This document shows, piece after piece, positions 1 to 64,000 of a stretch of 64,000 nucleotides of DNA. Positions within the stretch are counted from its first letter, which is position 1; each line of letters begins with the position of its first letter. The notes beneath the pieces were generated by a model. That model searched no databases and was not told the DNA's origin. It was given only the letters and a program-made list of their open reading frames with translations. Source of the stretch: Lentisphaeria bacterium (GTDB lineage Bacteria > Verrucomicrobiota > Lentisphaeria > Oligosphaerales > MVZH01); NCBI GenBank assembly GCA_032251435.1, contig JAVVEH010000024.1:1919-65918 (forward strand). Direction: 5' to 3'. Made by a program: the position numbers and the translations under genes.

Positions 1-258
1 TTCCCGGTTTTCAAGAAGTTCTCCAAAGAAGACTGGCAATTTATCATTAAAGAAAACGAGAAAAAAGCCAATCTGATTGTTGGTGGGGGATACAAGACGC
101 CCCCGGTATTGCTTGAGCAACCACAGATTCTATATGGACAGATAACAACCTGCAAAGATCCCCATGAATTAATAGGGGTCCTCAGTGCGTTTCCTTTCTT
201 TCTTCTGGACTATTTTGGGTGGGAGACGTTAGAGGAAAAATTAGGGAGTGAATCATGA
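1..258 (+). CDS. 3' end of a hypothetical protein (start outside window)
   Basis: Frame 1 is open from base 1 (FPVFKKFSKEDWQF...LEEKLGSES) to TGA at 256-258; AT-rich; converges on the HEPN gene. Confidence 0.55.
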   Translation, partial: FPVFKKFSKEDWQFIIKENEKKANLIVGGGYKTPPVLLEQPQILYGQITTCKDPHELIGVLSAFPFFLLDYFGWETLEEKLGSES

Positions 259-295
259 AAAGTTGGAGTGAAAACTAAAATCTAAGCGTAAAAGT

Positions 296-1702
296 TTACT
301 CTCCCTCCGACCACGGCACGTTTTCAACCTGCCCGACCCGTCTTTGTTTCAGCCGATTGCCATATGTGCCAGAGTATCCACAGATTGCCAGGATACTCAT
401 TTCCAAATACCAAAGGCACAACTTCCAAGCCTCATAAAACAGGGAATTAAATTCTCCCTTTTTTTTGTGCTCAGGATGCATAAGCGAATTTCGAATTTCA
501 GTTAAAGCGTGAGGCGCATCAAGCCAATTGTTCTTTTTGGCATATGCCTTGGTTTCCGGGGTCGCAGTGGATATGTCCAAGGGGATTCCGACTGATGAAA
601 ATAGAATGCGGAGCTTATCTGATGCCCTCAGGTCTTTGAACCCCATTGCGGTAATCAGCCGTTTATCCTTGACAGCAAACTCAAAGGCCAACCTCTCTAA
701 GGCTGCTTGAGCAAGAATAATACCCCCATCAATCCCATTAGAGGAAGAATTGGCATTCATGTACCAGTAGATGACTTCACGAAACGCTTCTTGCCAATTA
801 AGGTCAGTCCATTTTTCCATGAACAAGGGAAAAGCCTGCGCAAGTTGTATTGGCGTATGCGGGTCAAACCATGAAGAGCGACTTCCAAGGGAGTGGTTGG
901 GTGAAGAAAATTGACTCCATACGCTTTGCTCTTTGCAATCGATTCCAACCGGACAAACTGGATTACACCAACTCCCCTTGGCAAAGGACAGGAAGAAGCG
1001 TAGTCCCAGCAAGAATGCGTCGGCTTCTTTAGCAGTGAAAGATTCGCCTTTCACCTTTTCAAATCCGAGGACATGAGTCAAAAATACCCCGCCCTTTTCT
1101 TTTATGTCTTTGAATGCCTGCGATGAAGAATGCAAAGAACGCAGTTCGGCTCTCCAAGATTTCCAACTTAGAGGTATGTGTTCAGTTGCACAAGTTCCCT
1201 TTTCGTGCGTTTCCACCGTACGTTGAACCCCGAACACTTGCCGAAAGTTGAAGAGATGGCAGACCAGACGGCTCACCTGAGTTGTTTCGTCTCCTATACC
1301 GGACACCGGTTCAGAACTAGGGCACCAGTTTAGGATAAGCTCCTCCCCGTCCGAACAGGAACCACCTGTGCCCGTCAAAAATCCCGGGACATCCACACCG
1401 TCCAACGTGAAAGCGTTTACGTCCATTTGCCCCAGCCCGATACCAATGGCACTTTTCAAGGGAATATCCCCGAGACAAATACACAAACGGATGCATGGTT
1501 TTGGGACAAGCTCTAGCTGGACATTCACTGGCCCCTCATAGGCGGTATTGTCGACAAGAACAGTCCCTCTGCCGGAGTGAATGCACACTGAAGGTTGATT
1601 TCCAGGGATTTGGATCATTGGCCGGAGCTCATCCATCAACGGGCCTGCCTGTAATGACTTTTCTTCTTTCACTCCTTTGGATGTAGTGCTATGCTGATTC
1701 AC
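296..1702 (-). CDS. HEPN-domain protein (ApeA/YopA-like architecture), putative defence RNase
   Basis: 468 aa; helical C-terminal region with ...QAALERLA...IRNSLMHP (R-x4-H HEPN motif); GTG start 6 nt after the RM gene stop, with a GGAGGT SD inside the RM gene end. Confidence 0.7.
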   Translation of the reverse strand: MNQHSTTSKGVKEEKSLQAGPLMDELRPMIQIPGNQPSVCIHSGRGTVLVDNTAYEGPVNVQLELVPKPCIRLCICLGDIPLKSAIGIGLGQMDVNAFTLDGVDVPGFLTGTGGSCSDGEELILNWCPSSEPVSGIGDETTQVSRLVCHLFNFRQVFGVQRTVETHEKGTCATEHIPLSWKSWRAELRSLHSSSQAFKDIKEKGGVFLTHVLGFEKVKGESFTAKEADAFLLGLRFFLSFAKGSWCNPVCPVGIDCKEQSVWSQFSSPNHSLGSRSSWFDPHTPIQLAQAFPLFMEKWTDLNWQEAFREVIYWYMNANSSSNGIDGGIILAQAALERLAFEFAVKDKRLITAMGFKDLRASDKLRILFSSVGIPLDISTATPETKAYAKKNNWLDAPHALTEIRNSLMHPEHKKKGEFNSLFYEAWKLCLWYLEMSILAICGYSGTYGNRLKQRRVGQVENVPWSEGE

Positions 1703-1708
1703 GGTTTC

Positions 1709-4700
1709 TCACACCTCCCCAAACGGATAATCAATCATGGCTTTTTCCATGTGGTCGGCCAGGGTTTGGCGTTCGGCGGGGGTGAGGTGGAAGAGGGCGT
1801 AGACGCGGTCGTTGATGGCGGTTTCAGTGTCGAACAGGCGGGTGGTGAGGGATTGGTGTTCGGACTGCCAGGTGGCGAGAGCCGCTTCCCAGTCGGCGCG
1901 TTCGGACAGGGGGATGTCGCTCTTGAAGGCTTTTTTGACTTCTTTGCGGAATCCGCGAAAATCCAAGTCCCACCAAGAATCGAGTTTCTGGTTGAGCTTG
2001 TGGGTGCCGTCGTCCAAATCGGTTTGTATGCGATGGCGGACTTTTTCATGTAGAGCATAGCGCTTGCGGGCGGTGGCGGTGGCTGCTTTTGCGAACTCCG
2101 CAAGGGCTTCCTGATCGGGTTCGGAAACATCGGGGATGGGGAGGCGTTCAAAAAATTGTTTGAAACATTGATACTGCCAAAGCCCGCCACGGAGGCGCAA
2201 TGGGGTGCACATTTGAGAAATTGTGAACCAGATAGGACGCGATTGAAGGACTGCCAACAGCCAAGGCTCCGGTTCTGAAATGACGTAATTCTTGTTATTC
2301 GAGTAAACACATGAATCGTCGAAACAGAACCTTGGAAGCTTAGCAATTTCAGGCCAGTAGATTTTCGGACTTTCGAAAAACGATGAGGCGCCAACAGCAA
2401 GCTCCCACCAGCATTCGCCCTGATTCTTTCTTTTTCTTGCTGGTTCTTCGAAGCTTTCCAAGTGCTTTGCCAAAGAAGAATGATTTTCACAAAGCCACTG
2501 CCAGCAATCCTGCTGACCGGTTTTTCCCGACCGAGCAGAGGTGAAGCCACTCGGCATGAAAATCAGCCAGCATTTAGGTCTTTTGTAGTACCAGGGGCGC
2601 ACGTCCTCCCCTCTCAGCATCGGTTTAATCATGTCTGCGCAACCGGGATCTTCCACGATCAGGCGGTCGCGGGTGCTCTGGTCGATGACGAAGGCTTCGT
2701 TGAGGCCAGTTTTAACGCCATAATAGATCCGCTTTCCTACTACTTTTCCCAGTGGTTTTCCAGCATTCATCAACCGGTTAAACAGCGCGGTGACGGGGGC
2801 GGGCTGGAAGCGCCATTCGGCCTGGCCGTAGACGGTGTCGTCACAGTCGATCCCCTCGCTGGCGACGGCTTCCGGGATCGATTCGGGAATCTTGCCGGAC
2901 ATGAAGTAGTAACGGAGTGACATTGTCACGTTTTCAGGGAGATCCGTTTCCCCCGGTCGATCTTGATTGGCCTGTCCATGCGCGCTGATTGTGTGCTCCG
3001 GCGATTCGACGTTGGACGTTGGACGTTGGATGTTGGACGTTCGCATTTTTCTGATAATCGAAATTGTCGGATAAACCATTTCCGCATCTTCGAACGGCTG
3101 GTTTTCGCCAAAATTGACGACGTGTGTGAAACGTCCCACGGTGGGCAGCCATTTGCGGAACGGTTTTGCGAACTTCGCATTATTAAAGCTGCCGGAGGTG
3201 ATGAACCCGAGCCGTCCATCGGGCTGGAGGATATCCAAGCCACGCTCGAAGAAGTAGAGATAGGCATCGGCCGTGCCGCTGTAGCAGGCGAATTCGCGCT
3301 GGAATCCGGGCTTGTAGGGGGCGAGCCACTCCTGCCGGATGTAGGGCGGATTGCCGATGACAACGTCAAATCCGCCGGAAGCGGATTGACGAGTGTCGAG
3401 TGCGGGTGACGAGTGCGAGGGGGAAGAGGTGACGAGCCTGTCCTCAGTAGCTTCAGCGAAGGAGCATGCGGCCGGAAATCCGAGGTCTGAGGTCGGGGAT
3501 CTGGAGCAGCCGGACCCCGGCGTACTCTTATGGGAACAACCAAAAACCTGTGGGAATTCGGCGTGCCAGTCGAAGGCGCGGTCTGCGAGGTCCGCAGGGA
3601 CATCAGGATGGGGTGTTGTTAACGAGTTGCCGCATTTAATGTTGCCGTCCAGATCGTTGAGGGGCCGGTCGGCCCGGGCAGTTTTCAGCCACAGAGCCAA
3701 CTTGGTGATTTCGACCGATTCGGGATTGAGATCAACCCCGTAGAGATTCTGCTGGAGGATCAGTTTGTCCAGATCGAACAATTCCGGCTGTCCGCCGCGC
3801 AGCTCGGTCAGGGTGTCGTTGACCCGGGTATATTCGGCATGGAGAAAGTCGAAAGCGGCAATAAGAAAGGCACCCGACCCGCAAGCCGGATCGACAATTT
3901 TGATACCCCGCAAGACATTCTGATAGGCTTCCCAGAGGGCGATGGCGGCGGTTTGTTTTTTGTGATGGTGACTGTCCGGAATGCTGTCGGGATCGTGTTT
4001 GGCGTTGAGGGCGGCAAATTGCTTCTCCAGCCAGGCACCGACGGTGTTTTCAACAATATAGCGGGTGATGTATTCGGGCGTGTAGAAGACCCCTTCCTGC
4101 TTGCGCTTCGACTGCCGTTTGTCCACCGCCTGACCAAGGATCTCGGCCCGCATCGCTTCCAGGTCGCTGATCGACTGCTCGAAGATATGCCCGAGAATAT
4201 TGACATTCACCTCGGTATGGAAATCATAGTCGGACAGGTTCAGACAGTCATTCAGGGCCTCATCCGGCACCGTGAGCGCATCCAGCCGGTCATCCCTGCG
4301 GAACAGACCGCCATTGTAGCCGGGAATGCCCATCGGCGGATTGCCCTGGTCGACGGCGCGGAACAAGCCGCACAACTGCTGCCAGCGGGTGGTGGTGACA
4401 AAGCCGGTACCTGCCGCTTCGAAGGCCCGGTGAATGATGTTGTGGGGCAGCAGGCCGGTATCTTCACAGAAACAGATAAAGAGGATCCGGTCGAGTATCT
4501 TCTGGGCAGCTGACAGCAATGCCACCTGCGAGGCAGTGTCTTCCTGCCGAAGACCGACTTCAGTCGGCTTTTCCGGATTGGCTTCGACCAGTTGCTGAAA
4601 CAGGTTCAACCGCAGATTGCTGAAAAAGGCGTAAAACCGCCGGGTGATGGCCTTTTCCTCGGTGGAGGTCTTGGCCAGCAGTTCATCGACAACGCTGTTC

Positions 4701-5308
4701 GCAGGGGGCGGGGCAATCAGCCGGTCGGCATGCAGAAGAAGCAGGAACTGCCGGAGAACTGTTTTGTCCTCCAGGTCCTTGATTTGGTACTCATGCATGT
4801 AGCCCTGGCCGCGTTTCTTGCTGTACAGGCGGATGACCATGAAATTCGAGACAATCACCCAGCGGCAGTCGTCGAATTTACCCAGATAGCCGAAGGCCTG
4901 ATCCACGGGGGTGATGTTGCCGTAGCTGCTCTGTTTGGCATCCAGATCGGCGCCGGGGGCTTTCAATTCGATCACGGCACGGGTGAAATCCGTGTCAGAA
5001 CCATAATATCCGAGACGGGCATCCGGGGTTCTGCCACCGCCTGTTTCCCGGGAGGCCGTTTCCATTTTGATGGTATGGGAATCCAGATTGCCGGCCGGCA
5101 GTTTGTATCCCAGCAGCCCGGCAAAAAAATCGATGAGAAACTGAGCCTGGGTGGAACGTTCGGTTTCCTTCAGAAAAAGCGGATCCCGGCAGGTCTGGGC
5201 CCACCGCTTGACAATCGCCCGTTCATGAGATCCCATCGACAGTTCAAACCCCGAACAGCGAGAAGCCAGAAGGTTGGGATTGAAAAGATTTTTAGTGGGT
5301 ATTGCCAT
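1709..5308 (-). CDS. Type IIG restriction-modification enzyme (Eco57I/TaqI-like fused REase, N6-adenine MTase and TRD)
   Basis: N-terminal PD...ELK nuclease motif (PDARLG...VIELK), FYTPEYI, motif I DPACGSGAF, motif IV GNPPY, C-terminal TaqI_C-like TRD (KTGLNEAF, WWEL, PKIYW). Confidence 0.92.
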   Translation of the reverse strand: MAIPTKNLFNPNLLASRCSGFELSMGSHERAIVKRWAQTCRDPLFLKETERSTQAQFLIDFFAGLLGYKLPAGNLDSHTIKMETASRETGGGRTPDARLGYYGSDTDFTRAVIELKAPGADLDAKQSSYGNITPVDQAFGYLGKFDDCRWVIVSNFMVIRLYSKKRGQGYMHEYQIKDLEDKTVLRQFLLLLHADRLIAPPPANSVVDELLAKTSTEEKAITRRFYAFFSNLRLNLFQQLVEANPEKPTEVGLRQEDTASQVALLSAAQKILDRILFICFCEDTGLLPHNIIHRAFEAAGTGFVTTTRWQQLCGLFRAVDQGNPPMGIPGYNGGLFRRDDRLDALTVPDEALNDCLNLSDYDFHTEVNVNILGHIFEQSISDLEAMRAEILGQAVDKRQSKRKQEGVFYTPEYITRYIVENTVGAWLEKQFAALNAKHDPDSIPDSHHHKKQTAAIALWEAYQNVLRGIKIVDPACGSGAFLIAAFDFLHAEYTRVNDTLTELRGGQPELFDLDKLILQQNLYGVDLNPESVEITKLALWLKTARADRPLNDLDGNIKCGNSLTTPHPDVPADLADRAFDWHAEFPQVFGCSHKSTPGSGCSRSPTSDLGFPAACSFAEATEDRLVTSSPSHSSPALDTRQSASGGFDVVIGNPPYIRQEWLAPYKPGFQREFACYSGTADAYLYFFERGLDILQPDGRLGFITSGSFNNAKFAKPFRKWLPTVGRFTHVVNFGENQPFEDAEMVYPTISIIRKMRTSNIQRPTSNVESPEHTISAHGQANQDRPGETDLPENVTMSLRYYFMSGKIPESIPEAVASEGIDCDDTVYGQAEWRFQPAPVTALFNRLMNAGKPLGKVVGKRIYYGVKTGLNEAFVIDQSTRDRLIVEDPGCADMIKPMLRGEDVRPWYYKRPKCWLIFMPSGFTSARSGKTGQQDCWQWLCENHSSLAKHLESFEEPARKRKNQGECWWELAVGASSFFESPKIYWPEIAKLPRFCFDDSCVYSNNKNYVISEPEPWLLAVLQSRPIWFTISQMCTPLRLRGGLWQYQCFKQFFERLPIPDVSEPDQEALAEFAKAATATARKRYALHEKVRHRIQTDLDDGTHKLNQKLDSWWDLDFRGFRKEVKKAFKSDIPLSERADWEAALATWQSEHQSLTTRLFDTETAINDRVYALFHLTPAERQTLADHMEKAMIDYPFGEV
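3008..3042. repeat. Heptamer tandem repeat (GACGTTG)x5 inside the IIG gene
   Basis: GACGTTG GACGTTG GACGTTG GATGTTG GACGTTC; read in frame as RTSNIQRPTSNVE. Confidence 0.9.
3377..3541. repeat. In-frame 165-nt mosaic of heptamer repeats and a small hairpin element inside the IIG MTase domain
   Basis: Lies between FPQVF and GGFDVVIGNPPY: TGACGAG/TGTCGAG units (3387-3436), CCTGTCCTCAGTAGCTTCAGCGAAGGA (3437-3463), TCCGAGG/TCTGAGG/TCGGGGA/TCTGGAG (3479-3506). Confidence 0.75.
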
Positions 5309-5638
5309 TGATTTCCCGTTTCACCGTCGTTGGTTTCCGTAAAACATTTCCAATGCTTAAGATAGATTCCCGGATGATCCGATGCAACAACAGAAGGCAA
5401 AGAAGAAAATAAGTTTTTCGCGACACGCAAGCGCGGGCTATTTTAGGGCCTCTGCCCCCGACTCCGGCCGCTTTGCCTAAGTTTTGTGTCGCCCTTGTTT
5501 ACATTTCCCCTCCTCCCAATTTGGACAATCCAGTATTTAATTCATGGGCGCTATTGTTCCCCGCCACTGGCCTGTTATATTAATGACTTTTTAAATACTT
5601 TGTCACGATGACTTCATGAACAACAACAGGATTTACCA

Positions 5639-8125
5639 ATGCGGATAGTGACTTTGGACGGGATATGGGATCTCATGGATGGGCAAGGCGACTTTTCGCT
5701 TGCCGCCCAAGTGCCGGGAGATGTGACCGCCGACCTCTTGAACGCGGGAAAGATTCCTGATCCTTTCTACCGCGAAAACGAGGTGGACATCCAGTGGATT
5801 GGCGAACGGGACTGGATCTACGAACGCGCCTTTGATGTGTCCGAAACTCTGTTGACGGAGGAGCGTGTTTTGCTGCAGTGCGACGGTCTGGACACATTGG
5901 CCACTGTCGAGATTAACGGCCGGGAAGTCGGCACCGGCGACAATATGCACCGCGCGTATGAATGGGATGTGAAAGCCATGTTGCGCCCGGGCGCCAACAC
6001 CATCCGCGTCACGTTCGCCTCCGCCAATGTTTATACGCGCGAACGCCATGAGCAACGTCCGTTCCGGGCGCGCGTCGGGGAGAGTCATCCTTCCGCCTAT
6101 CCCGGCTGGATACGGAAAGAAGCCAGTAATTTCGGTTGGGACTGGGGGCCCATCCTGGTCACGGCGGGTATCTGGCGCGGGATCCGGCTGGCGGCGTTCT
6201 CAACCGCCCGGATTGGGGATATTCGCATTGACCAAGAGCATAGCGGCGGCGGCGTGACACTGAACGTGTTCACAACCGTTGACGCGGCGGGCGGCGACGC
6301 TCTGACCGCGCGTGTCACGGCCTTGTTCAAAGGAAAAACAGTAGACTCAAAAGACATCCTGACGACGGATTCAGACACCCTGTCCCTGACAATCCCGAAC
6401 CCCAGCCTCTGGTGGCCGGCCGGCATGGGCGGACAACCTCTCTATGATGTGCGCGTCGAGTTGCTTTCCGGCGATGGCGAGGTGGTCGACAGTCAAACCA
6501 AACGCGTCGGCCTGCGGACGCTGGTCTTGGACCGGCATGACGATGAGTGGGGGGAATCATTCCAGTTCGTGGTCAACGGCGTGCCCTTCTTCGCCAAGGG
6601 TGCGAATTGGATTCCGGCCGACGCGATTCTCGCGCGCCGCACCCCTCAACTCTATCGCCAACTGATCGAAGACGCCGCGGCCGCCAACATGAATATGCTG
6701 CGTGTCTGGGGCGGCGGCATTTATGAGGAAGATTATTTCTATGACATCTGTGACGAACTGGGCATCTGCGTCTGGCAGGATTTCATGTTCGCTTGCATGA
6801 GTTATCCCACCTTTGATGACGCCTTCATGAAAACGGTCGAAGCCGAGGCGCGCGACAATGTGAAGCGGTTGCGGCATCATCCCAGCATCGCTCTCTGGTG
6901 CGGAAACAACGAACTTGAACAGCAGGCTATCGGCGAAACCTGGACGCTGACCCGCATGAGCCTTGAAGATTACAAACGCCTGTTCGATGACCTGCTGGCC
7001 GATGTGGCCCGTGAACTGGACCCCCAACGCGACTACTGGCCCTCCAGCCCCCACTCCCCAAGGGGGGAACGGACGAATTACAACAATCCCGATTGCGGCG
7101 ACGCCCATTTATGGGATGTCTGGCACGGCAAAAAACCCTTCGAGTGGTACCGTACCGCCCATCATCGTTTCTGTAGTGAATTCGGGTTCCAATCGTTCCC
7201 GGAACCAAAAACTGTCCGCGGGTACACTGAACCCCGGGACCGTAACGTGACAACCGCGGTCATGGAACATCACCAGCGCTCCGGCATCGGCAACACCACG
7301 ATCATGCAATACATGCTGGACTGGTTCAGAATGCCGACCGCCTTTGACATGACGTTGCGGGCGTCGCAAATTCTGCAAGGCATGGCGATCACCTACGCGG
7401 TCGAGCACTGGCGCCGCGGCATGCCCCGCTCGATGGGAGCGCTCTACTGGCAGCATAACGACTGCTGGCCGGTGGCCAGTTGGGCGTCGATTGATTATCA
7501 TGGACGCTGGAAGGCCCTGCACTATATGGCCCGGCACTTTTTCGCGCCACTGCTGGTCAGCGGTGTGGAAGACCTGAAAAACCATACTGTCGATGTTCAT
7601 GTCACCAGTGACCTCCAGAAATCCCTGCCGGCGACGCTGACGTGGGTCGCGACGGATGTGGCTGGCGGGGTCTTGGACTCTGGAGAAACACGCGTGCGAA
7701 CCCCGGTCAACGGCAATCTTCGGGCGCTGACCATCGACTTAAAAAAAGTGGTCAAACAAGCGGGCAAGCGGAATGTCATGGTCTGGCTGGAACTCTCAGC
7801 CGAAGGGCGGGAAAGATGTGTCAGTCTGGTCACCTTCGTCAAACCGAAACATTTGGAACTGGCCACTGACCCCGGTGTCTCGATGAGCGTGACCGAAACA
7901 GGTGAGGCTTTCCGAGTCACGTTGAAAACTAAGCGGCCGGCTCTCTGGGCCTGGCTGGAACTGGACAATTTGGAGGCCCGTTTTTCTGATAATTATCTGC
8001 ATCTGCGCCCGGCGCGGACGGTCACAATTGATGTCACCCCCGGCCAGCCGGTGACCCTTGACGAGGTAAAGGAAAAAATCAGTGTCCATAGCCTCGTTGA
8101 CACCTATCGCACGGACGGCAGGTGA
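5639..8125 (+). CDS. Beta-mannosidase, glycoside hydrolase family 2
   Basis: FGWDWGP, KGANWIPAD, NMLRVWGGGIYE, WCGNNE (acid/base), FCSEFGFQS (nucleophile), WQHNDCWP. Confidence 0.92.
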   Translation: MRIVTLDGIWDLMDGQGDFSLAAQVPGDVTADLLNAGKIPDPFYRENEVDIQWIGERDWIYERAFDVSETLLTEERVLLQCDGLDTLATVEINGREVGTGDNMHRAYEWDVKAMLRPGANTIRVTFASANVYTRERHEQRPFRARVGESHPSAYPGWIRKEASNFGWDWGPILVTAGIWRGIRLAAFSTARIGDIRIDQEHSGGGVTLNVFTTVDAAGGDALTARVTALFKGKTVDSKDILTTDSDTLSLTIPNPSLWWPAGMGGQPLYDVRVELLSGDGEVVDSQTKRVGLRTLVLDRHDDEWGESFQFVVNGVPFFAKGANWIPADAILARRTPQLYRQLIEDAAAANMNMLRVWGGGIYEEDYFYDICDELGICVWQDFMFACMSYPTFDDAFMKTVEAEARDNVKRLRHHPSIALWCGNNELEQQAIGETWTLTRMSLEDYKRLFDDLLADVARELDPQRDYWPSSPHSPRGERTNYNNPDCGDAHLWDVWHGKKPFEWYRTAHHRFCSEFGFQSFPEPKTVRGYTEPRDRNVTTAVMEHHQRSGIGNTTIMQYMLDWFRMPTAFDMTLRASQILQGMAITYAVEHWRRGMPRSMGALYWQHNDCWPVASWASIDYHGRWKALHYMARHFFAPLLVSGVEDLKNHTVDVHVTSDLQKSLPATLTWVATDVAGGVLDSGETRVRTPVNGNLRALTIDLKKVVKQAGKRNVMVWLELSAEGRERCVSLVTFVKPKHLELATDPGVSMSVTETGEAFRVTLKTKRPALWAWLELDNLEARFSDNYLHLRPARTVTIDVTPGQPVTLDEVKEKISVHSLVDTYRTDGR

Positions 8126-8193
8126 CGGAACCGACGGCCCTCCGGATCGGGAAAACACGTGTTGGTCATCGAAAGCGAACAAGGACATATCAA

Positions 8194-9381
8194 ATGAATA
8201 TACTGATTGCCGACAAAGTGTCGCCTAAAATGATCGCTGACCTCCAGGGGCTGGGGGCGGATGTCGTTTCCATGCCGGACATTAAGCCGGATGAGCTTCC
8301 GGGCGTGATCGGCAACGCCAAAGTCCTCATTGTCCGATCAAAAAAGGTGACAGCCGACACCATCCACGCCGGTCATAATCTCAGTTTAATTGTGCGTGCC
8401 GGCGCGGGCGTGAACACCATCGACTTGGATGCCGCTTCCCGGAGCGGAACCTATGTGGCCAATTGTCCCGGCAAGAACACCGACGCGGTGGCGGAACTGG
8501 TCATCGGCCTGATGATCGCCTGTGACCGCGGCATCGTGGACGCCACACTGGCTCTACGCCAAGGGGCTTGGGAGAAAAAGAGATTTGGGGCGGGCGCCGG
8601 TTTGAAAGGGCGCACGTTGGGAATCATCGGAACCGGCGCCATTGGCATGGCTGTGGCGCGCCGCGCCCAAGGACTGGACATGAATATCATCGCCTGGTCC
8701 CGCAGCCTGACGCCGGAAACCGCCAAGTCCCTTGATATGGAATTCGCCGCCACCCCCCTGGATGTGGCCGTCAAGGCGGATGTGGTCAGCGTCCATGTGG
8801 CCGCCGCCCCTGAAACCAAGGGCATGATCAATGAGACGTTCTTCGCCGCGATGAAAGAGGGCGCTATTTTTATCAACGCCTCCCGTGGCGACATTGTCGA
8901 TCACGACGCCTTGCTCGTGGCGATTGACCGCAAAGGCGTCAAAGCCGGCTTGGATGTCTTCGCCGGTGAGCCGAGCGGCGGGCAAGCGGCATTCGATCAG
9001 ACGGAACTGGCGGGCAAGGTGGTCTGCACGCCCCATATCGGGGCCTCCACCGCCCAAGCTGAAGAGGCCATCGCGGCGGAAGCCGTCCGGGTGGTGAAAG
9101 AGTTCACCCGCACGGGTTCTCCCCCCAATGTGGTCAACGTCCGCACCGCGCCGGGCGCCGGAGCGACGCTGGTTGTCCGCCATTACAACCGGGTGGGTGT
9201 CCTCGCGGGGGTCTTGAACCTCCTGCGTGATGAAGGCATCAACATTGAGGAAATGCAGAACCTTATCTTCGCGCACAGCGAGGCCGCGTCCTGCACGATC
9301 ATGGTCGACCGGAAGCCCACCTCCCGGCTTGTCGCTCAGATTGAGCAATCAAACGACATCATCGAAGTCGTGGCGGAATAA
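8194..9381 (+). CDS. serA: D-3-phosphoglycerate dehydrogenase-like 2-hydroxyacid dehydrogenase with C-terminal ACT domain
   Basis: MNILIADK start after an AAGGA SD; RAGAGVNTID, GTGAIG, INASRG, TPHIGAST; ACT-like tail (HYNRVGVLA). Confidence 0.75.
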   Translation: MNILIADKVSPKMIADLQGLGADVVSMPDIKPDELPGVIGNAKVLIVRSKKVTADTIHAGHNLSLIVRAGAGVNTIDLDAASRSGTYVANCPGKNTDAVAELVIGLMIACDRGIVDATLALRQGAWEKKRFGAGAGLKGRTLGIIGTGAIGMAVARRAQGLDMNIIAWSRSLTPETAKSLDMEFAATPLDVAVKADVVSVHVAAAPETKGMINETFFAAMKEGAIFINASRGDIVDHDALLVAIDRKGVKAGLDVFAGEPSGGQAAFDQTELAGKVVCTPHIGASTAQAEEAIAAEAVRVVKEFTRTGSPPNVVNVRTAPGAGATLVVRHYNRVGVLAGVLNLLRDEGINIEEMQNLIFAHSEAASCTIMVDRKPTSRLVAQIEQSNDIIEVVAE

Positions 9382-9393
9382 GAGTCGTGATTC

Positions 9394-9984
9394 ATGCATT
9401 CATTTCTTAGCTTGTGGATCAAACTTTTTTTTGTCCTGACCCCGTTCTTCGCATTGAGCATGTTTCTCACCCTGACCGAAGGATATGATGAAGCGCGGCG
9501 GCGGCGGGTCGCCTTGATGTCCTCCGCCGCGGTTCTGGTCTTGTGTCTTGTGCTCTTTTTTCTAGGCCGGCAGATCTTTTTCCTTTTCGGGATAACGGTC
9601 GACGCTTTCCGTATTGGCGCCGGGGTCTTGCTCCTATTGAATGGCATCGGGCTGGTGCAAGGAAAGACCGCGGCGCCCGGATTGACCAGCGACAGCGAGC
9701 TGGCTGTCGTGCCTCTGGGCATGCCGATTATCGTGGGCCCGGCCACGACCGGCACACTCCTGGTTTTGGGAGCGGAGCTGTCATCTCTGTCGGAAAAAGT
9801 TTTAGGCAGCTTAGCCGTGTCCGCCGCCGTGGCAAGTATCGGAGCCGTTCTCTTTACCGGTTCGATCATTCAGCGGCACGTCGGCCGCCGGGGGCTTTCC
9901 ATTCTCAGCAAGCTGACCGGTTTGATTCTCTCCGCCCTGGCCGCCCAGATGATCATGACGGGTGTCCAGGCGTTCTTGGCCTGA
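9394..9984 (+). CDS. MarC family integral membrane protein
   Basis: FGITVDAFRIGAG, VVPLGMPIIVGPA, KLTGLILSALA; about six hydrophobic segments. Confidence 0.9.
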   Translation: MHSFLSLWIKLFFVLTPFFALSMFLTLTEGYDEARRRRVALMSSAAVLVLCLVLFFLGRQIFFLFGITVDAFRIGAGVLLLLNGIGLVQGKTAAPGLTSDSELAVVPLGMPIIVGPATTGTLLVLGAELSSLSEKVLGSLAVSAAVASIGAVLFTGSIIQRHVGRRGLSILSKLTGLILSALAAQMIMTGVQAFLA

Positions 9985-10065
9985 GAGACAGCGTGACATC
10001 TTCTCACAAACAAGTCCTTCACATCCTAACGATGCATGTCAATCGCCGAAAAAAAGGAAATCCAC

Positions 10066-11214
10066 ATGACAAACCGTGAACGCGCCTTGGCCGTATTGAA
10101 TTATGAACCCTACGACCGCTTGCCATTGGTCCACTTCGGCTATTGGCGCGAAACCCTCCAAAAATGGGCGGATGAAGGGCATATCAGCCAGGCGTTGGTG
10201 AAAGCGCATGGTGACGGCAATCCCGCTGACTATGAGTTGAACGACATGCTGGGCTGGGACTTTAACTGGCAATGCATGTTCTCCCCCGCCAGCAGCCTGC
10301 GCCCCGGATTTGACAGTGAGGTGATCAAAACACTGGAGGACGGTTCCCGGCACATTCTCGACAACAATGGTGTCGTCTTGCTTCAGGCCCCTGGCGCGGG
10401 CAGTATCCCGGCTGAAATCAGCCATACACTGACGGATCGTCAGAGCTGGGAGGAACAGTATAAATTCCGGTATCAATGGACCGAGGAACGGGTGACCAAC
10501 GCCCGCGTTTTGGTGAACGATCACATGGAAAAATTCTGTGACGGCGGACTCGACTTTCTCCGTCAGGATAAGCGTGACTACCTGTACGGCCTCCATTGCG
10601 GCAGCCTTTTCGGCACCATTCGCAATATCGTCGGTGTCGAAGGCGGCAGTTACATCTACTGTGATGACGAGGCGCTTTTCACCGAGATAATCGACACCAA
10701 CGCCGAGGTGTGCTATCAGAACGTCAAATACGCTCTGGAAACAGGCGCTAAATTCGATTTCGGCCACTTTTGGGAAGACATCTGCTTCAAAAATGGTCCT
10801 TTGGTCATCCCCAGCGTGTTTGACGAAAAGGTCGGCCCGCACTACAAACGGATCACGGATCTGTTGAAAGCGCATGGGATCACGATCGTCTCTCTCGATT
10901 GTGACGGCATGATCGACGCTCTCATTCCGACGTGGTTCGAAAATGGTGTCAACACCATGTTTCCCATTGAAGTCGGCACGTGGGACGCCAGCATCGCCCC
11001 CTGGCGTGAGACGTATGGCCGGGGATTGCGGGGCGTGGGCGGAATGAATAAAAATGTTTTCGCCCGCGACCGGGCCGCCGTCGATGCCGAAATTGAGCGG
11101 TTACGTCCCTTGATCGAACTGGGTGGCTTTATTCCCTGTCCGGATCACCGCATTCCGCCGGGCGCCGAATGGGATCTGGTGAAATATTACTGTGAAAAGA
11201 CGCGCGGGAGCTGA
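10066..11214 (+). CDS. Uroporphyrinogen decarboxylase (URO-D)/methyltransferase superfamily protein
   Basis: MTNRER..., WEDICFKNGP, DCDG, GGFIPCPDHRIPP; ATG at 10066 follows an AGGA SD. Confidence 0.82.
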   Translation: MTNRERALAVLNYEPYDRLPLVHFGYWRETLQKWADEGHISQALVKAHGDGNPADYELNDMLGWDFNWQCMFSPASSLRPGFDSEVIKTLEDGSRHILDNNGVVLLQAPGAGSIPAEISHTLTDRQSWEEQYKFRYQWTEERVTNARVLVNDHMEKFCDGGLDFLRQDKRDYLYGLHCGSLFGTIRNIVGVEGGSYIYCDDEALFTEIIDTNAEVCYQNVKYALETGAKFDFGHFWEDICFKNGPLVIPSVFDEKVGPHYKRITDLLKAHGITIVSLDCDGMIDALIPTWFENGVNTMFPIEVGTWDASIAPWRETYGRGLRGVGGMNKNVFARDRAAVDAEIERLRPLIELGGFIPCPDHRIPPGAEWDLVKYYCEKTRGS

Positions 11215-11394
11215 ATTGACGATCCCGGCCGCGGCGGCGGATCCGCCTTCGCCCGACATGGCTCTTCTGAGACAAGAAGTGACTTCAGCGCTTTTTGACT
11301 GGTCGATATGGCTGATTTCGGGATCCACTTACGCACAAGGCTACAGCGCTCATTCGAAGGTTGTTCCGGACTCATTACACGGTAAAGTACCCAC

Positions 11395-13995
11395 ATGTGT
11401 TTATGTCTCATTTTTTGTTCAGGTCTCGCGGGACTGGTCTATCAAGTGCTGTGGATGAAACAGCTCGGATTGCTGTTCGGCAACACCTCCCACGCGGCCG
11501 CGGCGACGCTGGCGGCGTTTTTCGCCGGACTGGCGGTCGGCAGCTGGTTCTGGGGGAAACGCGTCGGCAAGAGTGGGAACGCCCTGCGCGCCTATGCCTG
11601 GCTGGAAACCGGCATCGCGGTCACGGCTTTGCTGTACTTTATCATCCTTGAATGCTTTTACGTGATGTATCCACTGGTCTACCAACGCGTCGATTCGGCG
11701 GCGCTTCTACTGCTGATAAAATTCAGCCTGGCCATCATCTTGATCTTCCCGCCGGCCTTTTGCATGGGGGGCACCATCCCGGCTATCGGTCAGTATCTCA
11801 TCCGCCGACCGGAAACATTCGGTGGGTCAGCGGCTCTGCTGTACGGGATCAACACCTTGGGAGCGGCCGCGGGGGCGTTTCTGGCCGGTTTCTACCTGCC
11901 CCTGTGGTTCGGCTTCAGACTGACCTGCCTCGGGGCGATGACCCTCACCGGACTGGTCGCGGCGGCGGCGTTTCTGCTTTCCCGCCAGCCCTTACCACCT
12001 ATGCAAGCGGATACCACAGTAAGTAAAACTGACAAGAAAAACCAAAAAACCCAAGAGGAGAAGGCGCCGCTCCCCGTCCCCCCTGGTACCAGGGGGGCCT
12101 CTCTTCGGCGCGGCGGCTGGTGGTTTTGGGGACTCTTTTCCCTTCCCTCCGGGCGCTGGGCCATTACGCTGGTTTGTTTTCTTTCCGGATTCGGGGTTCT
12201 GGCTTTGGAAGTCCTGTGGATACGCATGTTCTCCCAAGTGTTGGAAAATTCGGTCTACACCTTCGCGGCGATTTTGGTTATTGTTCTGCTCTGTCTGGCC
12301 GTGGGAGCGCTGATCAGTTCCGTCCTGGCCCGGCTCAAAGTCCCCGCGATGCCTCTTCTGGCCTTGCTGATTCTAGTCGGCGCCATCAGCGTCGCCGCCA
12401 CCCCGTTTGTTTTTATGGGGCTGACCGATTCTTTGCGTATTCTCGTCTCCACCGGGAGCTGGACCGACTATGTGGCGCTGATCTTTAAAAATGGATTTCT
12501 CACTGTCGGTCCGCCGGCCTTGTTGCTGGGGACTGTGTTTCCGTTCCTGATGAAAGCCGAAGAAAAACACCTGATCGGGCCCGGCATGAGTCTCGGCCGA
12601 CTGGCCGCCATTAACACCGCGGGCGCGATCCTGGGCTCGTTGCTGTGCGGGTTTGTCTTTCTGGAACTCTTGGGGATGTGGGGCTCGATGCAACTCATCG
12701 CCGCCATATATATTGTCGCCGCTCTGATTCTGCCCACGGGCTGGGGTATCGGAAGTATTATCACCAAAGTCGGGAGCGGCTTCTTTCTGATCCTCCTGTT
12801 CAGCACACTCAGCCCCGCCCGCCTGCCAATCACCAGCACGGACCCTTTGCGGCAACAGGAAAAAATTCTGGAAGTCTGGGAAGGCAGTGACTGCACTGTG
12901 GCGGTCGCCCGGGACATGTATGGGCTGGCCATCAAAATTAACTCCCATTACGGGCTGGGATCCACTGGTTCCTACATGCAAGCCAAGTTTCAGGCGGATA
13001 TTCCGCTCATGATCCGCCCGGAAACCGCGAGCGTCTTTTTTCTGGGAATGGGTACCGGCATCACGGCGGGAAGCGCTCTGGATCCGCAGTTTGAAAACAT
13101 CACGCGGGTCGTCGCCTGTGAGTTGGTTCCCGAAGTGGTCACCGCCGCTGAAAAATACATGACCGATGTGAATGGCTTCGATTTCACCGGTGGACTGTTT
13201 ACCGACGACCGGGCGGCTATCATCGTTGAGGACGGCCGACATTACCTGATGGGCGGCGGGGAATCGTTTGACATGATTAACTCCGACCTGTTTGTCCCCT
13301 TCCGGTCCGGCGCCGGCAGTCTCTATACCCGGGAGCACTTCACGCAGTCAAAAAAGCGGCTCAACCCCGGCGGTCTGTTCGTACAGTGGTTGCCGCTCTA
13401 TCAGCTCACTGAGAACGAATTCTCGATTATCGCCCGCACCATGCTCGACGTTTTCGACCAAGTGTCGCTCTGGCGCAACAATTTTCAACCGGGTGAAGAG
13501 GTTGTCGCCCTGATCGGTCACGCGGACTCCGCGCCCCTGCCGCCCTGCGACATTGACAGCCGGGCGGATAAACAATTGACCATCCAGGGCAAAGATCACC
13601 GTGATCTTCAACACCTCCGCCTCCCCTTTAATCCGCAGACTGTTCTGTTCTTCTATTGCGGCAATCTGACCGCGGCCAGGGAGCTGTTCACCGCCTATCC
13701 GGTCAATACCGACGACAAGCCGTTAATCGAGTATATGGCCCCGCGGACTTACCGCAATGAAGGACAGAAAAAGTATCCCTGGTTCGTCGGCCCCCGGATA
13801 ATCGATCTGGTCACAGAGATTCAGACCCTCTGCCCGCCGGAGCATGACCCCTTGCTGGTCAACCGGACCGCGGCCAACCGCCGGTTGCCGCTGGCCGGTG
13901 CGGCCTTCCATCAGGCCCGCCTATGGGAGGTCACAGGGGATGAGCAAAAATGCCGGGCGGCTTGGGATCAGTTTGTTGACGCGTGGGTTGACTGA
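11395..13995 (+). CDS. Membrane-fused spermidine synthase-like protein (MFS-like TM region plus SAM-binding domain); start uncertain
   Basis: SGLAGLVYQVLW and SGFGVLALEVLW TM repeats, LYGINTLGA, LGMGTGIT, ELVPEV, EDGRHYL, SDLF, QWLPLYQ. Confidence 0.82.
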   Translation: MCLCLIFCSGLAGLVYQVLWMKQLGLLFGNTSHAAAATLAAFFAGLAVGSWFWGKRVGKSGNALRAYAWLETGIAVTALLYFIILECFYVMYPLVYQRVDSAALLLLIKFSLAIILIFPPAFCMGGTIPAIGQYLIRRPETFGGSAALLYGINTLGAAAGAFLAGFYLPLWFGFRLTCLGAMTLTGLVAAAAFLLSRQPLPPMQADTTVSKTDKKNQKTQEEKAPLPVPPGTRGASLRRGGWWFWGLFSLPSGRWAITLVCFLSGFGVLALEVLWIRMFSQVLENSVYTFAAILVIVLLCLAVGALISSVLARLKVPAMPLLALLILVGAISVAATPFVFMGLTDSLRILVSTGSWTDYVALIFKNGFLTVGPPALLLGTVFPFLMKAEEKHLIGPGMSLGRLAAINTAGAILGSLLCGFVFLELLGMWGSMQLIAAIYIVAALILPTGWGIGSIITKVGSGFFLILLFSTLSPARLPITSTDPLRQQEKILEVWEGSDCTVAVARDMYGLAIKINSHYGLGSTGSYMQAKFQADIPLMIRPETASVFFLGMGTGITAGSALDPQFENITRVVACELVPEVVTAAEKYMTDVNGFDFTGGLFTDDRAAIIVEDGRHYLMGGGESFDMINSDLFVPFRSGAGSLYTREHFTQSKKRLNPGGLFVQWLPLYQLTENEFSIIARTMLDVFDQVSLWRNNFQPGEEVVALIGHADSAPLPPCDIDSRADKQLTIQGKDHRDLQHLRLPFNPQTVLFFYCGNLTAARELFTAYPVNTDDKPLIEYMAPRTYRNEGQKKYPWFVGPRIIDLVTEIQTLCPPEHDPLLVNRTAANRRLPLAGAAFHQARLWEVTGDEQKCRAAWDQFVDAWVD
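12078..12097. repeat. 20-bp perfect palindrome within a coding loop
   Basis: CCCCCCTGGTACCAGGGGGG, in the hydrophilic linker between the two TM halves of the SpeE-like protein. Confidence 0.8.
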
Positions 13996-14138
13996 TTAAT
14001 TCATGTCAATGTGATTGAACGTCAAAGATGTGGTTGTGAATGTCTGTCGGCGTATGGCGCGGCTTCTTCGGCGCGGTAAATTACGGTGCGACGCGGGATC
14101 CGCGGAAAGAGCCATGCGAAAATTTGACAGGAAGAATG

Positions 14139-16565
14139 ATGACAGATATCCAGATTGAAGAGAAGAATGGGATCTTGGGACTCGCCAACCGGTTTAACCA
14201 GATCAGTATTAATCTGACAACCGGCACGTGGTCGGGTCGGGATCTCACGACGGACACCCTGGTCTTTAAAGACGCTCAATTCCGTGTCGATAAATACGGT
14301 CAGCCAACCTGGGCGGCTCCCGAAACCGACATCACCTGGACACGGGAAACATCCACATCCGTCTTCGGTCCGGGCGAGACGGCCATTCTGACCTTCATCC
14401 CCCGGGCGGGCTATGAGCCGACTCGCATATTGACCATTCGGCTTTATGAAGACCACGCATTCATCGAGATCGGCTGGGGGATCACGAATCCATTTGACTA
14501 CCCGGTGCGAATTAAAGACGTGGAAGTCCTGTATGGGGGAGAGTTGTTCGCCGGGCAAACCGTTGACCAACCCCGGGTCCTGCGCAGCGGGGCCGGAGCG
14601 GAACCTAACCAGGTGGAAAAAGGCTGGGAGATAGAAGCGCATAACGGGGCCCTGCTCACCTACGAAAATCGTGGGGCGCGGCGGTCTCTGTTCGCGGGCG
14701 GGCTGGCTTACAAAGAATTTGCCCGGCGCGTCGAACTGCTCAATGGTGAAAAAGTGTGGCGGCATCCGGGACGAAGTATCCTCAAACGCGAAGGCTTTCG
14801 AAACATGTCCATCGCCTGCTGGGACCCGCAGGGAAAGATGATTCCCCCGAAAACAACTTACATGAGTCCCGACACGGTCTATCTGGATGTTGTGACGGCC
14901 GATCCGTTTGCCTCTGCCGAAGCCTATGGCGAGGCCCTGCGCAAGGCAAACAATGCCCATCCCAAAACCTATGATTTCCCGACGCTTTGCGGCTGGATGG
15001 TGTCGACCAAACATCTCGGTGAAGGCAAGCCGATCAACAACTCTCCGGGGCTGGTTGAACAGACCCGGATTGCCAAAGAGCGCGGCTTTATGAAGTATTC
15101 ACCGCTGGCGGTACGTCTGGAGCCGGATACCTACTGCCAGGGATATTACGGTAACACACAGCAAGGCTGGTGGGATAATGAGCATTGGGGCATGTACGGC
15201 CCGGGCGGCGGTGGAGCGCCGGATCCGGATGCCGCCTCTCTTCAAAAACCCTATGAGACATTTGCCAAATTCTGCCGGGCAGTCAGCGATCTCGGCGGCA
15301 TCCCCTTTACCTATTTTCAAAGCAGTATGCCGTCCAATGACTTTGCCGTGGCTCATCCGGACTGGATGCTCAATAACGACATCTCCCAATTACATCTGCA
15401 TCACGCGCATCATCGTCCACTCGTACGCTATGACTATACAGAGACCGGCTTCCGTGATCACTGCCTAAACGTTTGGAAACGGCTGCGCAGAGCAGGTCTC
15501 AAAGGCATCAAATTTGATTACCCCGAAACAGCCTGGGCCAGTCATGGCGGTTTTGAAGACACCAGCTTTACAACCACCTCTGCCTACTGCGAGATGTACC
15601 GGCTGTGCCGGGAAGGTCTGGGCGAAGAGGGCTATATCCATGAGCGTAACCTTGGCGGAGCCACTCACGAGGCCGCCCCGCGGTTGGATGCCACGGCCGG
15701 GATTGTCGATCTCCAGCGTGTCTGGGGCGACGCCAGCCACTTTGAGCCGGAAATGGCCTCGCGCATGGGCCTTCGCTGGTACAAAAGCCGCACTGTTTTT
15801 ATCTATTACCCCGACGGGAAATCCTTTCACAGCGACGGCAAAGCCCTGCCTACCTACAAACGGCGGGCGTTTTTAACCCTTATCGCGTTTCTTTCCGGAC
15901 GGCTGGAAATCGGCACATCCATTGGCAGCATGACCGATGAGATGTTTCACGACACCACCCGCCTCTATCCCATGCTGGGCGGCACCACCTCGCCGCGCCC
16001 TGTCGACATGCTTTTGGATAAAGCGCACCCCGAAGTGTACGTCTACACCGTCACGAATGACTGGTGCCAGGTCCTTCTGGTCAACAATAACAAACGGGGA
16101 TCCAAAGTCATCTCCGCCCCGATTTCGGGTGATCAGGCCGCCACGGGTTCGTTGGGATTGGACGCGGGCGCCAGCTATCATGTCTTTGACTTCTGGAATC
16201 AGGCCTATGTGGGGCTGTTCAAGGGAACCGGATCCGTTTCCATGAAGCTCCGGGCCGGCGAAGTCGCCATGCTGTCCGTCCGCCAAGTCATGGATCATCC
16301 CCAGGCCGTATCCACCAACCGCCATATCATGCAGGGCATGATGGAGTGTCACGACATCACCTGGAATCCTCAAGAAAAAGCCCTGACCGGCGCGGTGGAT
16401 GTCATCGGGGGTGAGGAGTTTATCCTGACCATCGCCGGCAACGGCTTAACCCCGAAACACTGTGACAACGCCGTGATTCAAAAACGCGTCGGCGAAAAAG
16501 GATTGATCGACCTGATGTTCAGCAATCCGGAAAACACCAGCCAGTCATTCGAACTTCGTTTTTAA
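14139..16565 (+). CDS. Putative clan GH-D glycoside hydrolase (alpha-galactosidase-like, GH27/GH36-related)
   Basis: GIKFDY (K-x-D nucleophile-like) and QRVWGD (acid/base-like) motifs; C-terminal YHVFDFW...STNRH beta domain; start after an AGGAAG SD. Confidence 0.6.
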   Translation: MTDIQIEEKNGILGLANRFNQISINLTTGTWSGRDLTTDTLVFKDAQFRVDKYGQPTWAAPETDITWTRETSTSVFGPGETAILTFIPRAGYEPTRILTIRLYEDHAFIEIGWGITNPFDYPVRIKDVEVLYGGELFAGQTVDQPRVLRSGAGAEPNQVEKGWEIEAHNGALLTYENRGARRSLFAGGLAYKEFARRVELLNGEKVWRHPGRSILKREGFRNMSIACWDPQGKMIPPKTTYMSPDTVYLDVVTADPFASAEAYGEALRKANNAHPKTYDFPTLCGWMVSTKHLGEGKPINNSPGLVEQTRIAKERGFMKYSPLAVRLEPDTYCQGYYGNTQQGWWDNEHWGMYGPGGGGAPDPDAASLQKPYETFAKFCRAVSDLGGIPFTYFQSSMPSNDFAVAHPDWMLNNDISQLHLHHAHHRPLVRYDYTETGFRDHCLNVWKRLRRAGLKGIKFDYPETAWASHGGFEDTSFTTTSAYCEMYRLCREGLGEEGYIHERNLGGATHEAAPRLDATAGIVDLQRVWGDASHFEPEMASRMGLRWYKSRTVFIYYPDGKSFHSDGKALPTYKRRAFLTLIAFLSGRLEIGTSIGSMTDEMFHDTTRLYPMLGGTTSPRPVDMLLDKAHPEVYVYTVTNDWCQVLLVNNNKRGSKVISAPISGDQAATGSLGLDAGASYHVFDFWNQAYVGLFKGTGSVSMKLRAGEVAMLSVRQVMDHPQAVSTNRHIMQGMMECHDITWNPQEKALTGAVDVIGGEEFILTIAGNGLTPKHCDNAVIQKRVGEKGLIDLMFSNPENTSQSFELRF

Positions 16566-16590
16566 GAAGCCTCTCGCAAAGGCCGCGTGT

Positions 16591-16619
16591 TGGAGCGTCT
16601 TTGTCCCCAAAGGCATCCG
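16591..16619. repeat. Dispersed REP-like repeat (inverted copy at 51631-51659)
   Basis: TGGAGCGTCTTTGTCCCCAAAGGCATCCG vs the reverse complement of 51631-51659, TGGAGCGCCGTTGTCCCCAAAGCCATCCG (26/29 identical); both intergenic. Confidence 0.75.
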
Positions 16620-16820
16620 TGCCGGTCAAGCAACCGTCTTTTACTGGTGGGTCAATGCCAGTCAACCTTATCCCGCCCGCTGGAATGGCGCAATAAAATA
16701 TGTGCCTGGCCGAATTAATTATTGCCTGTTTTTTTGCGGGAGCTATATTTGGTGTCTAATCGACAGCTTCTCACCCCCCCTTTGTCAACATTCGCTGAAA
16801 CACTTGATCGGGATAACGAT

Positions 16821-19289
16821 ATGAGACACAGAAAAACAATTGATTCGAACTGGCTGTTTCAGCTTGGGGACGACAGCCGGGCGCTTGAGCCCGGTTTTGA
16901 TGACAGCGGCTGGCGGGTGGTGGATCTGCCGCACGACTGGTCGGTCGAAGCCACCCCCGATCCCGACAACCCGGCCCAGGCCGGCGGTGGGTTTTTCCCC
17001 GGAGGTCTCGGGTGGTACCGGAAAGAGCTGAACATTCCCGAAGACCTCGGCGATCGGCGGATGCTCATCGAGTTCGACGGGGTCTACATGAACAGCGAAG
17101 TCTGGTGCAATGGACGCTTCTGCGGGGTGCGTCCGTATGGCTACAGCAGTTTCTGCTATGATATCACGCCCTTTGTCACCCCGGGAGAACCAGCGGTCAT
17201 CGCCGTCCGGGTCGACAACTCCCGTCAAAAGAATTCACGTTGGTATTCCGGTTCAGGCATTTACCGCCATGTCTGGCTGACCTTGGCCAGTCCTGTCCGC
17301 GTGGATCACTGGGGGACCTGTTTGAAAACGACGGACGTGTCCGCGGAATCCGCGACCATTGAGTGCGACATTCACCTGGTCAATGATCGTGAGGAAGCGG
17401 TCGATGTCGAGATTCGGCCGACAGTTATTGATCCCGCCGGGGGTGAGGTTTCTATTGCCAGCGCCGCGGGCGGCGCTTTCACGTTGCCTCCTGGAAAACG
17501 GACATCAAGCGCGGATGTCGTGCTGAGAAGTCTGACGCGTGAAACGGCCGAAGCGTCACATGCGAGTCTGCGCTTTGCGATCACTCCGCCTTCGTTATGG
17601 TCTCCCGACACACCCGCTCTTTACACCTTGCGCCTGGATATTTATTGCCAGGGGCAGACCGTCGACACACATGACACCCGCTTTGGCATCCGCGCGATTC
17701 GTTTCGACGCGGACCAAGGGTTCTTCCTGAATGGGGCGAATATCAAACTCAGAGGTGTCAATGAGCATCATGACGCCGGGTGTCTGGGCGCGGCCGTTCC
17801 CGATGATGTGATCCGGCGCCGGTTTCGGATACTCAAGCAGATGGGGTGCAACGCCATCCGTGTCGCCCATAATCCGGCATCACCGACGTTTCTGGATCTC
17901 TGCGACGAAATGGGCTTCATGGTGGTGGAAGACGCCTTTGATGAATGGCGGGACGGGAAAACGCCTTTTGGCTATCAGCTTTACTGGGACCAATGGTGGG
18001 AACGGGATCTAGTCGATATGATTCACCGGGACCGTAATCACCCCAGTATTGTCATGTGGTCGGTGGGTAACGAAATCAAAGAAGTCAGAATGGGTCGGTC
18101 TGAGGGCTTGCCGATGATGGAAGCGCTGCGCGAGGTCTGCCACCGGGAGGATCCGACCCGGCCCATGACCTGCGGTTGCTGCAACACCCGGGAGACGCTG
18201 GCGGCCGGGTATCAGAACTTTATGGACATCATGGGCTACAATGGCGGCGGGGGCGGCTGCTTTGACTACGAAAAAGATCACGCCGCCTATCCGGAGATGG
18301 TGATGTTCGCCAGTGAAGTGCCGCATTCCCTCCAGACCCGCGGGGTCTACCGCACCCGGACCTGGTACCGGGACCTGGCCCGCAATCCGGCTGTCGAGCG
18401 CCTCGAAGTTCCCCATTACACGGATGAGGAACTCTTCATTATCTTTGACAAACACTATCAATCATCGTATGACAACGCCATGGTGCGCATTTCTTCCATT
18501 GACTCCTGGCGCTTCACCCGGGACCTGCCCTTTATGTGCGGTGAATTCCGCTGGACGGGTTTCGACTATCTCGGGGAATGCTACGGTTGGCCGGCCAAGA
18601 GCTGGAATTTCGGGATCATTGACCTGTGCGGCTTCCCCAAAGACACCTACTATTTTTACCAGAGTCAATGGACCAGCACGCCGATGGTTCACGTCCTGCC
18701 GCACTGGAGCTGGCCGGGATTTGAGGGGAAAACCATTCCTGTCATTGCCTACAGTAATTGTGACACCGTTGAATTGTTTCTCGATGATAAATCCCTGGGG
18801 ATTCAGAATTGGGATAATGCTGCCATGCAGCTGCGCTGGGATGTCCCTTATCAGCCGGGAACACTGAAAGCGGTGGGCTACCGTGATGGCAAAGAGGCCG
18901 CCACCTGTGTTCATGAAACCGCTGGGCAAGCCGCGGCGTTGACGCTTTCCGCCGATGCGATGAGCATCCGGGCCGATGGCACGGGCATCGGTCACGTGGT
19001 GGTCACCGTCGTCGACGCGGAGGGACGCTTTGTCCCGCACGCCCATCAGGAAATCACGGTTGAGGTCGAAGGCCCCGCCACATTGATTGGCCTGGAAAAT
19101 GGCGATCCCATTGACAGTACCAATTATAAACTGAATCATCGCCATGCCTTCCATGGGATGATGCTGGCCATTGTCCAGAGCACCGGCACGGTCGGCACCA
19201 TCACTGTCACCGCCTGCGCTGAGGGCTTGGAAGCGGGGAACTGTGTGGTTGTCGCGGAAGCTGTAAAGAGACCCCGCGCCGCGGGATGA
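16821..19289 (+). CDS. Beta-galactosidase-like glycoside hydrolase family 2
   Basis: LPHDWS, FDGVYMN, GYSSF, SRWYSGSGIYR, NHPSIVMWSVGNE, WTGFDYLGE, GIIDLCGFPKD. Confidence 0.92.
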   Translation: MRHRKTIDSNWLFQLGDDSRALEPGFDDSGWRVVDLPHDWSVEATPDPDNPAQAGGGFFPGGLGWYRKELNIPEDLGDRRMLIEFDGVYMNSEVWCNGRFCGVRPYGYSSFCYDITPFVTPGEPAVIAVRVDNSRQKNSRWYSGSGIYRHVWLTLASPVRVDHWGTCLKTTDVSAESATIECDIHLVNDREEAVDVEIRPTVIDPAGGEVSIASAAGGAFTLPPGKRTSSADVVLRSLTRETAEASHASLRFAITPPSLWSPDTPALYTLRLDIYCQGQTVDTHDTRFGIRAIRFDADQGFFLNGANIKLRGVNEHHDAGCLGAAVPDDVIRRRFRILKQMGCNAIRVAHNPASPTFLDLCDEMGFMVVEDAFDEWRDGKTPFGYQLYWDQWWERDLVDMIHRDRNHPSIVMWSVGNEIKEVRMGRSEGLPMMEALREVCHREDPTRPMTCGCCNTRETLAAGYQNFMDIMGYNGGGGGCFDYEKDHAAYPEMVMFASEVPHSLQTRGVYRTRTWYRDLARNPAVERLEVPHYTDEELFIIFDKHYQSSYDNAMVRISSIDSWRFTRDLPFMCGEFRWTGFDYLGECYGWPAKSWNFGIIDLCGFPKDTYYFYQSQWTSTPMVHVLPHWSWPGFEGKTIPVIAYSNCDTVELFLDDKSLGIQNWDNAAMQLRWDVPYQPGTLKAVGYRDGKEAATCVHETAGQAAALTLSADAMSIRADGTGIGHVVVTVVDAEGRFVPHAHQEITVEVEGPATLIGLENGDPIDSTNYKLNHRHAFHGMMLAIVQSTGTVGTITVTACAEGLEAGNCVVVAEAVKRPRAAG

Positions 19290-19345
19290 AATGAGCGCCT
19301 GAAGGCGCGGTCAAGTCCAAATCGCTAATCGGGATCGGGCCGCCA

Positions 19346-20539
19346 TCACGGGGTGTCCGCGCGGATGCCTGATAAGGAGGCGGCGCTTCGCTTAAACGCA
19401 TGGCCATTGATAATTAGCAGACTGGCGGCGGCCGCGACCAGCGCGACGCAGATATACAGCGGGACGGTGTATGAGGCGGTCACATCAGCCAGATATCCCC
19501 CGACACCCGGGCCGATGAGCCCGGCCACCCCATAGGCGAGAAAGCACCAGGGATAGAGGCGGGGGAAGGCTGACGCCCCGAAGTGGCGTGATATGGCTGA
19601 CGCGTAGACGACGAAGTTGGCCCCGAATCCGAAGCCAAGCAAGCCGACGCAGAGAAAGAGACCCCATACGGGCAGCGGCGTAAGCAAGAGCCCGGCGGTG
19701 AGGGCGAAACCGCCTAAAGACAAGGGCATGGTTTTGTGGCCAATGCCGTCGAAGGCGTGTCCCCACGCGATTCTTCCCGCCGCGTTGCCGACCGCGAAGA
19801 CGGATATGGAGACGGCCGCCTGCCCCTCCGTCAACCCGGCCTTTATGACCATTGGCGCCAAGTTGCCGATAATCAGCAACCCGGCGAAGGTTCCGGCGAA
19901 CATCCCTGTGGCAATCAAAAAGAAGGGCCATGTGAACGCTCCCGCCGCCGCCTGGAAGGCTTGAGTCCCTGTTCCGGATGACGGCGGATCGGCCAGAACA
20001 GACGCCGCGAGGAATAGAACCGCGCCCGAACAGACACCGAACCAGCGGAAGAAAACCAGCACATCCATCCCCTCGATCAGCAGGTATTCCGCCACCGTCG
20101 CGAGCAGAACCGCCCCGCCGCCAAATCCCGCGACAACCACGCCGGTGACCAGCCCTTTCTTGTGCGGAAACCACTTCATTCCCACCGATAACGGGCAGAC
20201 ATAACCGAAACCAATACCCGCCCCGGCGATGACACCCACGCCCAGAAGCAGCACTGGAAAGGAATCCCCGGACACGGAGGCCAGCAGATAGCCGCTCATA
20301 AACAGGCATGCGGCGACGCTGGCGGTCAGCCGCGGGCCTTTCCGCGTCAGGAGCCGTCCCGCCGCGATCATGGAAACGGTGAAGGTGAGAATGGTCACAC
20401 CAAAGATGAATCCGCATTGACCAGCCGTCAAGTCATGCGTTTTCATCAGATAGGGAACGAATGTGCTCCATGCGTATATTCCTCCCAGAATTGTTTGGAT
20501 CAAGCATCCCGCCGCCAGAATCAGCCATCGTCGTCTCAT
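19346..20539 (-). CDS. MFS transporter, oxalate/formate antiporter (OFA)-like
   Basis: Probable start MRRRWLILAAG at 20539 with an AGGAG SD; GGIYAWS, GIGFGY, KWFPHKKGLVTG, NAAGRIAWG. Confidence 0.87.
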   Translation of the reverse strand: MRRRWLILAAGCLIQTILGGIYAWSTFVPYLMKTHDLTAGQCGFIFGVTILTFTVSMIAAGRLLTRKGPRLTASVAACLFMSGYLLASVSGDSFPVLLLGVGVIAGAGIGFGYVCPLSVGMKWFPHKKGLVTGVVVAGFGGGAVLLATVAEYLLIEGMDVLVFFRWFGVCSGAVLFLAASVLADPPSSGTGTQAFQAAAGAFTWPFFLIATGMFAGTFAGLLIIGNLAPMVIKAGLTEGQAAVSISVFAVGNAAGRIAWGHAFDGIGHKTMPLSLGGFALTAGLLLTPLPVWGLFLCVGLLGFGFGANFVVYASAISRHFGASAFPRLYPWCFLAYGVAGLIGPGVGGYLADVTASYTVPLYICVALVAAAASLLIINGHAFKRSAASLSGIRADTP

Positions 20540-20556
20540 GTCAAACTCCTTGTCAT

Positions 20557-20844
20557 TCACCCGCGGTCGATCAAGCGGATCAAGTCCGCCACCTGCCGAT
20601 GTTCCTCCATGGGGTGGCGCAAATTTTTTTCCGGATGCGTGACATACACATTGCATCGACCATCCCGTCTCACATCCACAAAGCCGGCTTCGATCAAATC
20701 GGAGACAATGCGATGCACCGCCCGTTCGGTGATCCCGACTCCGTCGGCGATATCCCGCAACCGGCAATCCGGATCTTGAGCGATGCGCAAAAGCACATGG
20801 GCGTGATTGGTCAAAAAGGTCCAGTTTGATCGGGTGTCGGTCAT
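20557..20844 (-). CDS. Small winged-helix transcriptional regulator
   Basis: WTFLTNHAHVLL...RLRDIADGVGITERAVHRIVSDL...RDGRCNVY; directly upstream of the MFS gene. Confidence 0.85.
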   Translation of the reverse strand: MTDTRSNWTFLTNHAHVLLRIAQDPDCRLRDIADGVGITERAVHRIVSDLIEAGFVDVRRDGRCNVYVTHPEKNLRHPMEEHRQVADLIRLIDRG

Positions 20845-20916
20845 GTGAACATCCTGTCGCCGTCAGGTTTCGGTTTGTCCGGATAATATAATGATTCAAT
20901 TTTCAAGAATCAAATT

Positions 20917-20936
20917 ACATGAATAACATTTCATGT
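20917..20936. promoter_or_regulatory. Inverted-repeat operator candidate
   Basis: Perfect ACATGAA-N6-TTCATGT upstream of the wHTH gene; a second IR, TGATTC-N9-GAATCA, at 20892-20912. Confidence 0.55.
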
Positions 20937-21074
20937 GTTCAGCCGGCAGTCGTCAAAAATATCGTTCCAAGGTGTTGTTCCTGACTTGCAATACCAGCAT
21001 GGTTTATTATCGTAGGGAAAAAGCGGGGTTTGGTTTTCACGCCGCTTTTTCAAATTTGACTAACAGCCATCTCT

Positions 21075-21112
21075 CATCCGCCGGTGAGTTCGCCTTTGGC
21101 GGATGGTTTTTT
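21075..21112 (+). terminator. Terminator-like hairpin in the hemerythrin leader
   Basis: CATCCGCC...GGCGGATG stem followed by G-TTTTTT, 14 nt before the ATG. Confidence 0.5.
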
Positions 21113-21126
21113 ATAGAGGGGGAAAT

Positions 21127-21546
21127 ATGAGCGTTTACAGCCTTACAGAAGAGACATTGACCGGCATTCCGGCCATTGATGAGCAGCATCAGGAATGGCT
21201 GACTCATTTGGACGCGGTGTTGACTATCGCTGAACGGGATGAACCCATTGAGGAGGTGGCTCGGACGCTGAAGTTTTTGGTGGCGTATACTGTTGAGCAT
21301 TTTTCCACCGAGGAAACGTGCATGGTTCACCACCATTATGCCGGCTACGCGGCGCATAAAGCGGCGCACGAAAGACTGGTTCAGTCATTACTTGATTTGC
21401 TCGATACCTATCAACGCCATGGGACTGTCGGCACGGTGACAGACGGGTTGAAGACGTTCATGGAGGGCTGGTTTGCCGATCACATCCAGAAAATGGATAA
21501 AGCGTTAGCGCTGTTTTTACAGGAAAACGGATTTTCCGACCTTTAG
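21127..21546 (+). CDS. Bacteriohemerythrin
   Basis: TGIPAIDEQH, EHFSTEE, HKAAH, DHIQKMD di-iron ligand pattern; GAGGGG SD. Confidence 0.92.
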   Translation: MSVYSLTEETLTGIPAIDEQHQEWLTHLDAVLTIAERDEPIEEVARTLKFLVAYTVEHFSTEETCMVHHHYAGYAAHKAAHERLVQSLLDLLDTYQRHGTVGTVTDGLKTFMEGWFADHIQKMDKALALFLQENGFSDL

Positions 21547-21552
21547 CCTGGA

Positions 21553-21573
21553 TTATTCACGCGGCGTGAATAA
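21553..21573. terminator. Hairpin between convergent genes
   Basis: TTATTCACG-CGG-CGTGAATAA between the hemerythrin and Mur-fusion stop codons. Confidence 0.5.
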
Positions 21574-21579
21574 ATCAGC

Positions 21580-24500
21580 TTAACGCGCCATGGCACCCGG
21601 TAGAGCGCCTTTCACTAACCGCGCGCAGAGTTCGACAAAGGTGATACCCGCTTCCGCCGCGGCCTTGGGAAGCAGGCTGCTGGGAGTGAATCCGGGAATG
21701 GAATTGCCTTCGAGACAGTGTGGAATGTCACTGCCGTCAACAATGAAATCCACCCGCAGAAGATCCTTGGCGCCGATGGCCTGATAAAACGCCAGCGCGT
21801 ATTCCGTGGCCAGCCTCTGGGCTTTGGCGGAAACACTCTTCGGGGGACACAGATACTCGGTGTGTCCATGGATGTGATCATATTTCGCATCGTAATCAAA
21901 GACGCGTCCTGCCGGTGGAATGATTTCACAGACGGGGAGGGGGGTTCCCTGCAGAATTCCCACGGTGATTTCTATCCCCGGGATAAATCGCTCCACCAGC
22001 GCGGCGGTGTCTACGGCCAGGGCCTCACTCAGCGCCCGCCGCCAGGCCCCGGGATCCGGACAATCCAGCTTGGTCATGCCGACGCTGGACCCCTGGGCGT
22101 CCGGTTTGACAATGACGGGGAAGGGGAAATCAGCCGGCGCGGGGGTGTCCGGAGACGTGACACGGAGCCATTGGGCTGTCGGAATATGCCGCTGTTTTAA
22201 CATCGCTTTTGTTTCACTTTTAACCATGGCGACGCGGCTGGCTTCCGAGCCGCTGCCGACAAATGGCCAGCCCGCGTTCTCCAGAAGTTTCTGCAACTGG
22301 CCGTCCTCGCCAAAGGTGCCGTGCAGAACCGGGAAAACCACATCGGTGTCCCGTGGAATCCGGGGCAATTCGGCGGTTTGAACATCCACTTCATGGACGA
22401 TGAGTCCGGCCTCCCGCAAGGCGTCCGCCACCGCCGCGCCGGAAATGAGCGAGATGTTCCGTTCCTCGGAGGGGCCGCCTTTCAAAACGGTGATGGTCAA
22501 CGGCGCCACGCTGGCGGAAAATTGCTTCGCGGTGTCCGGATTCACAAACTCTGCCTCCAGGTTCAGGTTGACACTTGTTTTTTGGTAAACTCCCGCCCGG
22601 ATGGTGGCCGCTAATTCAAGAAAATCCTGTTCCGTCGCGCCGGGGGTTGACACTATAAAGTTGGCATGCCGGTTCGCCACTCGGCAGCCTCCGGTCAGGT
22701 GGCCTTTAAACCCGCACTGATCGATTAGTTTTCCGGCGCTGACGGTTCCGGCGTTGCGGAAAACACACCCGGCGGACCGGCCGCCAGGTTGCGTGTGTTT
22801 CCGCCAGTCTCCATGTTCCCGGAACGCGGTCTGAAAGGCGGTGGCGTCGCCACGACCTGTCATGAAACAGACTTGGCTGATGATAGCGTTTCCGGGAAGA
22901 TCACTGCCGCGGTATGTCCACGTGATGTCATCGGCTGACCGTTCAAAGGGCGCCCCGTCCGTAAAAAAACCGCTTATTTTTGAAACAATCCTGCTCATGT
23001 CAGTTTGCCCCGCCCCGGCGTTCACGCGGACGGCGCCGCCGACCGTTCCGGGTATCCATGCGAGGGGGGCGTGGGCGGGATCAAGCAATCCCTGTTCTCC
23101 GGCCATTTTCAACAGCTTCGGCAAACTGGTTCCCGCCCCGGCGACAAGGGTGTCGCCAGCGACCGCGGACTCCGCGAAGACACCTTGGCGAAGGCAGATC
23201 ACCACATCGATCATTGGCGTGTCACTGCCGACTAAATTGCTGCCATGACCTAGAAGCCGCACGGGCCAGCGCCGTTCACGCGCTGTTCTCAAAAGTGTCC
23301 GCAAGGCGGTTTCCGTTTCGGGAAACGCCAATAACGGACAGGCTTTGCCTATGCCCAAAGTCGTGCATGCGGACCAGGCGGTATCCGTGCGGATTTCACA
23401 ATCCGAAACAGTGTCCCGGAGAAATGCCGCCATACGGGTGAGTTCTTCAGTGATGAGCGCCGCTTTTAACGGAGCGATAACATCACGGACATTCCCGGCG
23501 CCAATGACGGCGAACACGGTCTTTTCGGTTCGCGCGGACTCCGTGAGGGCGTCCGCCAGCGCCTCGGGATCGCCTTCTTGAAACCGGGTCGGCGCATTCA
23601 GAATGTCCGCCGCGATCTGGCGGGCGCTGGCGGAGTCCGGATCGGCTACCCATGCCGCGAAGGTGTCGTAGATGGTGACCGCGTCCGCTGTTGAGAGTAA
23701 TTGACTGAATTGTTTCCCAAAGCGTTTGACGCGTTCAAAACGATGGGGCTGAAAGATCACATGCAGCCGGTGTCCGGGATAAGCGGCCCGCAGCCCTTCC
23801 AGGGTCATCCGCAGTTCCGTCGGATGGTGGGCGTAATCTTCGATAATGATCCGTCGGGTGTCTGGTGACGAGTGGTGGACCGTCATGCGCCGCCCCACGC
23901 CGGGAAATGTTTTGAGCGCCTGAATGGCCGCTTCGCGGTCGATGCCCCCCCGGGTGGCGAGTTCAATGGCCATGGCGGCGTTGATGAGGTTATGGGCGCC
24001 CGGTATGGCGAGCTGGAGTGAGTCGGGAATGGACCGCTCATCAATAAAGGCCGCGGACTCCACGGATCGCAGCACCCGCCGGGTTTCATCTGACGCCCAG
24101 GCGACCACGCCGCCGGCGTTGCCCGCGAACGCCGCGAAACAGTTTTCCAAGGCGTCTTGCCCGCCGACGCTCCAGCAGTGGTCGTCGTCGATATTTAAAA
24201 CCGCGGCGATGGTGCTGGATATAAGGGCTTGGGTTCCGTCACTCTCATCGACCTCCGTGATAAGAATCCGTCTGTCGCCGACGCTGGCGGGGCCGTTCCA
24301 GCCAGGCACTTCGCCGCCGATAAGAAATCCCGGTTTGCGGTGGGTTTCGCGGAAAATATGGGCCACCATGGCGGTGGTGGTTGTTTTGCCATGGGATCCG
24401 GCGATGGCGATAACGGTGGGAAATAATTGGGCGAGTTCGGCGAGAAATTCCCCGCGGCGGACAGTGCGGACCCCGCGGGCCTCAGCCACGTGCCGTTCAG

Positions 24501-24762
24501 GATTCTCCGCGGGAACCGCGCTGGAGAAAACGAGTAAATCCGTGTCTGGAGGAACATGCTCCGCGGCATGGCCGAAAGCGATCGCCGCGCCCCGAATCCG
24601 TAACCGGCGGGTCGCCGCGGATTCCGCGGTGTCTGACCCGGACACGCGGACTCCCAGATCCAGTGACATCGCGGCCAGACCTGACATGCCCGCCCCACCG
24701 ATGCCGACAAAATGGATGTGATCGGGGAGGGGGGCGGTTGTCGTCTTCTTGTCACTAATCAT
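21580..24762 (-). CDS. murC-murB-ddl: Triple fusion of MurC (UDP-MurNAc-L-Ala ligase), MurB (UDP-GlcNAc-enolpyruvate reductase) and D-Ala-D-Ala ligase
   Basis: One open frame. MurC: HFVGIGGAGMS, GSHGKTTT, EVDESD, DYAHHPTE, FQPHR, GAGNV. MurB: TTLGIG, GHGSN, IPGTVGGAVRVNAG, SAGCVFRN, HANF. Ddl: GGPSEER, LHGTFGEDG, GSSVG, YDAKY, RVDF, EGNSIPG. Start taken at MISDKK (24762). Confidence 0.93.
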   Translation of the reverse strand: MISDKKTTTAPLPDHIHFVGIGGAGMSGLAAMSLDLGVRVSGSDTAESAATRRLRIRGAAIAFGHAAEHVPPDTDLLVFSSAVPAENPERHVAEARGVRTVRRGEFLAELAQLFPTVIAIAGSHGKTTTTAMVAHIFRETHRKPGFLIGGEVPGWNGPASVGDRRILITEVDESDGTQALISSTIAAVLNIDDDHCWSVGGQDALENCFAAFAGNAGGVVAWASDETRRVLRSVESAAFIDERSIPDSLQLAIPGAHNLINAAMAIELATRGGIDREAAIQALKTFPGVGRRMTVHHSSPDTRRIIIEDYAHHPTELRMTLEGLRAAYPGHRLHVIFQPHRFERVKRFGKQFSQLLSTADAVTIYDTFAAWVADPDSASARQIAADILNAPTRFQEGDPEALADALTESARTEKTVFAVIGAGNVRDVIAPLKAALITEELTRMAAFLRDTVSDCEIRTDTAWSACTTLGIGKACPLLAFPETETALRTLLRTARERRWPVRLLGHGSNLVGSDTPMIDVVICLRQGVFAESAVAGDTLVAGAGTSLPKLLKMAGEQGLLDPAHAPLAWIPGTVGGAVRVNAGAGQTDMSRIVSKISGFFTDGAPFERSADDITWTYRGSDLPGNAIISQVCFMTGRGDATAFQTAFREHGDWRKHTQPGGRSAGCVFRNAGTVSAGKLIDQCGFKGHLTGGCRVANRHANFIVSTPGATEQDFLELAATIRAGVYQKTSVNLNLEAEFVNPDTAKQFSASVAPLTITVLKGGPSEERNISLISGAAVADALREAGLIVHEVDVQTAELPRIPRDTDVVFPVLHGTFGEDGQLQKLLENAGWPFVGSGSEASRVAMVKSETKAMLKQRHIPTAQWLRVTSPDTPAPADFPFPVIVKPDAQGSSVGMTKLDCPDPGAWRRALSEALAVDTAALVERFIPGIEITVGILQGTPLPVCEIIPPAGRVFDYDAKYDHIHGHTEYLCPPKSVSAKAQRLATEYALAFYQAIGAKDLLRVDFIVDGSDIPHCLEGNSIPGFTPSSLLPKAAAEAGITFVELCARLVKGALPGAMAR

Positions 24763-24941
24763 GGACACTTCGGGATGATGAGGGTGAGTGATGAAAAAGC
24801 TGCTTACTGTACCTTTCGGGATTGTTTTTACCATTTTTTTTTGGGCGCTGACGGCGGGAAAATGTTTGGAAATGAGTGAATCGGTGTTAAACTGACCCAC
24901 TGTGTCTGTGATCTCTAAATTCACCAACAGGAGCCTGGCTC

Positions 24942-26024
24942 ATGACGCACAAAGAACGGATGCTGAAAACCCTGAATAACGAGCGTGTGGATTTACTTCC
25001 CTGGGGGGATGGTTTATGGGGGGAAACGGTGAGAAAATATGTCAAGGGAGGGATGGCCGCGGAAGGGTTTGACCCGGTGCTGGAATTTGATATGAGCTGG
25101 CGGCGCGGCGGCTGGTTGAATTCCGGGGCGGATTTGGAAGCTGTGGATGAGATTCTGGAGGAAACCGAAGACACCAAATTGATCAAAAACAACAACGGGG
25201 CGATCATGCGGGTGTGGAAAACGCAGTCAGGGACTCCGGAACACGTCGATTTCACTGTTCAGGACCGGGGCGGTTGGGAAAAACTGATTAAACCGCATCT
25301 GCTTGATCTGGACCGTCGCCGAATTCCCTTCGCGGGATACCGGGAGGGCAAAGCGAAGGCCGCCGCCGAAGGCCGCGCCTTTTGCTGGAGTGGTGTCGCC
25401 CCATTTGAACAGATACATCCCGTCTGCGGCCATGAATACATGCTGATGGGAATGGCGCTGGATCCGGAGTGGGTGACCGATATGGTCGACACCTACGCTG
25501 ATATGACGATTCGTCACTTGGAGGTTTTATTCGCTGAAGAAGGGCTGCCGGATTTCGTCTGGTTTTACGAGGATATGGGATTTAAAGAACGCCCCTTCAT
25601 GTCGCCGGCTATGTACGAGGACATTGTCATGCCTGGCCACAAAAAGCTCTTTGATTACGCCCATAGCAAGGGGTTGAAAGTGGTTGTCCATTCCTGTGGA
25701 TTTGTCGAACCCTTAGTGCCCGGTCTGGTCCGGGCCGGTATGGACTGCCTCCAGGCCATGGAAGTGAAAGCGGGCATGAATATGCCCCGTATCGCTGAAA
25801 CCTACGGCGGACAGATCGCTTTCTGCGGCAATATCGACATTCGGATCATCGCCAGCAATGACCGGGCCGCGATTGACGCGGAACTGGAGAAAAAAGTGTT
25901 GCCCGTCTTGGAAAAAGGCAGTGGCTTTATTGTTCATTCAGACCACTCAATTCCCCCGGAAGTCGATTATGACACGCTGAAATACTTTTTTGAGGCGGGA
26001 GCGAAGCTGGCTCAACGGGTATAG
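24942..26024 (+). CDS. URO-D/methyltransferase superfamily protein (second paralog)
   Basis: MTHKER..., YEDMGFK, FMSPAMY, HSCG, GNID, HSDHSIPP. Confidence 0.82.
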   Translation: MTHKERMLKTLNNERVDLLPWGDGLWGETVRKYVKGGMAAEGFDPVLEFDMSWRRGGWLNSGADLEAVDEILEETEDTKLIKNNNGAIMRVWKTQSGTPEHVDFTVQDRGGWEKLIKPHLLDLDRRRIPFAGYREGKAKAAAEGRAFCWSGVAPFEQIHPVCGHEYMLMGMALDPEWVTDMVDTYADMTIRHLEVLFAEEGLPDFVWFYEDMGFKERPFMSPAMYEDIVMPGHKKLFDYAHSKGLKVVVHSCGFVEPLVPGLVRAGMDCLQAMEVKAGMNMPRIAETYGGQIAFCGNIDIRIIASNDRAAIDAELEKKVLPVLEKGSGFIVHSDHSIPPEVDYDTLKYFFEAGAKLAQRV

Positions 26025-26133
26025 AGCGGGGACAAGGGAGAACGCGTAAGGACACATCAGCTCCCATGGGGGGGGGGTGACATCACCCGCACCCGCCCCC
26101 CTTTCCTGATTCCAGGCCCGGCAGCTTAATGGC

Positions 26134-26646
26134 TTAAACACGAATCTTTTTAATATCTTCCTTGATTCTATTCAAATCGGCGATCCAGTCTTCGATATCC
26201 TGTTCGTGTTCGAGTTCTTCATTGAGGATGTTAGTGGCCATCTGGTGGGTGGTGTGGTCTTTGCCGTTGGTGAAATCAGCGATGCCCTTGTAGCGTTTGA
26301 TGGCGCAGCGTTCTCCGTTCAAATTCTGGGTGAGAATGACTTCGGTATAGGGATCTTCCGGCGCCTCATACGCGCACTGACTGAGCTTCATCCAGTCGGC
26401 GGGAGTCAGCACCGGGGTGCCGCCCAGTTGGATGATCCGGTTGACCACCATCACGGCATGGTTGAGTTCCTGGTCAGCGTGCAACAGCAGTTCCGGTTCA
26501 ATCTCGCTGCGCATGGGCCCTTCCATCATGCGGGCTCCGATCCAATACTGGTAGTAAGCCAGCCACTCTTCGGCGAGAGCCTCGTTGAGCATCTGGATCA
26601 GTTCCTGTGAATCGACACCGAGTATTTCGAGTCCTTGTTTACCCAT
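26134..26646 (-). CDS. Ferritin-like DPSL/bacterioferritin-related protein
   Basis: ALAEEWLAYYQY, ELNHA, RIIQLGG, ERCAI, EELEHE di-iron motifs. Confidence 0.87.
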   Translation of the reverse strand: MGKQGLEILGVDSQELIQMLNEALAEEWLAYYQYWIGARMMEGPMRSEIEPELLLHADQELNHAVMVVNRIIQLGGTPVLTPADWMKLSQCAYEAPEDPYTEVILTQNLNGERCAIKRYKGIADFTNGKDHTTHQMATNILNEELEHEQDIEDWIADLNRIKEDIKKIRV

Positions 26647-26886
26647 ATTAAACACCATATGTTTTGTTTGTCGGATGGCGGAGAGCGAAGAAAGCGTATG
26701 CGTCTCCGCGGCGATTGGCTGGCGGCTCCGGAATCATGCCGGACACCACCGCGTCTAATATTCCCCGAAAATATCACTCGTCAAGCGCGTCATCGGCCTT
26801 TTTCAGATTCCGCGTCTTTTTGTTCTTTTCCGCCTGGCTTGAGAAAAAAGAGTTGTGACGGCAATGGAACCGTTCGAATGGGACCA

Positions 26887-27456
26887 TTATTTTTGGCGCC
26901 CTTCAATGGCGCAGAGAAGAATGCCGGCGGCCATGAGGAGATCCCGGTGAGCGTCATCGTGGTGATGGAATGTCACCGTCATTTTCATCACGAAGGGGTT
27001 GAAGTGCTGTTTGAAAACACAGACCTTCTCACCGCCGAGTTGACAATCAAATGACTGAGGCACCAAGTTGCATAGAAATCGCCGGACAAGCGCCAGGCCG
27101 GCGTTGTCTTCGGTAATCAAGCCGATTTTTCGATTTTGCGTGTCAAGAATAAACCATTCGTCCTTGATAATGGACTTGAGCCCTTTGCGCTGCAGGGCGC
27201 CGACGGGCGCCCCGTTGGCGGACACGTCATATGTGGCGGCGAAATCAATCACATGACGCGCTTGAATGCTGAAGATTTCCTTTTGCATGTCTTCACTTTC
27301 GTACATGCGTAAATCCTCTTTAAGTTTAAAGGCCTTCATTTTGGTGTAGCCCACGACCCGTCCGGCCGCGTCATAAATATGAAAGGCGCCGCCAAAAAGT
27401 TTGAAAATTTTACGTCGGATGGTGTAGCGGTCTTCTTGGAAGTAACTCATGTCCAT
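26887..27456 (-). CDS. LURP-one/scramblase-like (tubby C-terminal-like) protein
   Basis: YTIRRKIFKLFGGAFHIYD, KAFKLKED, IDFAATYDV; ends ...LLCAIEGRQ. Confidence 0.7.
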   Translation of the reverse strand: MDMSYFQEDRYTIRRKIFKLFGGAFHIYDAAGRVVGYTKMKAFKLKEDLRMYESEDMQKEIFSIQARHVIDFAATYDVSANGAPVGALQRKGLKSIIKDEWFILDTQNRKIGLITEDNAGLALVRRFLCNLVPQSFDCQLGGEKVCVFKQHFNPFVMKMTVTFHHHDDAHRDLLMAAGILLCAIEGRQK

Positions 27457-27843
27457 GGTCTTTCTGGGTGTTGCTGACGACTCAAAAAAAAGTAATACGG
27501 GGCGCGGGAACTATACTCATGGATTGCCGCCGCCGCAACCCGTCTCTCCGGTTGCAACTACGACCCCATCGACGGCCTGGATTACATCGAGGAAAAAGAC
27601 ATTGATGTAGTGATTGCGGATGCGCGCGGAGAACGGAGGACAGCCTCCGGCGCCAACGCGAAAATGCCGCCTGGGCAGAGACCGAAGAACTCTCGCCGGC
27701 ATTCGTCTGTATTCTTTGCTTACGACTCCTCCTACGACACAGTCATCGTCGTAGTTGTCGTTCCATGTGACCTGAAAAGTGGGTGTGCCCCGTTTTTTCG
27801 GTACGGACAACTCCCGCTCGGGTTGGTTGACATTTTTCACTAT

Positions 27844-27879
27844 AAAAAAGCCCTCCCGATGGCTATCCATGGGAGGGCT
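27844..27879 (-). terminator. Rho-independent terminator of the PEP-CTERM gene
   Basis: Minus strand AGCCCTCCC...GGGAGGGCT followed by a T run, 30 nt after the stop. Confidence 0.8.
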
Positions 27880-27909
27880 GGAGAGGGATTTTTGAAAGCT
27901 CTGTTTTCC

Positions 27910-28611
27910 TTAGTACCGCCGCCGACGGCGGAAGCAAACCCCCATCAGACCGAGACCGGCTAGGATGGCGGTGGTTGGTTCGGGGATTGAGGTCCCCTGA
28001 AAAGCGATATTGTCAATAAACTTCGATGAGTTGCTTCCGCCTGTCGTTGTGAAGGTGAATACGGCGGATTCTCCGTCAGCAAGTCGTATGTCGGTGAGGA
28101 AACTGGCGAGCGTGTAGTCGTAGTCGGTGTAATCGAAAGCCCCGTCGTTATAGCCAATGAAAGGGACGGTGGGTACGGTGGCGATCGTGGTAGAAGCAGG
28201 CCCCAACCCACCGCTGGTATACACAAGCGTGAATCCAGTTCCGGCTTCACGCACTTCGTAATCGAAATGTAGCGAATTGATAGTGTAGTCTGTGCCTGTG
28301 CTGTTGGTCAGGGTGAAAGTCGCCGTGGGGAAACCTGCGCTAACGCGTATACCTCTGGTGTTGGCCGTGGAGGCTCCGCCCACCGTTCCTCCAAATGTTC
28401 CATCGTTGGAGTAGTAACTACCAGAAGTCGTAAATGCGGGACCAGTGATCGTTGCAGTGAAGCCTGAGAGGGTCGCATCGGCTTGGTAGCCGCCAGTTGC
28501 GTTACTGTCATTATAAGTATCCCATTTTGCGAGGATTGCGGCGTTGACTGTGCTGATAAGGCAGAATCCGACACTGAGGCTCAGGGTAGCGGCAAATAAA
28601 CGAGTTTTCAT
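27910..28611 (-). CDS. PEP-CTERM sorting-signal exported protein
   Basis: N-terminal signal peptide (..VNA/A), Thr/Ser/Gly-rich body, C-terminal IPEP-TM-RRRRR. Confidence 0.92.
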   Translation of the reverse strand: MKTRLFAATLSLSVGFCLISTVNAAILAKWDTYNDSNATGGYQADATLSGFTATITGPAFTTSGSYYSNDGTFGGTVGGASTANTRGIRVSAGFPTATFTLTNSTGTDYTINSLHFDYEVREAGTGFTLVYTSGGLGPASTTIATVPTVPFIGYNDGAFDYTDYDYTLASFLTDIRLADGESAVFTFTTTGGSNSSKFIDNIAFQGTSIPEPTTAILAGLGLMGVCFRRRRRY

Positions 28612-28852
28612 TGCAAATCTCCTAGGTCAACTTTCGGTTTGTGGGTGCGGTATGTGTTTTAATGAGGGTCGCGAAGAATTTGTTTCGGATTCCAAAATAA
28701 TGGGGTCCTGAAATAAAAAAATCGAGCGGCCGCGCGTATGATGTGAAATCACTGAAAGAACCATTTATGAATTGTCAATGCTCTGAACATACTTGAAACG
28801 CAGTCGGGATTCAATGCGTTTTTACGCAAACTCTTTCTTAATTGCGCAAAAG

Positions 28853-28861
28853 TGGTATAGT
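28853..28861 (+). promoter_or_regulatory. Extended -10 promoter, possibly giving a leaderless mRNA
   Basis: TG-G-TATAGT ends 6 nt before ATG 28868; no SD visible. Confidence 0.5.
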
Positions 28862-28867
28862 AGTCGG

Positions 28868-30037
28868 ATGAAGACTCATTCATCATCGCGTCGAATAGCC
28901 CTGTTCACTCCAACGGGTATGCACTATGAATATGATCCCCACATTCTCCGCGGGGTTCTGGCTTTCCTGGACCAGGTGGATAACTGGCGTTTCATCCGGG
29001 CGGGGACTCTTCCCTACATTGAGGCGAAAGATCTCGACCCGGGCCGGGTGGATGGAATGCTTGGTCGCTTTGTCGATATGGATTGGGCGGAAGTCGTGGC
29101 AAAAAGCGGGGTGCCGGCGGTCAATTTCTCCAGCTGTCTTGAAGAAGTGCCGCAGGCGAGCGTTGTGAGCGACGATGCCGCGATTGGCCGACTGGGGGGC
29201 GAACATTTCCTTGAGCGGGGCTTTGACCGGTTCGGTTTCGTTTCCCTGACGGCAAACTGGTATTCGCGGTGTCGGCTGGCGGCCTTTAGGAACGTCGTTG
29301 AAAATAGGGCGGGTTGCACCTGTGATGTGCTGGAAGTGTCGTCGGCAAACTCGGATGAAACAACGACGGCATTGCGGAACTGGCTGTCCGGAATCAAAAA
29401 ACCAATGGCTGTCATGGCGGTTACTGATATGGTGGGGTGCCAGGTTATCAACATGGCCATTGAACTTGGGCTGCGCGTCCCCGATGATGTGGCGGTGCTG
29501 GGTGTCGACCATGATCAGTGGGCTGCCGTGCTGGCTGATATTCCGCTTTCCACCATCGAGGTGGACAAGTACACAATCGGCTATCGTGCCGCGCAAGTAC
29601 TTGTGAACTTGATGGACGGTGAATCACCGCCGCCGACACAGCGGATCAAGCCAGTCGGTCTCATTCAACGACGCAGTACCGATATCATGCTGGCCCAGAC
29701 AAAAGTGGCGACTGACGCGCTGCGTTTTATCCGCGAATATTGTACCGAGGGGATTGAGGTCGGTGACATCGTGGATCACCTGCTCGTATCGCGTCGCAGC
29801 CTCGAAATGCATCTCAAGAAAGCCGTCGGCCTGACACCGCGTCAGGCCATTCAGCGCGCGCGGATTGAAAAAGTCAAAGCCATGCTGATCAATAGTGACA
29901 TGACCATTAAAGAAATCGCCCACGCATGCGGTTTCCGCCAGCCCCCCCGTTTAAATATTGTGTTCAGAAGGCTCACCGGCATGACACCGGGATCGTATCG
30001 ACAAATCCGAAACAGATTGGTAAAAGGCAACTATTAA
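28868..30037 (+). CDS. XylR-type regulator (LacI-like sugar-binding domain plus AraC HTH)
   Basis: SDDAAIG...HFLERG, VPDDVAVLGVD, LSTI, RRSTD, C-terminal IAHACGF...FRRLTGMTPGSYR. Confidence 0.9.
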   Translation: MKTHSSSRRIALFTPTGMHYEYDPHILRGVLAFLDQVDNWRFIRAGTLPYIEAKDLDPGRVDGMLGRFVDMDWAEVVAKSGVPAVNFSSCLEEVPQASVVSDDAAIGRLGGEHFLERGFDRFGFVSLTANWYSRCRLAAFRNVVENRAGCTCDVLEVSSANSDETTTALRNWLSGIKKPMAVMAVTDMVGCQVINMAIELGLRVPDDVAVLGVDHDQWAAVLADIPLSTIEVDKYTIGYRAAQVLVNLMDGESPPPTQRIKPVGLIQRRSTDIMLAQTKVATDALRFIREYCTEGIEVGDIVDHLLVSRRSLEMHLKKAVGLTPRQAIQRARIEKVKAMLINSDMTIKEIAHACGFRQPPRLNIVFRRLTGMTPGSYRQIRNRLVKGNY

Positions 30038-30284
30038 GCCGGGTTGACTGGTCGGCCACGGATTGACCTCACATTTTCTTGTAAAAGCGTCAATCCCCTC
30101 ACATTGCGGAACCCCCTGACCGCCTGTAAGTTAAGCCATGGTTTGCCCGATTTCCCAACCTCCTGACGTATCACTACGACGGCGAACCGAATCCCAAACC
30201 GTGTTGGCGGAAGTTTTTTTCGTCACTTACGTCGGCGTTTATCACCGCCCGGATTCAGGGTGTCAGTGAACAGGAGCCTGAACA

Positions 30285-31439
30285 TTGGCGATCAAAGTCC
30301 TATATCTTAACCATGTCTCCACCTGTGGCGGGGGAGCGGAACAGAGTCTGATTGAACTCCTTGACGCTCTGCCTGATGTGGACGCCACGGTGATGATGCC
30401 GTCGGGGGGAGATCTGGTCAGGGAATGTCAGCAACGTGATATCCCGGTTGTGAGCGCCCCCCTGCGCGCGCTCTCGCGGTCGAAGGATCCTCTCCGCCAG
30501 ATTCGGTTCCTTTTAAGTCTTGTTCACGTACGGGGGAAACTACGCCGACTTGTCAGAAAGGGGGGCTTTGACGTGGTTCACGCTAACAGCACCAGCGCGG
30601 CGGTTTACGCCGCTTGGGCTTTTGGAAAAAGGGGAGGGGACGGGCCTGGTCCGCGGGTGATCTGGCATTGCCGTGACAGTGTGCCGCTGGGGTGGATTGG
30701 CCCATGGCTGGCGGAACGGGTGAGTGTCGCTGTGGCGATCTCTGACCGGGTTGGCGACCAGTTGAAACCGTTCTTTCCCGCGGACCGCGTCACGGTTATT
30801 AAAAACGGGGTCGCCGCTCCCCGGTTGGCGGCGGGAAAATCCCGGCGCGCGTTTCGTGAAGACGCGCGGATCCCGCGGGACGCTCCGGTTGTGGGGATGG
30901 CCGCGCATTTGCTGCCATGGAAAAATCACGCTCTTTTTCTGCGGGCCTGCGCGCATGTTATGGAACGCTGTCCGGGGACTCATTTTGTTCTTGCCGGTGG
31001 CGAACCAAGCGGTGGAGTCGCCGGTTATCCGGCGCGGTTGACCGAACTGGCGGGGCGGCTGGGAATCGCCGCTCATACCACTTTTTTGGGGCATTATCCT
31101 GACATGGGGGGATTTTACCGGGGGATTGACGCGCTGTGCCATCCCGTGGTGTCCGAGCCTTTCGGGCGGGTGGTCGCGGAAGCCATGATGATGGGTGTGC
31201 CGGTAACTGTCATGGCCGGTTCCGGTCCGGCGGAATATGTTGAAGACGGACAGACCGGTTTGGTCGCCGCGGACCCCACTCCCGATTGTCTGGCGGAAGG
31301 CATTTGCCGCCTGCTGACAGCTCCGTCGCTCCGCCACCTGGGAGAGAACGCCCGGGGGTTCGCTCAGGCTCATTTGTCTGTCGCGGATACCGCCAAGCGC
31401 CTGTCGCGCCTTTATCAGGGGATCTGCCGCCGGGTTTGA
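30285..31439 (+). CDS. Glycosyltransferase family 4
   Basis: GGAEQSL, DVVHAN, IKNGV, WKNH, EPFGRVVAEAM, DGQTG. Confidence 0.9.
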   Translation: MAIKVLYLNHVSTCGGGAEQSLIELLDALPDVDATVMMPSGGDLVRECQQRDIPVVSAPLRALSRSKDPLRQIRFLLSLVHVRGKLRRLVRKGGFDVVHANSTSAAVYAAWAFGKRGGDGPGPRVIWHCRDSVPLGWIGPWLAERVSVAVAISDRVGDQLKPFFPADRVTVIKNGVAAPRLAAGKSRRAFREDARIPRDAPVVGMAAHLLPWKNHALFLRACAHVMERCPGTHFVLAGGEPSGGVAGYPARLTELAGRLGIAAHTTFLGHYPDMGGFYRGIDALCHPVVSEPFGRVVAEAMMMGVPVTVMAGSGPAEYVEDGQTGLVAADPTPDCLAEGICRLLTAPSLRHLGENARGFAQAHLSVADTAKRLSRLYQGICRRV

Positions 31440-31454
31440 ACCGAACCGCCGCGG

Positions 31455-33569
31455 TTAAACGGGCCGATGTGGTTCCAAGGCGGTTGGCCGTCGTTTCGCG
31501 GTGTCCTCCACCGCTTTCACCGCGTTGAGATAAAGCTGCTCCTGGCTTCCCCGCTTCTTTTTTTGCTTTGAGTCCGTTGGCGGGCGGTAGCGTCCGGAAG
31601 CGGTCAATTCCCATCCTTTAACCGTGTCTTTCATGTGCAGATTCAGAATGTCAATCAACTGTTGCCGGGCGGCGGGATCCTCCACCGGAATCAATAATTC
31701 GACGCGGCGATCCAGATTTCGCGGCATCCAGTCGGCGCTGGAGATAAAGACCTGTTCATCCCCGTCCCGGTAAAAATGAAAAATCCGAGCGTGCTCCAGA
31801 TACCGGTCGACAATACTGACCACCCGGATATTCTCACTGACCTTTTTCACCCCTGGTTTTAGACAGCAAATGCCACGGACATTGAGATCTATTTTCACAC
31901 CGGCGCAAGATGCCTCACACAGCTTGGCGATGAGGATCGGATCCACCAAGGCGTTCATTTTAGCGTTTATGGCCGCTTTCAAGCCATGCGAGGCGCGTTG
32001 GGTTTCCCCGTCGATAAGTGTGAGAAGGTGGTCGCGGAGTGAAAATGGGGCCATTAACAATTTTTCCATGCCGACGGGTTGTGAATATCCGCAAATCGCG
32101 TTAAAGAACAGAGACGCGTCATTGCCCAGGTTTCGCCGACAGGTCATATAGCTGATGTCACCATACAGCCGGGCGGTCGCCTCATTGTAATTTCCGGTTC
32201 CGAAATGCATATAGCGCATGATTCCCCGGGGTTCGCGTCGGATAATCAAGCAAATTTTGGCGTGGGTTTTCAGTTTTCTCACGCCGTAAATAACTTGAAC
32301 GCCCATACGTTCCAGTTCTTTAGCCCAGCTAATATTGCGCGCTTCATCGAAGCGGGCTTTGAGCTCCACCAGAACGGTCACGGATTTGCCGTTGATGGCG
32401 GCTTCTTTCAAGCTGGCGACAATCGAGCTGTCGGCGCTGGTGCGGTAAAGCACTTGTTTAATGGCCAGCACATTGGGATCGACCGCGGCTTCCCGCACGA
32501 AGCGGACCACGGGGGTGTAAGCGTCATAGGGATGATACAGAAGGATGTCTTTTTCCCTTAATTGATCAAAAACAGGCGTGGCCGGATCCACGCGCGGGGA
32601 CGGCTGCGGCGCCCAGGGGGCGCTTTTTAAATGATCAAAGCCATCAATAAACGCCAAGGGCATGAGGGTTTTCAAGTCAATGACACCATCAATTCTGAAC
32701 AATTGCGTGTGCCGGTTTCCGAGTCGGCTCATCAGGAGTGTTTCCATGGCGGGGGACGCGGAGGCGTTGATTTCCATGCGGATGCAGGCGCCGCTCGTGC
32801 GGGCGGCGAGGACATCCTCCATCCCGCTGATCAAATCGGGCGCCTCCTCTTCTTGAATGGCGAAGTCAGCGTTCCGTGTGATTCTGAAGCACGTTGTTTC
32901 CAGAATGTCCTCCCGCGGGAACCAGCGGCGTATTTTGGCTTGGATCAGGTCTGTGCAGAACAGCAGGCCTGTTTTTCCTTTTTCGGCGGGGAGCTGGAAA
33001 AAACTGTCAACCGTCTCCTGCACGGGAATAACCGCCAGGCGCTCCTCGCGCGTGGAATCCTCCCGCATTCTGACCGCGACGTAGAGGCGCAAATTTCGGA
33101 GATCGGGAGCGGCAAGGGTCGCCGCGTCCGGGTCCGGCAACAGCATGGGAGTCAGGAGGGGGAAAACATCATCGTCAAACAATTCATTGGCCCGGATCTC
33201 TTGTTCATCCGTGAGTGTCCGCGGATACAACCGGGTGATGCCGGCGTCCGGCAGGGTCTTGTCAAACAGCTCATGAAAACAGGTGTATTGTTTCTCCACC
33301 ATGTCCCGGTTTTTTTTTTCGATCGCCTCTAGTTGCATTTTGGGCGTGTAGCCCGCCGGGCAGGCGCGGCGTTTGTTGGCTAGACGCAAGCTGATCAGAC
33401 CGCCCACTCTGACCATGAAAAACTCATCCAGGTTGGACCCGGTGATCGCCAGGAATTTAATTCTTTCCAAGGGAGCTTTGCCCGCATCGGCCGCTTCGGC
33501 CAGGACACGCTGGTTAAAGTCGAGCCAGCTTATTTCACGGTTTATGAAGTGTTTTTTCGCGAGTTTCAT
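31455..33569 (-). CDS. ppk1: Polyphosphate kinase 1
   Basis: NREISWLDFNQRVL, NLDEFFMVRV, LYHPY, ELKARFDE, KTHAK, GTGNYN, RYLEHAR, SADWMPRNL. Confidence 0.97.
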   Translation of the reverse strand: MKLAKKHFINREISWLDFNQRVLAEAADAGKAPLERIKFLAITGSNLDEFFMVRVGGLISLRLANKRRACPAGYTPKMQLEAIEKKNRDMVEKQYTCFHELFDKTLPDAGITRLYPRTLTDEQEIRANELFDDDVFPLLTPMLLPDPDAATLAAPDLRNLRLYVAVRMREDSTREERLAVIPVQETVDSFFQLPAEKGKTGLLFCTDLIQAKIRRWFPREDILETTCFRITRNADFAIQEEEAPDLISGMEDVLAARTSGACIRMEINASASPAMETLLMSRLGNRHTQLFRIDGVIDLKTLMPLAFIDGFDHLKSAPWAPQPSPRVDPATPVFDQLREKDILLYHPYDAYTPVVRFVREAAVDPNVLAIKQVLYRTSADSSIVASLKEAAINGKSVTVLVELKARFDEARNISWAKELERMGVQVIYGVRKLKTHAKICLIIRREPRGIMRYMHFGTGNYNEATARLYGDISYMTCRRNLGNDASLFFNAICGYSQPVGMEKLLMAPFSLRDHLLTLIDGETQRASHGLKAAINAKMNALVDPILIAKLCEASCAGVKIDLNVRGICCLKPGVKKVSENIRVVSIVDRYLEHARIFHFYRDGDEQVFISSADWMPRNLDRRVELLIPVEDPAARQQLIDILNLHMKDTVKGWELTASGRYRPPTDSKQKKKRGSQEQLYLNAVKAVEDTAKRRPTALEPHRPV

Positions 33570-33608
33570 AGTGATGACATCAAGGGTGGCGTGGCTAAGC
33601 CAGCGGGG

Positions 33609-35195
33609 TTATTTGGGGGCCGGCCGGAGTGAGGGGAAAAGGCCGAAGACAGTCGTGAACATCTTTCCTTTTGTTTCCAAGGTCGCCCGTTCTGATGATA
33701 AGCTGCCCCGGTAGCGGGTGGTGATGACAAGGGTTTTCGCATCCAGGGAAAAAGCGAGATCGCCCAAGCGTTGTTCATGGCTGGAATCCAGGGCTTCCAC
33801 CAGACGCAGCATCGCGGCCAGTTGGATGAGGACAAGCCGGGACTTGGCGGGCAGCCGCGTGTAATCACTGTGCGTTGGTTTGGGATCCGCTCCCCGGTGG
33901 TACCTGGCGATCAATCCGGCCATTGACAGATCCGTGTCATTTAATCCGAATATTTCGCTGTTAATCATCAAGTATTTGCTGTGTTTGTGATGGCTGCGGT
34001 TGCTGACAAAGGTGCCGATATCGTGCAAAATCGCCGCCACTTCTAAAATGGTCCGATCTTTTTGGGAGAGTTGATGCGCCTGCCGCAACGCGTCAAACAA
34101 TTGCGTCACATAAGCGGTGACACATTTTGAATGTTTTTTGTCGTAATGATACTTCCGGCCCACTTCTTTGGCGGAGTGGATAATATGGCTGATAAAGATG
34201 TCACTCCAGACTTCTTCCCCCACAAATTCGGCCAGCAATCCGCCGCGGAGATTCTGATTGCCCACATAGAGGGTGGAAAGATTTAACTGCCCCGCTAAAT
34301 GAACCAGGGCGAGCAATGTCGGGCCCAAGGTTTCGGCTTCCGGGAGGGCGATGTGGTGGCGGGAGACCAATTCTTCAACAGGAGAGGCCAGAACCTTGGC
34401 CGCTAATTCAGCCACGCGCGGAACGGCCAATTTCGCGGCGGAGACCCCGTCCCAGTTCCGGCACAGGCGTTCGGCGGCGAAACGGGCCTCGGCGCCCAGG
34501 GCCAGGACGCGTACTGGTGTGCCGGGGATCAGACACTCGCGGATCGACCGCACAGTGCCGCTGAGCGCTTGGGTGATCACCTCTTCCAGCTGAATGCCGG
34601 GTTCTTGGTATTGTTCCAGGGTTTCTCTGACCCGGAATGACCCGAAACGATGCGTTTGAGCGAAGTCAACCTGCCCGTCCCGCAACCCCATGACTTCGGT
34701 ATTGCCCCCGCCCACTTCCAGCAACAGCAAGTAATCTTTGGCCAGGTGTTTGTCTTTCTCAATCAACGGGCGCACGGCCAGGAAGGTTAGCCGGTTGACC
34801 TCCGCCCCGTCAATAATGTCCACTTTAATTCCGGTGGCGATTTTCACGCGGTTGATAAATTGCTCCCGGTTCTCCGCTTCGCGGACCGCGCTGGTGGCCA
34901 CCGCCCGGATCGCCTTGGTGGATGTCACCGCCCAGTTTTCCTGAAGACTCTTCTGGAAGCGCCGGAGGACTTCCACACAGGTTTCAATGGTGGAAAACTT
35001 GATTTTCCCACCCGTGAAGGTGTCGCGGCCTAAGCTCAGGCTTTGCTGGAGACGGTCTTTGATCACCCACGTTTTATCCGGATAAATTTCCGCCACGGCC
35101 ATACGGACGGATGTGGCGCCAATATCAATGACCGCCCGGATCACAGGCGGCGAGAGTGGTGACGGATCTTGACAAGAAATAGTTTCACTGCTCAT
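33609..35195 (-). CDS. ppx: Exopolyphosphatase/GppA family with HD domain
   Basis: IDIGATSVR, ATSAVREA, EVGGGNTE, LHDIG, HHKHS; directly upstream of ppk1. Confidence 0.92.
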   Translation of the reverse strand: MSSETISCQDPSPLSPPVIRAVIDIGATSVRMAVAEIYPDKTWVIKDRLQQSLSLGRDTFTGGKIKFSTIETCVEVLRRFQKSLQENWAVTSTKAIRAVATSAVREAENREQFINRVKIATGIKVDIIDGAEVNRLTFLAVRPLIEKDKHLAKDYLLLLEVGGGNTEVMGLRDGQVDFAQTHRFGSFRVRETLEQYQEPGIQLEEVITQALSGTVRSIRECLIPGTPVRVLALGAEARFAAERLCRNWDGVSAAKLAVPRVAELAAKVLASPVEELVSRHHIALPEAETLGPTLLALVHLAGQLNLSTLYVGNQNLRGGLLAEFVGEEVWSDIFISHIIHSAKEVGRKYHYDKKHSKCVTAYVTQLFDALRQAHQLSQKDRTILEVAAILHDIGTFVSNRSHHKHSKYLMINSEIFGLNDTDLSMAGLIARYHRGADPKPTHSDYTRLPAKSRLVLIQLAAMLRLVEALDSSHEQRLGDLAFSLDAKTLVITTRYRGSLSSERATLETKGKMFTTVFGLFPSLRPAPK

Positions 35196-35436
35196 AATTC
35201 GGCGGGCCGGTTAAAGGATAACGTTCAGGGGTAAGATATAATCCCGATGGCGTTCATCAAGCGCGTGGAGAAGAATCTCATCATGTTCTCATATATCCCG
35301 ACGCGGTCGAATTTAATTTCGCGGCGCTGTCAACGAAAGGTGTCACGTTGTACAAGTTCGGGAAAAGACTACATTAACCGCTCGAAGCCGACAAGCTGAT
35401 TATTCTTCCCCGCCATGGACATGGTTAGCCCCTTTT

Positions 35437-38280
35437 ATGAAAATGTTTGTTGAATACACTGAGCGCCCTCTGGCCGTTGGCATCGCAAATCCCCGGTTTT
35501 CGTGGGAAGTGCCCTTAGCGGGACGGAACCGGAAGCAGAGCGCCTATCGCATCTTGGTGGGGACCGGTGAAGAGCTCTTGAAAACCGGCCGGACTGATCT
35601 CTGGGACAGTGGCAAAGTCGACTCATCCCAGTCAGTTAACGTGGAATACCGTGGTGCCCGGCTGTCCAGTGACACGGATTATTTCTGGAGCGTCCAGGTG
35701 TGGGATGAAGGCGGAAACGCGCATGGCTTCAGTTTGGTGGAGCCCTTTGGCACCGCGCTCCTGAACGCGTCTGACTGGAAAGCGGACTGGATTGGCATGG
35801 GCCCCGCCGCGGAGCCGATGTTTGATCCCTACTCCATCCATCAGGACGATGCCACGTCAGGCGGTCTCAGACTGGCCGAGCGGGATTATCAGAAAATGGG
35901 CGCTGATCCGCGGGATCACACCCCGGAACCGCGGGCCCCGCACATGCGTAAGGCGTTTTCACTTGACAAACCGGTGAAACGCGCCCGGGCTTTTATCTGC
36001 GGTCTCGGCCTGTTTGAGCTGCGTCTCAACGGGGCTAAAGTGGGAGACGATGTTCTCGCCACGCCCCGCACCGACTTCCGGAAACGGGTCTATTATTTCA
36101 CCTATGATATTACCGGTCAACTCGCCAAGGGGGAAAACGTCGTGGGGGTGATTCTAGGCAATGGCTGGTTCAATGCCCAGAAGAAACATTGGCATTGGCA
36201 AGCTCCGTGGTTCGGAGAACCCAGGGCGCTCGTGCAGCTTGACATCGACTTCGAGGATGGTTCCCGCAAACGGGTGATCAGTGACGAATCCTGGCGGGGC
36301 GACGGGTCACCTCTTGTGTTTAATTGCCTCTATGACGGCGAGGACTACGACGCCCGCCTGGAGCAACCAGGCTGGGACACCCCCGGTTTTGACGCCTGCC
36401 AGTGGCGCCCTGTGACTCTTGTTCCCGCACCGGGCGGCAGGCTGACCGCTATGGATCACCAGGCCAACAAGGTGATGAAGCGCTTCAAGCCAGCGAGCGT
36501 CAGCGAACCTGAACCGGGCGTGTTTGTTTTTGACATGGGCACGGTCATGACCGGCTGGGTGGCCGTGCGGATTCCGCAGGGCGCGGCGGGACAAACCGTC
36601 ACGCTGCGGTATGCCGAACTTCTGCATAAGAACGGAATGATCAACCCCGGCACCGCCGGGGGCGCCCGTCAGTCGGACCTTTACACCATGAAAGGCGGCG
36701 CCAATGAATTCTATGAGCCCCGTTTCACCTATCACGGATTCCGCTATGTGGAGGTCACCGGCTGCCCCGGCCAGCCGAATCTGAGCACGCTGGAAGCCTG
36801 CTTTGTTCACCAGGGAGTTGAGCCGGCCGGGAGCTTTGAGTGCGGTCATGCGCTAATCAACAAAATTCACGCTTGCACCTTGCAATCCCAGCGCTGTAAC
36901 CTGCAGATGGGTGTCCCCACCGACGACACTCAGCGCGAGGAACGCCTGGGCTGGTGCGGCGATGCCTGGAGCTATGCTGAAGAGTGCTTTTATAACCTCG
37001 ACTCCGCCCGTTTCTGGAGCAAGTGGATTGCCGACTTCTATGATCAGCAGGATCCGGACAGTGGCCTGGCCGGTTATATCTGTCCTCTTCCGGGCTGGGG
37101 TGAGGATCTGATCTGGAGCGCGGCGTTTGTTCTGATTCCCTGGTGGCACTACCTCCATTATGGCGACCGTCGTCTCTTGTCAACAAGCTATCCCTACTTG
37201 AAGAAGTATGTAGCCTACTTGGAAAAAACGGGAAAGAAAGAGCTTCCGGATTTCGCCGACGGGCAGCCGGGCGACCTTCTTTTTCCAAAATGTGAGCTGA
37301 AAGACCGTTATTCCACACCGGAAAACCACGGCTACCTTCAGCACTCGCTGTTCGGGGATCACCTCGCCACCCACGAAGGGGGATCCGGCATGGGGAAGGA
37401 TCAGCCCCGCTCCATGGCCACGGCCTTTTATCACCACGATGTCACCACCATGATCCAAATCGCTGAGACACTGGGTGAGGTTAGGGACGCGGAAGAATAC
37501 CGCGGCCTGGCCGCGAAAATCAAATCCGCCTTTAATGACCGCTTTTTCGACACCTATGGCGGTTACTATGATGGTGGCTGCCAGAGCGCCCAGGCCCTGG
37601 CCCTGGCCTTTGACCTGGTGCCGGAGGAGCGGCGCGGCCGCGTGATCAGCTACCTGAACAGCTCTGTCAATTTTCGCCAGCGGCGCATCACATCCGGGTA
37701 TGCGGGCACCAAATGGGTTGTCCACGCCATCGGTCTTTCCGGGCGCGATGACATCCTGTGGAAGCGGGCCACCGCCACCGACTACCCCAGTTGGGGATAC
37801 ATGCTGCGTGGCAACAAGACAACCATTTGCGAAAACTGGGCGGGGAAAGCCTCTCAGTGCCACACCACGCTCGGGGCGGCCATCGACGAATGGTTCTTTC
37901 GCGGGTTGGCCGGCATCAGACCGGACACCGCCGCCCCCGGCTTCGAAAAAATCATCTTTAAACCGTATTTACCCAAAGATCTCCCCTGGGTGAAAGCGTC
38001 ATTGCGGACCGTGCGCGGAATGATTGTGTCTGAATGGGAACAAGACGGCGCCCAGGCCGAGCTGGTCATACTCGTGCCCGCCAATAGCACGGCCAAAGTT
38101 TATATTCCAGTACCGGATTCGGGCGCCATTTTTGAAAGCGGCCTGCCTGCCGGCGATGCGGAAGGTGTCGAGGTGTGTGAAATCACCAATGGGGGCACCG
38201 TGTTTCTCGTGGGGTCAGGGCGCTACCGCTTCCGCTTCCCAGTGGAGACTGATTTTTGTGCCGAGTTTGACGGGTCGTGA
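35437..38280 (+). CDS. Alpha-L-rhamnosidase, GH78
   Basis: PRFSW, WDSGKV, DGEDYDAR, PRFTYHGFRY, PTDDTQREERLGWCGD, YPSWGYM, PGFEKIIFKP. Confidence 0.9.
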   Translation: MKMFVEYTERPLAVGIANPRFSWEVPLAGRNRKQSAYRILVGTGEELLKTGRTDLWDSGKVDSSQSVNVEYRGARLSSDTDYFWSVQVWDEGGNAHGFSLVEPFGTALLNASDWKADWIGMGPAAEPMFDPYSIHQDDATSGGLRLAERDYQKMGADPRDHTPEPRAPHMRKAFSLDKPVKRARAFICGLGLFELRLNGAKVGDDVLATPRTDFRKRVYYFTYDITGQLAKGENVVGVILGNGWFNAQKKHWHWQAPWFGEPRALVQLDIDFEDGSRKRVISDESWRGDGSPLVFNCLYDGEDYDARLEQPGWDTPGFDACQWRPVTLVPAPGGRLTAMDHQANKVMKRFKPASVSEPEPGVFVFDMGTVMTGWVAVRIPQGAAGQTVTLRYAELLHKNGMINPGTAGGARQSDLYTMKGGANEFYEPRFTYHGFRYVEVTGCPGQPNLSTLEACFVHQGVEPAGSFECGHALINKIHACTLQSQRCNLQMGVPTDDTQREERLGWCGDAWSYAEECFYNLDSARFWSKWIADFYDQQDPDSGLAGYICPLPGWGEDLIWSAAFVLIPWWHYLHYGDRRLLSTSYPYLKKYVAYLEKTGKKELPDFADGQPGDLLFPKCELKDRYSTPENHGYLQHSLFGDHLATHEGGSGMGKDQPRSMATAFYHHDVTTMIQIAETLGEVRDAEEYRGLAAKIKSAFNDRFFDTYGGYYDGGCQSAQALALAFDLVPEERRGRVISYLNSSVNFRQRRITSGYAGTKWVVHAIGLSGRDDILWKRATATDYPSWGYMLRGNKTTICENWAGKASQCHTTLGAAIDEWFFRGLAGIRPDTAAPGFEKIIFKPYLPKDLPWVKASLRTVRGMIVSEWEQDGAQAELVILVPANSTAKVYIPVPDSGAIFESGLPAGDAEGVEVCEITNGGTVFLVGSGRYRFRFPVETDFCAEFDGS

Positions 38281-38435
38281 GATCAGGAAAGAGGATGGCG
38301 GAGAAGGGTCCGCGCATGCGGTTTGTTCGGGAAAAGAGGATAAATCCTATCCGGAGGGCTGATGACAGATTGAAAACACACCGAAGGACCGTAGATTAAC
38401 CCCACAGATTCTCACACGACCAAAAGGAAACAACC

Positions 38436-39545
38436 ATGAGTCACACAAAAATCGCACCGTTGATCGTTTTCGCCGCTGCTATTTTTACGCTGTCCACCCG
38501 AGCACAGGATATGGGGCATGTGATCATGCCCGGAGCGGATCTGATGATACAGGTGAAGCTGGCTGACATAAGCAAGGCGCCTATTTTTATCGCGATGAAA
38601 AAATGGAAAGAAGAGCAGGAGGTGAAGGCCCCGGAAGACCGTGTCGCCGGTGTCGAGGAAACTGACAAAGCGATGGCTGAGCTTCGCATGGTGACCGGTT
38701 TGGAACCCGCTGATTTCCTGTTATTTGTCGCGACGGTTAACCTTGATGGTGTTGATTGGGATGACACCCCTGAAATGGGAGGGGTTGACGCCCTCGCCGC
38801 CGTGAAACTGGGCAAAGAATTACCGGTCAGCAAGCTTGAGACAGGGCTAAAGGCCTCGTTTGCCAAAAAAGCTGAAGAAAAAGAAACCCCCGCTGGTACA
38901 GTTTCCCGGTATTCTTACGATGACACGGTTATTCTTCAAGTGAAAGAGCCCGACGATGACGTGCCGACATGTTTGGCTATGACCAGTGACGACAAAGTCC
39001 TGCTTGTCGGGTCGAAATCGGCCATTGAAGGCGCCCTTGATCGGTATGCGTCGGGCAGTAAGATTTCTCCCAGCACCCTTTTTCCCGCTTCCGTCGGGAA
39101 GGCGGTTGGCCGCGGCAGTTGCTATATGCTGCTCAATCCCACAGCCGATATGATGACCAGAATGGGGAAACAAGAAGACGGCGCGCCCAACCCGGCTAAA
39201 GATCTGCTGACAAAATTAAAATCAATCGGCCTTGGGATTAATTTCGGTGAATCCCTGGATTTGGCCCTGATTGGCCAATTCACCACGGACGAGGCGGCCC
39301 GGCAGGCCAGCATGATGGTTGACGCCCAAGCTGTCAGCGGCTTAAAAATGATGTTGTCCATGATGACCGGCGGCGCACCGTTGCCCATGCTGCAAACGAT
39401 GAAAGCGGGCGCGGGACAGATCGGCATGGCCTGGTTTAAGATGTCCCTTTCCCAAGCGGATCTTGATGTTCTCGCTCAAGTCGCGGAAAAGAAGACGCGG
39501 GAAGCCCCGGTGGCGGAAGAGAACATGCAGTGGGAGGAGGAGTGA
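38436..39545 (+). CDS. Exported hypothetical protein
   Basis: 369-aa ORF with an AAGGA SD and signal peptide (..TRA/QD); no family recognised. Confidence 0.75.
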   Translation: MSHTKIAPLIVFAAAIFTLSTRAQDMGHVIMPGADLMIQVKLADISKAPIFIAMKKWKEEQEVKAPEDRVAGVEETDKAMAELRMVTGLEPADFLLFVATVNLDGVDWDDTPEMGGVDALAAVKLGKELPVSKLETGLKASFAKKAEEKETPAGTVSRYSYDDTVILQVKEPDDDVPTCLAMTSDDKVLLVGSKSAIEGALDRYASGSKISPSTLFPASVGKAVGRGSCYMLLNPTADMMTRMGKQEDGAPNPAKDLLTKLKSIGLGINFGESLDLALIGQFTTDEAARQASMMVDAQAVSGLKMMLSMMTGGAPLPMLQTMKAGAGQIGMAWFKMSLSQADLDVLAQVAEKKTREAPVAEENMQWEEE

Positions 39546-39680
39546 CACCGGGCTCAAACTGCTCTCCGAAAACCGTGTCGAAGAGGCCATTCCACTATTG
39601 GCTCAATACGCGCGGGATCATCCGGTGTTTATTAAAAGGAATACGCGCGACTGAAACGGCAGCTGGCTGACTGTCACTCC

Positions 39681-39840
39681 GCAATTGGGGACGTATTTGG
39701 GCAATTGGGGACGTATTCGGGGAACATGATGAAAGAGAATAAGAAAGAGATATTTTCAACTATTAAAAAGCCGTTAGAAGCAATTCTTATGTGCTTGGGG
39801 TTTTGCTCTAAGAGGATTTTTGCCCTTCTTAATTGAGGCA
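39681..39840 (-). mobile_element. Remnant 3' end of a Y1/RAYT-type element
   Basis: Minus strand AAGGGCAAAAATCCTCTTAGA resembles AAGGGCAAAAAATAGCTCTTAGA at the 3' end of the intact transposase gene (about 61299-61321); an AT-rich tract follows, then a tandemly duplicated 20-bp end GCAATTGGGGACGTATT(T/C)GG. Confidence 0.5.
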
Positions 39841-40036
39841 GCCGAATGCCCGTCCCTTTTTCCCGGAATCTCATCCGTCCATTACCGATTTTTCCGGTAC
39901 GTAATTGCGGGTCAGCCTCCGATTTGCTTTTATCCGGCCTGTCTCGCCTCCGCGAGAAAAATTAACACATCAAACAGATCCCCGCCCGGATAAAACCGGG
40001 TGGGGATACTGTTGCGAGCAAAGGGGAAAAGCGGAT

Positions 40037-40145
40037 CTACTTCAACCGTTCCAGAAACTTAGCTGGAGGGAGAATAGTGATTCCCTCACAGGCCTTTCCA
40101 AAAAATGCCGGATACAAGAACATTAGTGTCAATTACGACACGCAT
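40037..40145 (-). pseudogene. PIN-domain toxin with a large internal deletion
   Basis: ATG overlaps the antitoxin end: MRVVIDTNVLVSGIFWKG, then stop; immediately followed in another frame by a typical PIN C-terminus, EGITILPPAKFLERLK*. Confidence 0.82.
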
Positions 40146-40395
40146 GACGAACCTCGGCAATAGCTCCTAAAACATCATCAGGAGTTAAACCGGCTTCAAT
40201 TTCAGCTTGCCGACTTTCCTCTGCCAATTCCCGGAAAGCCTCCAGACGGGGAGGAATAATGGGCTTCATCAGCACATTTTCTCCATCGGTCACCACCATC
40301 AGTTTGCTACCGGATAAAATCCCCAGCTGTTTCCGGATACTTCCCGGTATCACGACTTGTCCCTTGCTTGAGACACTGGCCATTTCAACTTGCAT
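40129..40395 (-). CDS. AbrB/MazE/SpoVT-family antitoxin
   Basis: VSSKGQVVIPGSIRKQLGI..G; upstream IR GTAAG-N5-CTTAC (40419-40433) and a TTGACA-N16-TATAGC promoter-like sequence. Confidence 0.9.
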   Translation of the reverse strand: MQVEMASVSSKGQVVIPGSIRKQLGILSGSKLMVVTDGENVLMKPIIPPRLEAFRELAEESRQAEIEAGLTPDDVLGAIAEVRHACRN

Positions 40396-40583
40396 GATGC
40401 ACCTCGCTTTGTTTGAAAGTAAGCATTTCTTACAGTGGTGCTATAGGATGTTATCGGCCTGTGTCAACATCTCCACCTAACCCTTTTGGGATTAGGGAGG
40501 GATTAGGAGACGTACGCAGGGAAGATAGCGCAGGAGAAGAAGAAAGAGATATTTTCACAGCCGTCCCATGGGATGGCCAGATC

Positions 40584-40645
40584 AACGTTGTCCAGAACCT
40601 TGTCCAGAACCAAAGTCAAAATGGAGTCAGGTTCTGGACAAGGTT
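40584..40645. repeat. REP-like hairpin with stuttered left arm
   Basis: AACCTTGTCCAGAACC (40596-40611) and GGTTCTGGACAAGGTT (40630-40645) form a perfect 16-bp IR; the left arm is preceded by a 12-bp duplication. Confidence 0.8.
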
Positions 40646-40757
40646 TGAATTTCGCTTGCACGAAAAACAAAAAATCTTAACTGGGGATACCGATAAAATC
40701 GAAACCTCAAGCACAAAAAAGTCGAAAATCAGCCGATTTTCATGAGTTATGGGATCA

Positions 40758-40856
40758 CAGTGTCTGAAATTCTTTAATGACCAGCGATACCACCTTCACA
40801 GTTATTGTATTATGCCCAACCATGTTCATGTTATGGAAAAGAAAGGTCTGATTTAA
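40758..40856 (+). pseudogene. Fragment of a Y1/RAYT tyrosine transposase
   Basis: Translates QCLKFFNDQRYHLHSYCIMPNHVHVM (HUH motif MPNHVH), then stops; adjacent to the REP-like hairpin. Confidence 0.78.
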
Positions 40857-40859
40857 ACT

Positions 40860-41309
40860 ATGAAATATACAGAAACGAGACTGGGACGGGTGTTTGTCAT
40901 CCGTCTGGAAAATGGCGATATTTTGCACGAGTGTGTTGAGACATTCGCCGCGACGCGCGGGGTGCGGGCCGGAGCGCTGCTGGCCGTCGGCGGGGTGGAT
41001 GGAGGAAGCCGATTGGTTGTCGGCCCGGAAGACGGGGAGGCCCGGCCGGTGGTTCCGATGGAGCAGGTGCTGACGGCGGCGCATGAGGCGGCCGGGGTGG
41101 GCACGCTTTTCCCGGATGAGGACGGCACGCCCATCCTGCATATGCATGCGGCCTGCGGACGGGAAAACCAAACGGTCACCGGCTGCGCGCGCCGGGGCGT
41201 GCGCGTGTGGCAGGTGCTGGAACTGATATTGATTGAATTGGCTGATACTGGAAGCATACGCAAGATGGATCCCGCGACCGGGTTCAAATTACTCGAACCT
41301 GAAGGATGA
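40860..41309 (+). CDS. PPC domain (DUF296) protein
   Basis: GRVFVIRLENG, GVGTLF, HMHAACG. Confidence 0.88.
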   Translation: MKYTETRLGRVFVIRLENGDILHECVETFAATRGVRAGALLAVGGVDGGSRLVVGPEDGEARPVVPMEQVLTAAHEAAGVGTLFPDEDGTPILHMHAACGRENQTVTGCARRGVRVWQVLELILIELADTGSIRKMDPATGFKLLEPEG

Positions 41310-41767
41310 CGAGGGTGCATATCTATATTGACGCGGACGCCTGTCCGGTTAAGGAGGAAGTCTATCGGGTCGCCCGGCGCTATGGGCTTGAGGTCACCTT
41401 GGTGGCGAATGCTTACTTGCGGATTCCGCGGGAGGACTGGGCGCGTCTTAAACTTGTTCCGGCGGGCCCTGACGAGGCGGATGACTGGATCGCGGAGTCC
41501 GCGGTCACCGGGGATATTGTCGTGACGGCCGATATTCCCCTGGCGGCCCGCTGCGTCAAAAAAGGGGCGTATGTTTTGAGTCCCAAAGGGAAGATGTTTA
41601 CCGAAAATGATATTGGCATGACACTGGCCACACGCAATTTACTCAGTGATCTTCGGGACCTGGGTGAGATCACCGGCGGGCCGCCGCCGTTTCAACCGCG
41701 TGACCGATCGCGGTTTCTCCAGCAGCTGGATAAGATCATTCAAAAGGCGGGAAGGCCCCACGGATGA
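41306..41767 (+). CDS. YaiI/YqxD (UPF0178) family protein
   Basis: IYIDADACPVKEE, DEADDWI, VTADIPLA, GGPPPF. Confidence 0.92.
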   Translation: MTRVHIYIDADACPVKEEVYRVARRYGLEVTLVANAYLRIPREDWARLKLVPAGPDEADDWIAESAVTGDIVVTADIPLAARCVKKGAYVLSPKGKMFTENDIGMTLATRNLLSDLRDLGEITGGPPPFQPRDRSRFLQQLDKIIQKAGRPHG

Positions 41768-41921
41768 AGACGAATGGACACGGATGAAACAGGCGCGCCC
41801 TCAGCCATCCGGGGCGCTTGTAGGGTGGTGCCGCATGAGTCCCGTTTCGCATGACAACGCGGGCACGGGATAGGGAGTTAAAGTCCCCTTTAGCCGATTA
41901 TTTTTCTTATCTCAATTATTT

Positions 41922-41945
41922 CAATAGGGACGTTGTTGCATAACC
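41922..41945. repeat. 24-bp direct repeat (copy 1), element-end-like
   Basis: CAATAGGGACGTTGTTGCATAACC, identical copy at 42781-42804. Confidence 0.85.
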
Positions 41946-42049
41946 AAATTTTTAAGTACGCTTCTTTTTTGCAGTATTTATGACATTTATGTTTGTAAGT
42001 AAAGACTTTCTGCACCAACGGCCCCATTTTATCCAGTTCTGATATCTCT

Positions 42050-42107
42050 TGCCAACGTGCTCTTCACCGGCTGAGGCGCGAAGTCCGGTGCAAGAGGCTG
42101 GTTCAAA
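42050..42107 (-). other. Integron attC site (58 bp) of the BrnTA cassette
   Basis: Minus strand R'' TTTGAAC, L'' CTCTT(G)CACCGG pairing with CCGGTGAAGAG (extrahelical G), R' GTTGGCA; R'' is exactly complementary to GTTCAAA at the cassette start (42731-42737). Confidence 0.85.
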
Positions 42108-42114
42108 GATTGGT

Positions 42115-42384
42115 TTACAGAGAATGCTGCAGCTCGGAACGGAGACGCTCGGCGAGGAACATTTTCACCAGACTCTGATAGGGAACATCCTGCTTGTGAG
42201 CAAGCAACTTCAGTTGCTCCAGCATCGATTCCGGCAAACGCAATGAAATGCTTTTGGTAGACGGTTTGAGTTCTGGGAGAACCAAAGGCTCAGCCTCGGA
42301 CCAATTCACATATTCTGTGGAATCGTGAGTCTGCCAGAAACGGCGTTCTTCCGCTTCATTTTTGAATGTCGGTAGTCTTTTCAT
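42115..42384 (-). CDS. brnA: BrnA/CopG-type antitoxin
   Basis: PTFKNEAEERRFWQTHDS...KSISLRL...DVPYQSLVK; overlaps the toxin stop (ATGA). Confidence 0.88.
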   Translation of the reverse strand: MKRLPTFKNEAEERRFWQTHDSTEYVNWSEAEPLVLPELKPSTKSISLRLPESMLEQLKLLAHKQDVPYQSLVKMFLAERLRSELQHSL

Positions 42385-42683
42385 GATTCGTATTGCTCCG
42401 CTTCGTGTTGAGTCATGTCGCGGGCGGATATGACACGGATAAGTTTACCTCTGACGATGAAGCAAACAAACAGCAATCGATCAGCATCCGTTCTACCCAG
42501 AGCAAAATACCTGGTTTCAAATGAAGAATGTCCTCGATCGCGTTTCACTATCAAAGGTTGGTTGAAGAAAACCTGCTCGCATTCTGCTTGGGAAACATCA
42601 TGCCGGTCCCAGTTCTTGGTGGCATTTCCTGAATCCCATTGGAATCCGGTACATGAATGCAGTCTGTCTTTCGGCTTGACCAT
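42381..42683 (-). CDS. brnT: BrnT family toxin
   Basis: GFQWDSGN..KN..H.V, ETRYFALG, IRVISARDM. Confidence 0.92.
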   Translation of the reverse strand: MVKPKDRLHSCTGFQWDSGNATKNWDRHDVSQAECEQVFFNQPLIVKRDRGHSSFETRYFALGRTDADRLLFVCFIVRGKLIRVISARDMTQHEAEQYES

Positions 42684-42689
42684 GCCCTT

Positions 42690-42717
42690 AGTATATCTTT
42701 AAAATATACAAAATCAA
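42690..42717 (-). promoter_or_regulatory. BrnTA promoter with overlapping operator
   Basis: TTGATT-N16-TATACT ending 6 nt before the ATG; near-palindrome GTATATCTTTAAAATATAC at 42691-42709. Confidence 0.6.
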
Positions 42718-42780
42718 ATTACTTGCGGGATTTGAACGACGGGGTCTGGGGCTGGCTTTAGCGTTGCAATAGGGTCGTTG

Positions 42781-42804
42781 CAATAGGGACGTTGTTGCAT
42801 AACC
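42781..42804. repeat. 24-bp direct repeat (copy 2) with a stuttered 14-bp junction
   Basis: Identical to 41922-41945; preceded by CGTTGCAATAGGG(T/A) x2 (42762-42789). Confidence 0.85.
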
Positions 42805-42964
42805 TTCAAACCGCCTGGAAAAAGGCTGATGGCCACAAAAAGGCACAAAAAAACAATAACTTCCTGTCGGAGGCCCCGGAATCGATCACGATTACGACAA
42901 CCGTTCGGACCGTTCCGGTCCTCACTGACAACGACAACGACACAAAATCGAGAGCATCGCGCCA

Positions 42965-43105
42965 TCAGGCGCTCAAGTCATTTCTGGGCCAACGTCGAAT
43001 AACCCAAGCTGCTTTTTGAGCATCCTTAGCCGAAAGAGCATCCAAAAACTCCTCAACGGGGGTTTTCCCCGCACATGTTTTGTAGAATATGACTTCTCTG
43101 ACCAT
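42965..43105 (-). pseudogene. Truncated RelE/HigB (Gp49-like) toxin from a TA cassette
   Basis: MVREVIFYKTCAGKTPVEEFLDALSAKDAQKAAWVI, then unrelated sequence from a GTTGGCC site; upstream IR GTTAAC-N6-GTTAAC. Confidence 0.72.
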
Positions 43106-43162
43106 GATGGAAACAAGTTAACGCCCATGTTAACATTTCCAAGTTAAGTATGACAATTTCTG

Positions 43163-43221
43163 GGCGAACGTCATGATCTGGGGCCGACGATAGGAGCTCC
43201 CTTAGCATCTGTTTGTTGGTT
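43163..43221 (-). other. Integron attC site (59 bp)
   Basis: R'' AACCAAC, L'' GAT(G)CT pairing with L' AGATC, R' GTTCGCC; overlaps the stop of the upstream ORF. Confidence 0.8.
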
Positions 43222-44221
43222 TCGTTGCTTTAGGCAGGACGAGATGTAGCGACAATGGAGTGCCCATAAATGCTAAGATAAGCGCATCTAGGATCCACAT
43301 GCCAGCACAGTAATCGCTCTCAACATAGATATTAAAAAGAGGCAGAAAGATCAAAATGAGGGCAGTACAAGCCCAATATACGAAACTGATTGTCCTGACG
43401 GGTAAACGTCCGACCGCGCAAAGTATGTAGGTACCTCCAATCAGATAAAGGACCATCAATTTCATGCCAAAAGACATAGTGTAAAAACAATATGTTTCTG
43501 GCAAAATATCTATGCACGCAATGAGTGCCAAACTGATAGCTCCCAACCCAATGATGCCTGCAATGATTCTTCCCGGTAATCGCATTCTCACTCCTGGTTG
43601 TTTATCTGTTTCAGTCAAAGGTCTGAAGACCTCAAACTTACACCAGATCCCGATAGAAATGAAGCCTACAGCAGCAATGACAGCCAATGCGACGATCAAA
43701 TCGACGCGGTCAACTATCACGAATAGGTCTCCGAAAACTGTGAGCAGGATAAGGGCGGCCCAGACGATGGCCATGGCCGCAATCTTCAAGACGTAGTTTG
43801 CCGTTGTCATCAATATCTCTTCCCGACATGGGTGCCTACCAGATTCAGCAGCAGCCGAGTTCCGGGTCGGAGGACTGGCTGGTTGTGGTTCCGGTGCCAC
43901 TTTCCTCGAAAGCTCGAGAACAGCGAGAAAGGTCCCGCCTCCTGTGACGAAGGTTCCTAGACCTGAAACAAACACAGACCAAGGATCAATCCAATGCACA
44001 ATGGCAGAACTGCCAAAGACCGAATCAACCCCTAATTGCCTCAGAATATTCAAAAAAGTTGTGAACAGAATATAACAGGGCATCATTGCAGCCCCCACAA
44101 GGAGAGCTATTCCAGCCCGGAGGCATTTTCTGCGGATGATTAATACGCAACCTCCTATTCCCGTAAGAGCTATGCCCCCCAGCATCAAAAACTTCCATAC
44201 AGTCATCATTATTGTGATCAT
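43202..44221 (-). CDS. Cassette-borne multi-TM hypothetical protein (possibly two fused genes)
   Basis: Hydrophobic, AT-rich ORF between attC sites; internal Pro-rich linker followed by GGAAGAG plus an internal ATG (MTTANY). The track start at 44239 lies in the attC core. Confidence 0.65.
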   Translation of the reverse strand: MITIMMTVWKFLMLGGIALTGIGGCVLIIRRKCLRAGIALLVGAAMMPCYILFTTFLNILRQLGVDSVFGSSAIVHWIDPWSVFVSGLGTFVTGGGTFLAVLELSRKVAPEPQPASPPTRNSAAAESGRHPCREEILMTTANYVLKIAAMAIVWAALILLTVFGDLFVIVDRVDLIVALAVIAAVGFISIGIWCKFEVFRPLTETDKQPGVRMRLPGRIIAGIIGLGAISLALIACIDILPETYCFYTMSFGMKLMVLYLIGGTYILCAVGRLPVRTISFVYWACTALILIFLPLFNIYVESDYCAGMWILDALILAFMGTPLSLHLVLPKATKPTNRC

Positions 44222-44233
44222 TAAGTTATTCTT

Positions 44234-44302
44234 ATCCAACGTGTGCCTCTGGGGCTCTTTGGAGCGGAGCGGAAAAGAGTCCCTAGCAGGCTTTTGTTGC
44301 TT
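44234..44302 (-). other. Integron attC site (69 bp)
   Basis: R'' AAGCAAC, L'' CCT(G)CT pairing with AGAGG, stem GGGACTCTTT/AAAGAGCCCC, R' GTTGGAT. Confidence 0.87.
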
Positions 44303-44711
44303 GAATGTTCTTTGGCTGGTGTGCCAGAAACAATACTAAATCTTTAACAGTGAGTACCTCACCGTAGAAAGGATTGCCTTCAACACTATCCATATTAATG
44401 TCAAGATCATCGGCCACTTCTAAACAGATATCATACATGTCCTCGTCACACATATTGAGGGTTTTATAAAAGTCGTCGTCTGCTTTTACTGGGAATGGCC
44501 TGTCATCAATTTCTCCTATCCACTCCTGAACAGTTTCGAATACGGCACGCATTATCCTTGTGTCTACGTTGCGGTAGTCGAAGGAGCGAGCATAAGCACA
44601 AATATTTACAGGACCTCTGCTCACAGCAATTCGCCTCATCCGATGCTGCTCAATTTCAGAAGCAATGGCAAACAGTGCGAAGAAACCAAGAATTGTATAG
44701 AGCAAAATCAT
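44283..44711 (-). CDS. Cassette hypothetical protein (N-terminal TM, acidic ACP-like C-terminus)
   Basis: 142 aa; ends TVKDLVLFL; stop inside the attC. Confidence 0.7.
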   Translation of the reverse strand: MILLYTILGFFALFAIASEIEQHRMRRIAVSRGPVNICAYARSFDYRNVDTRIMRAVFETVQEWIGEIDDRPFPVKADDDFYKTLNMCDEDMYDICLEVADDLDINMDSVEGNPFYGEVLTVKDLVLFLAHQPKNIQATKAC

Positions 44712-44716
44712 ATTTT

Positions 44717-44786
44717 TCTGTGCGTGCTGATGAGGGGCTTGGCAGCCGCTGCTGATGCCAAGTCCCTCTCCATTATTTTGTTCGAC
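44717..44786 (-). other. attC site with destroyed R' core
   Basis: R'' GTCGAAC, L'' ATG(G)AG pairing with CTCAT, stem GGGACTTGGCA/TGCCAAGCCCC; the R' position reads GCACAGA instead of GTTRRRY. Confidence 0.75.
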
Positions 44787-45048
44787 CTAAATTCGGATTC
44801 AGGGAGGAGTGGTTAATAAGCCAATATGCTGTTGCCACAAAGACTCCCCCAATCAATGTGGCAAAAAACCAGATAACCGGACCAGGTCCGAAAGACTTCT
44901 CCCCCAGACGACGCAAATGGTAGCAATCGCGAAATACGTGAATCGCAAAAAAGAAATGAATCAGCAATGTGACACCTGCAATTACGGCCCACATGATAAA
45001 CATGGGAAGCCCGTTACCTGCTATCGTTGGCATGGAAATATTGAACAT
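44773..45048 (-). CDS. Cassette small membrane protein
   Basis: 91 aa, two TM segments (W.FATLIGG...AYWLIN); cassette start GTTCGAG matches its R'' GTCGAAC at 6/7. Confidence 0.72.
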   Translation of the reverse strand: MFNISMPTIAGNGLPMFIMWAVIAGVTLLIHFFFAIHVFRDCYHLRRLGEKSFGPGPVIWFFATLIGGVFVATAYWLINHSSLNPNLGRTK

Positions 45049-45059
45049 CTATTCTTCTC

Positions 45060-45104
45060 CTCGAACGTTATGATCTGGGGTCCCTCAGCATCAATTGGTT
45101 CTTT
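45060..45104 (-). other. Very short attC site (45 bp)
   Basis: AAAGAAC-CAATT-GAT(G)CT-GAGGGACCCC-AGATC-ATAAC-GTTCGAG; right half nearly identical to the attC at 43163. Confidence 0.75.
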
Positions 45105-45144
45105 ATTCCTCCAGTGCCAGTCCTGCTTTAGGACAGAAATGATC

Positions 45145-45318
45145 CTAAAACAGTAATACAATGCCGATTATTTGGACCCCAAATGGTTTTGAGGCAACTC
45201 TCCAGTGTATTATGAGGAAAAACACTTCAACAAAAGGAATAAACAGAACCCCAAGGCCCCACAAAAGACTTTCACGAAAACTTTCAACTATGAACCATAT
45301 GCCACCGAATAAGAAACC
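45145..45318 (-). pseudogene. 5'-truncated cassette membrane-protein gene
   Basis: GFLFGGIWFIVESFRESLLWGLGVLFIPFV..F.IIHW..ASKPF without a credible start; upstream of the first attC. Confidence 0.6.
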
Positions 45319-45419
45319 GTTTTCTCGTGCCTTTTCCCTCCTAAGGCGGGCAGGCAGTGGCATACATTCTTCTGGTTTTAATGAAGAGTTACCGGATCAC
45401 AATTAATTGTATGTATTCT

Positions 45420-46826
45420 TTATTCGGGAAGAAACGGGAGCGTCGCGGCGGCCGCGGCTTGTCCATGCCGACGGGTCTGCTCATCGGGAACTGTGAACGT
45501 GATGTGTTCGGCCAGGTCCGGAAAGTCGAGTTTGAGGCAGTCTGTCGCTTGCTTGATGATGATGTCCCCGCCGGGTCCGGACATGACCCGCCCCAGGAGC
45601 ATAATTTGGCGCAGGTCATAGAAAGAGGCGTAATGCGCCGCGGCGTGCCCCAGATAACAGCCAATGGTTTCGTAGACACGTTCCGCGCGGGGATCGTTTT
45701 GACGCATCAAATCCTGGACGAAAACAAGTCGCTCCGGCAGCGGGGTGTCCGGTTCGACCGGGATCCCCGCCGCGGGGAGCAGGCGCCCCACGGCCTGCTG
45801 GGATAGATACTGGACTCCGCATCCATGGTCACCGGACCATTCATCCTCCGGGGCGTCTTCACGGTAGTCGATGGGGGCGAAGGCGAGTTCATTGAGCCAG
45901 TTGGTGATCTTTCTTTCCGCGTCGCAATACCCCACCGCCTCGCTGGTCCCCATGGCCAGACCGAGAAGCGCCCCGGAATTCCCCGCCATGGATCCGGCCA
46001 GAGCGGTGACTTCACCGTCGTTGATGACCTCAAAGGGAACCCCCCATTCGGCGGCGATTTTGAGAAAAATAGGCTCGACATCGCTTTTGAATTGGTGTTC
46101 CGGAATGCCCCGGAACAGTGAGGCGATTTTAACCCGGTTGTTGATATACACACCGGCGGCGCTCCCGCCGATGGCGTCCACGCGGGGCAAACGCTCCGCC
46201 GCCCGGCGGATTGAATCCATAATTCCCTGGTAATGGTAGCTCACATCCGATTGAAAATAGGGATTCCAGGCGATTTCCTCGGAATACACCAGCTCTCCGT
46301 CGATCAACGCGGCGCACTTCCGATCGCTGCCGCCCAAATCAAAGCCCACCCGGCAGCCATTGGTGTAGCCGCCGATGGCCGCCGCGTGGGACGGGGCCGC
46401 GGACGCTTCGCCGGGAGTCCCTGGTGAGACGCGGAACGGCGCGCCGAATATTTTATCGCCCATTAAAGCCGAGTCAAATTCCCGCGTGCCGTCCGGGCTG
46501 TACATACGTGACATCTCTCCGACGAGGGAGTCGGCTCCGTCAATAAACACCTCATTTCCTCCTTGTTGCCAGAGCATGAACTTGAGAGTCCGCTCCAAGG
46601 CGCGGAGATTCAGCGTGTGGTTCGTTGGCGTGTCCTCTAAAAGGGTTAGCACGCGGCGCGTGCGGGAGCCGTCCGGCCGACACAGGTGAAGGGTCACCGG
46701 CGCGGCTTTTCCCGAGGCGTGAGCGCGGGTCTCAAACCATCGATGCCAGAGAGCGGCGGAGATAAAACCTGGATCCAGAGGGGGGAGGCATGTTGACGTG
46801 AACGGGGTCATCATTATTCGATACAT
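45420..46826 (-). CDS. ROK family sugar kinase/regulator
   Basis: GFDLGGSDRK, GGSAAG, VINDGEVTALAG, GTSEAVG; divergent from the nag genes. Confidence 0.85.
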   Translation of the reverse strand: MYRIMMTPFTSTCLPPLDPGFISAALWHRWFETRAHASGKAAPVTLHLCRPDGSRTRRVLTLLEDTPTNHTLNLRALERTLKFMLWQQGGNEVFIDGADSLVGEMSRMYSPDGTREFDSALMGDKIFGAPFRVSPGTPGEASAAPSHAAAIGGYTNGCRVGFDLGGSDRKCAALIDGELVYSEEIAWNPYFQSDVSYHYQGIMDSIRRAAERLPRVDAIGGSAAGVYINNRVKIASLFRGIPEHQFKSDVEPIFLKIAAEWGVPFEVINDGEVTALAGSMAGNSGALLGLAMGTSEAVGYCDAERKITNWLNELAFAPIDYREDAPEDEWSGDHGCGVQYLSQQAVGRLLPAAGIPVEPDTPLPERLVFVQDLMRQNDPRAERVYETIGCYLGHAAAHYASFYDLRQIMLLGRVMSGPGGDIIIKQATDCLKLDFPDLAEHITFTVPDEQTRRHGQAAAAATLPFLPE

Positions 46827-46834
46827 TTAACCTG

Positions 46835-46886
46835 TTGACTGGTGGAAAACGAGTCTATAGCATATATTGTGCTTCGCGTTCGTCAA
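46835..46886. promoter_or_regulatory. Overlapping divergent sigma70-like promoters
   Basis: Plus strand TTGACT-N17-TAGCAT (46835-46863); minus strand TTGACG-N16-TATGCT (46886-46859). Confidence 0.55.
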
Positions 46887-47062
46887 GGCGGGGAAATGGC
46901 TTGGCTGGCGCTGATTTCCCGGGGCCCGCCCGGTCGGCGGAACAATCAGCCCCGCCCGCGTGGCTGACATGCCCTGTTAATCATGCGGATTCACACCCCG
47001 CCATCCGCACGTGAAAACGGACGCGTGGCGTTTGTAAACGGGCCTTCAGTAAGGAATTTCAG

Positions 47063-47929
47063 ATGAGTCATTCCTATTTGACCTATGTGCGGGAATTGTC
47101 CGCCAGCCGGTCCCAGGCGGGCACGGCGTGTGTGGATGTTCCCTCCGCGGCGGCCGCGGCCGATGTCACGCTTTCGCCAGACGCGCCGGTGGCGCTCCTT
47201 TTTTCGCCCCATCCGGATGATGAATGCATCACCGGCGCGTTGCCGTTGATCGCGCGTCGGCAGGGATGGCGTGTGGTGAATGTGGCGGTGACTCTGGGCA
47301 GTCGGCAAGATCGGCGGGCCGGGCGGCTGGAAGAACTGGCGAACGCCTGCGCTTATCTCGGATTTGCGTTGGAGACTGTGTCTCCGGAGGGTTTGGAGGG
47401 GATCAATCTGAAGGGCAAACAGGAGCGCCCCGATAACTGGGCCGCCGCGGTGTCCGCAGTCGTGGATGTTATTCTCCGCTATCGGCCCGCCATGCTGTTT
47501 TTTCCCCATGAGAAAGACTGGAACAGCACCCATATTGGCACTAACGCTTTGGTGATGGACGCGTTGCACGCGGACACCGCGATTGACCCTGTCCACTTGG
47601 TGGAAACGGAATTCTGGGGGGCGATGGATGATCCGAACCTGATGGTGGAATCGTCTCCCGAAGACGTGGCCGATCTGGTGGCCGCCACCAGTCTGCACGC
47701 GGGCGAAGTGGCCCGAAATCCCTATCACCTCACACTTCCCTTCTGGATGGTGGATAATGTCCGCCGGGGCGGGGAAATTGTCGGCGGCCAAGGCGAACAA
47801 GCGCCATCTTTTGAGTACGCCACCTTGTACCGGATCAGCCGCTGGGAGAAGGGTGAGAAAATCAGTGTTCAACCGAAAAACCGCTTTATTGACATTCACA
47901 AAACCGTTGCGGACATCACAGGAGATTAG
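47063..47929 (+). CDS. PIG-L/LmbE family N-acetylglucosamine deacetylase
   Basis: FSPHPDDEC, R..E, PHEKDWNSTH. Confidence 0.87.
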   Translation: MSHSYLTYVRELSASRSQAGTACVDVPSAAAAADVTLSPDAPVALLFSPHPDDECITGALPLIARRQGWRVVNVAVTLGSRQDRRAGRLEELANACAYLGFALETVSPEGLEGINLKGKQERPDNWAAAVSAVVDVILRYRPAMLFFPHEKDWNSTHIGTNALVMDALHADTAIDPVHLVETEFWGAMDDPNLMVESSPEDVADLVAATSLHAGEVARNPYHLTLPFWMVDNVRRGGEIVGGQGEQAPSFEYATLYRISRWEKGEKISVQPKNRFIDIHKTVADITGD

Positions 47930-47931
47930 CG

Positions 47932-48714
47932 ATGGAAATTATTATTCAGGACCGCGCCGCGGCCAGCGCGACCGGCGCGGCGATCATCGCCCGGTTAGTG
48001 AGAAAAAAGCCGAACGCCGTATTGGGGTTGGCCACGGGCAGCACGCCTTTGCCACTGTATCAAGAACTGATTCGATTGCACCGTGAAGAGGGACTCGACT
48101 TTTCTCACGTGACCACGTTTAATTTGGACGAATATGTCGGCCTGGCTCCGGATCACCCGGCTTCTTACAACGCCTTCATGCGGGAAAACCTGTTTGATCA
48201 CCTCAACATTCCGGAATCGTCCATCCATATCCCGGATGGGCTGGCGAAAGATATCCCGGCGCATTGCCAGGCGTATGAAGATCAGATTCAAGCGGCCGGT
48301 GGTATTGACTTGCAGGTGCTGGGCATCGGGAGCGACGGGCATATCGGCTTTAACGAACCGACATCCTCACTGGTTTCCCGCACCCGGATCAAGACCCTGA
48401 CCGAAGAAACCCGCCAGGACAACGCGCGGTTCTTCTCCAGCATAGACGATGTTCCTTATCACGTTCTTACGATGGGGGTGGGAACAGTGATGGATAGCCG
48501 GGTGTGTTTGATGCTGGCTTTTGGCGAACAGAAAGCGGCGGGTGTCGCCGCCATGGTGGAAGGGCCGATTTCCGCCTCAATTCCCGCCACCGCCCTCCAA
48601 ATGCACCAGCATGTCCATGTGTTGGTGGACACCGCCGCCGCCGCCAAACTGAAAGGCAAAGACTACTACCAATACGTGTATGATCACAAACCCGACTGGC
48701 AGCGGCTGACATGA
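47932..48714 (+). CDS. nagB: Glucosamine-6-phosphate deaminase
   Basis: LGLATGSTP, TFNLDEYVG, GIGSDGHIGFNEP, NARFF. Confidence 0.96.
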   Translation: MEIIIQDRAAASATGAAIIARLVRKKPNAVLGLATGSTPLPLYQELIRLHREEGLDFSHVTTFNLDEYVGLAPDHPASYNAFMRENLFDHLNIPESSIHIPDGLAKDIPAHCQAYEDQIQAAGGIDLQVLGIGSDGHIGFNEPTSSLVSRTRIKTLTEETRQDNARFFSSIDDVPYHVLTMGVGTVMDSRVCLMLAFGEQKAAGVAAMVEGPISASIPATALQMHQHVHVLVDTAAAAKLKGKDYYQYVYDHKPDWQRLT

Positions 48715-49373
48715 CGATAGCCAGCCGGTCATCCTACTTGTCCGACAGTGTCGGCATCCTCAAAACCCATTGGCCGAAAAACCGCGCGGTCAACATTGTC
48801 TGTCACGGACACAGTGTCCCGGCCGGTTATTTCGCCACACCGATGGTGGATTCGATGAACGCTTACCCCCATCTGCTGTATGTCGGACTCAAACATCGTT
48901 TCCCTTTCGCCGTCATCAATGTGATCGTCACGGCTACAGGGGGAGAAAACTCCGAAGCGGGGGCGGATCGATTCGAACGGGAGGTGCTTTGCCACCGCCC
49001 GGATGTTGTGACGATTGATTATGGACTGAACGACCGGGGCATCGGACTTGAGAGAGCCCGGACCGCCTGGTCGCGGATGATCAAGACCGCCCGCGCGGCG
49101 GACATTAAGGTGATCCTGCTCACCCCGACACCTGATATGACACAATCGCCGACGTATAAAGGAGAGGACAAGGCTTTGCTCGGGGCTCATGCGGATCAAA
49201 TCCGGACGCTGGCCGCCGACCATGGCGTTGGCCTGGCGGACAGTTTCCGGGCCTGTTTAGACTACAGCTCCACAGCGGATTTGTCGGATATTCTGTCTTG
49301 GAGCAACCATCCGAACCGGACCGGGCACGAACTTGTCGCCCGGGAACTTCTGCGCTGGTTTCCCGCTGGATAA
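48711..49373 (+). CDS. SGNH/GDSL hydrolase family protein
   Basis: GHSV block I, GGENS, YGLND, NHPN..GH. Confidence 0.85.
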   Translation: MTIASRSSYLSDSVGILKTHWPKNRAVNIVCHGHSVPAGYFATPMVDSMNAYPHLLYVGLKHRFPFAVINVIVTATGGENSEAGADRFEREVLCHRPDVVTIDYGLNDRGIGLERARTAWSRMIKTARAADIKVILLTPTPDMTQSPTYKGEDKALLGAHADQIRTLAADHGVGLADSFRACLDYSSTADLSDILSWSNHPNRTGHELVARELLRWFPAG

Positions 49374-49416
49374 ACGAGAAACGAGACTTATTTTCGTGAA
49401 AGTGGACGCGCGCGTC

Positions 49417-50817
49417 ATGGATACAGCCACGACTCAAGACAAAGCCCGCCAAAAGCCGAAAAAAAGCGCCCGCCCGGAGTGGATCGCGGTCAAGTCCTTC
49501 GCTCTGGCCATTCTGGTCGGAACATTTCTATTGGCGCTTCCCGTGTCGAGCCGGGAGGGTGTCTGGACCGCTCCGGTTGACGCGTTATTCACCGCCACCA
49601 GCGCCACCTGTGTGACAGGGTTGATCGTGGTCGACACCGGGAGCTATTTCTCAGGGTTTGGTCAAAGTGTCATCCTGGCGCTCATTCAGGTCGGCGGACT
49701 GGGCATCATGACGCTGGGCACGTTTCTGTTGGTCGCCGTCGGGCGGCGGGTCAGCATTTCCCACGAGAAGGTTGTCTTGGGCGCCATTGGTACCGTTCCT
49801 GTCCGAGGCCTGAAATCGATTTTGCTATTGACCATTTTATTCACCGTCGTGTCCCAACTGATCGGCGCGGCCATTCTGACGACACGCTTCATGGCGCGGG
49901 GATTCGGCCAGCTTCGCAGTGTTGAACTAGGTGTTTTTCATTCAATCAGCGCGTTTTGCAACGCCGGCTTTTCACTGTTCGCCGACAGCCTCATCGGGGT
50001 GCGCCAGGATCCGGCGTTGGTGTTGACGGTCTCCTGTCTGATCGTGCTTGGCGGGCTCGGTTTCCTGGTCGTGCACAACATCGCCTTTCTACGCCCGTGG
50101 CGGCGCAACCGCGTCAAACGCGGCCGTCTCGCTCTGCACAGCAAGCTGGTGCTGACGGCGACCGGATTGCTTATCGTCAGCGGCTGGCTTCTTTTCGCCT
50201 TGCTGGAGTGGCACGGAACATTGGAGGGACTGCCTCTGTCCGACAAGCTGACCGCGGCGCTGTTTCACTCTATCACGCCGCGGACAGCCGGTTTCAACGT
50301 GGTGGACATGGCTGAGGTTTCCCCGTCCGGGCAGTTTTTGACGATGGTTTTTATGTTTATCGGTGGCGGCTCGGGCTCAACGGCGGGGGGGATTAAAGTC
50401 ACGACAGTCATGGTTCTCTGGCTGACGGTTGTGGCCATGGTCAAAGGCCGCGGCGAGACCGTCGTTGGCAATCGGGCGGTGCCAATCCGTGTGGTTCGGG
50501 AAGCGGTGTCGATTTTCGTGCTGGGGGCTCTCTGTGTGATCTTGTTATTCGGCGCCTTGTTGGTTGTCGAGCAGTATAACCTGCTGCTGAAACCGGGGGT
50601 CACCGCGTTTGATCTTTTGTTCGAACTGGTGTCGGCGTTTGGCACGGTCGGTCTGTCCACGGGCGTGACCGCGGATCTGTCTCCCGCTGGCAAGCTGTTG
50701 ATCACAGTCTGCATGTTCATTGGCCGACTTGGGCCGATGACCTTGGCTCTCGTCATCGGCCACAGAGAACTGGGTCAGTCAATCGCCTATCCGGAAGAGG
50801 AACTATTTGTGGGCTAG
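49417..50817 (+). CDS. ktrB: Ktr/Trk potassium uptake membrane subunit
   Basis: SATCVTGL, SAFCNAGF, PRTAGF, STAGGIK, SAFGTVGLS, MFIGRLGP. Confidence 0.9.
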   Translation: MDTATTQDKARQKPKKSARPEWIAVKSFALAILVGTFLLALPVSSREGVWTAPVDALFTATSATCVTGLIVVDTGSYFSGFGQSVILALIQVGGLGIMTLGTFLLVAVGRRVSISHEKVVLGAIGTVPVRGLKSILLLTILFTVVSQLIGAAILTTRFMARGFGQLRSVELGVFHSISAFCNAGFSLFADSLIGVRQDPALVLTVSCLIVLGGLGFLVVHNIAFLRPWRRNRVKRGRLALHSKLVLTATGLLIVSGWLLFALLEWHGTLEGLPLSDKLTAALFHSITPRTAGFNVVDMAEVSPSGQFLTMVFMFIGGGSGSTAGGIKVTTVMVLWLTVVAMVKGRGETVVGNRAVPIRVVREAVSIFVLGALCVILLFGALLVVEQYNLLLKPGVTAFDLLFELVSAFGTVGLSTGVTADLSPAGKLLITVCMFIGRLGPMTLALVIGHRELGQSIAYPEEELFVG

Positions 50818-50903
50818 CCTGATTAACGCACGCGGCATGAATCATTCAGGCTAAAGATCATCGTGAATGGATTGTGAAACGGAATGGATGAAAGGTGAGT
50901 GTT

Positions 50904-51581
50904 ATGAGACGCATCGGCATTATTGGGGGCGGGCGGTTTGGCACAGCGTTGGCGGAAAGTCTGACCAGTCAAGGGATTGAGGTCGTCCTTTTGGATGAAA
51001 AACGACAGGCGGTGGAGCTGTTGGCGCCCACTGTCGCCAAAGCGATCATTGGCGATGCCACCAGTGTCGAGGCGCTGGTCGAGGCGGGCATGAAGGACTG
51101 CGACGCCGTGGTTGTGACCATTTCCGAAAACATGGAGGCCAGTATTCTGGCCACGATGGCGCTGAAGGAAATCGGTATTCCCTATGTCGTGGCCCGCGCC
51201 TTTTCGGAGATGCACGGCCGGGTGCTGGAAAAGGTGGGAGCCGACCGCATCGTCTATCCGGCGCGCGATATGGCGCTGCGGCTGGCCAAGTCGCTGGTCG
51301 CCTCATCGGTGCACGATTACGTCGAAGTGGCTGAAGGAATCAGCGTGCTTGAGGTTCCCGCTCCGAAACACTGGTACGGGAAGTCGCTGATTGAAACCGG
51401 CATAAGAACCCGCTTTGGTGTCATGGTGCTGGCCATCAAGCGCTGGAATGGCGAGAACAATGACCGGAAATCCCTCATCGCGCCGGCCGGCGATGACACC
51501 ATCAAGGAAAGGGACACACTTGTGGTTTTCGGCGCTGACACGAAACTTCAGACGTTCGAAAAAGATATCATCCCTGAATAA
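50904..51581 (+). CDS. ktrA: Ktr/Trk potassium uptake RCK subunit
   Basis: IIGGGRFG, GDATS, HGRVLEKVGAD, TrkA-C domain. Confidence 0.9.
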   Translation: MRRIGIIGGGRFGTALAESLTSQGIEVVLLDEKRQAVELLAPTVAKAIIGDATSVEALVEAGMKDCDAVVVTISENMEASILATMALKEIGIPYVVARAFSEMHGRVLEKVGADRIVYPARDMALRLAKSLVASSVHDYVEVAEGISVLEVPAPKHWYGKSLIETGIRTRFGVMVLAIKRWNGENNDRKSLIAPAGDDTIKERDTLVVFGADTKLQTFEKDIIPE

Positions 51582-51630
51582 TCATCGAATCAACGATGAT
51601 TCACCGCCGGAGCCGTCCGACCGCATGACG

Positions 51631-51659
51631 CGGATGGCTTTGGGGACAACGGCGCTCCA
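51631..51659. repeat. REP-like dispersed repeat (inverted copy of 16591-16619)
   Basis: 26/29 identity to 16591-16619; at the left border of the GC-rich Cus cluster. Confidence 0.72.
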
Positions 51660-51898
51660 CTGGACCGCCCGTGACCGGATCGTCGAGAAAATCGGAGGCC
51701 GGTTCCTTCGCCGCGGGAAACAGTGTCCTCCCCCGGCGGGGAACTTTCCCAAGGGATTGTTGTCGAAACCAATCAAGTGAGTCTCGCGATCCGTTTTATT
51801 GTTACGACCGTGTAGACGGTTCGCGCGAGCCTGCGGATACCGCTGGTGAGACCGTTAATGGATTCGCCAACGCGCGAAGTGACCGGTGAAAAACAAGG

Positions 51899-53251
51899 AT
51901 GTTCAGAATGGCTGAAACCCGACATGGACAGTTTGTCCGGCGCTCGGGAGTGATCGCGGTTTTTATGGCCTTAGTTGTTTTCGCGAACACCGCCGGGGGG
52001 GCGGAACACGGTTCCGGTCCGACTGATTTCCCGCCGACACTGGATCAGAGCGCCTCACTTGAGGACTATCTCGCCTACGCCGCGCTGAATAATCCCGGGC
52101 TGCGCGCCGCCCACGACCGCTGGCGGGCCGCCATGGAAAAGATTCCCCAGGCGAAGTCCCTGCCGGATCCCAGGCTGTCGTACAGTTATTACGTGCGGGA
52201 GGTGGAGACGCGCGTCGGGCCGCAAAGGCAGAGTGTCGCCCTGTCCCAGACCTTCCCGTGGTTCGGCACATTGCGGCTCAAGGGCGACTCGGCCGCCATC
52301 CTGGCGGAGGCGGCCTGGCTGGATTTTCAGACGCGGAGGCTGGAACTCGCCTACCGGATCAGCGGGCTGTACCACGACCTCTACTACTTGAAGGAAACTA
52401 TTGATGCCACCCAGGGCAGCTTTGATCTGCTCAAGAGCATCGAGGCGGCGGCCCGGGAGCGCTACCGAACAGGTGAAACGCTGACCGCCGTGATGCAGGC
52501 TCAGGTGGAGCTTGGCAAACTCGAAGACCGCCTCCGCTCTCTGCGCGAACTCAGGCCGCCCATGGCCGCCAGGCTGAACGCGGCGCTGAACCGCGAGCTC
52601 GATGCCGATTTGCCGTGGCCGTCGGCGCCACCGGAAGACCTGCCGGCGCTGGACGCGGAAGCGATTCTCGCCCGGACCCGTGAAGAAAACCCGGGTTTGG
52701 CCAAGCTGGCGGCGCTGGCGGAGAAGGAGCGGCTGGCGGCGGAACTGGCCCGCAAGAACGGCTACCCGGATATCACCCTGGGCGTGAGCTACATCGACAC
52801 CCGTGAAGCCGACATGGCGACCTCCGACAACGGCAAGGATCCGATCATGGCGACGGTCTCGGTCAATCTGCCGATCTGGCGCGGCAAGTACCGAGCCGAA
52901 CGACGGGAGGCCATGCTGCGGCAAGGCGCGCTGCTGGAAGAGAAAAAAGACTTGGCGAACGAACGCGTCGTGGACACGAAACTGGCTCTCTACCATTACC
53001 AGGACGCGGGGCGCAAGCTCGCTCTCTACCGGGATACGCTGTTGCCCAAAGCTGAACAGTCTCTCGGGGTGGCCCGGCAGGCCTTTCAGGTAGGCAAGAC
53101 CGAGTTCCTGAATGTAATCGACGCGCAGCGTATGCTGTTGGATCTTCAGCTCGCGGCGGCCGCGGCGCGGGCCGAACGGGGGCGGCGCTTTGCCGAGATA
53201 CAGATGCTGACCGGCGCCGGGTCGCTCCGACAGGCACCACAAGCCGAGTAG
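51899..53251 (+). CDS. TolC-family outer membrane efflux protein (CusC-like)
   Basis: NNPGL, LPDP, SQTFPWFG, YPDITLG, NLPIWR, FLNVIDA; first gene of the efflux cluster. Confidence 0.88.
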   Translation: MFRMAETRHGQFVRRSGVIAVFMALVVFANTAGGAEHGSGPTDFPPTLDQSASLEDYLAYAALNNPGLRAAHDRWRAAMEKIPQAKSLPDPRLSYSYYVREVETRVGPQRQSVALSQTFPWFGTLRLKGDSAAILAEAAWLDFQTRRLELAYRISGLYHDLYYLKETIDATQGSFDLLKSIEAAARERYRTGETLTAVMQAQVELGKLEDRLRSLRELRPPMAARLNAALNRELDADLPWPSAPPEDLPALDAEAILARTREENPGLAKLAALAEKERLAAELARKNGYPDITLGVSYIDTREADMATSDNGKDPIMATVSVNLPIWRGKYRAERREAMLRQGALLEEKKDLANERVVDTKLALYHYQDAGRKLALYRDTLLPKAEQSLGVARQAFQVGKTEFLNVIDAQRMLLDLQLAAAAARAERGRRFAEIQMLTGAGSLRQAPQAE

Positions 53252-53297
53252 AAAACGATCCCCTTCAAAACGGGGCGCAAAACAAGGAAACCAGATA

Positions 53298-53786
53298 ATG
53301 AACATTAAGATCATCGCGACGTTCGCGGCCGTGGCCGCCCTTGCCATGGGCATCCGCCTGGTGGCTGCCGAACCGGAACATGACGACGGCCGCGGGACGG
53401 CGACCGCCGAAAAGACGCTTGTCCTCCAGACGACCTGCCCGGTCATGGCCGGAAAGATAAATAAAAAGCTGTACGTCGACCACGATGGCCAGCGCATCTA
53501 CGTCTGCTGCCAGGGCTGCATCGCTCCGCTGCGGAAGGATTTCGCCAAGTACGCGAAGAAGATCGAAGCAGCCGGTGAGACAGTGGCTAAGCTCCAGACA
53601 ACCTGCCCGGTCATGGGTGGCAAGATCAATAAAAAGCTGTACGTCGACCACGATGGCCAGCGCGTCTACGTCTGCTGCCAGGGCTGCATCGACACCGTGC
53701 GCAAAGATCCGGCGAAGTATATCGAAAAACTCGCCGGGAAAGGCGAAGTGCCCGTCGCGGCGCCGCAAGCTGTAGAGGACCGGTAG
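53298..53786 (+). CDS. Exported protein with two YHS/TRASH-like metal-binding repeats
   Basis: Signal peptide; QTTCPVM...YVCCQGC twice; DNA repeat 53424-53523 / 53592-53691. Confidence 0.85.
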   Translation: MNIKIIATFAAVAALAMGIRLVAAEPEHDDGRGTATAEKTLVLQTTCPVMAGKINKKLYVDHDGQRIYVCCQGCIAPLRKDFAKYAKKIEAAGETVAKLQTTCPVMGGKINKKLYVDHDGQRVYVCCQGCIDTVRKDPAKYIEKLAGKGEVPVAAPQAVEDR

Positions 53787-53808
53787 GACGCTTCAGCCAC
53801 CGCTCGAA

Positions 53809-53885
53809 TTTGAACTGCGGATGAGTACGGATAAGCACGGATTTGGTCTTTATCCGCGTTCATCCGCGTTCATCTGCGGTTCAAA
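53809..53885. repeat. Long imperfect inverted repeat built of 10-bp units
   Basis: Arms 53809-53842 and 53852-53885 (26/34 matching, all differences transitions), 9-nt spacer; related units at 41759-41788. Confidence 0.8.
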
Positions 53886-53927
53886 AAGGCTTTTCGGACG
53901 TCGGCCCGACAAATTGGAGAATCAAGA

Positions 53928-55901
53928 ATGAACAGCATGACGAAGGCTATGGCATACAAAATCCTGGGACCGGCCGGGGTGGCCGTTCTGATCGGAGTGG
54001 CCGCGTTCATCGCCGGGTTCCGGATACGCGGCGGCAGTGAGGAGACGGCACCGGCGCATGGCCATGATCCGCCGGCGGAGGCGGCGGCGACAGCGGATGT
54101 CTGGACCTGCTCGATGCATCCACAGATCAAGTTGCCCAAACCTGGCAATTGCCCGATCTGCTTCATGGATTTGATCCCGCTCGCGGCGGACGAGGCGGAC
54201 GACGAGGGGCCGCGCGAACTGTTGGTCAGCGAGGCCGCCAAGGCGCTGATGGTGATCGAGACGGCGCCGGTCGAGCGCCGCTTTGTCACCGCCGAGGTGC
54301 GCATGGTCGGCAAGGTCGACTACGATGAAACGCGGGTCTCCAACATCACCGCCTGGGTGCCGGGGCGCCTCGACCGCCTGTTTGTCGACTACACCGGAGT
54401 TCCAGTCAAAAAGGGCGACCACATGGTCACCCTCTACAGCCCCGAGCTGCTTGGCGCGCAGGAAGAATTGCTCCAGGCCATCAAGGCGGCGGACCAGCTT
54501 GAAGACAGCCCGCCTGGCATCGTCCGCGAAACCGCCCGGGGCACGGTCGAGGCCGCCCGCGATAAGCTGCGGCTATGGGGACTGACCGCGGAGCAGATTG
54601 AAACCCTCGAGCGGCGCAAGTCGACCGAGGATCATGTGACCATCTACGCGCCGTCCGGCGGCATTGTCATTGACAAGAACGCCCGGGAAGGCATGTATGT
54701 GAACACCGGGACGCGCATCTACACGATCGCCGACCTGTCGCGCGTCTGGGTTAACCTGGCGGCCTACGAATCCGACCTGCGGTGGCTGAAATACGGGCAG
54801 AAGGTTCAGTTCGCCGCCGAGTCGTACCCCGGCGAACTCTTCACCGGCACAATCTCGTTCATCCATCCGGTGCTCGACGAAGCGACGCGCACTGTCAAGG
54901 TGCGGGTGAACGTCCCCAATGAAAGCGGGCGGCTGAAGCCGGGCATGTTTGTGCGGGCCGTGGCGGAGGCGAAGGTGGGTGCCGGCGGGCGGATCATGGA
55001 TGCCGCCCTGGCCGGCAAGTGGATCAGCCCGATGCATCCGGAGATTGTCAAGGACGAGCCCGGGCCGTGCGATGTCTGCGGCATGCCTCTAGTCCGCGCC
55101 GAAAGCCTTGGCTATGTCGGCGCCGAGCCGAATGCCGGGGATTTGCCTTTGGTGATCCCGGCGACGGCGCCTTTGCTGACCGGCAGGCGGGCGGTCGTCT
55201 ATGTGGAGCTGGCGGGCCGGGACAAACCCACCTACGAGGGGCGCGAGATCGTGCTCGGGCCGCGGGCCGGCGGGCACTATCTTGTGGAGCACGGCCTGAG
55301 TGAGGGCGAGCGGGTTGTGACGCATGGCGCGTTCAAGCTTGATGCCGAACTCCAGATTCGCGCCAGGCCGAGCATGATGAATCCCGAGGGCGGCGGTTCC
55401 GGCGGCACCCACGCCCATCATGGCGGTCCGCCGGCGCAATCCGCCCCGGCACTCGATCCCGAATTCAAAAAACAGCTCGGGACGGTGATCGACGGCTATC
55501 TGGAAATCCAGGTCGCCCTGGCGAACAGCGACGCGCGCGGAGCGAAGGCGGGCGCGGTCAAGGCGCTCGCGGCGCTCGCCGGGGTGGACATGGGACTGCT
55601 CCAGGGCGACGACCACAACGACTGGATCAAGCATGCCGACGCGCTGGAGAAACTTCTGAACGCGCTTGCCGCGGCGGCAGGCATCGAGCCGGTCCGTGCG
55701 CAGTTCGCCCTGCTTTCCGATCAGGTCGCGGTCGTCCTGATCCGTTTCGGATCGCCCGGAAAGCCGCTCTACAGAGCCTCCTGCCCGATGGCCTTCGACA
55801 ACCGCGGCGCGTCTTGGGTGCAGGCGGGCGACGAGGTGAACAATCCCTATTTCGGCGATGTGATGCTGCGTTGCGGGGAGATCGAGGAGGTGCTCAAGTG
55901 A
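53928..55901 (+). CDS. cusB: CusB-type efflux membrane fusion protein with heavy-metal-binding domains and DUF3347-like C-terminus
   Basis: WTCSMHPQI..PGNCPICFMDL, YSPELL.AQEE, ADLSRVW, TRTVKVR, LKPGMF, MHPEI..CDVCGM, CPMAF...NPYFG..MLRCG. Confidence 0.88.
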   Translation: MNSMTKAMAYKILGPAGVAVLIGVAAFIAGFRIRGGSEETAPAHGHDPPAEAAATADVWTCSMHPQIKLPKPGNCPICFMDLIPLAADEADDEGPRELLVSEAAKALMVIETAPVERRFVTAEVRMVGKVDYDETRVSNITAWVPGRLDRLFVDYTGVPVKKGDHMVTLYSPELLGAQEELLQAIKAADQLEDSPPGIVRETARGTVEAARDKLRLWGLTAEQIETLERRKSTEDHVTIYAPSGGIVIDKNAREGMYVNTGTRIYTIADLSRVWVNLAAYESDLRWLKYGQKVQFAAESYPGELFTGTISFIHPVLDEATRTVKVRVNVPNESGRLKPGMFVRAVAEAKVGAGGRIMDAALAGKWISPMHPEIVKDEPGPCDVCGMPLVRAESLGYVGAEPNAGDLPLVIPATAPLLTGRRAVVYVELAGRDKPTYEGREIVLGPRAGGHYLVEHGLSEGERVVTHGAFKLDAELQIRARPSMMNPEGGGSGGTHAHHGGPPAQSAPALDPEFKKQLGTVIDGYLEIQVALANSDARGAKAGAVKALAALAGVDMGLLQGDDHNDWIKHADALEKLLNALAAAAGIEPVRAQFALLSDQVAVVLIRFGSPGKPLYRASCPMAFDNRGASWVQAGDEVNNPYFGDVMLRCGEIEEVLK

Positions 55902-58900
55902 GCGGAGCCGATCCCCGACAGACACCACCTGATCCGCAAACCCCCGAACAGCGGTCTCTGGTCGGCAGGCTGACCCGTTTCTGCCTGGAAAACCGGCTTG
56001 TCGTCGGGCTGTTCACGGCCGCCATCATCTTTGCCGGTATTCTGGCCGCGCCGTTCGACTGGCGGGCGGGCGGGCTGCAACGCTATCCCGTCGCCGTCGA
56101 CGCTATCCCTGACATCGGCGAAAACCAGCAGATCGTCTTCACCCAATGGATGGGACGCTCGCCGCAGGATGTGGAAGACCAGATCGGCTACCGGCTGACC
56201 GTTTCGCTCCTGGGCATCCCCGGGGTCAAGACCATCCGCAGCTACTCGATGTTCGGATTCTCGACCGTCTATGTCATCTTCAAGGAGGATGTCGAGTTCT
56301 ACTGGTCGCGGACGCGCGTCCTCGAGAAGCTCAACAGCCTGCCGCCCGGCACCTTGCCCGAAGGCGTGCAGCCGACGCTGGGGCCGGACGCGACCGCGCT
56401 GGGGCAGATCTACTGGTACACGCTGGAAGGGCGCGATCCGGACGGCAAGCCCGCCGGCGGTTGGGGGCCGGAGGAGCTGCGGACCATCCAGGACTGGTAT
56501 GCCCGCTACTGGCTGCTCGCCGCCGACGGCGTGGCCGAAGTCGGCTCCATCGGCGGGTACGTCAAGGAATACCAGATCGATGTCGATCCCGACGCCATGC
56601 GGGCCTATGGCGTGACCTTGGACCAGGTCTTCCAGGCGGTCAAGGCCGCCAACATCGACGTGGGCGCCAACACGCTGGAAATCAACCGGACCGAATATTT
56701 CATCCGCGGGGTCGGCTTCATCAAGACGCTGGAGGACATCCGCGACAGCGTCATCGCGGTCGGAGCGGACAACGTGCCGGTGCTCGTCAGGCAGGTTGGC
56801 ACTGTCGCCCTGGGGCCGGAAGCCCGCCGCGGCGCGTTGGACAAAGGCGGCGCGGCGGTCGTCGGCGGGGTGGTGGTGGCGCGCTATGGCGAGAATCCGC
56901 TGGCGGTCATCAACAACGTCAAAGAAAAGATCGCGGAGACCCGGGAATCCCTGCCGGCCAAGGTTCTGATTGACGATGAAGCGGCATCCCGGGAAGCTGT
57001 TGAAGCCTATGCCGATGCGAACGGATTCGCCGCGTACGCGGGAGCGGAGTTGAACAACGACACCTGGCTGGCGCATCTGCGCTCCCGGCCGCGCGCCGAC
57101 TGGCCGTCGTGGGCGACAATCAGCAAAGTCACGGTCGCCCCCTTCTACGACCGGACCGGCCTGATCTATGAAACCCTGGGCACCCTGAACGACGCCATCG
57201 CACAGCAGATTCTGGTCACGATCATCGTCGTGCTGGTGATGGTGCTGCATCTGCGCAGCGGCGTGCTGATCAGCGGCATGCTGCCGCTGACCGTTCTGCT
57301 GTGCTTTGTCGGTATGAAACTCTTCGGCGTGCAGGCCAACATCGTCGCCCTGTCTGGCATCGCCATCGCCATCGGCACCATTGTCGACATGGGGATCGTT
57401 GTCTGCGAGAACATCCTGCGCCATCTGGATCAGCGGGAAGCGGGGAGCGGGGAGGGGGGAAGCGCCGCGACCGAAGCCGCCCAGTCGACACTGGAAACTG
57501 TCCACCGCGCCGTGAGCGAAGTGGGCGGCGCCGTGCTGACGGCGGTGCTGACCACGATTGTGAGTTTTCTGCCGGTGTTCGCCATGATCGGAGCGGAGGG
57601 AAAGCTGTTCAAGCCGCTGGCCTACACCAAGACCTTTGCCCTGGTCGCCTCGATTATCATCGCGCTGACCGTGCTGCCCCCGGCCGCGCACCTGCTGTTC
57701 TGCGGCAAGATAACGGGACGGAAGCTGAAAACCGCGCTGAACGGCGGTCTGGTCATCGCCGGCGTGGCGGTCGCCTTGACTCTGGCGTGGTGGGCGGGGC
57801 TGATCCTGGCTCTGTTCGGCATCTACCACCTGACCGGGGGGCGGGTCCCGGAGCGGTTCAGGCGCCACGCCCCTCTCGCGGCCAGCGTGCTGGTCATCCT
57901 TGCCGTCGGCGTGCTGCTGACCACCTATTGGGAGCCCCTCGGCCCCGAACGCGGGTTCCCGCGCAACCTGGTCTTTGTCGCGGTCATCATTGGCGGTCTG
58001 CTCGGGTTCTTCGCGCTCTTTCAGATGATTTACGCGCGTCTGCTGCGCTGGTGTCTGCGCCACAAGGCGGCCTTTCTCTCCATCCCCGCCGCCCTGCTGC
58101 TCCTGGGCGGTATGGTGTGGCTGGGTGTCCCGACGATGTTCGGTTGGCTGCCGGCAACCGTGATGAAGAGCCGTCCCGTCCAATACCTGGCGCACGCCTT
58201 TCCGGGCTTGGGAAAGGAGTTCATGCCGCCGTTGGACGAGGGATCCTTTCTGTGGATGCCGACGACCATGGCCCATGCCTCGATCGGCGAGGTGTTGGAC
58301 ATCCTGGAGAAGCAGGACATGGCCTTCGCGGCGATTCCGGAGATTGAATCGGCGGTCGGCAAGCTGGGGCGGGCGGAGACCCCGCTCGACCCCGCCCCGA
58401 TCTCGATGATCGAGACGGTGATCAACTACAAACCGGAATATCTAACCGACAAGGATGGGCGGCGGATCAACTTCAAGTACGACAGGCGGACCGGTGCCTT
58501 CGCCCGCGACGCGGATGGCGAACTGATTCCCGACCGGAATGGCAGACCCTTCCGGCAGTGGCGCGACCATATCCGGACACCGGACGATATCTGGGACGAG
58601 ATTGTCAAGGCCGCGAAGATGCCCGGCACAACCTCGGCCCCGAAACTCCAGCCGATCGCCGCCCGCATCGTGATGCTGCAAAGCGGCATGCGCGCCCCCA
58701 TGGGGGTCAAAGTGAAAGGGGCCGATTTGGAAACGATTGAAAAGGTGGGAATGCGGATTGAGCGGTTCCTCAAAGAAGTCCCCTCGGTCGAACCTGCCGC
58801 AGTGATCGCCGACCGCATCGTCGGCAAGCCCTACCTAGAAATTCATCCCGACCGACGCGCCTTGGCCCGTTACGGCATCCCCATCCGCCAGTTTCAGGAT

Positions 58901-59869
58901 GTGGTCGAGATCGCTATCGGCGGCAAACGGATCATGACCACCGTGGAGGGGCGCGAACGCTTTCCGGTCCGCGTGCGCTACCAGCGCGAACTGCGCGACA
59001 GCATCGAGGCCATGGCCAGAATTCTCGTCCCCGGCAAGGAGGGTCGGCAGATTCCGATCTCCGAGCTGGCCGAAATCCGCTATGCGCGGGGTCCGCAGGT
59101 CATCAAGAGCGAGGACACCTTTCTCGTCGGCTATGTCGTCTTCGACAAAAAGCCGGGCTTCGCGGAGGTGGATGTCGTCGAGCAGTGCCAGGCGTATCTT
59201 CAGGACAAGATCGACCGTGGCGAGTTCACTTTGCCGCGCGGGGTCAGCTATGAGTTCGCCGGCAGCTACGAGAATCAGCTCCGCGCCACCAAGACCCTGG
59301 CGGTCATTCTGCCCCTGGCCTTGTTCGCGATCTTCATGATCATCTACCTCCAGTTCAAGTCCGCGTCCACCACGCTGCTGGTCTTTTCGGGTATCTTTGT
59401 GGCCTGGTGCGGCGGCTTCCTGCTTCTCTGGCTTTATGGTCAGCCCTGGTTCATGAACTTCAGCCTGTTTGGGGTCGACATGCGCGCCCTGTTCCAGATC
59501 GGCGCGATCAATCTGAGCGTCGCCGTCTGGGTCGGCTTCCTGGCGCTGTTCGGCATCGCCACCGACGACGGCGTGGTGATGTGCGCCTACCTCACCCAGA
59601 TCTTCCGCGAAGCGCCTCCCGGCACCCGCGAAGCGATTCGCGAACGGGTGGTGGAAGCCGGCCGGCGCCGCGTCAAACCATGCCTGATGACCACCGCCAC
59701 CACCATCCTCGCCCTGCTTCCGGTCTTGACTTCGACCGGCCGCGGCAGCGATGTCATGGTCCCCATGGCGATCCCGTCGTTCGGCGGCATGCTGATCGAA
59801 GTCCTTACCATGCTGGTCGTCCCCGTGCTGTACTGCTGGATCCAGGAGCGGAAACTGAAACGTCCCTAA
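55898..59869 (+). CDS. cusA: CusA/CzcA heavy-metal RND efflux pump
   Basis: VDAIPDIGENQQIV, GPDATALG, PFYDRT, AIGTIVD, GKEFMPPLDEG, MTTATT; GTG overlaps the cusB stop with a GAGGAGG SD. Confidence 0.92.
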   Translation: MSGADPRQTPPDPQTPEQRSLVGRLTRFCLENRLVVGLFTAAIIFAGILAAPFDWRAGGLQRYPVAVDAIPDIGENQQIVFTQWMGRSPQDVEDQIGYRLTVSLLGIPGVKTIRSYSMFGFSTVYVIFKEDVEFYWSRTRVLEKLNSLPPGTLPEGVQPTLGPDATALGQIYWYTLEGRDPDGKPAGGWGPEELRTIQDWYARYWLLAADGVAEVGSIGGYVKEYQIDVDPDAMRAYGVTLDQVFQAVKAANIDVGANTLEINRTEYFIRGVGFIKTLEDIRDSVIAVGADNVPVLVRQVGTVALGPEARRGALDKGGAAVVGGVVVARYGENPLAVINNVKEKIAETRESLPAKVLIDDEAASREAVEAYADANGFAAYAGAELNNDTWLAHLRSRPRADWPSWATISKVTVAPFYDRTGLIYETLGTLNDAIAQQILVTIIVVLVMVLHLRSGVLISGMLPLTVLLCFVGMKLFGVQANIVALSGIAIAIGTIVDMGIVVCENILRHLDQREAGSGEGGSAATEAAQSTLETVHRAVSEVGGAVLTAVLTTIVSFLPVFAMIGAEGKLFKPLAYTKTFALVASIIIALTVLPPAAHLLFCGKITGRKLKTALNGGLVIAGVAVALTLAWWAGLILALFGIYHLTGGRVPERFRRHAPLAASVLVILAVGVLLTTYWEPLGPERGFPRNLVFVAVIIGGLLGFFALFQMIYARLLRWCLRHKAAFLSIPAALLLLGGMVWLGVPTMFGWLPATVMKSRPVQYLAHAFPGLGKEFMPPLDEGSFLWMPTTMAHASIGEVLDILEKQDMAFAAIPEIESAVGKLGRAETPLDPAPISMIETVINYKPEYLTDKDGRRINFKYDRRTGAFARDADGELIPDRNGRPFRQWRDHIRTPDDIWDEIVKAAKMPGTTSAPKLQPIAARIVMLQSGMRAPMGVKVKGADLETIEKVGMRIERFLKEVPSVEPAAVIADRIVGKPYLEIHPDRRALARYGIPIRQFQDVVEIAIGGKRIMTTVEGRERFPVRVRYQRELRDSIEAMARILVPGKEGRQIPISELAEIRYARGPQVIKSEDTFLVGYVVFDKKPGFAEVDVVEQCQAYLQDKIDRGEFTLPRGVSYEFAGSYENQLRATKTLAVILPLALFAIFMIIYLQFKSASTTLLVFSGIFVAWCGGFLLLWLYGQPWFMNFSLFGVDMRALFQIGAINLSVAVWVGFLALFGIATDDGVVMCAYLTQIFREAPPGTREAIRERVVEAGRRRVKPCLMTTATTILALLPVLTSTGRGSDVMVPMAIPSFGGMLIEVLTMLVVPVLYCWIQERKLKRP

Positions 59870-59888
59870 CCCGCATATTTCGTGAAAA

Positions 59889-60368
59889 ATGAAAAAATGT
59901 AGTTCAGTATGTTTGCGGGCAGGACTTTATGCAAAAACAAGAAAATTACAATTTGTATATGCCTACTGGGAAAACAAATCTCACCCTTCGGGCGCTTCCC
60001 CGGCGGCCCATATCCGCGCCTTTAGCTTCAAAGCAGTGATGGTGGCGGGTGAGGCACGCAAAGGCAAGCCATCCTACCTTTCACGCCTTGTTCTGGTCAG
60101 AGATGGTCAGGATGTGTGCACCATACAGCCTCCACGTCTGTTTAGCCGTGAACTGGTCTTCACATTCCCGAATAGGGATAGGTGTTCATTCAGGTACCAT
60201 CTTTTCGGCAACACATATCGCGGCTCATCAGAAGCAGGTTGGGGATACGAGGCAATCCAAAGCGGCGACGATTGGAATCTTTCTATATGGGGACTGGAGG
60301 ACGATCTCATTCTTCTTTCAGCACTGATCTACTGTTACCGCAATGTTTACTGGAATCGATATTCGTGA
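59889..60368 (+). CDS. Hypothetical protein, probable stray integron cassette gene
   Basis: 159 aa, abruptly more AT-rich than cusA, followed 20 nt later by a partial attC. Confidence 0.55.
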   Translation: MKKCSSVCLRAGLYAKTRKLQFVYAYWENKSHPSGASPAAHIRAFSFKAVMVAGEARKGKPSYLSRLVLVRDGQDVCTIQPPRLFSRELVFTFPNRDRCSFRYHLFGNTYRGSSEAGWGYEAIQSGDDWNLSIWGLEDDLILLSALIYCYRNVYWNRYS

Positions 60369-60388
60369 CCACGATTTAGAAACTCAAG

Positions 60389-60429
60389 ACACAACAAGCC
60401 TCTTGCACCGGACTTCGTACCTCAGCCGG
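60389..60429 (+). other. Truncated attC site
   Basis: ACACAAC-AAGCCTCTTGCACCGGACTTCGTACCTCAGCCGG, 35/38 identical to the attC at 42050-42107, but lacks TGAAGAG...GTT because the Y1 element junction follows. Confidence 0.82.
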
Positions 60430-60443
60430 AATTAAGTAGGAAT

Positions 60444-61400
60444 TAAGGGTCAGATACTGTATTTTTAAATATAAAATGCTACAATAAAGATATTTGCAAT
60501 TTTAAACTGTGATATCAATATATTTTAGAAAGATTATTTAAAGGCCAATTATTTAGTTTAAGACTTCGAGGCCATTGCCATGCCAAGACGCCGCCGCTGC
60601 TGGGTTAATCATGCCACCTATCACATCACCCATCGCTGTCATGAACGGCGTTTTCTTTTAAAATTTGCCAAATACCGGGACATGTACCGGCGCTATCTTT
60701 TCGAGGCCACCCGGCGGTTCAATATTTCCGTTCTGGCCTACGTGGTCACCTCCAATCATGTGCACCTTCTGATTGCCACAGGTGACCGGGGGCGCCCCCG
60801 GGTTTCGGAAGCCCTGCAGTATATTCATGGCGAGATGGGGCAGCACTACAACTTGCGTCGGCACCGAGAGGGGGCGTTCTGGTCCAATCGCTTTCACGCG
60901 ACCCGGATAGAAAGCGGTGTCCACCTGCAGCGCTGCCTTTTTTATATCGATATGAACATGGTGAGGGCGGGTGTGGTCCGGCATCCCGCGGAATGGCCGC
61001 ACGGGTCAGCGTTTGAGCTGGCATCCGACCGGCTGCGGTACCGGGTGATCGACCGGGCCAAACTGATTGGCAGGCTTGGGTTCGACGACTGGGACGAATT
61101 CAGGCAGTGGTATGACGGAGCGCTCGGGACAATTCTGGACCGTCGGATATTCATGCGCCGGGAATCCTTCTGGAGCACTTCCGTGGCGGTCGGCGGCGGC
61201 GAATGGATTGAATCGGTAGCGCGACAGAGGGGAATGAAGCGCTATAGCGCCTTGGAAACCGGTGTGGATTGGCCGGAAAACGTTAAATCAATTTTCGTAA
61301 GGGCAAAAAATAGCTCTTAGATCCCCTTATTTATTTTTTAAAATATATAAGTTGTTCAATATAAACAAAATAAGTTTCATAATATAGTGTCCGACCCTTA
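60444..61400 (+). mobile_element. Y1 (RAYT-like) transposase element with imperfect 20-bp terminal inverted repeats
   Basis: Left end TAAGGGTCAGATACTGTATT vs right end (reverse complement) TAAGGGTCGGACACTATATT, 17/20; AT-rich subterminal tracts; a single transposase ORF inside. Confidence 0.78.
60580..61320 (+). CDS. Y1/HUH tyrosine transposase (IS200-like, REP-associated type)
   Basis: TYHITHRC, YVVTSNHVHLL (HUH), FWSNRF, YIDMNMVRAG (catalytic Tyr), W..S.AVG. Confidence 0.92.
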   Translation: MPRRRRCWVNHATYHITHRCHERRFLLKFAKYRDMYRRYLFEATRRFNISVLAYVVTSNHVHLLIATGDRGRPRVSEALQYIHGEMGQHYNLRRHREGAFWSNRFHATRIESGVHLQRCLFYIDMNMVRAGVVRHPAEWPHGSAFELASDRLRYRVIDRAKLIGRLGFDDWDEFRQWYDGALGTILDRRIFMRRESFWSTSVAVGGGEWIESVARQRGMKRYSALETGVDWPENVKSIFVRAKNSS

Positions 61401-61453
61401 TGCGCAAACTGAAGAACTGAAGGAACTGAAGGCAAGAAAATCCTGACAACTGA

Positions 61454-62365
61454 TTACCCGACACTGACACAGGTCGAATCGATGGTAATCGGCAGGATGG
61501 CGCCGTCTTCCGCGTAGTCAACCCGGCTGATCCAGAAATCCCTGAAGAACCGGTTGTTGGAAAAGGCCATTTCGCAGTAGGTGAAGTACCACTGGCCTTT
61601 CCACTCGAAGTAATTCCCGTGCCGCCCCTGGGTGGGTCCATGCGGCCAGGTGCGTTCGCGGAAGCGCGCTTCCATTTTGTCGGGATCGATGACGCATCCA
61701 CGACAGTCATAAGGTCCCATCAGCGATTCGGACATGGCGTAGTAGCTGCCCCATGAGAGGTAGTAAAGTCCATTCCGTTTATGGAGCGACACCTTGTCAT
61801 CCGTCTTGCCCTTGCCGTAGGGGCCTTCCGGATTCTTCACCTCCAGCAATTGGGGTTTGCCAACAATGGAGAGCATGTCGTCGGCCATCCGCGCGATGTA
61901 GTAGTCCCAGACACCAAAGACAATGTAGACGGTTCCGTCATCCTCCTTGAAGAAACAGGGATCATACACCTTGGTGTCCGCGCAGTCGGGTTTCAGCAAT
62001 GGGCCGCCAAGCGGATCCTTCCATGGTCCGCCGGGCGCGTCACTCACGACCAGTGCAATCTGGGCGCCGTCTCCGTCGCGGTTCATATCCGACAGGGCCC
62101 AGTAGTGCTTGCCGTCCTTCTCGACCGCGTCCGTGGCCCAGCACGCATCCATGGGCTTGCCGATATAGATGTCTTCAGGTTTCAGCGTCGACTCATGCCG
62201 CCAATTTAGAAGATCATCGGATGACCAGACCCACCAGTCCTTCATGACGAATGTCTTGTTGTCCTTCGCGTGATCGTGCGAAGCGTAAAGGTACGCCCGA
62301 TCATTGAAGATGTGGATATGCGGGTCGTTGACCCCCTGACCGATGATGTTGATGGCTTCTTTCAT
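61454..62365 (-). CDS. Glycoside hydrolase family 43
   Basis: NDPHIHIF..RAYLYASHD, WATD, YDPCFF.EDDG, HKRNGLYYLSW, HGNYFEWKGQWY. Confidence 0.87.
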   Translation of the reverse strand: MKEAINIIGQGVNDPHIHIFNDRAYLYASHDHAKDNKTFVMKDWWVWSSDDLLNWRHESTLKPEDIYIGKPMDACWATDAVEKDGKHYWALSDMNRDGDGAQIALVVSDAPGGPWKDPLGGPLLKPDCADTKVYDPCFFKEDDGTVYIVFGVWDYYIARMADDMLSIVGKPQLLEVKNPEGPYGKGKTDDKVSLHKRNGLYYLSWGSYYAMSESLMGPYDCRGCVIDPDKMEARFRERTWPHGPTQGRHGNYFEWKGQWYFTYCEMAFSNNRFFRDFWISRVDYAEDGAILPITIDSTCVSVG

Positions 62366-62468
62366 TTCTCGTTATATCCTTCGATTTCCAACCGCTCCAT
62401 TAACCCGTCTTCCTGGAATGGGGGCAGCCAGTTCTCTAATTTTGCTCGTTCGGCCATTCGTTAGATCT

Positions 62469-64000
62469 CTACGCTTTCTCATATCGGCACTCATCTGGTG
62501 CGGAAATGATCGTGATGTCTGTCCTATTCCCGCCTTTTGACACCTCAACTTTAATTTGACCAAACGGTGTCGGCACTGCAACACGAATCCATTCAAGGGC
62601 GCCCAGTTGAGGTTTTACGGTGAACGTTCTGTAACCTGGGCTGAGCGGCCGGACACCAGCAACCGTGGCGGGAAGCGTGTAGGAAATGCCCGATGACCAG
62701 CCATGACAAAGACTCGTCCACAATGCGGGTATGGTACCGTCCTCGTGTACGCATTCCCAGTACGTATCGGCTCCCCGGTCAAGCATATTGCCCCAACACC
62801 GGGCAAGCAAATCCCAAGCCTGAGGCAGGCCGTGAGCAAAGAGGGCCTCAACTTGGAAGAAGTTCATCACAGGCCAGACACAGTCGTTGTGAACGGGTGG
62901 TCCGGACTGGCCAATAATGGGACCAAAGCCACCATCCGCCTTCCGTGGCCGTTCCACAGGAAAACTGCCGTATGGCCCCCACAGATTCCTCTGAAGGTAT
63001 TTTGCCGCCGAACTGGCTTGATGGCTATCAGCGATCCCGTAAAGCATGGCGAAACTGTTTAGAGATTCTTCCACACACACCACACTGCAACGATGGCCGA
63101 TGTTTGCATGGGGTGGGCGTGGATCGAGATAGCAGCCCCTAGCCGTATCCCAGAAATATGCATTCACGGCCTTCCCGACCTGCTGTGCTGCCAGTTCGTA
63201 TCGCGTTGAATAGGTCTGGTCACCAACTACAGCGGCCAGCTTTGCGGTATCCTGAAGGGCTTTGAAAAGCAGAGCCTCTCCTCCTCCAAATACCTCCCGC
63301 CGTCCTTCCTTGACCAGCAAACCGTGCTTATCGCGCCGGGCAAGAAGGGCATCAATATTCTTCTTTGCCGTGGGGTAGAGTTCGTAGACTAGCTCTGAAT
63401 CATCCAGATAAAGATAGTGGGTGTAGAGGCCGATGTTCCACCAGCAGGCGTAATCCCATAGGCTTGTGTGAGCGCCTATAATCCCTTCTCCCGAGTATCT
63501 GCCTGCAAAGAACCGCCATGTTGAGCGAAACAAGTCCCGATCTCCAAAACTGTAGTAGTTGACCAGCGCTGTCACAAGGGCATCGAAGATCCATGGGAGT
63601 TTGTCTCGCCTTACACCGTCTTCGTAGAACTCCTCCTGCATACAGAGCCTCGCCGTGCGAACTCCTGTTTCATGTAAAGCATTCATCCGCGGATCTGAGC
63701 ATACAAAGTCACCCGCGGCTTTGATTTGATGGCCGGAAACCGCAATGCCGATTGAGATCACTTCCAGTGGTGGGTCTTCAGGCGTAAGAGTCAGCTTGCA
63801 CCATCTGGCAGCAAACCGCTCTACGGACTGCCATACGTCCTCTCCCCTGACGAGTTGCACATCTTCTCTCTGTGGCCATTCATCGCTGTGTTCGACATGT
63901 CCGAAAGGCAAGCCCAATGCTTCATTGCGCGACTCGCCACAGCGATACTGAACCGTGCCACGCCCTCGGAAGCTAATTCTAAGGAAGCCCACGACCTCAT
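62469..64000 (-). CDS. GH78-like alpha-L-rhamnosidase-related protein (5' end probably outside window)
   Basis: EDGVRRDKLPWIFD, WGNML..GADTYWE, SLCHGWSSG, PGYRTFTVKPQLG..VPTPFG. Confidence 0.82.
   Translation of the reverse strand, partial: EVVGFLRISFRGRGTVQYRCGESRNEALGLPFGHVEHSDEWPQREDVQLVRGEDVWQSVERFAARWCKLTLTPEDPPLEVISIGIAVSGHQIKAAGDFVCSDPRMNALHETGVRTARLCMQEEFYEDGVRRDKLPWIFDALVTALVNYYSFGDRDLFRSTWRFFAGRYSGEGIIGAHTSLWDYACWWNIGLYTHYLYLDDSELVYELYPTAKKNIDALLARRDKHGLLVKEGRREVFGGGEALLFKALQDTAKLAAVVGDQTYSTRYELAAQQVGKAVNAYFWDTARGCYLDPRPPHANIGHRCSVVCVEESLNSFAMLYGIADSHQASSAAKYLQRNLWGPYGSFPVERPRKADGGFGPIIGQSGPPVHNDCVWPVMNFFQVEALFAHGLPQAWDLLARCWGNMLDRGADTYWECVHEDGTIPALWTSLCHGWSSGISYTLPATVAGVRPLSPGYRTFTVKPQLGALEWIRVAVPTPFGQIKVEVSKGGNRTDITIISAPDECRYEKA

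Follow-up and report, generated by a model that had tools for sequence, protein, structure and literature searches.

TIRtron ends, stuttered junctions and a truncated attC site in a Lentisphaeria genome

RAYT-like genes lying between terminal inverted repeats (TIRs) were named TIRYTs, and the units that they form TIRtrons, by Di Nocera, De Gregorio and Rocco in 2013 (PMC3733652), and the published TIRtron motif is GGGGWSAS, i.e. GGGG[AT][CG]A[CG] (PMC3733652, PMC6006769). Quentin et al. (2018) equated TIRYT/TIRtron with TnpA-Y1 subclass 2.1, whose members have an NHVH motif, a length of ~238-240 aa, a C-terminal extension and a Y---NP signature (PMC6006769, Table 1). This subclass matches RAYT group 1 of Bertels et al. 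(2017), which has the top duplication rate among true RAYTs, with ~6% recent duplicates (PMC5581495). The accessible text of the original description reports no integron link, target site, stuttered ends, adjacent deletions or transposed copies (PMC3733652).

Three other systems bear comparison, each as far as the accessible parts of the cited sources describe it. As established for its enzyme family, the TnpA-REP transposase of Escherichia coli forms a 5′-phosphotyrosine link and leaves a free 3′-OH (Ton-Hoang et al. 2012, PMC3333891), the amplification of BIMEs by this enzyme has been proposed to proceed through a cycle of nicking, primed extension and rejoining (PMC3333891), and its recognition of REPs is the subject of further literature (PMC8266576). 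The IS200/IS605 elements use Y1 HUH chemistry and make no target-site duplication. IS1111-attC elements (PMC11187229) and group IIC-attC introns (PMC7923331) reside inside the attC sites of integron cassettes, at a fixed position and by means of other enzymes. Here, we describe a TIRtron that adjoins a truncated attC in a 64,000-nt stretch of the genome of a Lentisphaeria bacterium (GCA_032251435.1, contig JAVVEH010000024.1, positions 1,919 to 65,918), referred to as the window. Other contigs of the assembly are cited by C numbers and family loci by L numbers.

The window element and its setting

The unit spans 957 bp (60444-61400), and its TIRs are complementary at 17/20 and 21/26 positions (Table 1). 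Sequence comparison thus bears out the stuttered junction and the 957-bp unit with 17/20 TIRs described in a first-pass annotation of this DNA, as well as the lack of a target-site duplication, of which none was seen at this element. At the left junction, the first 9-nt unit of the stutter and the attC arm have GG in common (60428-60429), while the copies of the right stutter have a common outer start when read towards the element interior. The flanks are unrelated, with a cassette behind a CusA-type gene on the left and an intact GH43 gene on the right.

Table 1. Coordinates of the element, its flanks and related features in the window
Feature	Position	Strand	Basis or remark
Stuttered 3′-end remnant, C20/C3-type TIRtron	39681..39840	+	similarity to C20 paralog
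Orphan TIRtron end, AT-rich interior	41926..42049	+	reaches R′ box of intact attC
Intact attC, same family as the truncated site, last site of array	42050..42107	-	attC heuristic
Second cut attC, 3′ half only	42731..42762	-	22/23 identical to intact attC C72:1814
Orphan TIRtron end, other subfamily, GGGACGTTG core, 14-nt stutter unit	42763..42804	+	adjoins second half-attC
Cassette ORF, 159 aa	59889..60368	+	ends 24 nt before attC R″ box
5′ attC part (R″, L″, loop, 4 nt of return arm)	60389..60429	+	L′, R′ absent
Left stutter	60428..60446	+	9-nt unit, 2 extra bases, same unit into TIR
Left TIR, GGGTCAGATAC core	60444..60469	+	complementarity and family consensus
TIRYT, 246-aa HUH/Y1 transposase, intact frame	60580..61320	+	Pfam, NF047646, alignment, fold
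Right TIR	61375..61400	-	complementarity to left TIR
Right stutter	61407..61432	-	three copies of 8-nt unit
Intact GH43 glycoside hydrolase gene	61454..62365	-	ends 53 nt from TIR

The transposase frame is intact, as had been claimed, and matches Pfam Y1_Tnp (E 6e-10) and, at 79.7 bits against a cut-off of 80, NF047646. H60, H62, Y122 and N126 are invariant across 28 aligned homologs, and W101 is also present in this protein with its H60-V-H62 triad. The predicted structure (pLDDT 88) has E. coli TnpA-REP (4ER8) as its best fold match (E 5e-8), and the two have fold and catalytic residues in common. Unlike REPtrons, TIRtrons lack GTAG-footed REP hairpins, have unfolded inverted-repeat ends and move as a whole unit; around the window gene, no GTAG REP hairpins were found by sequence and the ends fold no better than shuffles. 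The IS200/IS605 elements differ too: the protein scores 24.5 bits against the TnpA-IS200 profile, below the 55-bit cut-off, and lacks a Y---Q motif, and the element has TIRs but neither subterminal hairpins nor tnpB.

With its NHVH motif, its similar length, its C-terminal extension and no REPs, the window TIRYT resembles subclass 2.1 as described in the accessible parts of PMC6006769. It departs from that subclass in its Y motif, which reads YIDMNM rather than Y---NP, the Y and N being kept and the P replaced by M in 28/28 aligned homologs, and, having no HTH/DnaA-C domain by Pfam, it stands closer to subclass 2.1.1. Likewise, the RAYT-like Y1 gene, the TIRs at set distances and the orphan TIR repeats in the genome agree with the original TIRtron description, as far as its accessible text goes, but the window TIRs have three G's where the published motif has four (PMC3733652); AGGGTCAG on the left agrees with the GGGGWSAS-type motif at 7/8 and AGGGTCGG on the right at 6/8 positions. 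The window unit is a TIRtron, an HUH/Y1 gene between GGGTC-type TIRs; the class proposed in the first-pass annotation is not new, its name dating from 2013 and its identification with subclass 2.1 from 2018 (PMC3733652, PMC6006769, both consulted in part), although it is barely studied. The assembly holds no identical copy of the window element, the closest being 74% identical in DNA, and there was no match in Rfam for the window or in a plasmid collection at E 1e-25.

The attC sites were called with our own heuristic, whose box layout follows the usual attC arrangement and the accessible part of PMC7923331, and with an HMM. The heuristic gave 45 hits vs 2 in shuffled sequence in 170 kb upstream of intI genes and 83 vs 37 genome-wide, and its use was therefore restricted to sites in clusters or of the family; the HMM, built from six seed sites, gave 12 hits in the genome, 11 of them well supported. 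The attC family of the window is real, with members in cassette arrays on C72, C88 and C15 and within the window, and the C72 array contains 11 further attC sites by the heuristic. The site next to the element has R″ and L″ boxes after an ORF and relatives in cassette arrays, which identifies it as a truncated member. Its likeness to the intact site at 42050 stands, but not the earlier figure of 35/38, since 60393-60429 matches 42067-42103 (minus strand) at 34/37 positions, or 34/38 over a 38-nt window. As stated earlier, it stops after CCGG, with 4 nt of the hairpin's return arm retained. The claim that the attC end is missing beyond the right TIR also withstood scrutiny, the best match to the missing 14-nt arm in 100 nt being 8/14, where random windows give 7-9; the TGAAG repeats at 61407-61432 were considered as the lost arm and rejected, their match being at chance level and the repeats being explained as the right-end stutter.

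Between the CusA-type gene and the cassette ORF behind it (59869-59889), there is neither an attI nor a core site that could be recognised, and the cassette stands as a lone ORF-plus-attC. A search among 23 candidates returned only the ORF itself as a sequence homolog, and the modelled product has a LURP-one/scramblase-like fold (TM 0.68 to a LOR cluster, under the bar for naming), which may serve as a lead only. Elsewhere in the window, a minus-strand cassette array (~42050-45100) with no intI nearby and at least four intact attC sites is bracketed by TIRtron ends; it comprises a BrnT/CopG-antitoxin cassette, several orphan ORFs and a broken cassette at ~42968-43105. The genome as a whole carries three intI genes (C54, C55, C20), and its attC sites, which number at least 32, are spread over several arrays.

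TIRtron paralogs are present on C6 (78% aa identity), C20 and C3, with a remnant on C7, all with TIRtron-type ends, and the C6 copy has the exact GGGGWSAS motif at both ends. A related 3′-end remnant had been reported at 39681-39840; it is real, but of another subfamily than the window element: at 39687/39707 it is 76% identical over 62 nt (E 2e-6) to the C20 paralog, at the 3′ end of the latter. This C20 paralog lies ~750 nt from the matched part of an intI; the full TIRtron at C20:62301-65050 occupies the place immediately upstream of a long-form intI in which one would expect attI and cassettes. The end of a YaiI/YqxD (DUF188) gene occurs in two near-identical copies, one in the window (41306-41767), intact and followed 160 nt later by another TIRtron end, and one on C7 (near 55350-55600) that is cut by a stuttered TIRtron right end. 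A palindromic repeat with a TTGTCCAGAACC core is found in the window (~40585-40655) and on C19, C30, C38, C63 and C14, twice inside TIRtron remnants. Two ends, in the left flank of L075 and at C5:96546, lie 25-50 nt behind tRNA-like 3′ ends (tRNA identity by eye). Composite TIR-cassette-TIR units were considered and rejected, since the orphan ends near arrays point the same way.

Conservation, mobility and stutter in the family

The homolog set of 175 loci draws on genomes (the best 80 of 145) and metagenomes (the best 80 of 415), with 15 further loci added. Eleven loci, ten repeats of the same locus and the window itself, were dropped before most counts, while the window was retained in the short-stutter parsing, the family consensus and the target-site duplication analyses. 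In this best-match set, among loci with enough flank, the end motif is found at 135/155 left and 123/151 right ends, and at both in 103/135, against 12 and 16 in the wrong-orientation control, and the family TIR consensus is (G)GGGTCGGACC. Copies that are 97-99% identical within one genome, with unrelated flanks, were found in four cases (L127/L133, L018/L020, L045/L060 and L004/L005, the last compared at left ends only), and near-identical copies across records form several further groups in the best-match set. Homology between such copies stops ~4-12 nt outside the G-run, and their presence at different sites supports the mobility of the class, as judged from sequence. Direct matches of at least 7 nt between flanks occur in 8/101 loci vs 4.7 expected within loci, at scattered positions, with L191 alone resembling a target-site duplication; such scattered matches indicate no regular duplication, and a hidden one was rejected. 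The earlier proposal of a mobile, RAYT-like class with conserved GGGTC/GGGAC TIRs is thus upheld by these ends and copies, and by the missing duplication. Divergent elements occupy the same host position in two settings, between fabH and queH (L035 and L209) and at the end of a transketolase-domain gene (L021, L039 and L199), and may be either old vertical copies or the outcome of repeated site use.

Stutter is family-wide and polar, the copies beginning 5-12 nt outside the repeat and running inward. A perfect tandem unit of at least 7 nt is present at 58/237 ends, compared with 8/1030 controls taken from flanks and 1/711 taken from element interiors. Duplications of at least 40 nt occur at 22 ends; in 16 of these, the duplicated stretch begins between -5 and -12 and reaches 33-638 nt into the element. 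For short stutters, a weak string-parsing test of polarity gave a fixed start in 14, a fixed end in 9 and a tie in 1 (n=24).

Loss of flanking DNA is not confined to the window. Among 127 open frames that reach an end (74 loci), a Pfam domain is cut at the end in nine loci, with L127 as a tenth. In 9/10 of these loci, the C6 paralog included, the missing part of the domain is absent from the opposite flank, as assessed over 750 nt on the same strand in stop-free stretches of at least 30 aa, which makes flank loss a general feature; the exception, L033, is ambiguous, there being RHS repeats in either flank. Some pairs (L049/L052, L004/L002) have only one flank in common, and TIRtron flanks, in contrast to those of IS200/IS605 elements, cannot be rejoined to give a clean empty site. 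Empty alleles were sought in 40 relatives, 12 genomes of the genus of G187 and 41 genomes of the genus of G189, and none was found, so that insertion followed by deletion and one-step replacement are not separable. Adjacent deletions are well documented for other insertion sequences, according to the accessible part of PMC11708052.

Other repeated or mobile structures are also met at TIRtron ends. In two unrelated genomes, CRISPR arrays are cut inside a spacer by TIRtron ends (L133, ~2320-2700, and the left flank of L244), and an end in the right flank of L020 adjoins a cut group II intron maturase domain. The sequence at the left end of L047 is similar to what we take to be the 3′ end of a group II intron.

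Explanations for the truncated attC

In our judgement, the window attC was probably cut by a deletion next to the TIRtron end and was not chosen as a target: relatives are rarely found at attC sites, and the missing half was therefore likely lost in an end-adjacent deletion. The first-pass annotation had named an independent deletion as the finding that would count against attC targeting, and a deletion largely does explain the truncation, but that deletion was probably linked to the end of the element and not independent of it.

A deletion of the independent kind would have involved insertion downstream of the site, after which the host or IntI, acting without TIRYT through slippage at the attC hairpin or GG microhomology, joined the stem to the stutter. 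The 2-nt GG overlap at 60428-60429, the position of the junction 4 nt into the return arm and the other broken cassettes of the array region are in keeping with such an event. However, no more than 11 nt separate the endpoint from the predicted nick zone, and loss of flanking DNA is seen across the family (9/10 loci), mostly with no hairpin present, which makes a TIRYT-independent origin rather unlikely.

The first-pass annotation had favoured another explanation, in which the class targets folded single-stranded attC DNA in the manner of IS1111-attC elements or group IIC-attC introns. Two of the ~22 TIRtron ends in this genome do adjoin half-attCs, both in the window. To search more widely, half-attC weight matrices were derived from 59 attC sites (from intI-upstream regions and this genome), their sensitivity being lower outside the training phylum; the two window half-sites score 17.7 (60389-60429) and 16.2 (42731-42762), with related sites in the training set. 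At a score of 12, half-attC signals occur at 3/228 ends vs 20/2012 distal windows of the best-match set (p 0.5), and one of the three end signals is an intact attC 57 nt away. Truncated attC sites, which attC targeting would make more frequent at homolog ends, are thus at background level there; the strictest test, for the 5′ half, gave 2/228 ends vs 2/2012 windows (p 0.054). Two more sets, in which some loci repeat earlier ones, gave 0/25 and 0/28. In two loci, L134 and L046, an ORF stop coincides with the R″ box of an attC-like 5′ half, which makes both, by sequence, plausible as true half-attC cases; L009, L200 and L001 are uncertain candidates.

Intact attC sites are present in 13/164 and 3/27 TIRtron loci vs 1/30 IS200 loci (same genome sample), an excess that is suggestive but not significant. 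In a phylum sample, intI is present in 7/8 TIRYT-bearing genomes vs 38/150 overall; however, the corresponding figures in the class of G188 are 10/13 vs 30/48, and outside this genome none of the TIRYT hits lies near an intI (0/11 in the phylum sample; 0/27 within 20 kb in the class of G188). The co-orientation of attC and transposase in 14/16 loci was rejected as a special feature because flanking genes are co-oriented too, in 21/30. Our literature search, which covered few subscription papers, found nothing on a link between TIRtrons and integrons or on stuttered ends.

The geometry of the junctions also speaks against targeting. DNA beside the ends shows no stronger folding than more distant DNA, with a mean z for hairpin excess of -0.39 vs -0.20 to -0.57 over ~200 ends, and general hairpin targeting was rejected on this basis. 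The two half-attC junctions of the window lie at different hairpin positions and involve different subfamilies, and both are one-sided, unlike a fixed-position insertion that keeps both parts of the attC. None of the other full-length paralogs in this genome sits in an attC. Compared with IS1111-attC elements and group IIC-attC introns, ~1-2% of TIRtron ends touch an attC, and they do so at varying positions and with the other half missing. Targeting of attC as a property of the whole class is largely refuted, and we regard it as very improbable.

It is scarcely credible that the junction and the stutters are artefacts of short-read assembly at G-runs, since, even though this is a 91-contig draft in which some duplicated ends stand beside N gaps (C3, C6, C10), stutter is found in single-contig or chromosome-level records (L127, L133, L079, L244), differs between near-identical copies and is the same in orthologous loci of separate assemblies (L020/L204/L231 and L230/L232).

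In this genome, the second half-attC of the window and a gathering of ends near arrays do favour the first-pass annotation. Among 20 AT-rich ends, 5 have an intact attC within 2.5 kb, vs 3.3% of AT-rich control positions, and when the ends are grouped into clusters (our own grouping), 3/14 do so (p 0.01). This points to a regional pull towards arrays, where TIRtron ends gather, probably because arrays tolerate insertion and loss.

A proposed route for end-adjacent deletion

Under the preferred reading, a deletion tied to the element's end, the following route can be proposed. At each end, the enzyme would bind the repeat and nick the strand that leads into the element, ~5-12 nt short of the G-run, TIRYT staying joined to the 5′ end of the element through Y122. 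The freed 3′-OH of the flank would then prime copying into the element, and rejoining after a variable distance would leave a partial head-to-tail copy, that is, a stutter with a fixed outer start. Were the bound end joined instead to a more distant 3′-OH, the intervening DNA would be lost or the end relocated, and the truncated attC would be one such deletion junction. A polar, family-wide stutter fits nicking, primed copying and rejoining, and the cycle proposed for TnpA-REP, as set out in the accessible part of its description, would yield the same tandem copies. Host repair could be the source of the 2-nt GG overlap at the left junction and of its two unexplained bases.

The part of the original proposal that would have been surprising, its attC-specific claim, is not supported as a class property. 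Another part of it, that these elements may erode cassettes, is borne out at the window junction, where half an attC was lost. The interest that remains lies in the chemistry of the ends and in the flank loss, which here removed half an attC. The data point to recent movement and to a general tendency to lose flanking DNA, and the sequences yield a prediction of where nicking should occur, namely in the strand that leads into the element, at 5-12 nt from the G-run on its outer side. It is possible, though we put it forward only tentatively, that TIRtrons are an active HUH class devoid of target-site duplications, whose ends nick 5-12 nt outside the G-run, stutter, delete their neighbours and accumulate in cassette arrays, and which would be a hitherto unrecognised reason why attC sites are lost, cassettes become immobile and arrays break up. 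If true, this would represent a transposition route that combines HUH chemistry with inverted-repeat ends and is able to strip attC sites, CRISPR arrays and genes.
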